Source: a virus
Taxonomy: Duplodnaviria; Heunggongvirae; Uroviricota; Caudoviricetes
Virus record (IMG/VR): IMGVR_UViG_2541047945_000012
Reading direction: 5' to 3' (one strand)
Length of the DNA: 7,139 nucleotides
In this document: one piece after another, positions 1 through 7,139 of the stretch
Layout of the letters: every line of letters starts with the position of its first letter
How positions within the stretch are numbered: position 1 is the first letter of the stretch
Notes under the pieces: model-generated
The model's database searches: none
What the model saw: only the letters and a program-made list of their open reading frames with translations
What the model was told of the DNA's origin: nothing
Made by a program: the position numbers and the translations under genes

Positions 1-516
1 ATGAAATTTAAAAAATGTCTTCTGCCTGTGGCAATGTTAGCGTCATTCACTCTGGCAGGATGCCAGTCAAATGCTGACGATCATGCTGCCGATGTTTATC
101 AAACCGATCAACTGAATACCAAACAAGAAACTAAAACCGTTAATATTATTTCCATTCTTCCCGCAAAAGTTGCCGTAGACAACTCCCAAAATAAACGGAA
201 CGCACAAGCCTTCGGCGCGCTTATTGGCGCAGTCGCTGGCGGTGTTATCGGCCACAACGTCGGGTCTGGCAGCAATTCCGGAACGACGGCAGGTGCAGTT
301 GGCGGCGGAGCTGTAGGCGCGGCAGCGGGTTCTATGGTGAATGATAAAACCTTAGTGGAAGGTGTTTCTTTAACCTATAAGGAAGGCACCAAAGTGTATA
401 CCTCTACCCAGGTGGGTAAAGAGTGCCAGTTTACGACAGGTTTAGCCGTTGTTATTACCACGACGTATAACGAAACGCGTATTCAGCCAAATACCAAATG
501 TCCTGAAAAGAGCTAA
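1..516 (+). CDS. yfgH: Outer-membrane lipoprotein with a glycine-zipper (YcfJ / 17-kDa-antigen-like) segment; YfgH-like
   Basis: ATG at 1, stop at 514-516, 171 aa. Lipoprotein signal peptide MKFKKCLLPVAMLASFTLAG-C with lipobox LAGC and Gln at +2. Gly/Ala-rich block GALIGAVAGGVIGHNVGSGSNSGTTAGAVGGGAVGAAAG resembles glycine-zipper lipoproteins. Symbol is from my recollection of E. coli yfgH-yfgI-guaA synteny and protein size, not from a search. Upstream signals lie outside the window. Confidence 0.8.
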   Translation: MKFKKCLLPVAMLASFTLAGCQSNADDHAADVYQTDQLNTKQETKTVNIISILPAKVAVDNSQNKRNAQAFGALIGAVAGGVIGHNVGSGSNSGTTAGAVGGGAVGAAAGSMVNDKTLVEGVSLTYKEGTKVYTSTQVGKECQFTTGLAVVITTTYNETRIQPNTKCPEKS

Positions 517-531
517 TAATCAGGAGGAGTC

Positions 532-1071
532 ATGAAGAAAGTTTTTCTTTGCGCCATCTTAGCCTCCTTAAGCTATCCGGCTATCGCCTCATCATTGCAG
601 GATCAACTCTCTGCTGTCGCAGAAGCGGAACAGCAAGGTAAAAATGAAGAGCAAAGGCAGCATGACGAATGGGTCGCGGAGCGCAACAGGGAAATCCAGC
701 AAGAGAAGCAACGTCGCGCAAATGCCCAGGCCGCCGCTAACAAAAGAGCGGCAACGGCAGCGGCAAATAAGAAAGCTCGTCAGGATAAACTGGACGCCGA
801 AGCCTCTGCGGACAAAAAACGCGATCAAAGTTATGAAGATGAGCTACGCAGCTTAGAGATTCAGAAACAAAAACTGGCGCTGGCGAAAGAAGAAGCCCGC
901 GTTAAGCGAGAAAACGAATTTATCGATCAGGAACTGAAGCACAAAGCTGCGCAAACCGATGTGGTGCAATCTGAAGCTGACGCCAACAGAAATATGACTG
1001 AAGGCGGTCGCGATCTGATGAAAAGCGTGGGCAAAGCAGAAGAGAACAAATCGGACAGCTGGTTTAATTAA
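532..1071 (+). CDS. yfgI: Secreted Ala/Lys/Glu/Gln-rich coiled-coil periplasmic protein (TolA-domain-II-like composition); YfgI-like
   Basis: SD AGGAGGAG at 521-528, ATG at 532, TAA at 1069-1071, 179 aa. Sec-type signal peptide MKKVFLCAILASLSYPAIA-SS. Mature part is strongly charged and low-complexity (AANKRAATAAANKKARQDKLDAEA...). Symbol is tentative, from recalled synteny and size only. Confidence 0.8.
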   Translation: MKKVFLCAILASLSYPAIASSLQDQLSAVAEAEQQGKNEEQRQHDEWVAERNREIQQEKQRRANAQAAANKRAATAAANKKARQDKLDAEASADKKRDQSYEDELRSLEIQKQKLALAKEEARVKRENEFIDQELKHKAAQTDVVQSEADANRNMTEGGRDLMKSVGKAEENKSDSWFN

Positions 1072-1110
1072 TCGATGTTAGTAACTTCAATCCTATAATT
1101 CTTGAAGATA

Positions 1111-1142
1111 AAAAACCCTCTGTAGTAACAGAGGGTTTTGTT
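1111..1142. terminator. Bidirectional rho-independent terminator
   Basis: Perfect 8-bp stem CCCTCTGT (1116-1123) / ACAGAGGG (1128-1135) with 4-nt loop AGTA, flanked by A5 (1111-1115) and T4 plus GTT (1136-1142). It lies 40 bp after the yfgI-like stop and between the convergent gene sets. Confidence 0.75.
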
Positions 1143-1163
1143 CATTCATAGTGCAGGGTCAAA

Positions 1164-1181
1164 TCATTCCCACTCAATTAT
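1164..1181 (-). other. guaA: Orphan 3'-terminal codons of guaA (GMP synthase), I-I-E-W-E-stop; candidate displaced att-side fragment
   Basis: Minus-strand codons ATA ATT GAG TGG GAA TGA (1181..1164), preceded in frame by TAA (1184..1182). GMP synthases end in ...TIEWE (recalled, not searched). Position and convergent orientation relative to the yfgI-like gene match recalled E. coli K-12 synteny. Only 4-5 codons long, so the call is weak taken alone. Confidence 0.4.
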
Positions 1182-1207
1182 TTACGACAATCATAACTAA
1201 TTGAGTG
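1171..1207. repeat. Perfect 10-bp inverted repeat CACTCAATTA / TAATTGAGTG with 17-bp spacer, overlapping the guaA terminal codons
   Basis: 1171-1180 cactcaatta and 1198-1207 taattgagtg are exact reverse complements. Located at the inferred host/prophage boundary. Confidence 0.6.
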
Positions 1208-1288
1208 ATAACATTTTTCCAAAACTTCATTTTTCTAGTACCGTTTTATATACCGTCACCGGAAATCAGTACCATGAAAAATGCCATG

Positions 1289-1771
1289 CTATCTGGTCAG
1301 GGTGTCGTATTGTTTTTCGCAGACTCTTCCGGCTTCGGCTGCCCGGTCAGCATACTCTGCCAGTTGTCTGTTTCTCTCGAGAGATTTGCTGAGCACGTCG
1401 GCAAGCAAAACTCCGGTGTCTGCGGCTGACGTCCCAGCGCCGACAATGGCGTTATACTGCCTGAGCTGCTCACGGATGGCAAAGAGTTGTTGCTGCAACC
1501 GGCCAGCGCGAGCGGCAGCATCAAGAGCATCATTGCGCGCCTGGTCGATCCTCTGCTGCGCTTCACGTTCATTGATCGATTTCTCCTGTTCGTAGTGCTG
1601 ACGAACTATCTCATCTTCAGCTTTGCGGTCTTCCTTCGCCTGCGCATACCCGGCATCGTACTGACGACTGCCGTGTGCATTCCAGGCTACAACTCCTGAT
1701 ATGACCAGAACAGCAAGCATCGCCATGATAACCAACTGTTTCCAGTATGCTTTTGCGAATGCCCAGATCAT
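1289..1771 (-). CDS. Rz-like i-spanin (inner-membrane spanin subunit)
   Basis: ATG at 1771..1769 overlaps the endolysin stop (ATGA, 1768-1771); SD AGGTG 8 nt upstream; TAG at 1291..1289; 160 aa. N-terminal TM ([21 protein letters not shown]) followed by a charged, Gln/Arg/Glu/Ala-rich predicted coiled coil and a C-terminal Cys. Classic position after the endolysin. Confidence 0.85.
1297..1572 (-). CDS. Rz1-like o-spanin (outer-membrane lipoprotein), fully embedded in the +1 frame of Rz
   Basis: ATG at 1572..1570 with SD AGGAGA 9 nt upstream; 91 aa. Signal peptide [26 protein letters not shown] with lipobox LAGC. Mature part about 65 aa, Pro-rich (8 Pro) with two Cys. Stops 8 nt before the Rz stop. 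Confidence 0.8.
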   Translation of the reverse strand: MNVKRSRGSTRRAMMLLMLPLALAGCSNNSLPSVSSSGSITPLSALGRQPQTPEFCLPTCSANLSRETDNWQSMLTGQPKPEESAKNNTTP

Positions 1772-2397
1772 ACCGCCAGCACCTTACTGGCAGTTATGTA
1801 TCGCGCGCGCCGGTCATCAATGCCGTTCCGGCCACCATTGATAAGCAGAGTTACACGTGCAATATCTCCGGTATACTTCATGCAGCCTTTGCTGGAGAAG
1901 AACCACGCCGCGCTACGAGCCGCGTATTCGTCCTGCGCCAGCAGTTCAGGACTCTCCAGCAGGTCAACCTTAAGACCGTTTCCACAGTCACGATAGTTAT
2001 TCAAACCGGTAATCTGGATAAGTCCGCGCCCACGGTAGTTCCAGCCGTCACCAGGGGCATTGTTCCCCATGCGTTTGCTGTACACCAGATTGGCGATCGC
2101 TCGCTGGCGCTCGAGTGGCAATGGTGGCTCACCAGCACGTCGCCCCAGTGCATTAGCCTGCCCCTGAGTGAGACGCCCAGCCCGAACGAAGTTAGCCAGT
2201 CCGCTGACGCTGTAGTTGAAATTCTCCTGCAACCGGGTGAAGCCCACAGACTCATGCCCGACCTGAGCAATAAACATTGCCAGATCTTCTGGTTTGCTGA
2301 TACCAAACTCTTTCATCGCAGAAGTTATATGCGAGAACCAGCGTGCGGCCAGCGCCTCGCTAATACCAGCAGCTCGCTGGAATTGTTTAATCTCCAT
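1768..2397 (-). CDS. Endolysin, glycoside hydrolase family 19 (chitinase-fold lysozyme), cytoplasmic (no signal or SAR segment)
   Basis: ATG at 2397..2395 with SD GAGG 8 nt upstream; TGA at 1770..1768; 209 aa ([13 protein letters not shown]...). The ORF-track start at 2562 is an upstream extension without an RBS. Contains GH19-type catalytic motifs [10 protein letters not shown] and GRGLIQITG (compare plant chitinase HETG and RGPIQ(I/L)S motifs, from memory). Confidence 0.85.
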
Positions 2398-2695
2398 GTT
2401 TAGACCTCGATATTTTGAAAATCTGAACAACGTTACCGCGTGTTTTAATAACCGCGGCAAGCATGACAGCGTTGATAATGACCTCAGATAAATCCACAGC
2501 CATTGGCGTGCGTAACCAGATTGCATAAGCGACACGAACTGGAATGCTGGCCGCAGCAACAATCAGGAAATAAGCAAGCCACCCACCCCATCGCCTGTGT
2601 TGAGAACCGTTTCTCCGAAATGTGGCAACTCGAACTGCTATACCGGCGCAAATAACCGCATTGGTGATAAGCAAAAAAAGCTCATGAGTTACCAT
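2387..2695 (-). CDS. Small membrane protein between holin and endolysin (2-3 TM; candidate antiholin, second holin or lysis regulator)
   Basis: ATG at 2695..2693 with SD GGGGAG 8 nt upstream; TAA at 2389..2387; 102 aa. Overlaps the holin 3' end by 14 bp and the endolysin start by 11 bp, suggesting translational coupling. TM1 [16 protein letters not shown], a highly basic loop ([15 protein letters not shown]), TM2 [22 protein letters not shown], and a possible short third hydrophobic segment. Confidence 0.7.
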
Positions 2696-3086
2696 CGTCT
2701 TTTCTCCCCGGAATTAACTCGCGTGGATTATCGGAACGGTGATAGAGCCAGATCCCAATTCGCACAGCGACGATTGCTGACACAAATGCACCGGCAGAGA
2801 AAACAATCCCTTTCTCGAAAGAATCCTGTGTGATTGTAGGGATCAGGCTGGCTATGCCGATAAGAATTGATGCTGCTGGTTTGTAGAATAGAAGTCCGCA
2901 GAGAAAGCTAAGCATCGACAAGAGCACGCGACGACGAATGGGATACTCTACCGCAGAGGTAACAAAAATCACCGCCCCAGCCAAAGACCCCAAAGCAACC
3001 TCAGGAGGAACTCCTGCTATCACTGCCGCCAAAGAACTCATGCTAAGCCACTGATTTAAAGTTTCACTGGTTAGTTGAGCTGACAT
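2682..3086 (-). CDS. Holin, class-I-like (three TM segments, charged C-terminal tail)
   Basis: ATG at 3086..3084 (MSAQLTSETLNQW...), preceded by GGTGG with a 5-nt spacer; an in-frame GTG at 3095 is the ORF-track start. TGA at 2684..2682; about 134 aa. Three hydrophobic segments (LAAVIAGVPPEVALGSLAGAVIFV; VLLSMLSFLCGLLFY...ILIGIASLI; IVFSAGAFVSAIVAVRIGIWLY) and a charged tail [19 protein letters not shown]. First gene of the lysis cluster. Confidence 0.75.
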   Translation of the reverse strand: MSAQLTSETLNQWLSMSSLAAVIAGVPPEVALGSLAGAVIFVTSAVEYPIRRRVLLSMLSFLCGLLFYKPAASILIGIASLIPTITQDSFEKGIVFSAGAFVSAIVAVRIGIWLYHRSDNPRELIPGRKDDGNS

Positions 3087-3143
3087 GTTTTCCACCGTTT
3101 ATATGCATAACTACCTCCTGAACAGTAAAGCATTACGCATGAT

Positions 3144-3159
3144 AAACCATTTATGGTTT
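3144..3159. promoter_or_regulatory. Perfect 16-bp palindrome AAACCAT-TT-ATGGTTT just downstream of the putative promoter (candidate operator or 5'-UTR hairpin)
   Basis: 7-bp arms are exact reverse complements with a 2-bp centre. Starts about 12 bp downstream of the -10 hexamer, so it overlaps the predicted transcription start region of the lysis operon. Confidence 0.45.
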
Positions 3160-3170
3160 TTTGTTACCCA

Positions 3171-3199
3171 ATATTACCAATCCAATTCGCGATGGTCAA
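3171..3199 (-). promoter_or_regulatory. Candidate sigma70 promoter for the lysis operon: TTGACC - 17 nt - TAATAT, with TGn extended -10
   Basis: On the minus strand, -35 TTGACC (3199..3194), 17-nt spacer, -10 TAATAT (3176..3171) preceded by TGG. AT-rich upstream. Predicted start near 3164, about 78 nt upstream of the holin ATG. Confidence 0.45.
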
Positions 3200-3451
3200 A
3201 ACATATCCACAGCGGTAAGTTTGAGTGTTTTCATTTCCAAAACTTTATACAATAATATATGCAGTCTGTTATTTTTACGCACAATAAAAACACGATACCA
3301 GCTATTTCGCCATAAATACAATTTCCTTTAATGCTGCCAACAGTGCCTGCAAAACATATAACAGAACACATAAATAACAGGCATAATATAGATTTAATAA
3401 TCCAAGTGCATATAAATATCATTTAAGAAGTTAAGATCATTATTATAATAA

Positions 3452-3483
3452 CAATAACCCCGCTGTTTTATTCGGGGTTATTG
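3452..3483. terminator. Hairpin terminator downstream of the tail fibre gene
   Basis: Stem AACCCCG (3456-3462) / CGGGGTT (3473-3479), extendable to 11 bp, with a 10-nt loop. On the minus strand it is followed by a U-rich tract (TTATTATAATA). It begins 10 bp after the tail fibre stop (3493-3495). Confidence 0.5.
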
Positions 3484-3492
3484 CATTTATTA

Positions 3493-4029
3493 TTACATTG
3501 ACATTAATATAAACATGGCTAATTCGTCATAACGAATTCCGTAGCGTCCTCCTGCTTTTTTTACAAGAATCATATCTCCTGTTTTATATTGAGAATAAAT
3601 TTTCTCACCTGTATCAGGATCTGTGCTCTCTTCAGTTATCACCTCTTCATCCCATACGTCAGGCCATTCATCGTAACACCAAAAAGCATATTGCTCAGGG
3701 TTTAAACCATGCTTTCTAAGAATATCCCCTACGGTTTGAGCGCCAACGCCAAAATGATACCTGGACGACTCAATTCCTTTGTGATTAATTGAGTCATTAA
3801 ATTTAAATTTATAGATGACTGACTTTATTTCAATAGCGGCATCACGCTCTGCATTAAGAATATCATATCTTGTTTTAAGAGTTTCATCTGACGTATTGAT
3901 TGACCCGGTTCCTGCATAGATAACAGAGCATCTGTTTGATGGCTGTCCAATAGCTTTAACATTATCATCAACAGGAGCTATTTTATTAGCATCTGCCAAC
4001 CACCAGTCTGTTCCATCAGCGTGACCGAT
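3493..4029 (-). pseudogene. Tail fibre/tailspike gene, C-terminal fragment (distal to the IS2 insertion) including an intramolecular-chaperone-like domain
   Basis: In frame with fragment 5361-6914 once IS2 and one copy of the 5-bp duplication are removed. TAA at 3495..3493. Encodes ...GHADGTDWWLADANKIAPVDD...SINTSDETLKTRYDIL...GGRYGIRYDELAMFILMSM. The first 9 codons of ORF-track entry 3493..4056 are IS2-derived. Confidence 0.8.
4025..4029. repeat. IS2 target-site duplication, copy 1 (CCGAT)
   Basis: ccgat immediately flanks the IS2 end at 4030; identical to 5361-5365. Confidence 0.85.
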
Positions 4030-4040
4030 TGGATTTGCCC

Positions 4041-4946
4041 CTATATTTCCAGACATCTGTTATCACTTAACCCATTACAAGCCCGCTGCCGCAGATATTC
4101 CCGTGGCGAGCGATAACCCAGCGCACTATGCGGATGCCATTCGTTATAATGCTCGAACGCCTCTGCAAGGTTCTTTGCTGCCGTTAACCCGTCTGGTTTG
4201 GGCATGATACTGATGTAGTCACGCTTTATCGTTTTCACGAAGCTCTCTGCTATTCCGTTACTCTCCGGACTCCGCACCGCCGTGTTCTTCGGTTCAAGTC
4301 CCAACATCCGGGCGAACTGGCGTGTTTCATTAGCCCGGTAGCATGAACCATTATCCGTCAGCCACTCCACTGGAGACGACGGAAGATCGTTGCCGAAGCG
4401 GCGTTCCACCGCTCCCAGCATGACGTCCTGTACTGTTTCACTGTTGAAGCCGCCGGTAGTGACCGCCCAGTGCAGTGCCTCACGATCACAGCAGTCCAGC
4501 GCGAACGTGACACGCAGTCTCTCTCCGTTATCACAGCAGAACTCGAACCCGTCAGAGCACCATCGCTGATTGCTTTCTTTCACGGCCACTCTGCCTGTAT
4601 GTGCCCGTTTCGATGGCGGTACAGCAGGTTTTCGCTCAAGCAACAGCGCATTCTGGCGCATGATCCGGTAAACACGTTTGGCATTGATCGCAGGCATACC
4701 ATCAAGTTCTGCCTGTCTGCGAAGCAGCGCCCATACCCGACGATAACCATACGTTGGCAGCTCTCCGATAACATGGTGTATACGGAGAAGCACATCCGTA
4801 TCATCAGTGTGACGACTGCGGCGGCCATCCATCCAGTCATCGGTTCGTCTGAGAATGACGTGCAACTGCGCACGCGACACCCGGAGACAACGGCTGACTA
4901 AGCTTACTCCCCATCCCCGGGCAATAAGGGCGCGTGCGCTATCCAC
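4041..4946 (-). CDS. insD: IS2 transposase OrfB (InsD; DDE catalytic domain), normally made as an OrfAB fusion by -1 frameshift
   Basis: 301-aa [37 protein letters not shown]...[11 protein letters not shown], recognised as IS2 InsD. Overlaps insC in the -1 frame at the A6G site. Confidence 0.9.
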
Positions 4947-5269
4947 TTTTTTGCCCGTCCATATTCAACGGCTTCTTTGAGGAGTTCATTTTCCATCGTT
5001 TTCTTGCCGAGCAGGCGCTGGAGTTCTTTAATCTGCTTCATGGCGGCAGCAAGTTCAGAGGCAGGAACAACCTGTTCTCCGGCGGCGACAGCAGTAAGAC
5101 TTCCTTCCTGGTATTGCTTACGCCAGAGAAATAACTGGCTGGCTGCTACACCATGTTGCCGGGCAACGAGGGAGACCGTCATCCCCGGTTCAAAGCTCTG
5201 CTGAACAATTGCGATCTTTTCCTGTGTGGTACGCCGTCTGCGTTTCTCCGGCCCTAAGACATCAATCAT
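4904..5269 (-). CDS. insC: IS2 OrfA (InsC; helix-turn-helix DNA-binding/regulatory protein)
   Basis: ATG at 5269..5267 with SD GGAG 5 nt upstream; 121 aa [41 protein letters not shown]... The ORF-track start at 5314 is an upstream extension. Confidence 0.9.
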
Positions 5270-5360
5270 CTGTTCTCCAATGACTAGTCTAAAAACTAGT
5301 ATTAAGACTATCACTTATTTAAGTGATATTGGTTGTCTGGAGATTCAGGGGGCCAGTCTA

Positions 5361-5365
5361 CCGAT
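5361..5365. repeat. IS2 target-site duplication, copy 2 (CCGAT)
   Basis: ccgat immediately after the IS2 end at 5360; identical to 4025-4029. Confidence 0.85.
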
Positions 5366-6914
5366 TCTTACTCTTATCCCACTTCTAATATTTAAACTTC
5401 CAGTATTACTCTGTAAATTACAATCTCCTGAAGTTGGTCCAAGCAGTACAGTTTTACCAACACCACATACTACTCTGGCATTTCCTTTTTGTGATACGAG
5501 TCTTGACTCACCTCCTGACTGCTCAGGAAGAGATTTATGGTCTACAAATGCATCGCGGGGGTTAAATACACCGTCTCCAGAATTATATCTTCCTCCTGTA
5601 TAGTTGTTAAATACAGGACCCCAGTCAACGCCATTGCCTTCAGAGCACCCGACCATTCTAAGCACTCGAGTATTCCCTGCTGCATATGGTAATGAGCTTG
5701 TTGATTGCCTGGAAGCTATCATACGTGCTCCATAACCAATAGCATTACCACCATTTATAGTTACATATGCTGGCTGGCTTTCGAAATATGTACTGTAAAA
5801 GTTCATATTTCCACAGTCATGTAGATGAATAAGAACATCATCCCATCCCTGAATGGTTCCTGCATGTACCTGTACACCGCGAACTGGTTCCCCTGAAACC
5901 TCCATACACTCTGATGGCCGGCTGAATGGCTGAGACAGGTATTGCGATGTGGCAAGCAGATGTGTGTGGTGATACAGGCTGGTAATGTAGCAATCGAAAA
6001 ATTGCGTTCCCGCCATACCAAAGTTATCTATGTCATTTCGCCGTATAGTAGAACCTACTGTTGCCTCAGAAGCGTTAGACACTCCAGTAAATACTAACTT
6101 ATCACCGGATACGGATAATCCTGAATAAGTGAAATTCCTGCCTCCCGATCTTAAAACCCCGGACGTTTCGAAGGTGTGGCTTGATGACCATGGGATTTCG
6201 ATAGTGCTGGACGTTACCGCTGTAATTCGGAATACATCATGGGCGCGGATCGAAACACCCTTGAATCCCTGGAATCTACAGTGATAATAGTTTTCATCCT
6301 CGCCCTGAGCGGCCAGCGTGCCAGATACAGGAATGTTCGTTTTTAAAAGTGCCGTCTTGCGCCAGTATCCAACCACCTGCAAATTGCGGTATTCATTGCC
6401 AAAAGACGCACGTGACCAAATACCTACATCCCACTCATCGCCAAGACCGGTATTTGCAATGTCTTTATAACCATCCAGCCCATTGAAATATGGAACAATA
6501 CGAAAGTTCTCAAGGCGAACACATCCTGTCTCTGGCATCAATATTGCGGCAGAGAATGGTTTAAGCGTGGCTCTTGTAGCCCCATTAGCATCACCGTTAG
6601 TAAAATCCAATAAATCATATGATGACGCAGGTGCCGTTGTTGTATACGGGTCTTCGGAAGATGGATTAGAAACCACACCACCACTAACATCCATATTAGA
6701 AACACAATCTACAGTATATTTTTTATTTCCTACACCGTACATCAGGAATGTGGTCCCTGTGGTAATATCAGGAGCAAATGTTGCAGTATATCCAGAGACC
6801 CATTTGCCCACACCAAGACCAATTATCCCACCACCAGAAACAGGTGTTAACGTATCCGTTATTACATACGCATTATCAGTACCATAAATAACCTTTCCTG
6901 TGTTAATGGCAGCT
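5361..6914 (-). pseudogene. Tail fibre/tailspike gene, central fragment between the IS3-family element and IS2; 5' end missing
   Basis: Open frame of about 517 codons running from the IS3-family terminus (6915) to the IS2 terminus. Gly/Ser/Thr/Asn/Tyr-rich, as in receptor-binding fibre or spike bodies. No credible start codon or RBS inside the fragment, so the N-terminal part must lie beyond the IS element. Codons 1-61 of the 584-aa ORF-track entry are out-of-frame readthrough of the IS transposase. Confidence 0.7.
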
Positions 6915-7139
6915 TGAACCGCCCCGGGTTTCCTGGAGAGTATTTTATCTGTGAACTCAGGCTGCCAGATCATCGTTTCCGATGGAAGCATAATAAGCTT
7001 TTTCTGCTTCTGCCGGAGGAGTATGGCCCAGCCTTTCCAGCAATCGTCGATTGTTATACCAGTCCACCCACGTGAGTGTGGCCAGTTCCACTTCTGCACG
7101 GTTTTTCCAGCTCTTACGGTGTATTACCTCCGCTTTGTA
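6915..7139 (-). mobile_element. IS3-family insertion sequence (IS629/IS1203-like), partial; right end only, continuing beyond the window
   Basis: Terminal sequence on the plus strand from 6915: TGAACCGCCCCGGGTTTCCTGGAGAGTATTTTATCTGTGAACTCAGG, the TG...-type IS3-family end that I recall for IS629. It is followed by the transposase OrfB C-terminus. Exact IS identity not verified. Confidence 0.7.
6957..7139 (-). CDS. IS3-family transposase OrfB, C-terminal 60 codons (5'-truncated by window edge)
   Basis: Minus-strand translation ...YKAEVIHRKSWKNRAEVELATLTWVDWYNNRRLLERLGHTPPAEAEKAYYASIGNDDLAA-stop, with TGA at 6959..6957. This is a typical C-terminal tail of an IS3-family DDE transposase. Confidence 0.75.
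   Translation of the reverse strand, partial: YKAEVIHRKSWKNRAEVELATLTWVDWYNNRRLLERLGHTPPAEAEKAYYASIGNDDLAA

Follow-up and report, generated by a model that had tools for sequence, protein, structure and literature searches.

Why should a viral contig carry the last four codons and the stop codon of a bacterial gene, with no body of that gene attached and phage lysis genes close by? The stretch of DNA analysed here, called the window throughout, is the 7,139-nt IMG/VR record IMGVR_UViG_2541047945_000012 (Caudoviricetes). A sequence-only reading had taken the fragment for the displaced 3′ end of guaA, the gene for GMP synthase, left behind by a phage that integrated within the last few codons of the gene, and had placed an intact guaA next to an integrase at the far end of the prophage. 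We are now highly confident that window positions 1162–1178 are the attL core of an epsilon15/phiV10-type (Uetakevirus) prophage integrated at the guaA 3′ end.

Results

The stranded terminus of guaA

On the minus strand, positions 1178..1164 read ATTGAGTGGGAATGA and on the plus strand positions 1164-1178 read TCATTCCCACTCAAT, the reverse complement of which, ATT GAG TGG GAA TGA, gives I-E-W-E-stop. The fragment was rightly recognized as the conserved C-terminal end of GMP synthase, as GuaA of E. coli K-12 ends in ...GKPPATIEWE before its stop codon. Upstream of the fragment the minus strand continues with ATA (1181..1179) and then TAA (1184..1182), so the frame is indeed closed two codons away; another reading frame here gives ...VVNN-stop-VGMI-stop. 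The distances given earlier also stand, i.e., 24 bp from the shared terminator to the fragment and about 110 bp from the fragment to the lysis genes: the terminator hairpin at 1112-1139 (−21.1 kcal/mol, z = −3.7), which is identical in K-12 and is the sole terminator-like site that the terminator scan returned within 1000-1400, ends about 24 nt from the stop codon of the fragment, and the gene for the Rz-like spanin, which stops at 1289, lies 110 nt beyond the fragment and core. All features of the window are collected in Table 1.

Table 1. Features of the window, in order of position, with the evidence for each.
Feature	Position	Strand	Evidence
yfgH, outer-membrane lipoprotein, host gene	1..516	+	ORF and yfgH annotation beneath matches
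yfgI, host gene encoding a DUF5384 protein; convergent with guaA when no prophage is present	532..1071	+	ORF and annotation
Host bidirectional rho-independent terminator of yfgI and (empty site) guaA	1112..1139	.	Terminator scan, fold, K-12 identity
17-bp att core AATCATTCCCACTCAAT, crossover region	1162..1178	.	Identical in attB (K-12), attP (phiV10, epsilon15), attL and attR
Orphan guaA 3′ terminus (IEWE-stop), stranded on the attL side	1164..1178	-	Direct reading and K-12 GuaA C-terminus
Phage-derived P′ arm of attL	1179..1288	.	Collinear with phiV10 and epsilon15 attP
Rz-like i-spanin (DUF2514)	1289..1771	-	Pfam PF10721, E = 1.5e-42; annotation
Rz1-like o-spanin lipoprotein, embedded, LAGC lipobox	1297..1572	-	ORF; PHROG 11621 'Rz-like spanin', E = 1.6e-40
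GH19 endolysin	1768..2397	-	Pfam PF00182; annotation
Holin (Phage_holin_3_7)	2387..2695	-	Pfam PF05449, E = 5e-27
Putative second holin or membrane protein	2682..3086	-	Pfam PF16931, E = 1.5e-11
Tailspike C-terminal piece, endosialidase-type chaperone domain	3493..4029	-	Pfam PF13884 and PF12219; PHROG 1171 positions 763-937
IS2, 1,331 bp, within the tailspike gene	4030..5360	-	blastn against uninterrupted relative; transposase domains
Tailspike middle piece	5361..6914	-	PHROG 1171 positions 282-743; 99.6% identity to L005 (EC21Z-151) 40598-42154
Second IS3-family element, end only, runs off the window	6915..7139	-	rve_2 and rve_3 domains

Breakpoint, core and arms

Window 1060-1300 was aligned with the yfgI-guaA region of prophage-free K-12 (L002) and with both junctions of strain O15_8X (L001), and the attP of phiV10 was added. 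The identity to K-12 runs through base 1178; from 1179 on, the window is unrelated to K-12 and tracks the attP arm of phiV10 and epsilon15. The proposed integration inside the last few guaA codons is thereby borne out, host homology ending at 1178 against a genome free of the prophage. At this edge lies a 17-bp core made up of the final four codons of guaA with their stop and 2 nt more. Its reverse complement, attgagtgggaatgatt, matches at 17/17 positions the attP/attB core reported at the guaA 3′ end for phage vB_EcoP_ZX5, whose attB, attL and attR were verified by PCR and Sanger sequencing (PMC9782041); that report gives the same sequence as the attP of phiV10 and epsilon15.

The four sites align as a clean reciprocal exchange about the 17-bp core. 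The attP of phiV10 reads ...GCTGTT / AATCATTCCCACTCAAT / TATTTACGG... and the attB of K-12 reads ...GGGTCA / AATCATTCCCACTCAAT / GGTAGCTGG..., and attL of the window combines the left arm of attB with the right arm of attP, just as attR combines the left arm of attP with the right arm of attB. The K-12 locus, phiV10 (L003) and the window have a single copy of the core each, and two lysogens have two apiece; in the window the copy remains the only one even at two mismatches (chance expectation, 0). Breakpoint, core and arm identities are direct observations. Within the P′ arm, the sequence ATACCGTCAC at 1250-1259 is a putative arm-type site of the integrase, being equal to GTGACGGTAT, which is annotated as integrase-binding in the GenBank record of epsilon15, where integrase arm sites, IHF sites and a terminator are all annotated in attP.

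Relatives of the phage and its lysis module

Window positions 1179-3480 share 90-96% identity with the E. coli Uetakeviruses YDC107_2, phiv142-3, HEMP4, vB_EcoP_ZX5, TL-2011b and phiV10 and about 82% with Salmonella phage epsilon15. Away from the junction, Rz/Rz1 is followed by the GH19 endolysin, the holins and the tailspike, an order that matches phiV10, and the embedded Rz1-like gene corresponds in size and position to p30a of that phage. In phiV10 the order is Rz, attP, terminator and int, the last of which is annotated as a member of the INT_P4 family. Judged by these relatives, the element is an epsilon15/phiV10-type podovirus of the genus Uetakevirus, and the lambdoid frame in which the locus had been seen does not fit its best matches, which are Uetakevirus podoviruses. 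A lambdoid prophage, for which an S/R/Rz lysis module and siphovirus or P22-like structural genes would be expected, was rejected on the full-length relative as well, which carries T7-gp14-like core protein genes and an epsilon15-type layout.

Between the holin-like and tailspike genes lies an unannotated spacer of about 400 bp with 30% GC (3096-3492), in the slot that in phiV10 is taken by oac, the O-acetyltransferase gene for seroconversion. Most Uetakevirus matches end at about window 3110-3180, which marks this slot as a variable 'moron' slot. The spacer includes a hairpin at about 3459-3482 and a 63-aa hydrophobic ORF (3231-3422, minus strand), for which the PHROG search returned zero matches.

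The far end of the prophage and its distribution

The window itself stops inside an IS element, and the evidence for the far end comes from related genomes, in which the arrangement of both ends is observed. O15_8X has a remnant of 14 kb in which, starting at yfgI, the lysis genes and tail fibre lead to a tyrosine integrase; a full-length guaA of 1,578 bp comes next. The prophage of EC21Z-151 (L005) matches the window at 99.3-99.6% identity once the IS elements are set aside; 38,934 bp separate its two copies of the core, and the order is guaB-guaA-int ... tail fibre-holins-endolysin-Rz-yfgI. In both genomes the last guaA codons and the stop codon fall in the second copy of the core. The intact guaA expected at the far end beside an integrase therefore exists in these relatives, whose two junctions share, as had been anticipated, an identical 17-bp core. 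For the source genome of the window, we infer from the relatives that the attR end with intact guaA and int lies on another contig.

What survives in the O15_8X remnant (21162-35361 in L001) is the lysis cassette with the tail fibre, a gene for a YafO-family toxin, and int, together with an att core at each end; the genes for replication and for the head have been lost. Decay of the prophage at the guaA site keeps both ends.

Of 5,426 complete E. coli genomes, junction-centred searches place attL in 550 and attR in 568, about 10% in each case. Such queries were used because a query with window 1-1400 at a coverage of at least 80% matched 5,351 of the 5,426 genomes and was non-discriminating, the host part alone making up more than 80% of that query. 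The core with the phage arm was also found on at least 120 IMG/VR viral contigs. Neither the core with the phage arm nor the IS2/tailspike junction had any match (0 for each) in the species-representative genomes; with one genome per species in this set, the prophage is evidently absent from those chosen for E. coli and Salmonella, and the scan is uninformative on host range.

A tailspike gene broken by two insertion sequences

The tailspike pieces of the window map to consecutive parts of one family, PHROG 1171, and the C-terminal piece aligns collinearly with the tail fibre gene of EC21Z-151, which encodes 991 aa. Both IS insertions are observed directly. IS2, which sits in the chaperone-proximal part of the gene, has CCGAT on both sides (4025-4029 and 5361-5365), a target duplication of 5 bp. 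Tailspike homology ends at 6916, where the second element, annotated as 'IS3 family transposase' in many genomes, truncates the gene about 296 codons from its start and cuts off the N-terminal third. In its terminal sequence, TGAACCGCCCCGGG, this element resembles IS629/IS1203. A metagenome contig (L046) is 100% identical to the window, lacks IS2 and retains the terminal IS3-family junction, which makes the IS3-family insertion the earlier of the two; by the same comparison the IS2 insertion is recent. Another IMG/VR contig (L082; UViG contig 000017 of IMG taxon 2541047946, 7,009 nt, isolate genome) begins at the yfgH start codon and is 100% identical to window 1-7009, and the window is hence a short draft contig that breaks inside an IS. 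Because the only tailspike gene is broken twice, this copy of the prophage is probably defective and non-infectious.

The receptor-binding module of the tailspike (window 3493-6914) recurs with 97% identity in a P22-like prophage of strain 702/18 (L004 12051-16101), the sole complete E. coli genome that covers at least 80% of window 3000-7139. That prophage lies at bioA-ybhB, and its tailspike is likewise interrupted by an IS3-family element, at an insertion different from that of the window; strain 702/18 was accordingly set aside as a source of the window. The module looks like one that has been exchanged between Uetakevirus and P22-like phages.

A phage-borne terminator that resembles the host terminator

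The phage arm carries a terminator, AAAAACCCTCTGTAAAAACAGAGGGTT, which agrees in 25 of 27 nt with AAAAACCCTCTGTAGTAACAGAGGGTT, the terminator of yfgI and guaA in the host, both differences being in the loop; it is found at 35270-35300 in O15_8X (L001), 6782-6808 in phiV10 (L003) and 6127-6153 in EC21Z-151 (L005), to be compared with 1112-1139 in the window. The chance expectation of such a match is 0. The phage terminator is kept in phiV10, in the E. coli prophages and, with one further change, in epsilon15. In a lysogen, where it comes after the stop codon of guaA and before the start of int on the same strand, this sequence folds into a terminator. The lysogen is thus flanked by a bipartite direct repeat consisting of the 17-bp core and an offset 27-bp copy of the terminator. 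This comparison suggests that attP holds more of the host guaA 3′ flank than the core, in a copy that has partly diverged.

From its position between guaA and int, both read from the same strand, the terminator would block guaBA read-through into int. We raise only tentatively, as a rather doubtful option, that the attP arm may hold a captured host guaA/yfgI terminator, which could serve as a host-matched insulator ending guaBA transcription before int. If true, attP would have originated by capture of host DNA and there would be selection for unchanged processing of the guaA 3′ end. The terminator is already annotated in phage records, and it is its homology to the host and its insulator role alone that might be new.

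Discussion

The stranded terminus is best read as the product of site-specific integration. We propose that a P4-type tyrosine integrase carried out the exchange between attP and attB inside the 17 bp common to both, attB comprising the closing four codons of guaA, its stop and 2 nt more. In the free phage, attP lies between the lysis cassette (Rz/Rz1) and int, which puts the lysis genes of the prophage on the yfgI side and int on the guaA side. The attL side then holds the displaced guaA terminus of the host along with the 3′ UTR and terminator that belong to it, and at the attR side the guaA body would be completed by the identical core copy of the phage, followed by the phage-borne terminator. 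As the phage core copy regenerates the terminus, guaA would not be inactivated. The expected attR of the source genome would carry a guaA end ...ATTGAGTGGGAATGATT, followed by a GCTGTT-type phage arm, the look-alike terminator and a P4-type integrase. The tailspike gene was hit later, by the IS3-family element and then by IS2. Integrase-dependent integration and excision at this core were demonstrated in published experiments with the close relative vB_EcoP_ZX5.

The attachment site is already published, and the locus is one more case of a common element and reveals no new mechanism. The sequence-only reading knew of no use of guaA as a standard lambdoid site; the 3′ end of this gene is in fact an established site for the Uetakevirus group and for the islands GIsul2 and CMGI-3. 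The phiV10-like phage TL-2011b was reported to be inserted in guaA (PMC3293862), and a survey of tyrosine recombinases assigns the guaA 3′ flank as the target of epsilon15-cluster integrases and CMGI-3, citing Kropinski et al. 2007 (PMC8138268).

With such a shared target, the junction could in principle have been made by a non-phage guaA-targeting island of the GIsul2/CMGI-3 type, with the phage genes as an unrelated neighbour. The target of GIsul2 at the guaA 3′ end is the octamer GAGTGGGA (PMC9376610), which falls within the 17-bp core, and the CMGI-3 integrases cluster with that of epsilon15 (PMC8138268). However, 1179-1288 is collinear with the phiV10/epsilon15 attP and continues unbroken into the Uetakevirus lysis cassette, zero island genes were found in the window by ORFs and Pfam, and the GIsul2 backbone (alpA, resG, CR2-sul2) is absent beside the att site, which leaves an island with next to no probability. 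It is scarcely more credible that the IEWE-stop is a chance match or a leftover of a deletion or IS rearrangement in which no site-specific recombination took part. The two IS elements in the window do show that rearrangements happen in this region, but the nearest of them is at least 2.8 kb from the junction, the break coincides exactly with the boundary of the 17-bp core known from the literature, for which the chance expectation is 0, and the identical junction recurs in 550 genomes, with an intact guaA opposite in those examined.

A different objection accepts the attL and concerns the state of the prophage, which could be complete and inducible rather than defective. The attL core, the putative arm site and all ORFs of the lysis cassette are intact, and lysogens of vB_EcoP_ZX5 release phage spontaneously (PMC9782041). 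Nevertheless, there is one tailspike gene, into which IS2 has inserted and which the IS3-family element has truncated, so that virions, if made, should be without a functional receptor-binding protein, and the 14-kb remnant of O15_8X at the same site shows decay to be common here. We therefore consider an inducible prophage improbable and retain the reading of a true attL that belongs to a probably defective Uetakevirus prophage.

The significance of the locus lies mainly in annotation. The boundary between host and phage in this contig is fixed at 1178/1179, and a record classified as viral holds 1.18 kb of host DNA, yfgH and yfgI included. In many further IMG/VR proviruses the core sits at a matching offset (about 1162), and the provirus calls of such elements systematically take in 1.18 kb of host DNA with yfgH, yfgI and the terminator. 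A prophage junction could here be recognized from four codons in the sequence alone.

Among known systems, the junction is closest to the attL of Uetakevirus prophages (epsilon15, phiV10, vB_EcoP_ZX5, TL-2011b, phiv142-3), with which it shares the identical 17-bp core, the collinear phage arm including the annotated integrase arm site, the gene order and, at 90-96% DNA identity to the E. coli members, the lysis module. It differs from phiV10 in the receptor-binding part of the tailspike, which the window has in common with a P22-like prophage, and in lacking oac between holin and tailspike, where it has the 400-bp AT-rich spacer instead; it differs from the Uetakevirus prophages in having a tailspike gene that two IS elements have disrupted. 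The islands GIsul2 and CMGI-3 use the same chromosomal target and related P4/SXT-type tyrosine integrases, but they are non-phage elements with resistance, arsenic and transfer genes, whereas the arm and the neighbouring genes in the window are those of a phage. P4-family integrases that act at the 3′ ends of tRNA genes offer the more general parallel, in which the element carries the 3′ end of its target, the gene is regenerated and an orphan fragment is left at the opposite end, although the target here is the protein-coding guaA.

Follow-up and report, generated by a model that had tools for sequence, protein, structure and literature searches.

What is a perfect inverted repeat doing at the very place where host sequence gives way to prophage? 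The question arises from a 7,139-nucleotide stretch of DNA, hereafter the window, in which two 10-bp arms, CACTCAATTA and TAATTGAGTG, are reverse complements of one another at 10/10 positions across a 17-bp spacer, just as the initial annotation of this DNA had reported. A repeat finder lengthens the arms to 17 nt each, with 15/17 positions complementary (88%) around a 3-nt loop. The annotation left three readings side by side: binding arms of the core type for a recombinase, a hairpin acting as a second terminator of the lysis operon, and chance. Our analysis points elsewhere, to a repeat that is reasonably likely to be the by-product of two adjacent parts of the lysis-side arm of a Uetakevirus attachment site, namely the core with its C' half-site and, next to it, an IHF-type site.

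1171-1180, plus strand: left arm of the repeat, consisting of 5 bp of the putative overlap and 5 bp of the putative C' half-site; extended arm, 1171-1187.
1198-1207, plus strand: right arm of the repeat, all of it phage DNA; extended arm, 1191-1207.

The anatomy of the junction emerges from a four-way comparison of the prophage-free site of strain H6, the attP sites of phiV10 and epsilon15, the junction in the window and the int-side junction of strain O15_8X. Phage identity starts at 1162 and host identity ends at 1178, and the 17 bp between these limits are common to attB, attP and both junctions. The same stretch is the reverse complement of the published attachment core attgagtgggaatgatt, which was shown experimentally for vB_EcoP_ZX5 and is cited there as proven for phiV10 and epsilon15 (PMC9782041). 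Nearly all complete E. coli genomes (5,412/5,426) match the host part of the window; 363 of them run on into the phage part, and in about 5,050 of the 5,412 the match stops at 1178, where guaA continues. The figure of 363 comes from a 401-bp query, a 101-bp megablast query having returned just 143 through its word size, which makes it the poorer count. The features that define the junction are the following.

1-516: yfgH, in the host part of the window.
532-1071: yfgI, in the host part of the window.
1103-1148, unstranded: bidirectional intrinsic terminator of the host between yfgI and guaA, an inverted repeat and the sole terminator call in 1000-1400.
1162-1178, unstranded: 17-bp common core, AATCATTCCCACTCAAT.
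1164-1178, minus strand: 3' remnant of guaA, TCATTCCCACTCAAT, comprising the stop and the last four codons (I-E-W-E).
1289-1771, minus strand: Rz-like spanin gene (DUF2514), the last gene of the lysis cassette, whose 3' UTR crosses the repeat.

The guaA remnant is identical to the end of the annotated guaA of strain H6 and was left on the yfgI side by integration. An intact guaA stands at the other junction, where strain O15_8X carries int and then guaA, and in prophage-free strains yfgI is followed directly by guaA. The gene is intact despite integration, and the boundary of the prophage is fixed exactly, with its core at 1162-1178. The yfgI/guaA terminator is also found in the prophage-free strain H6, and in the prophage it now ends the lysis-operon transcript as well. 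An observation on the opposite side of attP bears on this arrangement: the int-side arm carries a terminator hairpin, AAAAACCCTCTGTAAAAACAGAGGGTT, which is 25/27 identical to the host terminator (window 1111-1139) and lies at ~2430-2457 in phiV10 (our sequence L002), at ~2430-2457 in epsilon15 (L001) and at 34275-34302 in a further contig (L004). Given this near-identical hairpin, guaA keeps a terminator ahead of int after integration and the lysis operon gains that of the host, and the likeness suggests that the phage arm was once copied from the region downstream of the host guaA.

On the phage side, the sequence from 1162 rightwards (to 3100) is 82-96% identical to the lysis-cassette end of YDC107_2, phiv142-3, vB_EcoP_ZX5, phiV10 and epsilon15, and the lysis-side arm is 90-96% identical to the E. 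coli members of the Uetakevirus phages. Pfam searches find the Rz-like DUF2514 protein, a GH19 endolysin and holins in the phage part. The core, a location beside yfgI, and phage DNA collinear with the phiV10/epsilon15 lysis cassette and attP arm are three hallmarks of the Uetakevirus guaA attachment site, and all are present. The window therefore contains, on the yfgI side, one of the two junctions of a Uetakevirus prophage of the epsilon15/phiV10 kind that is integrated where guaA ends.

The remainder of the prophage bears traces of damage. An IS2-like element (ORFs 4041-5314, minus strand), whose two ORFs encode 136 aa (HTH_Tnp_1) and 301 aa (rve), lies between a 584-aa ORF for the body of a tailspike (5345-7099, minus strand, no Pfam match) and a C-terminal tailspike fragment carrying End_tail_spike and Peptidase_S74 chaperone domains (3493-4056, minus strand). 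The tailspike gene thus appears to be split by the element, and for this reason the prophage is probably defective. The C-terminus of a second transposase-like protein (...LATLTWVDWYNNRRLLERLGHTPPAEAEKAYYASIGNDDLAA*), encoded at 6957-7139 on the minus strand, abuts the 5' end of the tailspike ORF, perhaps the trace of a second IS that cut the tailspike short at its N-terminus. Just downstream of the C-terminal fragment, on the minus strand, a 21-nt inverted repeat at 3442-3493 with a perfect 11-bp core (CAATAACCCCG / CGGGGTTATTG) looks like an intrinsic terminator. An AT-rich gap of ~400 bp (3096-3492), containing short ORFs only, separates the fragment from a membrane-protein/holin gene; this position is occupied by an O-acetyltransferase gene in phiV10 and by O-antigen polymerase and inhibitor genes in epsilon15, and a serotype-conversion module seems to be missing from the prophage of the window at this point.

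Against this map the repeat can be placed precisely. It was said to straddle the inferred junction, and it does, with host identity stopping at 1178, inside the left arm. That arm had been equated with the terminal codons of guaA; it does contain the last codons of the gene, but 2 of its 10 bp are phage sequence, the other 8 bp belonging to host and core. The repeat is missing from attB, strain H6 being without the right arm, and the ~5,050 genomes that match only to 1178 agree with this, so that the repeat is no host feature, as it would have been if carried by prophage-free yfgI-guaA regions. It is also missing from the int-side junction (O15_8X), as is expected, because the right arm sits on one phage arm only.

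Another of the original readings, chance, depends on the background chosen when a single sequence is considered. When the whole window is dinucleotide-shuffled, 17.8% of the shuffles contain a perfect 10-bp inverted repeat whose arms stand 3-40 bp apart (mean 0.23); when the shuffling is confined to the local 211 bp, the figure drops to 1.2%. The two remaining repeats of this kind in the window are terminator hairpins. What excludes chance is conservation across relatives. Viral contigs were pattern-scanned for the arm-type motif of the integrase, which yielded ~55 attP or junction sequences with varied host flanks, from which we infer hosts that include E. coli, Salmonella, Klebsiella-like bacteria and others. 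The motif and a likely partial copy of it lie to the right of the repeat.

1250-1259, unstranded: arm-type integrase site, ATACCGTCAC; the epsilon15 record has an 'integrase' binding site at the equivalent position.
1238-1247, unstranded: putative partial arm-type repeat, GTACCGTTTT, sharing TACCGT with the annotated site 12 bp downstream.

The epsilon15 record repeats the 'integrase' site on its int-side arm, the same 10-mer stands on both attP arms of phiV10, and the partial motif is conserved in all relatives. The 17-bp spacing of the repeat is kept in 50/53 unique related sequences, which shows that the repeat is not a chance event. Its perfection is another matter. The repeat does recur in the attP of related phages, usually at 8-9/10: among the 53 unique relatives the right arm reads CAATTGACTG in 24 (8/10) and CAATTGAGTG in 18 (9/10), and epsilon15 has a complementarity of 7/10. 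The perfect 10/10 arm, TAATTGAGTG, is a rare variant found in this window and the identical contig L024 only, and it owes its perfection to a T at position 1198 in place of the usual C. One attP-like sequence (L011, IMGVR_UViG_3300007747_000006), with phage sequence on both sides of the core, has no equivalent of 1179-1228 and reads CCCACTCAAT directly joined to ATTTTTCTAGTACCG, so that it is without the entire repeat, the IHF-like site and the greater part of C'; the loss may have arisen in nature, by deletion between short AT-rich repeats, or in the assembly, as an artefact.

Column by column, the conservation follows boundaries other than those of the repeat. In 52 related sequences, columns 1168-1181 and 1184-1185 are invariant, 1168-1178 necessarily so, TCCCACTCAAT having been the criterion by which the sequences were chosen, and columns 1182-1183 are 98% conserved. 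The phage-derived TATTTAC at 1179-1185 is accordingly conserved at 98-100%. Columns 1186-1191 vary, columns 1192-1204 and 1206-1213 are conserved, and column 1205 is G or C in a roughly even split. Watson-Crick pairing between the arms holds in only 40% of the relatives at 1173:1205, 12% at 1180:1198 and 10% at 1181:1197. To judge from the aligned sequences, this is a pattern that fits protein sites and not a stem.

Which proteins, then, and where? The left arm had been proposed as one half of a core-type recombinase pair of which the right arm would be the other. A palindrome scan instead brings out a different pair, centred on the core itself.

1159-1168, unstranded: putative B-type core half-site of the host, TCAAATCATT; its attP equivalent is GT(A/T)AATCATT.
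1169-1175, unstranded: putative 7-bp overlap (strand-exchange) region, CCCACTC.
1176-1185, unstranded: putative C' core-type integrase half-site, AATTATTTAC, 8-9/10 symmetric with the int-side half-site.

In attP these elements, GT(A/T)AATCATT / CCCACTC / AATTATTTAC, form an inverted repeat with a 7-bp spacer that is 9/10 in epsilon15 and 8/10 in phiV10. Across the epsilon15 locus (6,952 bp) the core pair is the sole inverted repeat of at least 9/10 with a 7-bp spacer, and in phiV10 it is one of three of at least 8/10. The minimal identity between attP and host across all host flanks, CCCACTCAAT (1169-1178), still contains the CCCACTC spacer. We infer from these features that the true core pair has its overlap at 1169-1175 and its C' half-site at 1176-1185, and membership of this putative half-site would be the reason why TATTTAC is invariant. 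The pair resembles the C-O-C' repeats of tyrosine integrases, in which a 7-bp spacer within the attP/attB identity is bordered by imperfect inverted half-sites. The 10-bp repeat is unlike them, with a spacer of 17 bp in place of 6-8 bp and a centre, at 1189, that lies outside 1162-1178 and 11 bp beyond the 17-bp identity block; on both counts it is excluded as the crossover pair.

The left arm of the repeat is thereby accounted for as the right end of CCCACTC together with what would be the start of C'. For the right arm, a second type of site offers itself on the opposite strand, one that conforms to the IHF consensus WATCARnnnnTTR, in which an upstream A-tract also plays a role (bioRxiv 10.1101/382655).

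1194-1206, minus strand: 13-mer resembling the IHF consensus, ACTCAATTAGTTA, matching WATCAANNNNTTR with one mismatch (12/13).
1214-1218, minus strand: A5 tract, 7 nt upstream of the consensus and resembling the A-tract of lambda H'.

A lone match with one mismatch is not significant, given that the window holds 8 such matches against 8.05 expected and that matches with at most one mismatch have a background rate of 5e-4 per position, and the case for IHF therefore rests on positional conservation. All 55 main-family sequences (55/55) have exactly one mismatch in the register 1206->1194, and the consensus base affected is the A in second place in WATCAA. Six divergent relatives (L042, L070, L106, L168, L171, L189) share the arm-type site and have the core variant CCCACTCGAT; the sequence between their core and arm-type site is unalignable with that of the main family, and the repeat is reduced to 2-6/10. 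Five of the six nonetheless carry TATCAG-N4-TTR, a perfect 13/13 match to WATCARNNNNTTR, in the exact register of 1206->1194, and the remaining one has AATCAATTCACTA in the same register with one mismatch. The consensus is thus kept where the repeat is lost. More than 50 unrelated contigs, which have nothing but the 15-mer search pattern in common with these sequences, all show at least three mismatches at the IHF register. Within the A-tract, TTT at 1216-1218 is 98-100% conserved, the rest of the tract not strictly so.

The candidate consensus also sits where a bending site would be of use, between C' (1176-1185) and the arm-type sites (1238-1259), and the GenBank/RefSeq record of epsilon15 annotates a predicted IHF site on each arm of the repeat (L001 2508-2530, corresponding to window 1168-1190, and L001 2528-2550, corresponding to 1188-1210). 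We rejected an IHF-like match in the left arm (1172-1184, plus strand), because its footprint would cover the crossover and the divergent relatives no longer have it. The right arm is, on this comparative evidence, most likely a bending site like lambda H'. Points against this reading are the place of the main-family mismatch, an orientation opposite to that of lambda H' relative to the core, more complementarity between the arms than two consensus matches need, and L011, which has no such site. A literature search found no IHF study of phages of the epsilon15/phiV10 type, and some tyrosine integrases work without IHF (PMC7581858), which bears on the IHF dependence of the integrase considered here. 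The divergent branch deserves a remark of its own: its arm-type sites are identical to those of the main family and its host flanks end in ATCATT, which suggests that its target is a guaA whose Ile codon is ATC. It seems, then, that in other hosts too the end of guaA is a target of this integrase family.

Taken together, these elements suggest how the junction may work. IHF would bind the consensus half of its site on the minus strand (1206->1194), with the A-tract 7 nt upstream, and bend the DNA into a U-turn at ~1207-1212, by analogy with lambda attL (C'-H'-P'). Integrase held at 1238-1259 through its N-terminal arm-binding domain would in this way have its catalytic domain placed on C'. Strand exchange, with its cleavage positions, would then fall within CCCACTC, both in integration, at attP, and in excision, at the junction studied here. 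The window does not contain the integrase gene; in O15_8X, a prophage of this type carries int at its opposite end, and the phiV10 Int is heterobivalent, with an Arm-DNA-bind_3 domain, a central Phage_int_M domain and a catalytic Phage_integrase domain. In such a scheme, Int would contact C and C' alike, and the symmetry of the repeat is most likely incidental to two adjacent protein sites.

Several alternatives would grant the repeat more than this. The right arm could be a third, inverted core-type half-site within a degenerate inverted copy of the core, bound by Int and serving, for example, to stabilize or regulate the intasome. ATAAC(C/T)AATT (1193-1202) indeed matches the reverse complement of C' (GTAAATAATT) at 8/10 positions, a match equal to that of the int-side half-site C to C', and a site of this kind would explain complementarity beyond the IHF consensus positions, the arms being more complementary than two independent consensus matches require (at 1171:1207, 1172:1206, 1178:1200, 1179:1199 and 1186:1192). 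Such a half-site, however, would face outward from the crossover, with a poor partner and 'overlap' of its own (18/27 to the true core); by hand comparison, moreover, the C'-like copy is lost in L042 (5/10) and L070 (2/10), where the IHF consensus is kept. We regard this third half-site as unlikely.

Another proposal is that the repeat is a palindromic operator at the junction for a dimeric phage protein, be it an excisionase or directionality factor or another regulator. In 52 sequences, two conserved 12-bp half-sites, TCAATTATTTAC and (G/A)TAAC(C/T)AATTGA, lie at a fixed distance on either side of a 6-bp centre that varies, as an operator would have it. The left half, however, is fully accounted for by the guaA coding sequence and C', the palindrome is absent from six relatives with the same arm-type sites, and no candidate protein was identified; an operator is decidedly unlikely. 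The reverse position, that the complementarity has no function of its own and is either the relic of an old inverted duplication of the core or a coincidental likeness of AT-rich sites, draws on the perfect 10/10 being unique to the lineage of the window through a single C->T at 1198, and on the decay of complementarity in epsilon15 (7/10) and its disappearance in the divergent relatives. Strong constraint acts on each half separately, so that the sequence has a function even if its symmetry has none. A relic in this sense overlaps with our preferred explanation and is not opposed to it, and taken as an account in its own right it has a small chance of being correct.

A step further lies the proposal that, in the E. 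coli/Salmonella/Klebsiella branch, the palindrome TCAATTATTTAC-N6-(G/A)TAAC(C/T)AATTGA is a functional unit of its own, either an inverted pseudo-core bound by integrase or the operator of a dimeric directionality factor. If so, it would control the excision competence of the junction on top of an ordinary IHF site; we consider this very improbable.

A similarly poor prospect attaches to the suggestion that the repeat acts as a minus-strand RNA hairpin in the 3' UTR of the lysis operon, as a second terminator, a barrier to exonucleases or an RNase III site. Folding of the minus-strand RNA, which had been recommended as a check, does give a stable structure in the window (-16.9 to -20.1 kcal/mol, z -3 to -5), but not in epsilon15 (-5.5 kcal/mol, z -0.6, insignificant), and the divergent relatives that were folded (L042, L070, L106) have z > 0. 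At three stem positions the combinations that depart from Watson-Crick pairing are always C:A on the plus strand, and hence G.U in the minus-strand RNA, although compatibility at 3/3 positions has a chance expectation of 1 in 8. As evidence of structural covariation the case fails: the inner stem shows only these G.U-compatible transitions, the outer left arm is fixed by guaA and so cannot covary, and the central pair is broken in 60% of the relatives, 1173:1205 being C:C in 29/52.

The terminator version fares no better. The repeat is like a rho-independent terminator in forming a stem-loop beyond the final gene of an operon, and unlike one in its AT-rich stem, with 3 G-C among its 10 perfect pairs, and in its lack of a U-tract, the minus-strand sequence after the stem reading GGAAUGAUUUGACCC. 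A promoter and terminator scan of 1000-1400 calls the host terminator (1139->1112), 30 nt further on, and nothing else, with no promoter-like site in that interval; with the stem also broken in most relatives, a second lysis-operon terminator is rejected. An Rfam search of 1000-1400 at E <= 1 returned sub-threshold chance matches only, none near threshold. A DNA cruciform, finally, folds at -7.8 kcal/mol, yet its symmetry is not conserved, and it was discarded.

We return to the repeat as the sum of a core with its C' half-site and an IHF-type site, and to what this reading would mean. It would supply an attachment-site map, comprising the overlap, C and C', an H'-like site and arm-type sites, for a group of phages used in O157 typing and known for serotype conversion, and the map could help if the integrase of phiV10 or epsilon15 were developed as an integration tool. 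More generally, two protein sites that lie side by side can add up by accident to a striking, perfect palindrome at a junction.

The repeat is an ordinary element of the already-known guaA attachment site of the epsilon15/phiV10 type. Like the guaA sites of epsilon15, phiV10 and vB_EcoP_ZX5, the window has the identical 17-bp core, the same arm motif ATACCGTCAC and the gene order Rz, GH19 endolysin, holin; in contrast to them, it has a repeat that is perfect (10/10, not 8-9/10), a junction with host DNA and a prophage with IS insertions. The wider comparison is with lambda attL and its P' arm, where the same order is found on a similar scale: a 7-bp overlap, a core half-site, an IHF consensus with its A-tract and a cluster of arm-type sites. 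In lambda (NC_001416) the A-tract lies at +18..+23, the IHF consensus at +32..+44 and the arm sites from +53; in the window, with the overlap centre at 1172, the A-tract would lie at +42..+46, the consensus at +22..+34 on the opposite strand and the arm sites at +66..+88. The A6 tract of lambda H' stands 8 nt upstream of its consensus, and the A5 tract of the window 7 nt upstream. Unlike lambda, the window thus has its consensus on the opposite strand, its A-tract distal to the core and one mismatch to WATCAANNNNTTR; the arm concerned is the int-distal one, the integrase is P4-like and the IHF site is a prediction from sequence. The elements of the lambda arm would in this way recur at the end of guaA in the same order, with the bending site turned about between the core and the sites that hold the integrase.

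Follow-up and report, generated by a model that had tools for sequence, protein, structure and literature searches.

Does the host keep a working lysis cassette of a prophage whose tail fibre gene decays, or do intact lysis genes next to a broken tail fibre gene simply belong to an ordinary prophage that was damaged recently? The question is raised by a stretch of 7,139 nucleotides (the window, IMG/VR record IMGVR_UViG_2541047945_000012), for which a sequence-only reading had described a complete lysis module at a prophage terminus. Gene content, comparison with relatives and the attachment junction point, with a probability of about 0.93, to a complete and ordinary five-gene lysis module of a common Escherichia coli prophage of the epsilon15/phiV10 type (genus Uetakevirus). 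The module had been identified correctly, is of an already known type and shows nothing unusual in its layout.

Five full-length lysis genes

Five tightly overlapping lysis genes, each of full length, occupy positions 1289-3086 on the minus strand of the window:

2682-3086, minus strand: PF16931 holin-family gene, ATG start at 3086
2387-2695, minus strand: PF05449 holin-family gene
1768-2397, minus strand: GH19 endolysin gene
1289-1771, minus strand: Rz gene
1297-1572, minus strand: Rz1 gene, within Rz in the +1 frame

The two holin-family genes overlap by 14 nt (ATGGTAACTCATGA), the PF05449 gene and the endolysin gene by 11 nt (ATGGAGATTAA) and the endolysin gene and Rz by 4 nt (ATGA), which bears out the overlaps of ATGA type or of 11-14 bp claimed for these junctions; identical overlaps of 14, 11 and 4 nt are present in phiV10 and epsilon15. 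A purine-rich Shine-Dalgarno-like motif, likewise claimed for each gene, can be read ahead of all five starts (GGTGGA at 4 nt, GGGGAG at 8, GAGG at 7, AAGGTG at 8 and AGGAGA at 9). Pfam and PHROG matches of all five proteins were above curated thresholds or had very strong scores, and the HMM searches that had been proposed as a check recovered GH19, the holin families and the spanin pair. Alignment of the lysis proteins to their homologues revealed no frameshift or truncation. An NCBIfam search returned nothing useful for any lysis protein or for a 63-aa open reading frame of the spacer upstream. The description of holin, small membrane protein, GH19 endolysin and Rz/Rz1 as complete and intact is in agreement with these results.

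Two details have to be corrected. The module had been given as 1289-3095; the genes are located as described, but translation of the first one begins at ATG 3086, and position 3095 belongs to a GTG that lies in frame three codons before it. This GTG was rejected as the true start of the first holin gene since the homologue records of phiV10 and epsilon15 use the ATG, and a lambda-like dual start at GTG 3095/ATG 3086 was rejected as well, the extra residues M-E-N being without positive charge. The gene of the ‘small membrane protein’ does exist, but its product is itself of a holin family and is the one that phage records label ‘holin’.

Relatives of the module

The closest relative considered here is a prophage of strain EC21Z-151 (NZ_CP101197.1), apparently intact and located at the same guaA site, whose cassette is 99.83% identical at the DNA level with four identical proteins. 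It shares the site, the tail fibre allele, the spacer and the cassette with the window, and its 991-aa tail fibre gene is uninterrupted. Closely matching prophages are also present in the strains EC21Z-144, SBF22, HS4, E22 and YDC107. Compared with Uetakevirus phages, phiv142-3 among them, the cassette is 82-96% identical (1,798 nt, 0-2 gaps), ranging from 82.3% for epsilon15 to 95.7% for YDC107_2.

phiV10 (PhiV10p27-p30a; 89% nucleotide identity) and epsilon15 (gp23-gp26/Rz1; 82%) share all five genes, their order and their lengths (405, 309, 630, 483 and 276 nt) with the window, as well as Rz1 in Rz, the end of the cassette about 110 nt from the same 17-bp core and int across attP. Differences are found upstream. 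In both phages the accessory slot between tail fibre and cassette is filled by O-antigen conversion genes (oac; gp21/gp22) of the opposite strand, whereas in the window it is an unannotated, AT-rich spacer, and the tail fibre allele of the window differs from theirs and is interrupted by two insertion sequences (IS).

With the S-R-Rz/Rz1 cassette of lambda the module shares the logic of holin, soluble endolysin and two-component spanin, with Rz1 in the +1 frame of Rz. The holin families are, however, unrelated, and lambda has a dual-start S gene in place of the two holin-family genes of the window. Moreover, the lambda endolysin is a transglycosylase and not a GH19 enzyme, its spanin family differs from the Bcep176 group to which we assign the spanins of the window (PMC6139136), and its cassette is located next to cos instead of attP.

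Two neighbouring holin-family proteins

The product of the first gene (2682-3086) is a Phage_holin_8 protein of 134 aa that has 3-4 hydrophobic segments and ends in a charged C-terminus (RKDDGNS). It matches PF16931 (E 1.5e-11; 44.9 bits against a cut-off of 26.4) and the holin family PHROG 198 (E 2e-41), is identical to the EC21Z-151 protein in 134/134 residues and is the counterpart of gp23, a ‘membrane protein’ in the epsilon15 and phiV10 records. The second product (2387-2695), a Phage_holin_3_7 protein of 102 aa, has three hydrophobic segments and a basic C-terminus (KISRSKHGD); it matches PF05449 above the cut-off (E 5e-27) and PHROG 217 holin (E 9e-35), is likewise identical to its EC21Z-151 counterpart (102/102) and is labelled ‘holin’ in the phiV10 and epsilon15 records. 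The marks of a canonical holin were found, i.e. recognised holin families, at least one transmembrane domain, a charged C-terminus and a gene adjoining that of the endolysin. Database labels for the two Uetakevirus proteins are inconsistent (‘holin’, ‘membrane protein’, ‘putative holin’), and literature searches found no experimental work that separates their holin and antiholin roles in Uetakevirus.

Endolysin and spanins

The endolysin (1768-2397) has 209 aa and is predicted to be soluble; neither a signal nor a signal-anchor-release (SAR) segment is present and the hydropathy maximum is 0.69 (17-residue windows). It matched PF00182 with 36.9 bits (cut-off 25.5), PHROG 181 (E 6e-90), the SPN1S endolysin (PDB 4OK7; E 6e-115, residues 1-208) and the Pseudomonas aeruginosa enzyme PaGH19Lys (PDB 9EOI; E 7e-33). 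Both solved proteins belong to the same GH19 fold family and are matched over the full length, the former with about 82% identity. The SPN1S endolysin was crystallised as a soluble protein. The catalytic pair is kept as Glu49/Glu58 and aligns with E51/E60 of PaGH19Lys, from whose study the GH19 catalytic residues were assigned (PMC12329726). PaGH19Lys resides in a domesticated pyocin cluster, unlike the cassette of the window.

Rz (1289-1771) is an i-spanin of 160 aa in which a charged periplasmic domain follows an N-terminal membrane helix, the single hydrophobic segment (about residues 8-30, extending to 34; hydropathy peak 2.91). It matches PF10721/DUF2514 (E 1.5e-42) and the Rz-like spanin family PHROG 312 (E 2e-59) and is identical to the EC21Z-151 protein in 160/160 and to that of phiV10 in 149/160 residues. 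The gene of the o-spanin Rz1 (1297-1572; 91 aa) lies entirely within Rz (+1 frame) and covers the stretch from 0.41 to 0.98 of the Rz length, a position in the range typical of embedded Rz1 genes (PMC6139136). The Rz1 protein has the lipobox LALAGC with Cys26 and two more cysteines in the mature part, matches PHROG 11621 (E 1.6e-40) and is identical in 91/91 residues to EC21Z-151 and in 87/91 to phiV10 Rz1. The spanins of epsilon15, phiV10, SPN1S and TL-2011b have been catalogued in the embedded ‘Bcep176’ family (Kongari et al. 2018, PMC6139136), and by its predicted architecture Rz/Rz1 of the window is an embedded two-component spanin of this family.

Attachment junction and gene order

Three features separate the host gene yfgI from the Rz stop codon:

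1112-1139, no strand assigned: host bidirectional terminator hairpin found by a terminator scan (12-pair stem), between yfgI and the guaA-side att core
1162-1178, minus strand: 17-bp att core AATCATTCCCACTCAAT, the int-distal prophage junction
1179-1288, minus strand: attP arm on the phage side, from the core to the Rz stop codon

The core, placed exactly at 1162-1178, does not differ from the attP/attB core published for phiV10, epsilon15 and vB_EcoP_ZX5 (PMC9782041); its reverse complement, ATTGAGTGGGAATGATT, contains the TGA stop of guaA and makes up the 3' end of this gene. In the alignments, similarity to phages begins exactly at the core and the divergence of host and phage switches there; the empty site of K-12 matches positions 1100-1178 of the window under guaA. 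According to these alignments, the prophage is integrated in an E. coli chromosome (assembly GCA_000461395.1) at the guaA 3' end and has yfgI as its neighbour. The module is indeed the last phage unit before the junction: phage structural genes were looked for past the yfgI-like gene, and beyond yfgH-yfgI only the host genes yfgG, pdeF, ppx and ppk are present. The hairpin at 1112-1139 is host DNA, contiguous with the empty site in K-12, and would also end transcripts of the lysis cassette in the prophage state.

In the attP arm a block of 49 bp (1240-1288) is invariant in all phages compared and contains an arm-type site for integrase, ATACCGTCAC, at 1250-1259; in the record of epsilon15, binding sites for integrase and IHF are annotated in the corresponding arm. 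Rfam and tRNA scans of the window gave no matches, so the att site is not of the tRNA type. The lysis-side junction is carried by about 10% of complete E. coli genomes (537/5,426).

The terminal position had been noted as unlike lambda and P22. The map does differ, but it is not unusual, being the canonical map of Uetakevirus: tail fibre, variable accessory slot, PF16931 protein, PF05449 protein, GH19 endolysin, Rz/Rz1, attP and integrase. This order was compared in the annotated maps of phiV10, epsilon15, EC.W1-9 and YDC107_2 and in the EC21Z-151 prophage; the window covers the tail fibre, the att core and what lies between them. Across the genus (epsilon15, phiV10, SPN1S, TL-2011b, ZX5 and phiv142-3) the cassette adjoins attP and int, which is why the lysis genes are always found at one prophage end: recombination at the 17-bp core would split the circular genome between Rz and int.

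Leader and transcription signals

Two features lie between the tail fibre gene and the first holin gene:

3087-3183, minus strand: conserved leader and putative promoter region ahead of the first holin gene
3451-3484, minus strand: strong hairpin with a 12-bp stem (AATAACCCCG.../...CGGGGTTATT), just past the tail fibre stop codon

The cassette had been described as immediately downstream of the tail fibre gene. It is downstream, but a spacer of 406 bp (31.5% GC) that includes the strong terminator hairpin lies between the two. The hairpin has a predicted RNA folding energy of -20.1 kcal/mol (z = -5.7; 0/200 shuffles as stable) and a terminator is annotated at the equivalent place on the epsilon15 map; it is probably the terminator that separates the tail fibre gene from the lysis cassette.

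The leader is shared with free-living phages and is conserved in 64 E. coli genomes as well as in phiv142-3, EC.W1-9 and HEMP4. It contains the palindrome AACCATTTATGGTT at 3145-3158 and a stem-loop at 3103-3140 that buries an AGGAGG motif together with an upstream ATG; at the corresponding position, the record of epsilon15 has an annotated RNase III site. The consensus fold of this stem-loop has two compensatory pairs, and its single-sequence stability is no better than that of shuffled sequences (z = +0.59). A promoter scan of the region found no strong constitutive promoter. Sigma-70-like matches were weak (9/12), with 11 sites against 6.1 ± 2.1 in shuffles, among them a weak promoter-like match, GTAACA-17-TATCAT, at 3139-3167. 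Another promoter-like site, TTGACC-17-TAATAT at 3171-3199, was discarded because the stretch of leader shared with other Uetakeviruses does not include its -35 half.

Judged from the hairpin after the tail fibre gene and from the conserved leader, the cassette forms a separate transcription unit, so that it need not be silenced by the two IS in the tail fibre gene. One could still imagine a silent relic in which all genes are open while the cassette is dead, either by loss of an activator or of late regulation elsewhere in the prophage, most of which lies outside the available sequence, or by the endolysin substitution G51V, two residues from Glu49. The lack of a strong constitutive promoter in the scan and the confinement of G51V to the lineage of the window among the phages compared would fit such a state. 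The same allele is, however, present in the apparently intact EC21Z-151 prophage, and several other strains carry prophages that match closely. Since other solved GH19 endolysins have S, R or G at position 51, G51V was rejected as an inactivating change; the cassette also retains both catalytic glutamates, every start codon and every Shine-Dalgarno-like motif. We consider a dead cassette very unlikely and return to the ordinary, intact module as the preferred reading.

Interrupted tail fibre gene and the question of host retention

Upstream of the spacer the window contains the following pieces of the tail fibre gene and of two IS elements:

3493-4029, minus strand: C-terminal tail fibre/tailspike piece (codons ~813-991) including the S74 intramolecular-chaperone domain
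4030-5360, minus strand: element of 1,331 bp inside the tail fibre gene, presumably IS2, with the transposase domains HTH_Tnp_1 and rve
5366-6914, minus strand: middle tail fibre piece (PHROG 33794/1171), 99.6% identical to EC21Z-151
6915-7139, no strand assigned: end of a second IS3-family element with inverted repeats TGAACCGCCCCGGG

The C-terminal piece matches PF13884, PF12219 and PHROG 1171 tail spike (E 3e-84) and is 99.8% identical to the EC21Z-151 tail fibre. We take the first element to be IS2 from its length, its ends and its InsC/InsD-like products; it is flanked by a 5-bp target duplication, CCGAT (4025-4029 and 5361-5365). The second element has 1,435 bp in the source contig, where it extends to the window-equivalent position 8349, has a GCT duplication of 3 bp and is followed by the N-terminal piece of the tail fibre gene. 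Excision of both elements in silico yielded an open tail fibre gene of 991 codons with 8 nt differences from EC21Z-151. The gene, previously called destroyed, is disrupted by two IS with target duplications but otherwise preserved, and the recovery of the intact frame indicates that the damage is recent.

This result bears on the suggestion that a functional cassette may be retained by the host beside a destroyed tail fibre gene. Under domestication, selection would maintain the lysis genes of a crippled prophage for the host's own use, for instance in altruistic or explosive lysis by which DNA, vesicles or toxins are set free. Perfect lysis frames beside a tail fibre gene interrupted twice, a cassette with its own leader insulated by a terminator, and the use of an endolysin of the same GH19 fold, that of the pyocin-cluster Hol/Lys, for such lysis in P. 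aeruginosa (PMC12329726) would all fit domestication. A domesticated cassette is expected to be kept while other phage genes decay or are lost; in the present case the tail fibre gene was hit only by two recent IS, and further phage genes continue past the window in the source contig (about 6.5 kb of prophage are seen there). Apart from the IS, the tail fibre gene is 99.7% identical to the intact allele and the cassette 99.8% to the intact prophage, i.e. both are equally preserved and there was no time for differential decay; the prophage is 99.5-99.8% identical to that of EC21Z-151, the host flank 98.4-98.6%. The cassette proteins match those of the apparently complete EC21Z-151 prophage (four identical, the endolysin in 208/209 residues). 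Finally, the integrase end was found in 551 and the lysis end in 537 of 5,426 complete E. coli genomes; since the former is as common as the latter, lysis-only remnants are not enriched. A selective retention is thus unsupported and, in our view, highly improbable. With IS hits so recent, intact lysis genes say nothing on selective retention, and on these comparisons their intactness reflects the recency of the hits, not retention by the host. It is equally hard to believe that this IS-crippled prophage, unable to form infectious particles any more but equipped with a terminator-insulated lysis unit, might be exploitable by the host as an inducible self-lysis device in the manner of the P. aeruginosa pyocin-cluster Hol/Lys. 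A more modest version of this reading has the two neighbouring holin-family proteins form an uncharacterised two-component holin/antiholin pair.

Proposed working of the cassette

On the basis of the protein families, we assume that after induction both holin-family proteins would accumulate in the inner membrane and permeabilise it at a set time, one of them as the hole-former and the other probably as a partner or antiholin that sets the timing. The soluble GH19 endolysin could then enter the periplasm and cut the glycan strands of peptidoglycan by means of Glu49/Glu58, and a complex of Rz in the inner membrane and the outer-membrane lipoprotein Rz1 would subsequently disrupt the outer membrane. 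A pinholin that depolarises the membrane and thereby frees a membrane-tethered SAR endolysin has a practically negligible probability: two small holin-family genes of different families do precede the endolysin gene and hole size is not assignable to holin families from sequence alone, but the endolysin lacks an N-terminal hydrophobic or SAR segment (maximum 0.69) and aligns from residue 1 with the soluble SPN1S endolysin.

Significance

The exact prophage boundary and the prophage family are now fixed, and the terminal place of the lysis genes is explained. Beyond a correct annotation the finding carries little weight. The contrast of intact lysis genes and broken tail fibre goes back to two very recent IS hits and is no sign of domestication. 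The intact copy of two neighbouring holin-family proteins could be used to dissect which Uetakevirus protein is the actual holin. In practice, induction of such a strain would likely still end in cell lysis, but the particles set free would lack fibres and be non-infectious.

Gene content and identity of the lysis cassette

Gene content was taken from an ORF listing and from direct reading of the sequence over the whole window. Beyond the terminator that follows two host genes, the minus strand holds all genes and IS pieces.

Features of the window
1-516, plus strand: yfgH, glycine-zipper lipoprotein, host gene (profile assignment)
532-1071, plus strand: yfgI, DUF5384, host gene (profile assignment)
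1112-1139: hairpin terminator after yfgI (terminator scan)
110 nt from the attachment core to the Rz stop codon: phage arm of attP
1240-1288: invariant non-coding block, 49 bp, directly past the Rz stop codon
1289-1771, minus strand: Rz (Pfam, PHROGs)
1297-1572, minus strand: Rz1, within Rz, +1 frame (PHROGs)
1768-2397, minus strand: endolysin, 209 aa (Pfam, PHROGs)
2387-2695, minus strand: membrane protein, 102 aa (Pfam, PHROGs)
2682-3086, minus strand: membrane protein, 134 aa (Pfam, PHROGs)
between the 134-aa gene and the tail fibre gene: spacer, 406 bp, 31.5% GC
3493-4029 and 5366-6914, minus strand: pieces of the tail fibre gene
4030-5360, minus strand: element interrupting the tail fibre gene, which we take to be IS2 from its length, ends and InsC/InsD-like products
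6915 to the window end at 7139 (continuing to window-equivalent 8349 in the source contig KE702418.1): second IS3-family element in the tail fibre gene

The sequence-only reading had proposed a complete lysis module at 1289-3095, and the protein families bear this out. The 134-aa protein is a Phage_holin_8 (44.9 bits, cut-off 26.4), the 102-aa protein a Phage_holin_3_7 (E 5e-27), the endolysin a Glyco_hydro_19 (36.9 bits, cut-off 25.5) and Rz a DUF2514 protein (E 1.5e-42), all by Pfam. PHROGs labels both membrane proteins as holins, the 209-aa protein as an endolysin, and Rz and Rz1 each as an Rz-like spanin (E 1e-35 to 1e-90). The gene described only as a small membrane protein beside the holin does encode a membrane protein, but one that belongs to a holin family itself. 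The first start codon is most likely ATG at 3086 and not GTG at 3095. Junction overlaps of 14, 11 and 4 nt and a purine-rich, Shine-Dalgarno-like motif upstream of every start codon were read directly, as previously described; with these and the family assignments, the lysis-module observation is confirmed.

That the lysis genes are intact was likewise upheld by comparison with homologues. Gene and protein lengths and the overlaps equal those of phiV10 and epsilon15, and relative to the prophage of EC21Z-151 (NZ_CP101197.1) four of the five proteins are 100% identical, the endolysin matching at 208 of 209 residues. Over all 1,798 nt the cassette gives gap-free alignments with EC21Z-151 (99.83%), YDC107_2 (95.7%), phiv142-3 and EC.W1-9 (93.7-93.8%) and phiV10 (89.2%). 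Endolysin residues 1-208 match the crystallised SPN1S endolysin 4OK7 (E 6e-115), and Glu49 and Glu58, the counterparts of the catalytic residues E51/E60 of PaGH19Lys (PMC12329726), are kept. Two residues past Glu49, a G51V exchange (codon at 2245-2247) was seen among the translated sequences in the window and EC21Z-151 only, with glycine in phiV10, epsilon15, SPN1S, phiv142-3, EC.W1-9 and YDC107_2. It is unlikely to matter, because this position is S, R or G across other solved GH19 endolysins.

Phage affiliation and position of the cassette

Megablast of window 1072-3500 against phage genomes matched 59 records. Salmonella phages epsilon15 and SPN1S and Escherichia phages YDC107_2, phiv142-3, HEMP4, EC.W1-9, TL-2011b, ZX5 and phiV10 are among the best of them, largely members of the genus Uetakevirus and close relatives. 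On their annotated maps, phiV10 and epsilon15 run from the tail fibre through oppositely oriented O-antigen conversion genes to gp23 ('membrane protein') and gp24 ('holin'), the counterparts of the 134-aa and 102-aa proteins, then endolysin, Rz with embedded Rz1, the attP region and integrase. Because these maps place the cassette beside attP, such a position is, by gene order, the standard Uetakevirus layout, and integration necessarily puts the cassette at the int-distal junction, with no further phage unit between the two. The terminal position had been noted as unlike lambda and P22; it does differ from both, but the oddity arises only through that comparison. At the same site EC21Z-151 carries yfgH-yfgI, then the cassette, the same spacer and a tail fibre gene that encodes 991 aa without interruption; its prophage is apparently complete. 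By every testable sequence feature the module belongs with the lysis cassettes of Uetakevirus: its identification was right, and nothing in it is new.

Proposed mechanism of lysis

A hydrophobic N-terminus is lacking in the endolysin (maximum hydropathy 0.69); it would therefore have to leave the cytoplasm through a hole-forming holin rather than by the pinholin/SAR route. Encoded before it are the two holin-family proteins, which show about 3-4 and 3 hydrophobic segments; presumably one acts as holin and the second as its partner or as an antiholin. Their database labels conflict, and no experimental assignment of holin versus partner was found in the literature searched. Rz has a single N-terminal membrane helix, while Rz1 carries the lipobox LALAGC and spans 0.41-0.98 of the Rz length in the +1 frame, an embedded geometry typical according to Kongari et al., whose 'Bcep176' spanin family includes epsilon15, phiV10, SPN1S and TL-2011b (PMC6139136). 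The predicted working logic is that of lambda S-R-Rz/Rz1, whereas the holins are unrelated, the endolysin is a GH19 enzyme and the spanins belong to another family.

Spacer and leader

The cassette lies downstream of the tail fibre gene, as had been stated, although not immediately so: the spacer intervenes, with a strong hairpin past the tail fibre gene (-20.1 kcal/mol, z = -5.7). Together with the leader at 3087-3183 (about 90 nt), this hairpin suggests that the cassette is transcribed separately; promoter matches were weak in a promoter scan. Many Uetakevirus prophages share the leader, which is conserved in several phages and in 64 complete E. coli genomes. The leader contains a perfect palindrome, AACCATTTATGGTT (3145-3158), and a putative stem-loop (3103-3140). 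Enclosed in the stem-loop are an AGGAGG motif, which is strong, and an upstream ATG (3108-3106), the start of a short out-of-frame ORF of varying length among phages. At the equivalent place the epsilon15 record annotates an RNase III site. Two base pairs of the stem-loop show compensatory change, in effect between two lineages, and it is no more stable than shuffled sequence.

In epsilon15, phiV10 and the F2_407_2_2 prophage the lysis leader is preceded by a sequence closely resembling the epsilon15 repressor operator ATTACC-N5-GGTAAT; in epsilon15 and phiV10 it lies about 110-130 nt before the gp23-type start. In epsilon15 it reads TTTACCATATGGGTAAT, where the record has no operator annotation; the window version, CTTACCGCTGTGGATAT (3203-3219), is weaker. 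Through this candidate operator the lysis or conversion region might be under direct repressor control.

The slot between tail fibre and cassette holds the conversion genes oac, gp21/22 and gtrA in phiV10, epsilon15 and other prophages and an unannotated spacer here (3184-3492, about 31% GC); no more than 11 complete E. coli genomes have the entire spacer. A candidate 63-codon, Cys-rich and very hydrophobic ORF within it (3231-3422, minus strand) gave no family match and varies little in the sequences available.

Tail fibre interruption and age of the prophage

A chimeric 187-aa ORF led to the source contig, KE702418.1 (GCA_000461395.1); the window is an exact sub-sequence of it, and the regions beyond were read there. 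The tail fibre gene had been described as destroyed. It is interrupted, but by two simple insertions: IS2 (1,331 bp, target duplication CCGAT) and the second element (1,435 bp, IS629-like ends with inverted repeats TGAACCGCCCCGGG, target duplication GCT). Excision of both in silico yields a 2,976-nt open frame, an intact 991-codon gene differing from that of EC21Z-151 by 8 nt and 2 aa. That two different IS elements struck one tail fibre gene may be a coincidence, if the gene is dispensable, or may reflect selection against its expression. Phage genes continue past the window in the usual order: a gp19-like gene is followed by Bro-N and then by the first part of a 1,129-aa protein, located where the map has a large virion protein.

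Identity to EC21Z-151 is 99.83% for the cassette and 99.6-99.8% for the tail fibre pieces, against only 98.4-98.6% for the host flank; this makes the prophage young and the IS insertions more recent still. Over window-equivalent -6507 to 9718 the prophages are 99.5-99.8% and the flanking chromosomes 98.4-98.6% identical, which suggests that the same prophage was recently acquired or exchanged in separate events.

One reading alone would be novel: that the cassette serves the host for self-lysis, as in the pyocin cluster of P. aeruginosa. The data do not support it, and we consider it very improbable. The earlier suggestion that the host retains a functional cassette while the tail fibre decays is likewise not supported as a selective effect: apart from the insertions the tail fibre is equally well kept, the phage genes go on, and among 5,426 complete E. 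coli genomes, about 10% of which carry Uetakevirus-type prophages at guaA, 537 have the yfgI junction with the cassette versus 551 with the integrase arm, so that lysis-only relics are not enriched. The intact lysis genes call for no special explanation.

Attachment site and attP arms

The attP core of phiV10, epsilon15 and ZX5 is attgagtgggaatgatt, and attB lies at the 3' end of guaA (vB_EcoP_ZX5 paper, PMC9782041). Its reverse complement lies at window 1162-1178, and phage similarity in megablast starts exactly at 1162. An alignment with five phages shows identity rightwards from the core and divergence leftwards, where the phages carry their int-side arm; window 1100-1178 is contiguous in K-12 and most other E. 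coli and annotated as the guaA end. The attachment junction predicted earlier is thereby substantiated.

On the phage arm, the 49-bp block is unchanged in all compared phages, including epsilon15, in which the coding regions are only 82% identical; by this comparison the attP arm is more tightly constrained than the genes. Within the block, ATACCGTCAC (1250-1259) is an integrase binding site or arm-type site by the epsilon15 annotation.

In the phages, the int-side arm of attP has nearly the same hairpin as the host yfgI/guaA terminator, AAAAACCCTCTGT..ACAGAGGGTT (window 1105-1139 compared with phiV10 5924-5956, epsilon15 5926-5955 and, in the further compared sequence L008, about 3925-3955). 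After integration guaA would thus keep a terminator downstream, one provided by the phage.

Follow-up and report, generated by a model that had tools for sequence, protein, structure and literature searches.

The window analysed here, a stretch of 7,139 nt, carries one end of an integrated prophage next to the Escherichia coli genes yfgH and yfgI. The spanin genes considered below lie at this end of the prophage, and the features of the chromosomal flank and of the lysis genes are as follows.

1-1071: E. coli yfgH and yfgI
1112-1139: terminator of yfgI
1289-1771, minus strand: Rz-type i-spanin gene, a 160-codon ORF (160 aa) with ATG start and TAG stop; Pfam DUF2514
1297-1572, minus strand: Rz1-type o-spanin gene, 91 codons (91-aa precursor) with ATG start and TGA stop, inside Rz in its +1 frame
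1495-1506, minus strand: lipobox L-A-G-C of Rz1
1495-1572, minus strand: signal peptide of Rz1 (residues 1-25) and lipobox Cys26, by the patterns PS00013 and G+LPPv2
1582-1587, minus strand: Shine-Dalgarno sequence AGGAGA of Rz1, 9 nt upstream of the ATG (1570-1572)
1682-1738, minus strand: codons of the Rz transmembrane segment (residues 12-30), by Kyte-Doolittle hydropathy
1768-2397, minus strand: endolysin of glycoside hydrolase family 19 (209 aa), PF00182 with E=4.5e-9, also by RefSeq and phiV10 annotation
2387-2695, minus strand: holin of the Phage_holin_3_7 family (102 aa), PF05449 with E=5.2e-27, phrog_217 holin
2682-3086, minus strand: second holin-like membrane protein, Phage_holin_8 (134 aa), PF16931 with E=1.5e-11, phrog_198 holin

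Homology to phage phiV10 begins at about 1162. The interval 1072-1288 contains the chromosome/prophage junction. As the attP region and the integrase come after Rz in both phiV10 and epsilon15, this junction corresponds to one of the two att ends of the prophage, whose integration site is downstream of yfgI; the other prophage end lies outside the window. In epsilon15/phiV10-like phages, the lysis cassette adjoins attP and the integrase, and therefore the cassette abuts the chromosome in the integrated prophage.

Along the minus strand, starting at 3086 and going down to 1289, the gene order is Phage_holin_8, Phage_holin_3_7, the GH19 endolysin and Rz/Rz1, each overlapping the next; in particular, the ATG of Rz overlaps the stop codon of the endolysin gene (ATGA). 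Rz and Rz1 are found directly downstream of the two holin-family genes and the endolysin, as spanin genes of a lysis cassette would be. This is the intact lysis cassette of an epsilon15/phiV10-like podophage (genus Uetakevirus) prophage beside E. coli yfgI. Among 5426 complete genomes, 452 contain at least 80% of the cassette.

An AT-rich gap (GC about 0.30) at 3096-3492 separates the cassette from the tailspike gene. At this position, phiV10 carries the O-acetyltransferase gene oac, and epsilon15 carries O-antigen conversion genes. The gap in the window holds only a very hydrophobic 63-aa ORF (3231-3422, minus strand) that has no PHROG match, and RefSeq annotates nothing in the gap; this ORF could encode a small seroconversion-type membrane protein or be nothing at all.

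The Rz product matches PF10721 (DUF2514) with E=1.5e-42 and 145.9 bits, the cut-off being 26, and the PHROG family phrog_312, 'Rz-like spanin', with E=2.1e-59. The maximum of its 19-residue Kyte-Doolittle profile, 2.37, falls on residues 12-30, and the same profile shows no further hydrophobic segment. Rz is predicted to have the single N-terminal transmembrane domain required of a type II inner-membrane i-spanin. The 11 residues ahead of this segment have a net charge of +2, and such a short positive N-terminus suggests the N-in/C-out orientation. A single-sequence AF2 model of Rz (mean pLDDT 85) consists of two long helices, residues 2-110 and 116-159, separated by a short Gly-rich break (GAGTS, residues 111-115), which is consistent with the two periplasmic helices and the linker expected in an i-spanin. 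The only Cys of Rz is C151.

As the initial annotation had claimed, a second gene at 1297-1572 occupies the +1 frame of Rz (1289-1771) and has an ATG and its own Shine-Dalgarno sequence, AGGAGA, at a distance of 9 nt; we locate the latter at 1582-1587. The Rz1 ORF begins 199 nt into Rz, and its TGA stands 8 nt before the TAG of Rz, so that Rz1 is wholly embedded. It takes up nt 200-475 of the 483-nt Rz gene, the distal 57%, starting at 0.41 and ending at 0.98 of the Rz length L. In the survey of Kongari et al. (2018; PMC6139136), approximately 70% of embedded o-spanins have their start within 0.4-0.5 L and their end within 0.9-1.0 L.

The lipoprotein signal peptide with an LAGC lipobox, also part of the initial annotation, was recovered by two patterns, PROSITE PS00013 and G+LPPv2, with the Cys at residue 26. 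The signal peptide is positively charged, with K/R in its n-region. Cys26, the residue to be lipidated, is followed by Ser at +2 and Asn at +3. As the Lol-avoidance Asp is absent from +2, Rz1 lacks a signal for inner-membrane retention, and its lipoprotein signal is of the outer-membrane type. The mature protein has 66 residues, with Ser and Thr making up 29%. It had been described as Pro-rich with two Cys: the two Cys besides the lipidated one are indeed present (C56 and C60), while the enrichment in Pro is only moderate (8 of 66 residues, 12%). Periplasmic Cys residues that could form intermolecular disulfides are predicted in both proteins, C151 in Rz and C56 and C60 in Rz1; Kongari et al. 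(2018; PMC6139136) report that, of 528 two-component spanins, 507 have at least one periplasmic Cys. Rz1 matches the PHROG family phrog_11621, 'Rz-like spanin', over residues 4-90 (E=1.6e-40). No Pfam family matched Rz1 at E≤0.01, and NCBIfam offered no curated model for either Rz or Rz1, its only hits being sub-threshold noise (MscM, VirB7).

Taken together with the comparisons below, these features lead us to conclude with high confidence that the region encodes an embedded-type two-component spanin, with which the lysis cassette of an epsilon15/phiV10-like prophage ends; the spanin function itself is assigned by analogy with lambda Rz/Rz1.

The state of the prophage bears on whether the pair is still in use. 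The tailspike gene, a single 2976-nt CDS in strain SBF22, is interrupted twice in the window.

3493-4030: C-terminal piece of the tailspike gene, Peptidase_S74 chaperone domain
4031-5359: IS2 copy inside the tailspike gene
5360-6916: middle piece of the tailspike gene
from 6917: second IS inside the tailspike gene, with the C-terminus of an IS3-family transposase at 6957-7091 (minus strand)

No complete E. coli RefSeq genome was found to share this double interruption of the tailspike gene at the yfgI site. The prophage can probably no longer produce infectious particles, though its lysis cassette is intact, and, given the two insertions, the cassette may have ceased to function in virion release here. 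The two IS elements, both lying within a gene that is continuous in SBF22, could be taken to mean that the spanin pair, while genuine by descent, is an inert relic, the prophage being defective and the cassette drifting. We consider this very unlikely. None of the five lysis genes is damaged, each is as long as its phiV10 counterpart, and the 2-kb cassette is 99.8% identical to that of same-site prophages in other E. coli strains, including those with an uninterrupted tailspike, so that no decay is visible in it; moreover, a prophage with an IS in a tail gene can still be induced and lyse its host. The relic reading also concerns the present use of the genes rather than their identity.

Conversely, the host might keep the cassette as a domesticated lysis module, for example, for the release of cell contents or vesicles by a subpopulation. 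Lysis-cassette-dependent toxin release has been described in Yersinia entomophaga. For the window, we regard such domestication as highly improbable, as the one observation speaking for it, that the cassette is intact, would be expected just as much from a recent arrival of the IS elements.

To return to the spanin pair and its identity, its relatives were examined in Escherichia, Salmonella, Klebsiella, Edwardsiella and Burkholderia phages. In all 80 IMG/VR loci with 90-100% Rz identity, which encode 46 distinct Rz1 proteins, the +1 frame is open from the MNVK start to the same stop, and the lipobox Cys is intact. Rz is 93% identical to the Rz of O157 typing phage 9, whose cassette DNA matches the window with the same identity and score as that of phiV10; between the Rz genes of the window and phiV10, the nucleotide identity is 95%. 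The Rz1 protein is 96% identical to that of phiV10, with which it shares a 90% cluster (YP_512285.1), and 86% identical to that of epsilon15, so the alignment with known Rz1 proteins, suggested in the initial annotation as a check, agreed with the assignment.

A further 11 phages are more diverged: Klebsiella ST11-OXA245phi3.2, SPN9TCW, HC8A, PAS61, Skate, VLCpiS13b, PAT1, Seszw_1, Edwardsiella eiAU-183, Burkholderia vB_PL1 and Klebsiella FBKp27. Eight of them align over the full Rz, at 79-86% identity for SPN9TCW and ST11-OXA245phi3.2 and at 37-54% for the other six, and three match only the C-terminal third. All 11 have a +1-frame lipoprotein ORF at the equivalent position. In the alignment of their Rz1 proteins, Cys26, C56 and C60 are invariant, and the lipobox Cys, a QP dipeptide and a C-x-P-x-C motif are completely or almost completely conserved. 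Conservation of the embedded frame in homologues, the other check named in the initial annotation, is thus seen in all 80 close relatives, in phiV10 and epsilon15, and in each of the 11 diverged phages. Neither of the findings that, according to the initial annotation, would have contradicted its reading, a missing embedded frame in close homologues or the lack of a lipobox prediction, was made. The embedded-spanin reading is also supported by phiV10 and epsilon15 having Rz1 annotated at the same relative coordinates.

Three of the diverged phages, PAS61, PAT1 and Seszw_1, are mosaics in which an Rz N-terminal half of one type is joined to a C-terminal half of another, and the mature Rz1 changes along with the latter. 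The switch occurs approximately at the lipobox Cys, and both QP and C-x-P-x-C persist in the two types of module. The parts of the two proteins that are expected to interact share their coding DNA and are therefore exchanged together, as a single module.

In Klebsiella phage vB_KpP_FBKp27 (583-1117), the homologous +1-frame lipoprotein ORF (IPALPKEARQPEKPSICLPTCSKNLSNETDSW) ends 25 nt past the annotated stop of the i-spanin, and therefore is technically 'overlapped' rather than 'embedded'. Its homology to the window Rz is limited to the C-terminal 47 residues of the latter. According to Kongari et al. (2018; PMC6139136), no spanin family mixes the embedded and overlapped architectures.

An open +1 frame may arise by chance in a gene like Rz, as the protein contains much Ala, Gln, Arg and Glu, and the codons of these residues seldom give rise to stops in the +1 frame; the frame could then be merely permitted by this composition with no protein made from it. 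We therefore considered null models holding the Rz protein fixed, with codons either shuffled synonymously within the gene or resampled from codon usage. A +1 ORF of at least 91 codons appeared in 16% of the synonymous shuffles and in 26% of the codon-usage resamplings. The initial annotation had pointed to both frames being open over 276 bp; the frame is open, but with 16-26% of recodings reaching 91 codons its length is weak evidence, and we dropped it as an argument for Rz1. Two further observations could be read in favour of a chance frame: in many relatives it is open further upstream, to 116-127 codons, with no conservation of the extension, and Rz1 is not called by PGAP in E. coli RefSeq genomes.

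A loose lipobox null, accepting any PS00013-type signal in the +1 or +2 frame, found some such signal in 5-11% of recodings. It was discarded as uninformative, because two of the three Rz1 codon positions stay unchanged in recodings. It was replaced by a codon-order permutation and a full-ORF criterion, under which the frame must open with a start codon, encode a signal made up of a K/R n-region, an h-region free of charge and a lipobox, continue for 40 residues or more beyond the Cys, and terminate within Rz. By this criterion, a complete lipoprotein ORF was obtained in 0.7% of the recodings when the window Rz was shuffled synonymously, and in 0.1% when its codon order was permuted. For six other diverged lineages, it was obtained in at most 0.8% of shuffles, yet all six carry one. 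The ORF is present in 7 of 7 lineages tested and in 91 of 91 homologues inspected. The occurrence of a complete lipoprotein ORF in the +1 frame of Rz exceeds chance.

The overlap offers a second line of evidence, as the third positions of Rz codons are the second positions of Rz1 codons. Diversity by codon position among close relatives was tried and rejected as a test of Rz1. Across 61 close genes, the diversity at third positions drops 2.2-fold, from 0.114 upstream to 0.051 in the overlap, but that at second positions falls 8-fold, and therefore constraint on Rz1 is inseparable from a stronger constraint on Rz in this test. For this reason, we turned to deep homologues and considered Rz codons that are conserved in amino acid and degenerate, comparing their third-base identity to the window within the overlap and before it. 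The identity was 71% in the overlap and 30% before it for HC8A (p=0.0016), 74% and 22% for VLCpiS13b (p=0.00017), and 64% and 32% for Seszw_1 (p=0.027). Sites synonymous in Rz thus appear to be constrained inside the Rz1 overlap, although more recent recombination of the C-terminal module could partly explain their higher identity there.

Besides the excess over the null models and the apparent constraint on Rz-synonymous sites, a chance frame would have to account for the invariance of the Shine-Dalgarno sequence, the ATG and the lipobox Cys, for the full-length match of Rz1 to a PHROG spanin family, and for the listing of the o-spanin by expert curation. We find this explanation extremely unlikely, and judging from sequence comparison a chance ORF is excluded.

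The start of Rz1 deserves a separate comment. In 48 of the 80 close relatives, the +1 frame is open for 25-36 codons further upstream of the conserved MNVK start (Rz nt 91-199), and upstream ATGs yield mechanical ORFs of 116-127 codons; the extensions vary and are strongly basic, and a stop closes the frame there in the window. A gene caller that picks the longest ORF would be misled by them as to the start of Rz1. A start at an internal Met (M14 or M15) instead of 1572, giving a signal peptide with no charged n-region, has a practically negligible chance of being correct: in-frame ATGs do occur at 1533 and 1530, and a PAS61-type relative apparently uses a short signal, MWRVLMLSMLMPLLTAC, but no SD-like sequence precedes either ATG, the ATG at 1572 and its Shine-Dalgarno sequence ((A/G)GGAGA, in the window AGGAGA) are kept in 62 of 62 distinct close homologues with only the spacer between them (9 nt in the window) varying, the K/R-rich n-region is conserved while a signal lacking K/R fails the lipoprotein rules, and the long form is the one annotated in phiV10, epsilon15 and SPN9TCW.

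For the two-component spanin, a mode of action may be proposed based on the abstracts of PMC5295617 and PMC6139136 and on general knowledge of Rz/Rz1 (Young laboratory). Rz1 would be translated from its own Shine-Dalgarno sequence and ATG in the +1 frame of Rz. Following the lambda paradigm, Rz would be anchored in the inner membrane and expose its helical domain to the periplasm, while Rz1, after lipidation at Cys26 and cleavage, would be transported by Lol to the outer membrane and reside in its inner leaflet. Rz and Rz1 would then associate through their C-terminal parts, and the resulting complexes would bridge the periplasm across the peptidoglycan mesh, which holds them in check; disulfides via C151 of Rz and/or C56/C60 of Rz1 probably stabilise these complexes. 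Once the holin triggers and the GH19 endolysin destroys the peptidoglycan, the complexes would be free to collapse, and the collapse would fuse the inner and outer membranes, removing the last barrier to phage release. The shared DNA would keep the interacting segments, the C-terminal helix of Rz and the mature Rz1, inherited together. Essentially all experimental work on spanins concerns lambda (Kongari et al., 2018; PMC6139136), and our search of the literature found no published experiments on spanins of the Bcep176 type (see below), including those of the SPN1S or epsilon15 type.

The pair in the window is already known: it is annotated in phiV10 and epsilon15 and catalogued by Kongari et al. 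(2018; PMC6139136). As the exact pair has been annotated and catalogued, it adds nothing new to spanin biology. Its practical value lies in annotation, since the NCBI pipeline omits Rz1. In E. coli genomes, PGAP/RefSeq labels Rz a 'DUF2514 domain-containing protein' and omits Rz1 (e.g., L003, 6142-6624), and we found no literature linking 'DUF2514' with 'spanin'. The 90% cluster of Rz1 has 23 members, and that of Rz has 1903. The latter contains 209-aa GH19 endolysins in addition to the 160-aa DUF2514 proteins, probably an artefact that arose in clustering from gene calls that overlap or were fused. The pair can also serve as a clean positive control for methods detecting embedded genes: the length of the open frame alone is a poor criterion, and the lipoprotein signal and comparative constraint are decisive.

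Among known systems, the closest are phiV10 gp30/gp30a (YP_512284/YP_512285) and epsilon15 gp26/Rz1 (NP_848234/YP_850992, annotated as p06 and p07), both orthologous to the window pair. In phiV10, the annotation comprises PhiV10p30 (483 nt) and p30a (276 nt), the latter with a 'predicted signal peptidase II cleavage/lipid attachment site'. The relative coordinates in phiV10, epsilon15 and SPN9TCW are identical to those in the window, with 276 nt embedded in 483 nt, beginning at nt 200 and ending 8 nt early. The window shares with phiV10 and epsilon15 the LAGC lipobox, the cassette order, the gene lengths and the place beside attP, and differs from them by a few substitutions and in that its cassette belongs to a prophage integrated by yfgI with an IS-interrupted tailspike.

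These phages are listed, both for i-spanins and o-spanins, in the embedded 'Bcep176' family, which includes epsilon15, phiV10, TL-2011b, SPN1S and SPN9TCW, and also SPC32H/N, eiAU-183 and BcepC6B (Kongari et al., 2018; PMC6139136). By sequence, the window pair is assigned to the same family, with an Rz of DUF2514/phrog_312 and an Rz1 of phrog_11621.

Skatevirus-type and related siphophages (Salmonella Skate gp18/gp19, Klebsiella VLCpiS13b, Escherichia HC8A) have a C-terminal Rz module and a mature Rz1 homologous to those of the window. Their Rz is 63-67% identical to the window Rz in the overlap and about 30% identical in the N-terminal third. The Rz1 proteins share QPQxPEFCLxxCSANLSKExDNWQ with that of the window, and all are embedded in the +1 frame. 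Unlike the cassette in the window, the cassettes of these phages have an endolysin of the lambda/P2 type and another gene order.

Like the window pair, lambda Rz/Rz1 consists of a type II inner-membrane protein with two periplasmic helices and an outer-membrane lipoprotein embedded in its +1 frame; in both, the lipoprotein starts at about 0.4 of the gene length, periplasmic Cys are present, and the two genes are the last of the lysis cassette. The mechanism proposed for the window pair is likewise that of lambda. As neither Rz nor Rz1 matched the lambda families in Pfam (PF03245 Phage_lysis and the Rz1 family) at E≤0.01, the window pair is best described as an analogue, not a detectable homologue, of lambda Rz/Rz1. 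The mature Rz1 of lambda is shorter and richer in Pro (40 aa with 10 Pro, 25%, compared to 66 aa with 12% Pro in the window). Lambda has two Cys in Rz and one in Rz1, whereas the window has one in Rz and two in Rz1, the latter in the C-x-P-x-C motif, and hence the disulfide arrangement probably differs from that of lambda.

Finally, LysB/LysC of P2 (overlapped) and PseT.3/PseT.2 of T4 (separated) belong to the same functional class as the window pair, an i-spanin with a lipoprotein o-spanin. In P2 and T4, however, the o-spanin genes extend past the i-spanin gene or stand separate from it, whereas the o-spanin gene in the window is fully embedded.

Follow-up and report, generated by a model that had tools for sequence, protein, structure and literature searches.

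The window, by which we mean the whole 7,139-nt stretch of DNA analysed here (IMG/VR record IMGVR_UViG_2541047945_000012), is the end of an epsilon15/phiV10-like (Uetakevirus) prophage remnant adjoining yfgH–yfgI of Escherichia coli. On its minus strand it carries a lysis cassette that runs from a PF16931 gene through a PF05449 gene and a GH19 endolysin gene to Rz, with Rz1 embedded in the latter, as is also annotated in phiV10 and epsilon15. The cassette is intact although the prophage around it is riddled with insertion sequences. Its features are the following.

2682–3086, minus strand: gene for a 134-aa membrane protein; PF16931 (Phage_holin_8), E = 1.5e-11; PHROG 198 "holin", E = 2.3e-41
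2387–2695, minus strand: gene for a 102-aa membrane protein, from ATG 2695–2693 to TAA 2389–2387, 102 codons
1768–2397, minus strand: GH19 endolysin of the SPN1S/epsilon15 type; Pfam Glyco_hydro_19, PHROG 181 endolysin
1289–1771, minus strand: Rz-like i-spanin (DUF2514); Pfam E = 1.5e-42, PHROG 312
1297–1572, minus strand: Rz1-like o-spanin in the +1 frame inside Rz; PHROG 11621, E = 1.6e-40; lipobox LALAGC
1112–1139, no strand: perfect 12-bp hairpin between yfgI and Rz, with an A-run on one side and a T-run on the other, found by a terminator scan

From its sequence, the hairpin at 1112–1139 is likely a bidirectional terminator that closes both the lysis operon and yfgI. Window position 1162 is the last with similarity to phiV10, which therefore places the junction between prophage and host at about 1140–1161.

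Beyond the cassette, an IS2-type insertion sequence occupies positions 4031–5359 (minus strand; an HTH_Tnp_1 ORF at 5269–4904 and an rve ORF at 4946–4041) and splits the tailspike gene into segments at 5360–7099 and 3493–4030. E. coli EC21Z-151 has an uninterrupted tailspike gene of 2,976 nt, and the insertion junction shows a duplication of a few bases. Homology to intact prophages ends at 6916, and a further IS3-family transposase (rve_2/rve_3) has its C-terminal end encoded at positions 6957–7139 (minus strand). The loss of homology past 6916 together with this transposase end therefore indicates that the 5′ end of the tailspike gene has also been replaced and that the prophage is a remnant. 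Between tailspike and lysis cassette lies an AT-rich spacer (3100–3600, GC content 0.29–0.33) with sigma-70-like promoter matches on the minus strand at 3199–3139. The spacer also holds an unannotated hydrophobic ORF of 63 aa (3422–3231, minus strand), with no match in Pfam, PHROG or NCBIfam; the equivalent slot is filled by O-antigen conversion genes in epsilon15 and by oac in phiV10.

The 102-aa gene and its family

An initial annotation of this DNA, made from the letters alone, had singled out a 102-aa ORF at 2387–2695, its strand unstated, and had proposed that it possesses its own Shine–Dalgarno sequence and overlaps both neighbours, with 14 nt shared with the upstream gene and 11 nt with that of the endolysin. 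The start and stop positions bear this out. The ORF lies on the minus strand, with GGGGAG ending 8 nt before the ATG at 2695; the TGA of the 134-aa gene (2684–2682) falls 14 nt into it, and the endolysin ATG (2397–2395) precedes its end by 11 nt, overlaps that agree with coupled translation on either side. What does not stand is the description of the protein as "extra", because the same arrangement is standard in epsilon15/phiV10-like phages, epsilon15 and phiV10 included.

Comparison with phiV10 and epsilon15 yielded dN/dS values of 0.07–0.11 in the ORF's own frame and of 1.5–6.7 in the other two frames. Confining the comparison to the part that overlaps neither neighbour gave 0.065–0.10. 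Because dN/dS is low in frame and high in both other frames, the ORF is more than a product of chance: it is a real gene under strong purifying selection. Conservation, which the initial annotation had proposed as a check, holds across 91 homologues of 54–97% identity, every one of which matches PF05449. These close homologues are spread across the Enterobacterales, with hosts in Escherichia, Salmonella, Klebsiella, Citrobacter, Cronobacter, Hafnia and Pectobacterium. That the ORF might be a frame artefact, or a non-lysis moron merely residing inside the cassette, is very improbable: only the shortness of the ORF and the way it overlaps the gene on either side would speak for this, and against it stand the dN/dS contrast between frames, the family-level HMM match, 211 cluster representatives and a conserved position in the lysis cassettes of unrelated phages, which together refute either reading.

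The family was at first thought impossible to assign by eye, and profile searches against holin and antiholin families and DUF1327 were suggested. The HMM search assigns it with confidence. The protein matches PF05449 (Phage_holin_3_7, formerly DUF754) at E = 5.2e-27 and 94.1 bits, far above the curated cut-off of 25.4 bits and over profile positions 2–80 of 80, and also matches PHROG 217 "holin" (E = 8.9e-35); DUF1327 proved irrelevant to it. The 102-aa gene is thus an already known and annotated member of a named family of putative holins, in a standard cassette. NCBIfam contains no model for either the 102-aa or the 134-aa protein, and no relatives of either were found in the PDB.

Hydropathy analysis identifies three hydrophobic segments in the 102-aa protein, at approximately residues 5–24, 39–60 and 71–83, the last of them short (13 hydrophobic residues). 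An AlphaFold2 model likewise comprises three helices (3–25, 33–61 and 69–98), at a low confidence (pLDDT 60, pTM 0.32) that makes it too weak for a fold search. Both results accord with the two transmembrane segments and possible third that had been noted initially; some annotators predict only two transmembrane domains (PMC5247547). The loop after the first segment, [14 protein letters not shown], is as unusually basic as had been remarked, its 14 residues including 4 Arg and 1 His rather than the "6 Arg/His in 15" first counted, a figure of six being reached only if R22 is included. Lys and Arg residues cluster in this loop (+4) and in the C-terminal tail (+5), and by the positive-inside rule the protein is therefore predicted to adopt an N-out/C-in topology with three transmembrane domains and a basic cytoplasmic loop. 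In an alignment of 15 diverse PF05449 members (A1), G87 and N88 do not vary, and conservation of R22 is at least 90%; the invariant G-N pair follows the third segment in the basic C-terminal tail and forms part of an RGN motif in nearly all members. The protein shares the traits of PF05449 members at large, namely a length of about 90–110 aa, three hydrophobic helices, a basic loop after the first of them and RGN after the third.

A two-gene module upstream of soluble endolysins

The 134-aa protein encoded directly upstream also has three hydrophobic segments and a holin-like look, and its first segment contains an invariant GxxxGA motif (G33, G37 and A38; alignment A2). Its gene starts at ATG 3086, as annotated in epsilon15, phiV10 and by PGAP. 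We considered GTG 3095 as a lambda-like dual start and rejected it, as it lies inside the Shine–Dalgarno sequence and would add only Met-Glu-Asn. Paralogy of the 102-aa and 134-aa proteins was also rejected (hhalign probability 3%).

Using HMMs built from our own alignments, we counted the loci in which a PF16931-type gene lies directly upstream of a PF05449-type gene. The pair was present in all 22 phage and prophage loci, in 77 of 80 IMG/VR loci (the three exceptions are contig ends) and in all five distant 50%-cluster representatives with usable context; loci gathered with narrower alignments were mostly near-identical to one another. Selection from the PF16931 side, in different bacterial species, returned the pair in 72 of 72 informative loci, a sample biased to one PF16931 motif subfamily. 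Overall, PF16931 sits directly upstream of PF05449 and abuts it in about 176 informative loci, among them those of epsilon15-like, P2-like, N4-like and lambdoid phages and of 72 bacterial species. PF16931 and PF05449 constitute a fixed two-gene module with near-obligate pairing. The distance from the stop of the first gene to the start of the second ranges from −1 to +14 nt (17 loci measured). In the window the PF16931 gene is immediately upstream, on the same strand and overlapping by 14 nt, and the cassette contains a soluble endolysin and spanins. The same pair is found in Ralstonia RSA1, Pseudomonas D3 and CF136b, Klebsiella Pylas and Soft, Salmonella SP-076 and TR2, coliphage mEp390, Pectobacterium MA11, a Shewanella P2-like phage, Actinobacillus pPE4, Yersinia vB_YpM_41, Citrobacter Chris1 and Enterobacter EcP1.

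The partners also diverge together, as their pairwise identities correlate (Pearson 0.83). Identity between PF05449 proteins does not track that of the gene downstream (Spearman 0.06); in mEp390, for instance, the endolysin is 73% identical to that of the window and the pair only 30–33%.

Two loci depart from the usual arrangement. A rearranged lambdoid prophage (L109, 2563–4220; GCA_034107185.1) is the only locus with PF16931 but without PF05449: the 3′ end of its mEp390-like PF16931 gene is rearranged and is followed by a gene for a 215-aa transmembrane protein with no family match and then by a Peptidase_M15_4 endolysin gene. In a P2-like prophage (L102, 3001–4077; Logan SRR23617210), PF05449 is fused in frame to a PG_binding_1 and Muramidase endolysin (358 aa, P0340), and an extra 135-aa gene with weak likeness to PF16931 lies between the partners, PF16931 itself being still present. 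This fusion could tether the endolysin to the membrane, or it could reflect the loss of a stop codon.

A fusion of a different kind joins the two partners themselves. Protein P0194 (232 aa, 21 member sequences) unites the 134-aa and 102-aa ORFs at [12 protein letters not shown] through a change inside the G/A-rich 14-nt overlap; its origin may lie in a sequencing indel or in a natural frameshift. Such a fusion would be topologically awkward if both proteins are N-out/C-in.

At least five unrelated endolysin families follow the pair: GH19, Muramidase with or without PG_binding_1, GH24, GH108 and L-Ala-D-Glu peptidase. The GH19 endolysin of the window has neither a SAR nor a signal sequence, with a maximum 17-residue hydropathy of 0.62 in its first 50 aa. 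All 14 endolysins examined beside such pairs similarly lack an N-terminal hydrophobic segment (maximum 17-residue hydropathy no higher than 1.16, compared with 2.38 for the SAR control, N4 gp61). Besides the spanins, these cassettes encode no membrane proteins other than the pair. Release of a soluble endolysin calls for a canonical large-hole holin, as the lambda and P2 systems illustrate. Since the endolysins are soluble and the pair alone remains once the spanins are set aside, holin function would reside in the pair, and PF16931/PF05449 is accordingly predicted from sequence to supply large holes. A pinholin of the S21 type works with a SAR endolysin, its holes being too small to let a soluble one through, and neither the window nor the other 14 endolysins provide a SAR endolysin, so that a pinholin-like system is unlikely here. 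The initial annotation had suggested an antiholin, a pinholin-like holin or a lysis-timing regulator; to class the protein among the membrane proteins of lysis cassettes, as a holin, antiholin or regulator, remains apt, and the pinholin-like option is the part that we set aside.

Two Pseudomonas aeruginosa siphophages, D3 (L006, 1377–2291) and CF136b (L020, 1413–2712), have no endolysin gene after the pair. Small ORFs without assignment follow it in D3, and a PhageMetallopep protein follows it in CF136b. The pair can therefore be uncoupled from a muralytic gene.

Proposed division of labour between the partners

Database labels disagree on which partner is the holin. RefSeq names the 102-aa orthologue of epsilon15 and phiV10 "holin" and the 134-aa orthologue "membrane protein", whereas PGAP uses "phage holin family protein" for the 102-aa and "putative holin" for the 134-aa protein. 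The upstream partner is a putative antiholin in the record of Klebsiella phage Pylas and, by prediction, in Burkholderia P2-like phages (PMC3091744, PMC5247547). All of these labels are predictions, and they conflict with one another. Because RefSeq, PGAP and other records assign the roles differently, labelling by role is arbitrary, and this applies equally to the initial annotation, which had called the upstream 134-aa gene the holin when epsilon15 and phiV10 give that name to the 102-aa gene. In the searchable literature we found no experimental test of any PF05449/DUF754 or PF16931 member; holins of epsilon15, phiV10 and SPN1S appear there as predictions or transcript measurements only, and a paper on phage ZX5 measured "holin" transcripts only.

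We propose that both proteins would be products of the late lysis transcript and would enter the inner membrane, where each probably has three transmembrane domains in an N-out/C-in orientation. The pair would then time and form large, non-specific holes through which the soluble GH19 endolysin is released, after which Rz and Rz1 would disrupt the outer membrane. As to who does what, our best guess is that the 102-aa protein would be a hole-forming holin of the class I type, and that the 134-aa protein would bind it in the membrane and set the timing as an antiholin or co-holin. We advance this assignment tentatively, giving it slightly less than an even chance. It draws on the size of the 102-aa protein (about 100 aa), its three helices, its charged first loop and C-terminal tail, the invariant RGN motif after its third segment, and the overlap of its gene with the endolysin gene immediately downstream. 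These are classical features of class I holins such as lambda S105 and P2 Y. Hydropathy and charge agree with class I topology; the short third segment, the AlphaFold2 pLDDT of 60 and predictions of only two transmembrane domains fit it less well. Against the 102-aa protein as the pore former, the 134-aa protein too has three hydrophobic segments, together with its invariant GxxxGA and a tighter dN/dS.

The tightness of the pairing itself suggests another candidate arrangement, an obligate heteromeric two-component holin in which neither protein alone would form holes, comparable to gp24.1/gp26 of Bacillus phage SPP1. The two families co-occur almost absolutely, in both directions and across virus families, hosts and endolysin types; their gene order is fixed, the stop/start overlap favours coupled translation, and the partners diverge in a correlated manner. 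The P2-like prophage L102 retains a PF05449 domain even when this is fused to the endolysin, with PF16931 still present. However, strict linkage is equally expected for a holin and a tightly co-adapted antiholin; the lambda dual-start motif is equally conserved. Furthermore, the analogous gp63/gp62 of N4, which belong to different families, are a pinholin and a non-essential regulator (PMC12642591). Mutual linkage above that usual for dispensable antiholins keeps a heteromeric holin plausible, and we consider it rather unlikely. If true, it would mean that a two-subunit hole machine is widespread in Gram-negative phages with at least four virion types, departing from the textbook scheme of one holin and an optional antiholin in that neither subunit would be lytic alone.

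A reversal of the roles, with the 134-aa PF16931 protein forming the hole and the 102-aa PF05449 protein acting as antiholin or timing regulator, is implied by the labels of the initial annotation and strikes us as distinctly unlikely. PF16931 is itself named a putative phage holin and matches PHROG 198 "holin", and its invariant GxxxGA is a helix-packing motif; packing of this type is typical of oligomerizing channel helices such as TMD2 of the pinholin S21. The 134-aa protein is also under stronger constraint (dN/dS 0.04–0.05, compared with 0.07–0.11), and the sole locus without the pair, L109, keeps PF16931 and lacks PF05449, although this is a single and visibly rearranged prophage. In evolution, dedicated antiholins (P2 LysA and T4 RI, for example) are dispensable, yet PF05449 is never missing in the roughly 176 informative loci, which argues against its being one. 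Most curated annotations also run the opposite way (epsilon15, phiV10, Burkholderia KS5, KS14, KL3 and AP3, and Pylas), as predictions only (PMC3091744; PMC5247547). We therefore retain the 102-aa protein as the tentative holin and the 134-aa protein as its regulator.

For the window, these results are of small consequence, as they concern a routinely annotated gene in the standard epsilon15-type cassette of a decayed prophage. The more general point is modest but real: two Pfam families of "putative holins" are in practice one inseparable two-gene module, which epsilon15-like, P2-like, N4-like and lambdoid phages combine with at least five unrelated kinds of soluble endolysin. Its database labels are contradictory (holin, antiholin, membrane protein); thousands of annotations would be corrected once the hole-forming partner is established.

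Comparison with named systems

The closest counterparts of the window's cassette are those of epsilon15 and phiV10. The 102-aa proteins epsilon15 gp24 (NP_848232), phiV10 gp28 (YP_512282) and the SPN1S orthologue are 82–85% identical to the window protein, and epsilon15 and phiV10 have the same five genes in the same order with identical 14-nt and 11-nt overlaps. They differ from the window by sequence drift only, the window copy lying in an IS-riddled remnant beside yfgH–yfgI.

At a greater distance, phiCTX orf9/orf10 and Ralstonia RSA1 ORF12/13 also consist of PF16931 followed by PF05449, with −1 to +4 nt between them, upstream of endolysin and spanins. In contrast to the window, these are myoviruses with a Muramidase and PG_binding_1 endolysin instead of GH19, and the identity is about 26–40%. 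The validated P. aeruginosa holin Hol (PA0614) may be a relative of phiCTX orf9 and PF16931, or may instead be a member of PF16085, and AlpB/AlpC may be another pair of the PF16931/PF05449 type; a homologue search listed close relatives only, and our scan of bacterial genomes for PF16931-type loci returned no P. aeruginosa locus, so that our reading draws on neither. If AlpB/AlpC are such a pair, the phenotypes published for delta-alpB (PMC8131026) would inform the role of PF16931. Burkholderia KS5 gp35/gp34 are described as "putative antiholin + holin", a comparison in which the DUF754 member alone was checked, from the literature (PMC3091744).

Among the classical systems, lambda S105/S107 and P2 Y resemble the predicted form of the 102-aa protein in having about 100 aa, three transmembrane domains in an N-out/C-in topology, a basic C-terminal tail and a gene placed just before that of the endolysin. 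P2 LysA, an antiholin encoded by a separate gene, invites the further comparison that the pair too has a membrane partner that could regulate timing. These likenesses do not extend to homology. P2 Y belongs to a different family (PF04550), and homology of the pair to P2 Y or LysA was rejected, with hhalign probabilities of 0.1% for A1 against Y, the validated class I holin, and 0.4% for A2 against LysA. The dual-start motif of lambda S is absent from the 102-aa gene. Furthermore, in P2 the endolysin gene lies between Y and lysA, and lysA is non-essential, whereas the PF16931 partner is always adjacent and almost never absent.

The best-studied analogue of the two-gene arrangement in a Gram-negative phage is gp63/gp62 of N4, shown experimentally to be a pinholin and a lysis regulator, respectively (PMC12642591). 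Like PF16931/PF05449, gp63 and gp62 are small membrane proteins that occur together and are encoded side by side upstream of an endolysin. They differ in family, gp62 falling in DUF7940 and gp63 matching no family, and in the lysis that they serve, N4 combining a SAR endolysin with pinholes where the PF16931/PF05449 pair accompanies soluble endolysins. Other N4-like phages (Pylas, SP-076 and TR2) carry the PF16931/PF05449 pair instead of gp63/gp62.

Follow-up and report, generated by a model that had tools for sequence, protein, structure and literature searches.

A palindrome ahead of the lysis genes of an epsilon15/phiV10-like prophage is one copy of a conserved box found at operon starts

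The window analysed here is a 7,139-nucleotide stretch of viral DNA (IMG/VR record IMGVR_UViG_2541047945_000012), in which a perfect palindrome lies ahead of the lysis genes. Its 14-bp core (3145-3158) represents, at the lysis operon, a box with the consensus AWYCAWWTNTGGTT found at operon starts in Uetakevirus genomes, and the palindrome is considered significant because comparative data reveal both its conservation and its recurrence at such sites. The explanation we favour, which we hold tentatively and place just short of probable, is that the palindrome represents the lysis copy of a conserved protein-binding control box situated on the core of the lysis promoter.

3144-3159, either strand: perfect 16-bp palindrome, AAACCAT-AA-ATGGTTT in the minus-strand reading, the lysis copy of the box.

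The window derives from an epsilon15/phiV10-like (Uetakevirus) prophage of Escherichia coli, of the podovirus type and adjoined by the host genes yfgI/yfgH; its top matches are epsilon15/phiV10-type phages. In these phages the tailspike gene is followed by a variable moron slot and then by the lysis cassette, and a tailspike gene carrying an IS2-like insertion and a moron spacer are found upstream of the cassette in the window. A lambdoid context with a Q gene was considered and rejected, as gene content and best matches point to the epsilon15/phiV10 type. The lambdoid gene order, with Q directly upstream of the lysis genes, is absent from the window, and no terminator-like structure is present between the putative late promoter and the lysis genes (3199 to 3086). 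A preliminary description of this DNA had contrasted the locus with lambdoid Q antitermination, a contrast that does not apply, this phage being of another type. The cassette opens with a gene that matches Pfam Phage_holin_8 and PHROG 198 ('holin') and starts with an ATG at 3086. A hairpin with a 12-bp core stem (AATAACCCCG.../...CGGGGTTATT, then GTTATTAT) stands between the tailspike gene and the spacer in which the palindrome and an upstream promoter match are located.

2682-3086, minus strand: first lysis-cassette gene, encoding a three-TM holin-like protein, homologue of epsilon15 gp23 and phiV10 p27.
3445-3493, minus strand: terminator-like hairpin where the tailspike gene ends (-20.1 kcal/mol).

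Within the window alone, neither the palindrome nor the promoter match beats chance. Perfect 7-2-7 palindromes are expected 0.47 times per shuffled window (P of at least one = 0.38), and a second is indeed present at 5311-5326. A search of the phage genome for further copies had been suggested, and its outcome is positive in the YDC107 prophage, a complete and nearly identical E. coli prophage. It contains nine box matches compared with 1.8 ± 1.3 expected, a count of at least nine being reached in 0 of 200 shuffles. Four of the nine are intergenic, though intergenic DNA makes up 8.7% of the genome (P = 0.005), and each of these lies 52-78 nt ahead of the gene that opens the replication, head, tailspike or lysis operon (gp40, gp3, tailspike or holin). 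In phiV10, eight matches were found against 1.76 expected (at least eight in 0 of 100 shuffles); four copies occur at operon starts in this phage and five in epsilon15. Some phages of this type carry the box at a fifth rightward operon. When a degenerate consensus was searched against three genomes, the matches were almost solely the operon-start sites.

The palindrome is kept in 52 distinct variants of the lysis region from Escherichia, Salmonella, Citrobacter, Klebsiella, Kluyvera, Scandinavium and Pseudescherichia. Across these variants conservation begins at the box, the sequence upstream being unconserved, and in the tailspike set the box is likewise conserved beside a variable upstream stretch. 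The box shows features expected of a regulon site, in that it is present in multiple copies above chance at noncoding operon starts and is conserved relative to its flanks in the lysis and tailspike sets. Its conservation and recurrence make the palindrome a good candidate for the binding site of a regulatory protein, as had been proposed. It is highly improbable that the palindrome itself serves no function, with the right half retained for an adjoining leader RNA hairpin and the similar sequences elsewhere coincidental. Such a reading would fit the better conservation of the right arm, and one perfect 7-2-7 palindrome per window can be expected by chance; against it stand the nine matches at four operon starts where 1.8 were expected, the conservation of the tailspike box despite its variable surroundings, and the lack of any hairpin that could explain the gp3, tailspike and gp40 copies.

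The box is an ACC-N6-GGT dyad (AACCAT-N2-ATGGTT) with an A/T-rich centre, variants of which include CCG...CGG and GGAT forms. Its right arm is the better conserved of the two, an inequality that is unusual for a symmetric dimer site and counts against the favoured explanation. Only the CCA/TGG core (3-4 pairs) stays complementary across copies. Most of the arm positions that depart from Watson-Crick pairing are T-T, and plain mismatches occupy 35 of the 215 arm cells over all copies. This pattern suggests that the box acts as DNA rather than as a small RNA hairpin, which we rejected as the palindrome's main function as arm complementarity is not maintained. The idea of an attenuating hairpin in the 5'-UTR fares poorly for the same reason, and the actual RNA hairpin at this site is longer and uses the right arm only. 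By-eye comparison of the box with the consensus sites of IHF, CRP, LexA, sigma54 and other host factors gave no fit.

The preliminary description had placed a strong, near-consensus sigma70 promoter with an extended -10 immediately upstream of the palindrome. The hexamers, the 17-nt spacing and the TG are all located as described, the palindrome does lie just downstream (3159-3144), and transcription from about 3164 would leave some 78 nt of leader before the holin ATG at 3086.

3171-3199, minus strand: sigma70-like match, TTGACC (3199-3194), 17 nt, TAATAT (3176-3171), with the extended -10 element T3179 G3178 G3177.
3173-3178, minus strand: GGTAAT, identical in sequence to the right half of the Rep operator ATTACC-N5-GGTAAT (epsilon15 RefSeq 'repressor' sites); with the next two bases (AT) it makes up the TAATAT.

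'Near-consensus' is too generous a term. The match scores 9/12 plus the TG, and scanning the window for the consensus gives 15 sites scoring 9/12 or better, compared with 11.1 ± 3.4 in shuffles; matches of this quality with a TG are expected 0.40 times per shuffled window (P of at least one = 0.33). Within the 397-bp AT-rich spacer it is the best sigma70-like match, with 0.048 of the same quality expected (P about 0.05). Nor can the promoter be called strong, as it is a weak and lineage-specific match, and in most relatives homology begins inside or downstream of it. Of the 70 E. coli genomes in which the lysis module is present, only 11 have the sequence upstream of about 3183 in common with the window; in the other 59, and in phages phiv142-3, EC.W1-9 and HEMP4, homology starts at 3183, 3170 or 3167. 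The TTGACC is missing from those 59 genomes and from all sequenced phages but YDC107_2. The TAATAT too falls outside the shared DNA in most relatives (homology breaks at 3167-3183), the stretch aligned to it in phiv142-3 and EC.W1-9 reading TTGACAAT(A/G)C. Conservation of both hexamers was thus not found among relatives with the same downstream genes, and both are intact in three sequence variants of the YDC107-like lineage. Because homology begins only at 3183, 3170 or 3167, any promoter that all carriers of the module share must be sited at the box or beyond it in the downstream direction.

From these comparisons the TTGACC-17-TAATAT match appears to be a by-product of a recombination joint and a repressor half-site. 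It would have arisen at the junction with a different moron segment, and would be at most an additional promoter, which could still be functional in the YDC107-like lineage. That it is instead the working lysis promoter here, starting at about 3164 with the palindrome at roughly +5 to +20 as an operator or roadblock, seems unlikely. This possibility draws on its rank within the spacer, on the intact hexamers of its lineage and on the recurrence of TAATAT, formed from the GGTAAT half-site, which in 78% of variants precedes the tailspike box by 29 nt and is found again upstream of the phiV10 lysis operator. It is weakened by the absence of the -35 DNA from 59 of the 70 module-bearing genomes, the replaced -10 in two phages, the chance-level score window-wide and the mistaken lambdoid comparison that had supported it. 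No mapped transcription starts or binding data for epsilon15/phiV10-type phages were found in the accessible literature.

A second set of promoter-like hexamers, which includes the best conserved promoter candidates, overlaps the box itself.

3139-3167, minus strand: alternative sigma70-like promoter, GTAACA (3167-3162), 17 nt, TATCAT (3144-3139), scoring 9/12.
3163-3168, minus strand: GGTAAC, a Rep-half-site-like hexamer 10 bp downstream of GGTAAT, overlapping the GTAACA.
3132-3137, minus strand: CGTAAT, which is TATGAT or TATAAT in most relatives and is degraded here by a G at -11.

The GTAACA-17-TATCAT candidate is wholly within the conserved block, with the palindrome filling its spacer, and a TAnnnT hexamer is present at the TATCAT offset in 85% of the 52 variants (TATTGT, TATCAT or TATTAT). 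The CGTAAT occupies the position of the -10 of the phiV10-type promoter TTAACC-17-TATAAT, a 10/12 candidate at the phiV10 lysis site with a perfect TATAAT 7 nt past the box. At the tailspike operon the candidate is TCCATA-17-TAGAAT, the -10 of which varies among 64 variants solely at its third position (G, A or T). Variation at this position alone is the usual behaviour of a genuine -10.

We propose that a phage-encoded regulator most likely binds the box as double-stranded DNA, and that its target promoter would travel with the lysis module, being GTAACA-17-TATCAT in the window and TTAACC-17-TATAAT in phiV10, where the box would span -33 to -20. The bound protein would decide whether RNA polymerase initiates; we prefer negative control, in which the box would serve as an operator, with the leader hairpin, footed in the right arm of the box, acting on transcripts that enter from upstream. 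This proposal is at odds with the inconstant offset from the box to the best -10 (+14/+21 at lysis, +24 at tailspike and gp3, none at gp40), which led us to reject one fixed distance for all four sites, and with the scores of most box-linked candidate promoters, which reach only 8-9/12.

It is rather unlikely that the box is instead a positive or loading element within the -35/spacer part of middle and late promoters, used by a phage activator or a Q-like antiterminator so that the operons fire after an early protein has been made. At most box sites the -35 hexamers are poor and the -10-like hexamers good, several operons share the box much as the late-promoter boxes are shared in P1 (PMC3152322), and an element between -35 and -10 is the arrangement of the AlpA-binding and Q-binding elements (PMC7969949, PMC9371919). 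Tandem -10-like hexamers after the box (TATTGT-G-TATGAT) might represent a -10 together with a sigma-dependent pause element, and retention of the box in lineages that have no full Rep operator at lysis would be easily understood if the promoter were off by default. However, the phiV10 promoter, at 10/12, should need no activator, the lysis promoter has no terminator after it (a U tract is lacking in the leader hairpin), and the replication operon has a box too, so the regulon is not purely late. The obvious candidate for an activator, the PHROG 536 'transcriptional regulator' (112 aa, encoded just before the terminase genes), was also made unlikely as a box binder. It is unrelated to P1 Lpa (E = 21), and phage ZF40 has a 67%-identical homologue yet no box; neither a Pfam domain nor a solved structure was found for this protein. 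Besides Rep, further phage-encoded candidates for the binder are the Cro-like gp39, the AlpA-family gp33, the PerC-like gp31 and gp40, a protein of 66 aa that contains Cys and His.

Among known systems, the lambda Q-binding element and the AlpA-binding element of Pseudomonas aeruginosa (GGGACG-N5-GGTA in the alpBCDE lysis-gene promoter; PMC7969949, PMC9371919) resemble the box in that a regulator site is placed between the -35 and -10 of a lysis promoter, with a -10-like hexamer closely downstream. Unlike these systems, the box has no terminator after the promoter, no sequence similarity to either element and no linked Q-like protein. Homology to P. aeruginosa AlpA was dismissed as a coincidence of names, that protein being a Q-like factor of about 150 aa (PMC9371919) and the 'AlpA' of this phage belonging to PF05930. 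The P1 late promoters, which depend on Lpa plus SspA and a 9-bp element centred at -22, likewise have a short element, standing in for a good -35, that many operons share. The P1 element, however, keeps a constant short spacing to the -10, whereas the distance from the box to the -10 is inconstant, and the element reads AAGTTACTT or ATGTGACTT, unrelated to the box. Membership in the Lpa-type class (AAGTnACTT about 9 bp upstream of the -10) was rejected on this basis, and no Lpa homologue was found.

The operators of the P1 C1 repressor are scattered over the genome, similar to those of the prophage repressor Rep. The Rep operators of epsilon15/SPC32H-type phages (annotated as 'repressor' in NC_004775) share with the box a short dyad with an ACC...GGT core and a location at many operon starts, often within 4-55 bp of the box in the same phages. 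Annotated operators are found 4-37 nt upstream of the box at the gp40, gp3 and tailspike sites and at the epsilon15/phiV10 lysis sites. A LexA-like CTGT-N8-ACAG sequence sits between the Rep operator and the tailspike box. No Rep operator with up to two mismatches is present within 100 nt upstream of the box in the window, where only the half-sites GGTAAT and GGTAAC occur; in many of the 52 lysis variants a GGTAAY precedes the box at a distance of 4-6 nt. The box itself does not conform to the ATTACC-N5-GGTAAT dyad, having a 6-bp rather than a 5-bp spacer, AACCAT in place of ATTACC flanks and a looser left arm. Rep operators are annotated in the epsilon15 RefSeq record, whereas the box is annotated in neither epsilon15 nor phiV10. 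Rep is described, in a summary of Kim et al. 2016 (PMC9638917), as a tetramer with two DNA-binding pairs that recognises palindromic sites, and as a guess the box may be a second, weaker site for this tetramer. The differing spacer and flanks speak against this version of the favoured explanation, as does the lineage of the window, which has no full operator near its lysis box.

The right arm of the lysis box also forms the foot of a long hairpin in the leader RNA.

3094-3150, minus strand: conserved leader RNA hairpin of about 57 nt, identified from folds, covariation and an 'RNaseIII' feature in the epsilon15 RefSeq record.

Its 5' arm starts in the right arm of the palindrome, its apical loop is at 3123-3120, with an AGGAGG (3119-3114) directly 3' of the loop in the upper stem, and its 3' arm ends beside the ribosome-binding site GGTGG that serves the holin-like gene. 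With the epsilon15 fold as the source of the structure, pairs were counted across variants: 87% of cells are paired, compared with 38-52% when partners are slid, and 11 pairs are changed on both sides, a covariation score reached in 0 of 500 shuffles. Non-canonical cells in the lower stem comprise 129 G.U and 8 A.C, and because G.U so outnumber A.C the hairpin appears to be selected as sense-strand RNA. It follows that some transcripts would start upstream of 3150. A start about 7 nt past the TATCAT falls near 3132 and would lack the 5' arm, so transcription from upstream, whether from TTGACC-17-TAATAT or by read-through, must exist. This is a further difficulty for the favoured explanation, and it suits a working TTGACC promoter, the 3164 start of which would put the whole hairpin, including the outer CCA:UGG pairs, in the mRNA. 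The predicted stability of the hairpin is -20 kcal/mol in the window (z = -2.0) and -32 to -36 kcal/mol in phiV10 and epsilon15 (z = -5.6 to -5.8). RNAalifold applied to the raw MAFFT alignment returned no long hairpin, indels shifting the register. Rfam covariance models gave only two chance-level matches in the window, both elsewhere than the leader.

The leader hairpin is a candidate RNase III site, as judged from a conserved helix of about two turns that covaries on the transcribed strand. Its epsilon15 counterpart upstream of gp23 is annotated in RefSeq as a predicted RNase III site, and, like the T7 R sites and the lambda N leader, it is an imperfect helix of about 20-24 bp in an intercistronic or leader position. 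In IS10, fold-back inhibition relies on a hairpin that forms only in read-through transcripts, the element's own promoter starting inside the hairpin. The arrangement here would be similar if the box-overlapping promoter is used, as only transcripts from upstream would then fold. Unlike in IS10, long transcripts do not uniformly show a lower predicted accessibility at the holin ribosome-binding site (values for this site alone, long versus short: 0.36/0.46 in the window, 0.25/0.78 in phiV10 and 0.53/0.48 in epsilon15), and occlusion by fold-back was rejected.

That the palindrome acts as a small RNA stem-loop where the leader begins, competing with the long hairpin for GGUUU and so switching the processing or translation of the holin message, is very unlikely. 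The right arm AUGGUUU belongs both to the palindrome and to the long hairpin, as part of its 5' arm, the left-arm CCA in phiV10 and epsilon15 can pair with the UGG of the holin ribosome-binding site, and core deviations among distinct variants are U.G in 18 cases and A.C in 4. However, a 2-nt loop is impossible, leaving at most 5-6 weak, A/U-rich pairs; the plain mismatches among the arms, the box copies without a partner hairpin, the inconsistent shift in predicted accessibility with the 5' end and the lack of an Rfam family match also oppose such a switch.

A broader extension of the operator model can be envisaged, in which a regulator at the box coordinates replication, head, tailspike and lysis operons, and the lysis box is fused to a promoter-inside-hairpin device that shields lysogens from the holin. 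Transcripts from the box promoter would lack the 5' arm and be translated, while read-in from the moron slot would fold into a 22-bp RNase III substrate and be inactivated. We regard this combination as distinctly doubtful.

Epsilon15/phiV10-type phages have found use as reporters and biocontrol agents for Salmonella and E. coli O157 and are common E. coli prophages; to our knowledge, their transcription programme is unmapped except for the Rep/Ant switch. The box, at four or five operon starts, offers a handle on the timing of replication, morphogenesis and lysis, and bears on how the holin is kept silent beside a slot where lysogenic-conversion genes are exchanged, although as a system it is a useful but fairly ordinary instance of phage gene regulation. 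For annotation, the conserved signal at this site is the box and leader hairpin, not the promoter-like match.

The leader also contains a short upstream open reading frame.

3064-3108, minus strand: short upstream ORF of 14 codons, with AGGAGG at 3119-3114 and ATG at 3108; ATG columns at least 90% conserved.

This frame is out of register with the holin-like gene and overlaps its start. Its ATG and the G-rich tract are conserved across variants, and its frame and length are not.

The best matches to the window are Escherichia phage YDC107_2, phiV10, epsilon15, SPN1S and other Uetakevirus phages, and the gene content is not lambdoid; the lambdoid context assumed in the preliminary description therefore gives way to Uetakevirus phages as the nearest relatives. 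In E. coli YDC107 the same prophage is inserted between guaA and yfgI, which makes positions 1-1071 the yfgH and yfgI genes of the host. Free phage genomes are homologous only as far as about 1110-1162, so the right prophage-host junction lies inside the window, the opposite prophage end adjoining guaA. On the minus strand, the tailspike gene is followed by a terminator-like hairpin, an AT-rich spacer of 390 bp (31% G+C) and the lysis cassette, which encodes, in order, a Phage_holin_8 protein, a Phage_holin_3_7 protein, a GH19 endolysin and a DUF2514 spanin.

Features of the window
5345-7099 plus 3493-4056, minus strand: tailspike gene, split by an IS2-like element
4031-5359: IS2-like element (IS3 family), 1.33 kb, within the tailspike gene
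4904-5314: IS2-like orfA
4041-4946: IS2-like orfB
3086, minus strand: ATG of the holin-like gene
1-1071: host genes yfgH (glycine-zipper lipoprotein) and yfgI (DUF5384)

The tailspike gene is uninterrupted in E. coli YDC107; it is broken here by the IS2-like element, so infectious particles can probably not be produced from the window's prophage copy. Two distinct holin-family proteins open the cassette (2387-3086): the Phage_holin_8 member, with three TM segments, and after it the Phage_holin_3_7 member. They may constitute a holin/antiholin or pinholin-type pair; for phiV10 and epsilon15, RefSeq labels the former no more precisely than 'membrane protein'. The lineage-specific spacer contains a 63-codon ORF (3231-3422, minus strand) for a small, very hydrophobic, Cys-rich protein (MIFICTWIIKSILCLLFMCSV...), for which PHROG comparison gave no match. 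The same slot in relatives holds lysogenic-conversion genes (oac in phiV10, gp21/gp22 in epsilon15).

Direct reading of the minus strand confirmed both elements described ahead of the holin-like gene: a sigma70-like match with TTGACC (3199-3194), 17 nt and TAATAT (3176-3171), TGG directly preceding the latter, and the perfect palindrome AAACCAT-AA-ATGGTTT (3159-3144). Judged from the window alone, neither exceeds chance. The promoter match scores 9/12 in a consensus scan; the window holds 15 such sites and shuffled versions hold 11.1 ± 3.4; a stricter criterion (-35 at least 5/6, -10 at least 4/6 with A2 and T6, plus TG) gives 0.40 sites per shuffled window (probability of at least one, 0.33) and 0.048 for the 397-bp spacer alone. 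For perfect 7-2-7 palindromes the expectation is 0.47 per window, and the window has another at 5311-5326.

When 3060-3500 was used as a homology query, 70 E. coli genomes were matched, only 11 of them over the full length. In the remaining genomes, as well as in phages phiv142-3, EC.W1-9 and HEMP4, homology starts at 3183, 3170 or 3167, so the -35 is not part of the module that moves together with the lysis genes. Where the -10 aligns, phiv142-3 and EC.W1-9 carry TTGACAAT(A/G)C; the window's own -10 is simply GGTAAT followed by AT. What had been taken for a strong near-consensus promoter is thus a weak, lineage-specific match. The palindrome core (3145-3158), by comparison, is found in every relative, epsilon15 and phiV10 included, despite diverged surroundings. 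Across 52 distinct lysis upstream sequences from six genera (96 loci collected), conservation starts at this box, the sequence 5' of it being almost information-free. The observation is real, although only comparison with relatives makes it significant.

Further copies of the palindrome, sought as the preliminary description had proposed, were found at other operon starts. In phiV10, the pattern AACCATATATGGTT (up to 3 mismatches) gave 8 hits against 1.76 expected, a number reached by none of 100 shuffles. The YDC107 prophage, near-identical to the window's phage, gave 9 hits to AACCATNNATGGTT (up to 2 mismatches) where 1.8 ± 1.3 were expected (0/200 shuffles reach 9). Four of these nine are intergenic, the intergenic share of the sequence being 8.7% (P = 0.005). 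Each precedes the first gene of an operon, at a distance of 75 nt for replication (gp40-like), 52 nt for head (gp3-like), 78 nt for tailspike and 72 nt for lysis. Matches to the consensus AWYCAWWTNTGGTT with at most 1 mismatch are almost confined to operon-start sites in YDC107, phiV10 and epsilon15. A fifth box precedes the RuvC gene of epsilon15 (L094 35950-35963), between two operators of the prophage repressor Rep; in YDC107 the equivalent position, before a DUF1064 gene and again between two Rep operators, has a box with a degenerate left arm and TATGTGGTT intact (prophage about 8414-8427; L096 about 7674-7687, minus strand). The gp3, gp40 and tailspike sites were confirmed in three more sets of 80 loci each, and in the tailspike set the box and the downstream GGTAATAGAAT stand out against a variable upstream stretch. 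Within the box, TGGTT on the right hardly varies, the left arm is looser and the centre variable. On this comparative basis, the palindrome is a genuine and apparently undescribed box of a known general kind, with a probable regulatory role.

Every candidate promoter that moves together with the lysis module overlaps the box.

Candidate module promoters
phiV10 lysis: TTAACC-17-TATAAT, 10/12, box at -33 to -20
tailspike: TCCATA-17-TAGAAT, 8-9/12, box overlaps the -35
window lysis, 3167-3139: GTAACA-17-TATCAT, 9/12, box fills the spacer

Across 64 tailspike variants, the -10 differs at the third base alone (G, A or T). The window equivalent of the phiV10 -10 has decayed to CGTAAT. As box-to-promoter offsets differ between sites and the gp40 site has no convincing -10, these assignments remain predictions.

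The palindrome had alternatively been proposed to act as a 5'-UTR hairpin. Over the distinct variants of all box copies, its arms form 158 Watson-Crick pairs, 18 G.U, 4 A.C and 35 other mismatches (mostly T-T), complementarity being kept throughout in the CCA/TGG core only. An RNA loop of 2 nt cannot form, and selection for a small RNA hairpin is therefore unlikely. A different, far larger RNA structure is real: the box is joined to a leader hairpin, already predicted in epsilon15, that begins in the right arm of the box (GGUUUAU...) and stops immediately short of the holin-like gene's GGUGG ribosome-binding site. Folding energies are -32.1 kcal/mol in phiV10 (z = -5.6), -36.2 kcal/mol in epsilon15 (z = -5.8) and -20.1 kcal/mol in the window (z = -2.0). 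In the alignment of 52 sequences, paired cells make up 87%, compared with 38-52% for slid partners, and 11 pairs are altered on both sides; the score was reached by 0/500 shuffles, the structure tested being that of the epsilon15 fold. Among lower-stem cells that are non-canonical, 129 are G.U and 8 A.C, an excess indicating that pairing is selected on the sense RNA and not as DNA symmetry. Exactly this segment is annotated in the epsilon15 RefSeq record as a predicted RNase III site; Rfam holds no matching family.

A transcript starting right after TATCAT or TATGAT would begin inside the hairpin. This sits uneasily with selection of the hairpin as RNA, so some transcription must come from upstream; in the window lineage, the TTGACC-17-TAATAT match is a candidate source. 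In IS10 fold-back inhibition, a hairpin masks the ribosome-binding site only in long transcripts. Similar masking at the holin-like gene was tested and set aside, the predicted effect being inconsistent. At 3064-3119 (minus strand), a strong AGGAGG Shine-Dalgarno, 3' of the loop in the upper stem, precedes an ATG in the 3' arm, opening a short upstream ORF that extends past the start of the holin gene. More than 90% of the 52 variants keep the ATG and the G-rich tract. Frame and length vary: the ORF has 6 codons in phiV10, where it stops 2 nt short of the holin ATG, 12 codons in epsilon15 and 14 in the window. This arrangement suggests translational coupling or interference.

In its layout the box comes closest to regulator sites that phage late or lysis promoters carry in their -35/spacer region. 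The likeness to the lambda Q-binding element is of this architectural kind, as is that to the AlpA-binding element in the alpBCDE lysis promoter of P. aeruginosa (PMC7969949, PMC9371919) and to the -22 element of P1 late promoters (PMC3152322). It has no sequence relation to any of these, and a search for their defining partners found no terminator to override and no Lpa or Q homologue. The box is also reminiscent of a repressor operator, being a scattered dyad site that adjoins Rep operators. Negative control is considered slightly more likely than positive control.

The epsilon15 RefSeq 'repressor' sites have the form ATTACC-N5-GGTAAT. A distance of 4-37 nt separates the box from an operator of this form upstream of it, at gp40, gp3 and tailspike in YDC107, phiV10 and epsilon15 and also at the lysis site in the last two. 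The window lineage lost its lysis-site operator at the recombination joint, leaving the half-site-like GGTAAT (3178-3173) and GGTAAC (3168-3163). Operator and box share an ACC...GGT core, although the box has one extra bp between its arms. Given this core, and since Rep of the related phage SPC32H is described as a tetramer that has two DNA-binding pairs and binds palindromic DNA (PMC9638917), a secondary Rep site is a reasonable guess, no more. Other candidate binders are Cro-like gp39, a PF05930 AlpA-family protein, a PerC-like protein and the small Cys/His-containing gp40.

The PHROG 536 'transcriptional regulator' (112 aa, CxxC motif; YDC107 prophage, L096 3542-3880) is encoded directly before a terminator and the terminase genes, the slot that Q occupies in lambdoid phages. 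Neither a Pfam domain nor a solved relative was found for it, and P1 Lpa is unrelated; its homologues include proteins of N15 (gp46), ZF40, and Yersinia, Vibrio and Aeromonas phages. Pectobacterium phage ZF40 has a 67%-identical homologue, yet a search of it found no box, making this protein an unlikely binder; it could be an uncharacterised late regulator of the terminase operon.

Between the Rep operator and the tailspike box lies a LexA-box-like CTGT-N8-ACAG (e.g. CTATTCATATTCACAG; phiV10, L093, about 20880-20917; tailspike loci L257-L336). It faces a divergent 85-aa gene resembling the SPC32H antirepressor. SOS control of ant has been reported, and the LexA-like sequence fits with this.

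Follow-up and report, generated by a model that had tools for sequence, protein, structure and literature searches.

Two insertion sequences (ISs) lie within what looks like a single phage adsorption gene in the stretch of DNA analysed here (the window, 7,139 nucleotides), raising the question of whether the pieces once formed one gene and, if they did, how that gene was broken. A preliminary description of the locus had proposed a tail fibre or tailspike gene inactivated by two independent IS insertions, next to an apparently intact lysis cassette in a defective prophage. In E. coli UMEA 3592-1, an epsilon15-like podovirus prophage of the Uetakevirus type is integrated at the 3' end of guaA, beside yfgI, and the window covers its late end. 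The tailspike gene of this prophage has almost certainly been split by IS2 and IS629, in an ordinary and recent case of IS-mediated pseudogenisation of a prophage gene.

One gene in three pieces

IS2 is complete in the window, with a length of 1331 bp (4030..5360, minus strand), and is oriented like the tailspike gene. It starts at 4030 with TGGATTTGCCCC and finishes at 5360 with GGGGGCCAGTCTA, which we take to be the IS2 termini, while its length and ORF content were measured. The 121-aa product of orfA (4904-5269, minus; a longer GTG-started ORF extends to 5314) matched the NCBIfam model of IS2 TnpA over positions 1-121 of 121 (275.8 bits, cut-off 229), and orfB (4041-4946, minus) matched IS2 TnpB over 1-301 of 301 (727.6 bits, cut-off 597). 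The Pfam domains HTH_Tnp_1, rve and rve_3 were also found in the element, and the overlap of orfA and orfB contains the frameshift heptamer AAAAAAG on the minus strand (CTTTTTT at 4946-4952). A 5-bp target-site duplication, CCGAT, flanks IS2 at 4025..4029 and 5361..5365; on the coding strand it reads ATCGG and falls in codons Ile814-Gly815. Every coordinate proposed earlier was correct.

When IS2 and one copy of the duplication were deleted in silico (4030-5365), translation of the minus strand gave one continuous frame of 694 codons, without frameshift or internal stop; its sole stop is at 3493-3495, against 71 and 35 stops in the remaining two frames. The junction (...SLNIRSGIRVRI-GHADGTDWWLADANK...) was identical to the one read by hand in the preliminary description. 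The frame is not a product of chance, because the IS2 target is present without interruption in 15 complete E. coli genomes out of 5426, and in these the two flanks abut with an overlap of exactly 5 bp (for example, 1711781-1715811 and 1715807-1717360 in NZ_CP067235.1). The two fragments joined in this way are a central one (5366..6914, minus; codons 298-813), assigned by PHROG 1171 and its relatives to a receptor-binding and putative depolymerase domain, and a 3' one (3493..4029, minus; codons 814-991 plus the stop), assigned from the excision, Pfam and PDB matches to a stalk and Peptidase_S74 chaperone.

An IS3-family element had been suggested to truncate the 5' end of the gene at 6915. This was borne out, and the element is IS629 with a 3-bp duplication. 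Its right end (6915..7139, minus) consists of the final 60 codons of orfB together with the terminal repeat TGAACCGCCCCGGG; the ORF at the end of the window matched the C-terminus of IS3-family transposases (Pfam rve_2 and rve_3; NCBIfam). Many E. coli genomes contain IS3-family transposase loci with 100% identity to the right 225 bp, and 208 bp of the opposite (left) end, found in the source scaffold, are 100% identical to features annotated as 'insertion sequence: IS3 family IS629'. The name comes from Stx-phage records, RefSeq annotation of E. coli giving only 'IS3 family transposase'. The window stops at a scaffold gap within IS629, where a run of N starts in the source scaffold (L002). 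The element is seen at its ends only, over 209 bp and 227 bp, and its interior, a gap of 999 N, could conceivably hold extra DNA. The duplication, GCT at 6912..6914, reads AGC in the coding direction and falls in codon Ala298; it is present at both IS629 junctions of L002 (5705-5707 and 7143-7145).

The 5' portion of the gene was found immediately beyond IS629, where 297 N-terminal codons sit directly across the element in the source scaffold. Removal of both elements gave a gene of 2976 nt and 991 codons with no internal stop, and its product had zero amino-acid differences from an intact protein (P0001) carried by at least 24 public contigs. The three pieces are therefore fragments of one gene, as had been supposed, and each IS has its own target-site duplication, in agreement with two independent insertions. 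Compared with intact alleles in three related prophages (L004, L006 and L007), the gene differs by 2 synonymous nucleotides. The same two junctions and chimeric ORFs were present in a second, separately assembled isolate, UMEA 3609-1, the sister of UMEA 3592-1. Only these two closely related isolates carry the insertions, with none found in the 15 complete genomes or in any of the many draft genomes that have the gene.

The predicted tailspike and its relatives

The reconstructed gene is, by sequence, that of a modular tailspike with an epsilon15/phiV10-type N-terminal anchor, a central domain and, at the C-terminus, a chaperone of the self-cleaving Peptidase_S74 type. The full length was matched by PHROG 1171, 'tail spike protein', and NCBIfam yielded no tailspike model. 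Residues 1-230 are 70-76% identical to the tailspikes of epsilon15, phiV10 and SPN1S, and the N-terminus also matched that of Dpo31 in PDB (2.7e-25). For the central fragment there were 326 representative relatives. A profile of 61 relatives matched GH55 glucanases, phi29 gp12 and pectin lyases in PDB, mostly in the N-terminal cap region (positions ~50-160), and the same profile also matched the tailspikes of LKA1, phiAB6, Sf6 and CBA120, again mostly via the cap. The central domain is probably a pectin-lyase-like beta-helix.

The Peptidase_S74 domain (PF13884) scored 23.4 bits in the 694-aa piece and 21.9 bits in the full-length protein, on either side of the Pfam cut-off of 22. C-terminal residues ~820-990 aligned with three S74 chaperone proteins in PDB, namely a tail fibre (7y5s, 5e-21), EndoNF of K1F (3gw6, 9e-13) and the L-shaped tail fibre pb1 of T5 (4uw8, 1e-10). 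A Ser-x4-Lys motif, S860-DETLK865, aligns with TSDARLK of 7y5s at the cleavage region. The chaperone would be expected to aid folding of the trimer and then to cleave itself off after Ser860. The domain upstream of it differs from that of EndoNF in that it does not read as an endosialidase beta-propeller; a 35-residue match to End_tail_spike was below the cut-off.

The resemblance to Uetakevirus tailspikes (epsilon15 gp20, phiV10 and vB_EcoP_ZX5), at the 70-76% identity given above, covers the N-terminal ~220-230 residues. Past residue ~220 the spikes of epsilon15 and phiV10 are, at this sensitivity, unrelated to ours, whose receptor-binding part is instead common to other types of phage. Residues 217-991 are 72% identical to the tailspike of YZ1, a T7-like Escherichia phage (Kayfunavirus), and the C-terminal 79% of our protein is 97% identical to 901-aa P22-type tailspikes of E. 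coli prophages, in which it is fused to the P22 head-binding domain (Head_binding, PF09008) and annotated as 'phage tailspike protein'. The YZ1 and P22-type copies are intact, and their virion-attachment domains are T7 gp17-like or P22 head-binding, whereas ours is epsilon15-like. As judged from these alignments, one receptor-binding and chaperone module is common to epsilon15-like, YZ1 and P22-type spikes. P0001 identifies this module on epsilon15-like, P22-like and T7-like phages, which is relevant to studies of host range and depolymerases.

The prophage and its lysis genes

Two chromosomal genes open the window, both named from annotation in complete E. coli genomes: yfgH, which encodes a glycine-zipper lipoprotein (1..516, plus), and yfgI (DUF5384; 532..1071, plus), which borders the prophage. 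A terminator-like hairpin lies at 1112-1139. The prophage boundary is marked by the att core ATTGAGTGGGAATGATT (1162..1178, minus), a 17-mer that duplicates the 3' end of guaA by an exact match with a chance expectation of 0. This 17-mer has been reported as the attP/attB core of a Uetakevirus, vB_EcoP_ZX5, at the guaA 3' end (PMC9782041), and that phage shares both its att core and its integration site with our prophage. In another strain (locus L005), a remnant of this prophage, 9.3 kb long, is bracketed by two copies of the core, of which one adjoins the integrase and lies at the stop codon of guaA; the remnant has kept the integrase, a few small genes, an intact tailspike gene and the lysis genes. 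An intact relative (L001) encodes an epsilon15-type capsid staple gp10, a Bbp16 cement protein, a T7 gp14-like core protein and a portal. The Uetakevirus type and the guaA site were assigned because of these structural genes of the relative, the att core identical to that of vB_EcoP_ZX5 and the guaA and integrase flanks of the remnant.

The preliminary description had envisaged a defective prophage in an IS-rich host such as Shigella or pathogenic E. coli, and this held only in part. The host is E. coli, a clinical isolate, and Shigella is ruled out by the source names (E. coli UMEA 3592-1 and UMEA 3609-1). A high IS load is not required to account for the insertions, as 4123 of the 5426 complete E. 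coli genomes contain the IS629 end sequence. The term defective is supported for the adsorption function only; the view of the source strain ends ~4.8 kb beyond the start of the tailspike gene, which is 10 kb past the 3' fragment used in the look-up, and over these ~4.8 kb upstream the order and lengths of the genes match those of relatives.

The lysis cassette was described as apparently intact, and it is. It consists of four ORFs on the minus strand, with lengths as in intact prophages: a second putative holin of 134 aa (Phage_holin_8; 2682..3086; Pfam 1.5e-11; PHROG 198, 'holin'), a 102-aa holin (Phage_holin_3_7; 2387..2695; Pfam 5.2e-27; PHROG 217, 'holin'), a 209-aa endolysin of glycoside hydrolase family 19 (1768..2397; Pfam Glyco_hydro_19; PHROG 181, 'endolysin', 5.6e-90), which is as long as in the intact prophages, and a 160-aa Rz-like i-spanin (1289..1771; Pfam DUF2514, 1.5e-42; PHROG 312, 'Rz-like spanin', 2e-59). 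An ORF embedded in another frame (1297-1572), with the lipobox LAGC in its translation, is a candidate o-spanin. The 2314 nt downstream of the tailspike gene, from the lysis cassette to att, are 100% identical in DNA to L004, L006 and L007. Uetakevirus phages have their tailspike gene in the same position, upstream of a lysis cassette with two holins, a GH19 endolysin and Rz.

Between the tailspike and lysis genes is a spacer of ~30% GC (3096..3492), delimited by composition. A terminator-like hairpin, ATAACCCCG...CGGGGTTAT, lies at 3454-3481, just 3' of the tailspike stop codon, and similarity to the region 3' of the P22-type tailspike copy stops just past it. A 63-aa hydrophobic ORF in the spacer (3231-3422, minus) was considered as a moron or conversion gene and rejected; it had no Pfam or PHROG match and no Shine-Dalgarno sequence, it is without annotation in RefSeq relatives, and the spacer is absent from the P22-type context. 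The promoter and terminator scan of 1050-4100 returned consensus-level matches only, and a scan of the whole window with Rfam found no family at the gathering score. A TTGACC-17-TAATAT site is present at 3199-3171 (minus), upstream of the holin genes.

Decay, misassembly or selection

Two separate transposition events have almost certainly broken the 991-codon gene. IS629 entered codon 298, in the cap motif that is conserved at the N-terminal side of the central domain, and left a duplication of 3 bp; IS2 entered at codons 814-815, which separate the central domain from the stalk and chaperone, and left one of 5 bp. Either insertion by itself would block synthesis of the full-length tailspike, and virions of the prophage should therefore fail to recognise their host. 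The insertions are evolutionarily recent, because the rest of the gene has not decayed and the lysis cassette shows no difference from that of intact relatives.

It is exceedingly improbable that the interruptions are an artefact of assembly or scaffolding, in which repeats were misassembled into a gene that is really intact. IS elements are classic places for contig breaks and misjoins, and a run of 999 N does interrupt IS629 in the scaffold. However, IS2 was assembled contiguously with both of its junctions and a perfect 5-bp duplication, and both IS629 junctions were seen with the 3-bp duplication, removal of the element yielding exactly the 2976-nt gene. Misassembly does not generate target-site duplications, and identical chimeric ORFs are present in two separately assembled isolates.

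Another possibility, which we consider very unlikely, is selected domestication rather than neutral decay: loss of the tailspike would benefit the lysogen, for which infectious phage may no longer be released or depolymerase activity may be ended, and the lysis cassette would be retained for use by the host, which may be the release of cell contents or vesicles. The untouched cassette, identical to that of intact relatives, would fit with this, as would two insertions in one 3-kb gene and the 9.3-kb remnant, whose tailspike and lysis genes indicate a tendency of this prophage end to be retained. However, the tailspike is intact in that same remnant, a point against selection aimed specifically at its loss, and a divergence of only 2 synonymous differences means that not enough time has passed for the conserved lysis genes to signal selection. 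The restriction of the insertions to two closely related isolates also speaks against it, and a second insertion is neutral once the first has inactivated the gene. There is only a slim chance that the double insertion was a selected domestication step that kept a functional lysis module, or, as a variant, that the IS2-initiated 187-aa ORF (3493-4056) yields an active free S74 chaperone and stalk fragment.

Recent IS-mediated pseudogenisation, our preferred explanation, has a parallel in E. coli O157:H7, as an earlier paper reports gene inactivation via IS629 insertion in O157:H7 strains (PMC3271280). The element is the same, is also annotated inside Stx-phage records, and acts in the same manner, by simple insertion with a short duplication and truncation of an ORF. 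Our case differs in that the host is non-O157, the prophage is an epsilon15-like podovirus and not a lambdoid Stx phage, and IS2 is also present in the same gene.

Taken alone, the case is of little importance; it is a clean instance, reconstructible in full, of the recent pseudogenisation by ISs of a prophage gene for host recognition. Predictors of prophage completeness would rate this one too highly if they counted only genes for lysis and structure. Fragments of such tailspike pseudogenes enter annotation as proteins in their own right, labelled 'hypothetical' or 'tail fiber domain', and PHROG family 33794 (phrog_33794, 'unknown function') appears to be derived from exactly this chimeric fragment, a curation artefact that is worth flagging.

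Two insertions in the tailspike gene

The window was read in its entirety and ORFs were listed for both strands. The IS2 element at 4030-5360 (1331 bp) carries two overlapping minus-strand ORFs, which match the IS2-specific TnpA and TnpB models of NCBIfam end to end, well over the curated cut-offs, and contain the Pfam domains HTH_Tnp_1, rve and rve_3. It is directly flanked on both sides by the target-site duplication CCGAT (4025-4029 and 5361-5365). Minus-strand translation after removing 4030-5365 gave 694 sense codons up to a stop at 3493-3495, with the junction peptide ...IRSGIRVRI-GHADGTDWW...; the remaining two frames of the excised sequence held 71 and 35 stops. This confirmed the single frame free of internal stops proposed in the preliminary description, including its coordinates and junction. 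The open frame is not due to chance, since the uninterrupted sequence was found in 15 of 5426 complete E. coli genomes, where the two flanks meet and share 5 bp (NZ_CP067235.1, for instance, has flank matches at 1711781-1715811 and 1715807-1717360). The IS2 target, ATCGG, corresponds to tailspike codons Ile814-Gly815, and the stalk and chaperone are thereby cut off from the central domain.

A chimeric ORF of 187 aa (3493-4056, minus strand) uses an ATG within the terminal repeat of IS2 as its start codon and continues into the stalk and S74 chaperone of the tailspike. Its RefSeq label is 'tail fiber domain-containing protein' (WP_021572903.1), and there is no indication of expression or function. 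An exact-protein look-up with this ORF led to scaffold KE702418.1 of assembly GCA_000461395.1, for which the strain is named as Escherichia coli UMEA 3592-1, and the identical protein is also present in UMEA 3609-1.

The IS3-family element thought to cut off the 5' end at 6915 is IS629, and the missing 5' portion was located right across it in the source scaffold. The sequence from 6915 starts TGAACCGCCCCGGG and holds the 3'-terminal 60 codons of an IS3-family transposase gene. At 7139, within IS629, the scaffold passes into a run of 999 Ns (scaffold 5917-6915); this is why the window stops there and why the interior of the element is unsequenced in the assembly. The first 208 bp of the element beyond the gap are 100% identical to 'IS3 family IS629' elements in Stx-phage records, and 297 tailspike codons, beginning MTVSTEVDHNEYTGNG..., lie immediately past it. 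AGC on either side of IS629 represents a 3-bp duplication. The insertion is inside codon Ala298 and interrupts the N-terminal cap motif of the central domain, between WQA and AINTG; both IS629 and IS2 are oriented like the tailspike gene.

When scaffold 4815-5707 and both fragments from the window were joined and a single copy of each duplication was kept, the result was an open frame of 2976 nt (991 codons, no internal stop), exactly as long as the intact gene annotated in strain SBF22 (WP_089552410.1). In the proposed comparison with intact alleles, none of the 991 residues differed from P0001, the intact tailspike protein found on at least 24 contigs, and the DNA showed 2 differences, both synonymous, from three loci with intact alleles (L004, L006 and L007). 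The 2314 nt downstream of the tailspike are 100% identical to these three loci; this stretch takes in the spacer, the two holin genes, the endolysin and spanin genes and everything as far as att. Compared with SBF22, the lysis genes differ by 2 nt and lengths are kept in 4/4 ORFs, so the cassette had rightly been called apparently intact.

It is very unlikely that the elements were put into the gene by misassembly, as both carry target duplications, the reconstruction of the gene is exact and two assemblies agree, both insertion junctions being also present in UMEA 3609-1. The data show two independent transpositions with their exact targets, in a gene and next to a lysis module that are otherwise unaltered. 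The insertions are recent, and they alone set this prophage end apart from its functional-looking relatives.

Modular make-up of the tailspike

In tblastn searches of phage genomes, residues 1-230 showed 70-76% identity to tailspikes from Uetakevirus-type podoviruses, among them epsilon15, phiV10 and SPN1S, and residues 217-991 showed 72% identity to a YZ1 protein (T7-like Kayfunavirus) and approximately 41% to Vectrevirus spikes. A protein search also retrieved 901-aa 'phage tailspike protein' entries, in which a P22 head-binding domain (PF09008) is followed by the same C-terminal 79% (97% identity). One such copy is held by strain SBF22 itself, in a P22-like prophage (L008), and DNA similarity 3' of it stops just past the terminator hairpin. 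The receptor-binding and S74-chaperone module is common to three different podovirus chassis: epsilon15-like, P22-like and T7-like YZ1. This module (approximately residues 217-991) sits at 3493-6914 in the window, 3335-6253 in L003 and 4001-6706 in L008.

Over its full length the protein matches PHROG 1171 'tail spike protein', and its C-terminus matches Peptidase_S74 and the solved chaperone domains 7y5s (5e-21), EndoNF 3gw6 (9e-13) and T5 pb1 4uw8 (1e-10). In S74 domains, a Ser/Lys pair carries out self-cleavage after trimer folding; S860-DETLK of the tailspike aligned with TSDARLK of 7y5s. Among 50%-identity representatives, 326 relatives of the central domain were found. A profile of 61 of them matched GH55 beta-1,3-glucanases, the phi29 appendage gp12, pectin lyases and mannuronan epimerases, as well as the LKA1, phiAB6, Sf6 and CBA120 tailspikes, all of which are right-handed beta-helix proteins. 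Because these matches pass only through the N-terminal cap motif FGAxGDG...AxQxA, the beta-helix fold of the central domain is likely rather than established.

Consequences, host and rival readings

With the gene disrupted, full-length tailspike would no longer be made and particles would be unable to adsorb; IS polarity may also lower read-through transcription into the lysis genes. Disruption could alternatively reflect selected domestication of the prophage. This is not supported, as there is too little divergence for conservation to be informative, the disrupted allele occurs only in two closely related isolates, and the tailspike is intact in L005, a remnant of the same prophage.

The preliminary reading of a tailspike disrupted by two IS elements with a reconstructible frame therefore holds, except for its host guess (an IS-rich host such as Shigella); the source is E. 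coli UMEA 3592-1. There is no need to invoke a Shigella-like IS load: IS629 is annotated inside Stx prophages, 4123 of 5426 complete E. coli genomes carry its end sequence, and IS insertion into E. coli prophage genes is commonplace. The disruption is a further instance of this well-known process, and the more useful by-products are the tailspike module on three podovirus chassis and the likely origin of PHROG 33794. This family of 'unknown function' (542 positions) appears to have been built from the pseudogene fragment itself, because it matches the IS629-tailspike-IS2 chimeric ORF (5348-6991, minus strand) end to end, including the IS629-derived first and IS2-derived last residues, and the UMEA 3592-1 protein EQZ35470.1 in GenBank has a length of exactly 542 aa.

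Prophage type, att site and spacer

Upstream of the tailspike, the intact SBF22 relative has several epsilon15-type genes, which encode a portal, large injection proteins, a T7 gp14-like core protein, a cement protein of Bbp16 type and the capsid staple gp10. In the source strain, gene order and lengths are as in intact relatives for approximately 4.8 kb ahead of the tailspike gene. For Uetakevirus vB_EcoP_ZX5, the 17-mer ATTGAGTGGGAATGATT has been reported as attP/attB core at the guaA 3' end (PMC9782041). An exact copy occurs once in the window, at 1162-1178 (minus strand); it is a duplicated guaA 3' end and marks the prophage/chromosome junction beside yfgI. The 9.3-kb L005 remnant (5983-15307, GCA_000397685.1) is bracketed by two att cores, in the order guaA, integrase, Bro-N, three small genes, intact tailspike (P0001), complete lysis cassette and yfgI, with head, injection and replication genes all deleted. 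The window therefore shows an epsilon15-like prophage, integrated at guaA, at its right-hand end.

Between the window and SBF22 there are 34 differences (32 substitutions and 2 single-base indels), 26 of them in the chromosomal yfgH-yfgI segment (1-1107) and just 6 in the 2.85 kb of prophage (1179-4029). The two strains resemble each other far more in the prophage than in the adjoining chromosome, as would fit a recent horizontal spread of the phage.

The spacer between the tailspike and holin genes (3096-3492) has approximately 30% GC, and similarity to prophages with other tailspikes is lost within it at approximately 3156-3183. A 63-aa hydrophobic ORF in the spacer (3231-3422, minus strand) had no match in Pfam or PHROG and no ribosome-binding site. 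The spacer also has a sigma-70-like site ahead of the holin gene, at 3199-3171 on the minus strand.

Follow-up and report, generated by a model that had tools for sequence, protein, structure and literature searches.

A canonical IS2 copy, very probably inserted by ordinary transposition, in a prophage tailspike gene already split by an IS629/IS1203-like element

IS2 is among the earliest insertion sequences described. One copy lies in a stretch of 7,139 nucleotides (the window, in what follows) from the virus record IMGVR_UViG_2541047945_000012. The window corresponds to positions 14056-6918 of scaffold KE702418.1 (L007) in the draft assembly GCA_000461395.1. A sequence-only reading had described the copy as complete, with intact ends and a perfect 5-bp target-site duplication, and had suggested that it was recent and still mobile. 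The locus thus raises the question of whether the element is IS2 itself, what it interrupted, and how and when it came to this site. Taking all the evidence together, we consider it very probable that a canonical IS2 was inserted by ordinary transposition, which made a duplication of CCGAT, into the tailspike gene of a prophage adjacent to yfgI, and that this gene had already been split by an IS629/IS1203-like element.

Using direct reading and a scripted check, we determined that the segment between the two CCGAT copies is exactly 1331 bp long and occupies positions 4030-5360 of the window, which confirmed the earlier coordinates. IS2 is carried on the minus strand; position 5360 marks its left end and position 4030 its right end. 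Read in this direction, it starts with TAGACTGGCCCCCTGAATCTCC (outermost letters TAGACTGGCCCCC) and finishes with GGGGCAAATCCA. This orientation, which the earlier reading did not state, is the same as that of the interrupted gene. All 1331 of the 1331 bases match the IS2 copies of K-12, and the comparison with the yqiG copy of MG1655 gave exact string equality over the 1331 bases. A megablast search showed full-length 100% identity to IS2 copies in K-12 MG1655, C600, J53 and many other genomes. Of the 5,426 complete E. coli genomes, 4,902 gave megablast matches to IS2; a genome that carries IS2 has it at a median of 4 places, and the copies in these genomes are mostly at least 99% identical. 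In RefSeq, the K-12 MG1655 copy is labelled 'IS3-like element IS2 family transposase, programmed frameshift', and the same join of orfA and orfB is annotated. Elements are assigned to the same insertion sequence when full-length nucleotide identity to the reference IS2 exceeds about 95% at a length of 1331 bp; the window element has this length and is identical to the reference. Judged by its sequence, the segment 4030-5360 is IS2 itself rather than a relative: it is canonical and full-length, it belongs to the IS2 group within the IS3 family, and every sequence-level feature of IS2 membership was found in it. The element as such was already known, and by its bases this copy is an ordinary one.

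The ends of IS2 differ from each other in length and in their terminal letters: the left inverted repeat (IRL) has 42 bp and ends in TA-3', and the right inverted repeat (IRR) has 41 bp and ends in CA-3' (PMC3299598, PMC3219604). The window copy agrees with this description. Its IRL occupies 5319-5360 on the minus strand, has the outer end ...CCAGTCTA-3' (TA-3') and would be the recipient-only end; its sequence is the one printed for IRL in PMC3219604. The IRR occupies 4030-4070 on the same strand and ends in ...AAATCCA-3' (CA-3'); IRR is the donor end (PMC3299598). When the two repeats are compared without gaps, they go out of register after 12 bp, whereas a gapped alignment gives 31 matches with a 1-bp gap and shows the known 1-bp difference in length. 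The ungapped core of the repeats is formed by 5319-5351 against 4038-4070. Thus, the ends are intact, as had been claimed, without a mismatch to K-12 IS2. The IRL (5319-5360, minus strand) also holds the region of the weak promoter PIRL and supplies the -10 half of the promoter that forms at the minicircle junction. A consensus promoter and terminator scan of positions 3000-5500 flagged neither the weak extended -10 promoter PIRL nor terminators; such a scan is uninformative for IS2. Rfam at its gathering thresholds gave no match in the window, and IS2 is therefore without a catalogued RNA element here.

Between the ends, both frames of the transposase are open. The orfA (insC) frame, at 4904-5269 on the minus strand, encodes a helix-turn-helix protein of 121 amino acids, the putative repressor of PIRL. 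It is matched by the Pfam family HTH_Tnp_1 with 70.2 bits and by the NCBIfam model 'IS2 repressor TnpA' with 238.8 bits against a cut-off of 229. The orfB (insD) frame, at 4041-4946 on the minus strand, has 301 codons and a predicted catalytic core of the DDE integrase type (Pfam HTH_21, rve, rve_3). It reaches 723.9 bits with the NCBIfam model 'IS2 transposase TnpB' (cut-off 597), and the model 'IS3 family transposase' gives 279.5 bits (cut-off 160). The two frames overlap in the 0 and -1 phases. Within the overlap lies the slippery heptamer AAAAAAG (A6G), read from 4952 to 4946 on the minus strand, which is the only copy of this motif in IS2. It is phased as A AAA AAG, with the first A as the third base of an orfA codon, and its role in the programmed -1 frameshift has been described (PMC3299598, PMC3219604). 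A -1 shift at this place joins the frames into an OrfAB fusion of 409 amino acids (5269 to 4041) with no internal stop. The claims of intact insC and insD frames and of the A6G signal therefore held, with Pfam and NCBIfam in agreement.

We compared the window copy with several known elements. The K-12 copy in yqiG (NZ_CP032667.1, 695949-697279) has the same 1331 bases, the same IRL, IRR, orfA, orfB and A6G heptamer and the same length of duplication; it differs only in the site and in the pentamer, which is GTTAT at yqiG and CCGAT in the window. An IS2 isoform in strain F2_407_2_2 (NZ_CP074756.1, 7794-9124 of the locus L003) is likewise 1331 bp long and is flanked by a 5-bp duplication, AAGGG. 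Its target is again a prophage tailspike gene: the prophage is a related one, it occupies the same slot adjacent to yfgI, and gene and isoform have the relative orientation seen in the window. In contrast to the window copy, it has 97.6% identity (32 mismatches), is located near codon 21 and interrupts a tailspike with a different receptor-binding part. The insertion in F2_407_2_2 is an independent event. Like IS2, the elements IS911 and IS3 have two ORFs, a programmed -1 frameshift and a DDE (rve) transposase, and their copy-out-paste-in transposition passes through a figure-of-eight and then a minicircle that bears a junction promoter (PMC3299598). Unlike them, IS2 uses the right end as its sole donor, and its left end, with TA-3', is 1 bp longer and serves only as recipient; functional minicircles of IS2 need a 1-bp spacer, and the duplication has 5 bp instead of 3-4 bp (PMC3299598, PMC3219604). 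The IS629-like neighbour in the window also differs from IS2 here, having a duplication of the 3-bp type (AGC).

All the sequence parts needed for the published IS2 pathway are present in the window copy and identical to the reference. By analogy, we infer that this copy moved by the same pathway. In that case, the weak extended -10 promoter in IRL would drive orfA, and the OrfA protein would repress the same promoter, while a rare -1 frameshift at A6G would yield the OrfAB transposase (PMC3299598, PMC3219604). OrfAB would then cut only IRR, at CA-3', and join it next to IRL, at TA-3', to give a figure-of-eight, which host replication would convert into a minicircle (PMC3299598, PMC3219604). 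The ends abutted in the minicircle, with a 1-bp spacer between them, would form the strong junction promoter Pjunc (PMC3299598, PMC3219604). Finally, both ends would attack the target 5 bp apart, and repair would leave the duplication (PMC3299598, PMC3219604).

On re-inspection, CCGAT was found to stand directly at both ends of the element, at 4025-4029 on the left and at 5361-5365 on the right, in accordance with the sequence-only reading. Extending it to 6 bp fails on both sides. Homology sets the limits of the element without reference to the repeat, and the chance of a match in five of five flanking letters is then about 1/1024. Direct evidence of the duplication comes in addition from uninterrupted relatives, which have a single CCGAT at the site. 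To find them, we removed IS2 and one CCGAT from the window and used 1200 bp around the rebuilt site as a query. The uninterrupted site with one CCGAT turned up in 15 complete E. coli genomes, at 97-99.5% identity. Together with one viral contig from a metagenome (L006 below), the related sequences with an empty site and a single CCGAT number 16. A 40-mer spanning the site with one CCGAT occurs exactly in strains EC21Z-151 and CS5L. The contig L006, from IMG/VR, matches the window at 193-4030 and 5360-7018 with 100.000% identity, over 3838 and 1659 bases, with no mismatch. The two matching pieces overlap by 7 bases, and hence IS2 is absent from this contig and CCGAT occurs once. Thus, the empty target that had been expected in related strains was recovered by sequence search.

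The occupied site is much rarer. It was found in none of the 5,426 complete E. coli genomes at a coverage of at least 80% of the window. The exact junction strings (left and right) were absent from the GTDB species representatives, as they were from the JGI metagenome contigs; the source strain is outside both collections. In IMG/VR, the left junction occurs only once, in the window's own record (L005; positions 1-7009, 100%). The occupied allele was therefore found only in the source assembly, GCA_000461395.1. One E. coli match, in strain F2_407_2_2, was considered as a second occupied site and rejected, since it has a different IS2 isoform, a different position and a different tailspike allele.

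What did IS2 interrupt? Both flanks belong to one gene on the minus strand. Taking out IS2 and one CCGAT leaves its frame open, and the 694 residues rebuilt in this way are 99.7% identical (692/694), without gaps, to residues 298-991 of a 991-residue protein of EC21Z-151, which RefSeq names 'tail fiber domain-containing protein' (WP_089552410.1). The rebuilt protein is matched by PHROG 1171, 'tail spike protein', with E = 3e-206. Residues 589-651, just downstream of the insertion point, match Peptidase_S74 (PF13884) with 23.4 bits against a cut-off of 22, and the Pfam family End_tail_spike gave a match below its cut-off (23.2 vs 25). By homology, the target gene is a phage tailspike with a C-terminal intramolecular chaperone of the Peptidase_S74 type. 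The sequence-only reading had noticed neither this gene nor the second insertion sequence nearby. The S74 chaperone domain is required for the trimer folding of a tailspike. The 3' fragment of the gene, recognized by homology, Pfam and PHROG, occupies 3493-4029 on the minus strand and consists of the last 178 codons and the stop, including the Peptidase_S74 domain. The middle fragment, of about 517 codons, occupies 5361-6914 on the same strand, as judged by homology to the intact relative. It now ends four IS2-encoded codons (RLAP) past the junction, at a TGA stop at 5345-5347. The N-terminal 297 residues lie outside the window, beyond the second insertion sequence on the source scaffold, and are identical to those of EC21Z-151 (297/297). 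The two insertions have therefore split the gene into parts of 297, about 517 and 178 residues, and apart from them the gene has no other defect. IS2 costs the tailspike its C-terminal 178 residues with the S74 chaperone domain, which is a second knockout of an already dead gene. We also noticed an ATG inside the right end of IS2 that is in frame with the severed chaperone domain and opens an ORF of 187 amino acids (3493-4056); read-through from IS2 might in principle express it.

Downstream of the tailspike, on the same strand, Pfam identified two holins, a GH19 endolysin and a DUF2514 (spanin-like) protein. Positions 1162-3170 have 90-94% DNA identity to phiv142-3, TL-2011b, phiV10 and their relatives, and similarity to phages begins at 1162. 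The chromosomal genes yfgI (532-1071) and yfgH (1-516) come next, at the lower coordinates. A tRNA scan of the window found no tRNA, which shows that this end of the prophage is not at a tRNA. According to the comparison of this one prophage end, the target of IS2 is a prophage beside yfgI on the E. coli chromosome that appears to be phiV10/epsilon15-like.

Homology of the tailspike to its intact relatives breaks off at position 6916. From 6915 to 7139, the minus strand encodes the C-terminus of an IS3-family transposase (Pfam rve_2/rve_3), followed by ...CCCGGGGCGGTTCA. This is the 3' end of a second IS3-family element, similar to IS629/IS1203 of the IS3 group and inserted in the same tailspike gene 1.55 kb upstream of IS2. 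Over these 225 bp, copies on Shigella and E. coli plasmids match at 100% identity, and elements annotated as IS1203 at about 96%. Outside the window, the source scaffold shows the element's other end, which starts with TGAACCGCCCCGGGAATCC..., and the element is flanked by the 3-bp duplication AGC. KE702418.1 is a short-read scaffold with a gap of 1000 N inside this element, so its interior sequence is absent. It was also considered whether IS2 and the IS629-like element make up a composite transposon. This was rejected: the ends and the transposases are different and each element has its own duplication (CCGAT and AGC), and thus these are two simple insertions. Their order can be read from L006. 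Since this contig has the junction of the IS629-like element with the tailspike gene and lacks IS2, the IS629-like insertion came first and IS2 second.

The duplication is perfect, the occupied allele and the empty allele of L006 have zero differences over 5,497 flanking bases, the gene carries no lesion besides the second insertion sequence, and the occupied allele is known from one assembly. Together, these sequence data support a very recent insertion. The earlier suggestion of recency, made from the unmutated duplication and the intact frames, is thus further supported by an empty allele without flanking differences and by the absence of the insertion from 5,426 complete E. coli genomes. 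With an assumed substitution rate between 1e-7 and 1e-6 per site and year, the 95% upper limit on the age would be roughly 300 to 3,000 years; zero differences in 5.5 kb bound the age only loosely.

The same data bear on two other histories of the locus. The insertion may be older, with the IS2-free allele of L006 produced by precise excision instead of being the ancestral state. Precise excision leaves one copy of the duplicated pentamer behind and would give a sequence exactly like L006. We nevertheless regard this history as extremely improbable: in K-12 mutation-accumulation lines, one excision was counted against 758 insertions (PMC5009759), the flanks of L006 are at zero divergence, and the site is empty in 15 other genomes, where the gene is more diverged and lies in two types of prophage, which makes the empty site the ancestral one. 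It can also be proposed that IS2 did not transpose into this chromosome and arrived already inside the prophage, or inside a segment of it, by infection or recombination. Tailspike modules are exchanged between phages, and the same receptor-binding module was found in a P22-like prophage of strain CS5L, which would fit such an arrival. However, the tailspike gene had been split by the IS629-like element before IS2 came, so that no infectious particles of this prophage could have brought IS2 in. Moreover, the identity of L006 to the window includes chromosomal yfgH-yfgI from position 193 on, which argues for an event in situ in this lineage, and we consider arrival with the prophage highly improbable. 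Transposition of IS2 into the resident, already split tailspike gene is the reading that we retain.

Is this copy still mobile? The K-12 element, with which it is identical, is active: in mutation-accumulation lines of K-12, 71 of 758 new insertions were due to IS2, which has 6 copies there, the rate was about 0.4e-4 per genome per generation, and no target motif was seen (PMC5009759). By analogy with the K-12 element, the copy in the window is probably still mobile. The intact frames, on the other hand, may describe a consensus of several IS2 copies, the source being a short-read scaffold. The junctions would then be real, the flawless interior would be a product of assembly, and inactivating changes in this particular copy could be masked. 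The 1000-N gap in the neighbouring IS629-like element indicates that repeats troubled the assembly, and IS2 is usually multicopy, given the median of 4 places per genome noted above. Set against this, IS2 was assembled without a gap and the IS629-like element was not, as would be expected of an IS2 that is present in this genome in few copies or in copies that are all identical; besides, IS2 copies in E. coli are for the most part at least 99% identical. On balance, masked damage to this copy appears unlikely, and we keep to the view of an intact and probably mobile IS2.

Three independent IS3-family events have now been noted in tailspike genes of prophages adjacent to yfgI: the IS629-like element and IS2 described here, and the IS2 isoform in F2_407_2_2. 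One may ask whether such tailspikes of the phiV10-like prophages in the yfgI slot receive IS3-family insertions recurrently, above chance, and whether the ORF at 3493-4056 is in addition expressed from IS2 read-through. We consider this combined idea very improbable. Three events in a hand-picked sample establish no excess. If there were one, hosts might be under selection to disable a prophage enzyme that would cut their own surface polysaccharide, or alternatively IS3-family elements might prefer such targets.

Only two things are new here, the insertion site in a prophage tailspike gene, which had not been catalogued before, and the order of the two insertions, and the importance beyond annotation is small. 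At least one PHROG family of 'unknown function' may be an artefact of a tailspike truncated by an insertion sequence. The IS2 junctions can serve as a lineage-specific marker for the source strain. The locus offers a clean, datable case of stepwise decay of a prophage by insertion sequences, with the IS629-like element first and IS2 after it, in which both ancestral states are recoverable.

The prophage that carries the IS2-bearing tailspike gene adjoins the chromosome within window positions 1072-1288. The yfgI gene extends to 1071, the sequence resembles phiV10-type phages from 1162 on, and 1289 marks the end of the first prophage gene, DUF2514. No tRNA gene was found at this boundary.

The tailspike gene is interrupted by a second insertion sequence of the IS3 family, an IS629/IS1203-like element located at 6915-7139 of the window and at 5708-7142 of the source scaffold (L007). 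The break that it makes follows codon 297 and is accompanied by a 3-bp duplication, AGC; in the source assembly, a scaffold gap of 1000 N takes the place of the element's interior. The same insertion is carried by a relative without IS2, the metagenome viral contig L006. Because the IS2-free contig already has it, the IS629/IS1203-like insertion is older than that of IS2.

The minus-strand tailspike fragment between the two elements (window 5345-6914) is of interest for phrog_33794, a PHROGs family of 542 positions described as "unknown function". In the tailspike frame rebuilt by removing IS2, only residues 1-519 matched this profile, over its positions 21-539 (E = 0). The length and boundaries of phrog_33794 agree with the ORF whose start ATG is in the IS629-like end (MIWQPEF...) and whose stop is just within IS2. 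It is possible that the family was derived from this IS-truncated tailspike fragment.

On the other side of IS2, a 187-aa minus-strand ORF (3493-4056) starts with an ATG at 4056-4054, within the IS2 right inverted repeat and in the reading frame of the cut-off tailspike C-terminus. It consists of 9 residues from IS2 and 178 tailspike residues, including the Peptidase_S74 chaperone domain, and is annotated as a gene in the NCBI assembly; no obvious ribosome-binding site was found upstream of it. Within IS2, the A6G slippery site is overlapped by the 5' arm of a 10-nt inverted repeat (4918-4927 and 4948-4957; CGGGCAAAAA ... TTATTGCCCG on the IS2 sense strand, 90% complementary).

The target flank contains CCAGTCT (4003-4009), 20 bp from the insertion point, which is the same as the outer bases of the IS2 left end (CCAGTCT-A; 5353-5359). 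Some IS3-family elements tend to insert near sequences resembling their own ends, and the flank motif may reflect insertion of this type. It may also be a chance match: a 7-mer would be expected to recur within 40 bp to the left or right with a probability of about 1%, as judged post hoc.

A separate event was found in E. coli F2_407_2_2 (NZ_CP074756.1), where an IS2 isoform (L003 7794-9124; 97.6% identical, 32 mismatches), flanked by a 5-bp duplication AAGGG, lies near codon 21 of the tailspike in a related prophage. This prophage occupies the same yfgI-adjacent slot, and the orientation of IS2 relative to the tailspike gene is also the same. A tailspike of E. coli CS5L (NZ_CP158311.1; L004 2551-5256) shares the receptor-binding module of the window tailspike, with 98.6% amino-acid identity over 694 residues. 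It belongs to a different prophage type beside tRNA-Arg/intS and adjoins an Arc-family repressor gene, a P22-like context. When the two full-length proteins are compared, their homology begins at residue 206 of one protein and at residue 111 of its counterpart. The receptor-binding module common to both prophage types is a case of module exchange between podovirus lineages.

Follow-up and report, generated by a model that had tools for sequence, protein, structure and literature searches.

The chaperone domain described here belongs to a family whose mechanism has been worked out in a small number of proteins (PMC4690869, PMC8326128). In the phage K1F endosialidase endoNF and in pb1 of phage T5 the Ser-Lys dyad (S911/K916 and S1264/K1269, respectively) was defined experimentally (PMC8326128, PMC4690869), and in both proteins the serine departs with the chaperone, the scissile bond being the Thr-Ser bond on the N-terminal side of that serine (PMC4690869). 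The T5 residue preceding the serine is Thr1263, and a further residue, Arg1250, is contributed by the neighbouring chain and makes cleavage depend on a correctly folded trimer (PMC4690869). A Ser-Lys dyad mechanism is also found in MyRF, a eukaryotic membrane-bound transcription factor in which cleavage is independent of the upstream stalk (PMC8326128). The closest solved relative of the protein considered here is PDB entry 7Y5S, the depolymerase, or tail fibre, of Klebsiella phage Kp7; both are beta-helix tailspike-type proteins of podovirus-like phages (PMC12737672).

The DNA that we analysed (hereafter the window) is a stretch of 7,139 nucleotides from IMG/VR record IMGVR_UViG_2541047945_000012, and is 100% identical to scaffold KE702418.1 (assembly GCA_000461395.1). 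It very probably carries the C-terminal intramolecular chaperone domain (CIMCD) of a prophage tailspike whose gene has been split in three by the insertion sequences IS629 and IS2. A preliminary description of this DNA had placed an S74-like, self-cleaving chaperone domain of roughly 130 residues at 3493–3891, leaving the strand unstated, and had described it as the end of a tail fibre. The sequence quoted there is indeed found at that place. Translated on the minus strand, it encodes 132 residues and a stop (SDETLKTRYDILNAERDAAIEIK...GGRYGIRYDELAMFILMSM, then the stop codon), starting with SDETLKTRYDIL and ending with GGRYGIRYDELAMFILMSM, or SDETLK...FILMSM in brief, with SINT just upstream in the same open reading frame (ORF). 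That frame is a 187-aa ORF at 3493–4056 (minus strand) which forms the 3′ fragment of the tailspike gene. The CIMCD, delimited by Pfam, phmmer searches of the PDB, conservation and AF2/Foldseek comparison, occupies 3496–3891 (minus), equivalent to ORF residues S56-M187 and to residues 860-991 of the intact tailspike, with Ser56 and Lys61 (S-D-E-T-L-K) as its dyad; the stop codon of the tailspike gene is at 3493–3495 (minus).

Profile searches bear out the S74 assignment. Pfam PF13884 (Peptidase_S74, 'chaperone of endosialidase'; cut-off 22 bits) matches ORF residues 56-118 with 26.3 bits (E=9.5e-6), the match covering profile positions 1-58 of 58 and beginning exactly at the serine. Directly before it, residues 21-55 match the last 35 positions of PF12219 (End_tail_spike, endosialidase tailspike), and PF13884 hits are precomputed for most homologues. 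The Pfam E value is modest, and the full-length intact homologue scores a marginal 21.9 bits, 0.1 bit under the gathering score, as the PF13884 model extends over no more than the first 58 residues of the domain. On these numbers one might argue that S-D-x-x-L-K is a chance resemblance in an unrelated C-terminal domain of a tail protein, a reading to which we give a negligible probability and which is refuted by the PDB, PHROG and fold evidence, all of it independent of the PF13884 model. A phmmer search of the PDB with the 187-aa ORF matches 7Y5S across 170 residues (query residues 15-184, 4.5e-23), followed by significant matches to five other CIMCD-bearing chains (9VVR, 2e-15; 3GW6, 2e-14; 4UW8, 6e-12; 6EU4 and 3GUD), and tail spike and tail fibre families of PHROG give E values as low as 2.7e-84. 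The fold search returns CIMCD structures only, and the dyad is invariant among homologues. The match is far beyond chance, and the domain is a true member of the S74/CIMCD family, in which we observed every defining feature that can be tested at the level of sequence and structure.

The residues expected to carry out and control cleavage are in place. The segment GSINTSDETLKT aligns with GTINTSDARLKT in 7Y5S, with GTINTADARLKN in T5 pb1 (crystallised as S1264A) and with NPIVTANGERKT in K1F endoNF (S911A), which puts S56 and K61 at the positions of the dyad, S911/K916 in endoNF and S1264/K1269 in pb1, in the same S-x4-K arrangement. In the alignments to 3GW6, 4UW8 and 7Y5S the dyad serine position is the one mutated in the structure and the lysine is present, S56 and K61 lining up in each. 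The query also has the threonine preceding the serine and the arginine sensor about 14 residues upstream of it: R42, the Arg of PSNRC, aligns with 4UW8 chain residue 281, which is T5 Arg1250. Among 40-41 homologues of 32-75% identity, Thr55, Ser56 and Lys61 never vary; Arg42 and Asp57 occur in at least 90%. The preliminary description had named two outcomes that would count against its assignment, the lack of a profile hit and a Ser/Asp motif out of register with the catalytic or cleavage positions, and neither was found: PF13884 is above its cut-off in the window fragment, and the motif aligns with both the K1F and the T5 dyad. The likeness to those two proteins is confirmed at 2e-14 (3GW6) and 6e-12 (4UW8).

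An AF2 model of the monomer, built on the homologue alignment, further supports this placement. Model residues 50-176 have pLDDT values of at least 95 (block means) and form a mixed alpha/beta body with a long beta-hairpin (strands 115-163) and a C-terminal helix (165-175). Model residues 1-44, the stalk stub, have low pLDDT, as expected when a segment that needs the trimer to fold is modelled as a monomer. Searched with Foldseek against the PDB at E<0.02, the model retrieves 3GW6 as the top match, 4UW8, 3GUD and MyRF 7DC3 and nothing else, with noise thereafter.

As a domain, the module is already known in kind, and nothing in it departs from K1F, T5 pb1, Kp7 and related proteins. With the Kp7 protein it shares an identical INTSD..LKT motif, the arginine sensor and the C-terminal RY.(I/F)R.D.L..FI helix, but their bodies upstream of the stalk are unrelated, in the beta-hairpin region the query carries an acidic insertion about 19 residues longer (EESTDPDTGEKIYSQYKTGDM), and the copy in the window is disrupted by insertion sequences. 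EndoNF (3GW6; PF13884, MEROPS S74), the top structural match, has the same order of parts, a PF12219 stalk end and then PF13884, at about 28% identity and with the motif TS(A)NGERK where the query has TSDETLK; the passenger of the query shows no match to the catalytic part of endoNF and, unlike endoNF, is not a sialidase. T5 pb1 (4UW8; Foldseek 1.3e-9) aligns with the query at S1264/K1269, at the threonine before the serine and at Arg1250, yet pb1 is the long, bullet-tipped fibre of a siphovirus, whereas the query belongs to a beta-helix prophage tailspike. The ICA domain of MyRF (7DC3) has the fold in common with the query (Foldseek probability 0.99) at about 14% identity.

The parent protein is best seen where the gene is whole. 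Other E. coli prophages carry, at the same site by yfgH-yfgI, an intact tailspike gene of 991 codons; its product WP_089552410.1 is the uninterrupted version of the query, from the same chromosomal site and with 99.6-99.9% nucleotide identity. The intact protein matches phrog_1171, 'tail spike protein', from end to end. Over its N-terminal ~130 residues it is similar to the particle-binding domain of the Klebsiella phage Dpo31/Dpo36 tailspikes, over residues 221-270 to the tailspike chains 2VBE and 4URR, and over residues 251-336 to tailspikes annotated gp49 (PDB 4RU4) and gp27 (4RU5); Pfam has nothing for the beta-helix body or for the 313-aa N-terminal fragment. Given the phrog_1171 match, these likenesses and the prophage context, tailspike is a better name for the protein than the tail fibre of the preliminary description. 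In the intact orthologues, as in our reconstruction, the chaperone domain is residues 860-991 of 991 and follows the PF12219 stalk end.

In the window, by contrast with the intact loci, the gene is interrupted just upstream of the chaperone. IS2 has a canonical length of 1331 bp, two overlapping transposase ORFs and imperfect terminal inverted repeats, and makes a 5-bp target duplication. An IS3-family element of exactly this kind occupies 4030–5360 (minus strand, the orientation of the tailspike gene), is absent from the intact loci, and has the ends TGGATTTGCCCC... and TAGACTGGCCCCC..., annotated IS2 copies being found among the matches to the IS2 end. It spans 1331 bp and contains two transposase ORFs (4904–5314 and 4041–4946, both minus; Pfam HTH_Tnp_1, rve and rve_3), and junction alignment places a copy of the target duplication CCGAT on either side, at 4025–4029 and 5361–5365. 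Compared with E. coli EC21Z-151 (L001), which has the same neighbourhood, the window is collinear over 1–4030 and 5360–6916 with 1336 extra bases in between. The insertion lies at codon 815, 45 codons upstream of the serine, and breaks the frame between RVRIG and HADGTDWW, so that the fragment upstream of IS2 now ends RVRIGRLAP followed by a stop.

Downstream of the insertion, what is left of the stalk comprises the last 46 native residues before the cleavage site (3892–4029, minus; I10-T55 of the ORF, I814-T859 of the intact protein), as delimited by PF12219, the T5/K1F alignment and conservation. The first nine codons of the 187-aa ORF (MSGNIGANP; 4030–4056, minus), by contrast with these native residues, are IS2 terminal sequence that overlaps the end of IS2 orfB, I10 and G11 being native residues encoded by the duplicated target. 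We do not take the ATG of this ORF for a true start codon, since it falls within IS2 and overlaps the orfB end, and since no Shine-Dalgarno-like motif occurs in the sequence before it (GGGTTAAGTGATAACAGATG). The 187-aa ORF is a mechanical by-product, nine codons of IS2 joined to the tailspike gene's 3′ end.

A second element interrupts the gene further upstream. The 3′ (right) end of an IS629 copy, also of the IS3 family and 99.6% identical to annotated IS629 copies, lies at 6915–7139 (minus) and runs off the window, preceded at 6912–6914 by one copy of its target-site duplication (AGC on the minus strand). Taking the window and the scaffold (locus L003) together, both ends of the element (TGAACCGCCCCGG...) and the 3-bp AGC duplication are seen; the interior of the copy in the source scaffold holds a 1000-N assembly gap, and the element was identified from its ends. 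IS629 splits the tailspike gene after about codon 298. That the element (6917 onward) had deleted the N-terminal third of the gene was considered and rejected: in KE702418.1 the first 895 nt of the gene (its first 298 codons) lie on the far side of IS629, which marks a simple insertion with the 5′ part beyond. Between the two elements, 5361–6914 (minus) holds the middle fragment of the tailspike, about residues 298-815, comprising the beta-helix body and stalk (99.6% identity with the intact gene at nt 889-2445; phrog_33794 and phrog_1171). The 584-aa ORF called over this region (5345–7099, minus) is chimeric, with ~60 IS629 codons at its start and four of IS2 (RLAP) at its end; it reads the IS629 end in a frame other than that of the IS629 orfB C-terminus (ORF 6957–7091, minus). 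In the source assembly the fragments are called as three separate genes, of 313, 548 and 187 aa.

The source being a draft scaffold, with the gap just mentioned inside IS629, one may ask whether the organism has an intact gene, the elements being repeats misplaced in scaffolding. We hold this to be very unlikely. Both insertions have precise termini and exactly the target duplications that real transposition should leave (IS2, CCGAT, 5 bp; IS629, AGC, 3 bp); a mis-scaffolded repeat would not create target duplications, and the IS2 copy is contiguous and gap-free. Moreover, when both elements and one copy of each duplication are removed, a 2976-nt ORF of 991 codons, uninterrupted by any stop, is restored, and the reconstructed 991-aa protein differs from WP_089552410.1 at two positions, I754V and N876D. 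The restored frame together with the target duplications indicates that the insertions are real transposition events, that they are recent, and that they are the only lesions in the gene.

The consequence for the domain is that IS2 separates it from its body, which IS629 splits again, and no protein of the kind the preliminary description envisaged, a tail fibre with the domain at its end, is encoded here; the disruption by the two elements is a feature which that description overlooked. As the domain is not translated in one chain with the body, it is cut off from the beta-helix that it should fold. The lack of contiguity with its passenger reflects inactivation of the gene and not a domain from outside the family. 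From the structure of the gene we infer that the tailspike is a recently inactivated pseudogene, in three pieces, within a decaying prophage; residual expression of the fragments may occur.

A different view of the 187-aa ORF is that the IS2 insertion made a functional stand-alone gene, transcribed by read-through from the IS2 transposase genes, whose product (nine IS2 codons, a 46-residue stalk stub and the whole CIMCD) would trimerise, self-cleave and act in trans, for instance by entering mixed trimers with tailspikes from superinfecting phages bearing the same cassette and thereby poisoning their assembly. The ORF is indeed open, runs in the direction of the transposase genes, overlaps the orfB end with its ATG and is annotated as a gene in the source assembly, and the insertion has left the catalytic and sensor residues R42, T55, S56 and K61 all on its downstream side. 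From K1F, a similar construct of 275 residues, stalk plus CIMCD (3GW6), folds as a trimer alone, and near-identical cassettes occur on other E. coli prophage tailspikes. Against this, the ATG has no Shine-Dalgarno-like sequence and is simply the first to follow a stop within IS2; with one substitution in 176 residues relative to the intact gene, the insertion has the look of a recent one, and the fragment thus shows no sign of selection; and a second insertion sequence in the same gene points to plain decay. In addition, the exact IS2/tailspike junction is absent from GTDB species-representative genomes, and the exact 187-aa protein is on record in two contigs only. We put the chances of an independent gene very low; were it one, the 187-aa product would be an accidental superinfection-exclusion factor. 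The by-product of an inactivated tailspike gene is the reading that we adopt.

In the intact protein the domain would be expected to act as its relatives do, and by homology with the S74/CIMCD family we infer trimerisation, chaperone action and self-cleavage. In such a scheme the ~130-residue module of the 991-residue protein would trimerise via its C-terminal helix and would then nucleate or template the folding of the preceding triple-beta-helix stalk and of the beta-helix body. When the trimer has folded correctly, Lys865 would activate Ser860 to cut the Thr859-Ser860 bond, with Arg846 of the neighbouring chain as the folding sensor, and release of the chaperone would leave a kinetically stable mature spike. 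The preliminary description had the chain cleaved after the conserved serine, which needs correcting: in K1F and T5 the bond is the Thr-Ser bond before it (PMC4690869). We place the cut before the serine because the serine departs with the chaperone in T5 and K1F, and the end of mature endoNF is consistent with this, 1V0E terminating two residues past its alignment to query residue 53, that is, at query residue 55 (Thr55).

The same position marks a boundary of another kind. The P22-type tailspike WP_369003804.1, encoded in a prophage at the intS / tRNA-Arg site, has a Head_binding N-terminus, and its N-terminus and body are unlike the query. Nevertheless its gene (L005, 1425–3902) and window 3496–3891 are similar at the DNA level (~89%), the similarity starting at the serine codon. 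Amino-acid identity, counted from the alignment, is likewise about 89% after the serine, compared with about 39% in the 36 residues before it. This drop in identity at the serine indicates that the cassette has been exchanged, with a boundary near or at the cleavage site.

The tailspike gene is part of a prophage beside yfgH-yfgI, with a T7 gp14-family core protein upstream of it and a lysis cassette downstream. Nine nucleotides past the tailspike stop is a hairpin (3451–3484, minus; RNA fold -21.4 kcal/mol, z=-4.86) that has a 12-bp stem and a 10-nt loop and precedes a U/A-rich tract. It is probably the transcription terminator of the tailspike gene; a consensus terminator scan found no site in 3050–4150, its loop limit being 8 nt and the loop of this hairpin 10 nt. 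The hairpin sits in an AT-rich (29-35% GC), gene-free spacer of about 400 bp ahead of the holin genes. The lysis cassette includes, at 1768–3095 (minus), two different holin-family genes (PF16931, 2682–3095; PF05449, 2387–2695) and then a GH19 (chitinase-like) endolysin, for which the mechanical ORF 1768–2562 exceeds the length of the gene that related genomes have annotated, 209 aa. Also in the cassette is a DUF2514 gene (1289–1771, minus) that contains, in another frame, a 91-aa ORF (1297–1572, minus) with the lipoprotein signal LALAGC; the two are probably an o-spanin / i-spanin (Rz1/Rz-type) pair; the embedded ORF has no Pfam match. On the chromosomal side, yfgH (glycine-zipper lipoprotein) and yfgI (DUF5384), at window 1–1071 (plus strand), are core chromosomal genes, and similarity to phage record YDC107_2 begins at about 1162 and sets the boundary of the prophage between yfgI and the DUF2514 gene. 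In E. coli F2_407_2_2 this chromosomal site (L004, 4735–9033) is occupied by a related prophage, which carries gtrA (serotype-conversion genes) and another tail protein; the latter is likewise a pseudogene and abuts an IS3-family element. Tailspike genes at the yfgH-yfgI locus seem to have been struck repeatedly by insertion sequences.

The decay of prophages through insertion sequences is ordinary, and the locus has little significance beyond its correct annotation. That correction is a useful one: the 'genes' of 313, 548 and 187 aa are fragments of one 991-residue tailspike and should be annotated as a single pseudogene. As the gene is cut in three, the prophage cannot make its receptor-binding spike. 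With both target duplications intact and two substitutions in 991 codons, the locus is a clean, datable case of prophage decay by insertion sequences, and it also illustrates how a chaperone cassette is swapped between unrelated tailspikes with the boundary at the cleavage site.
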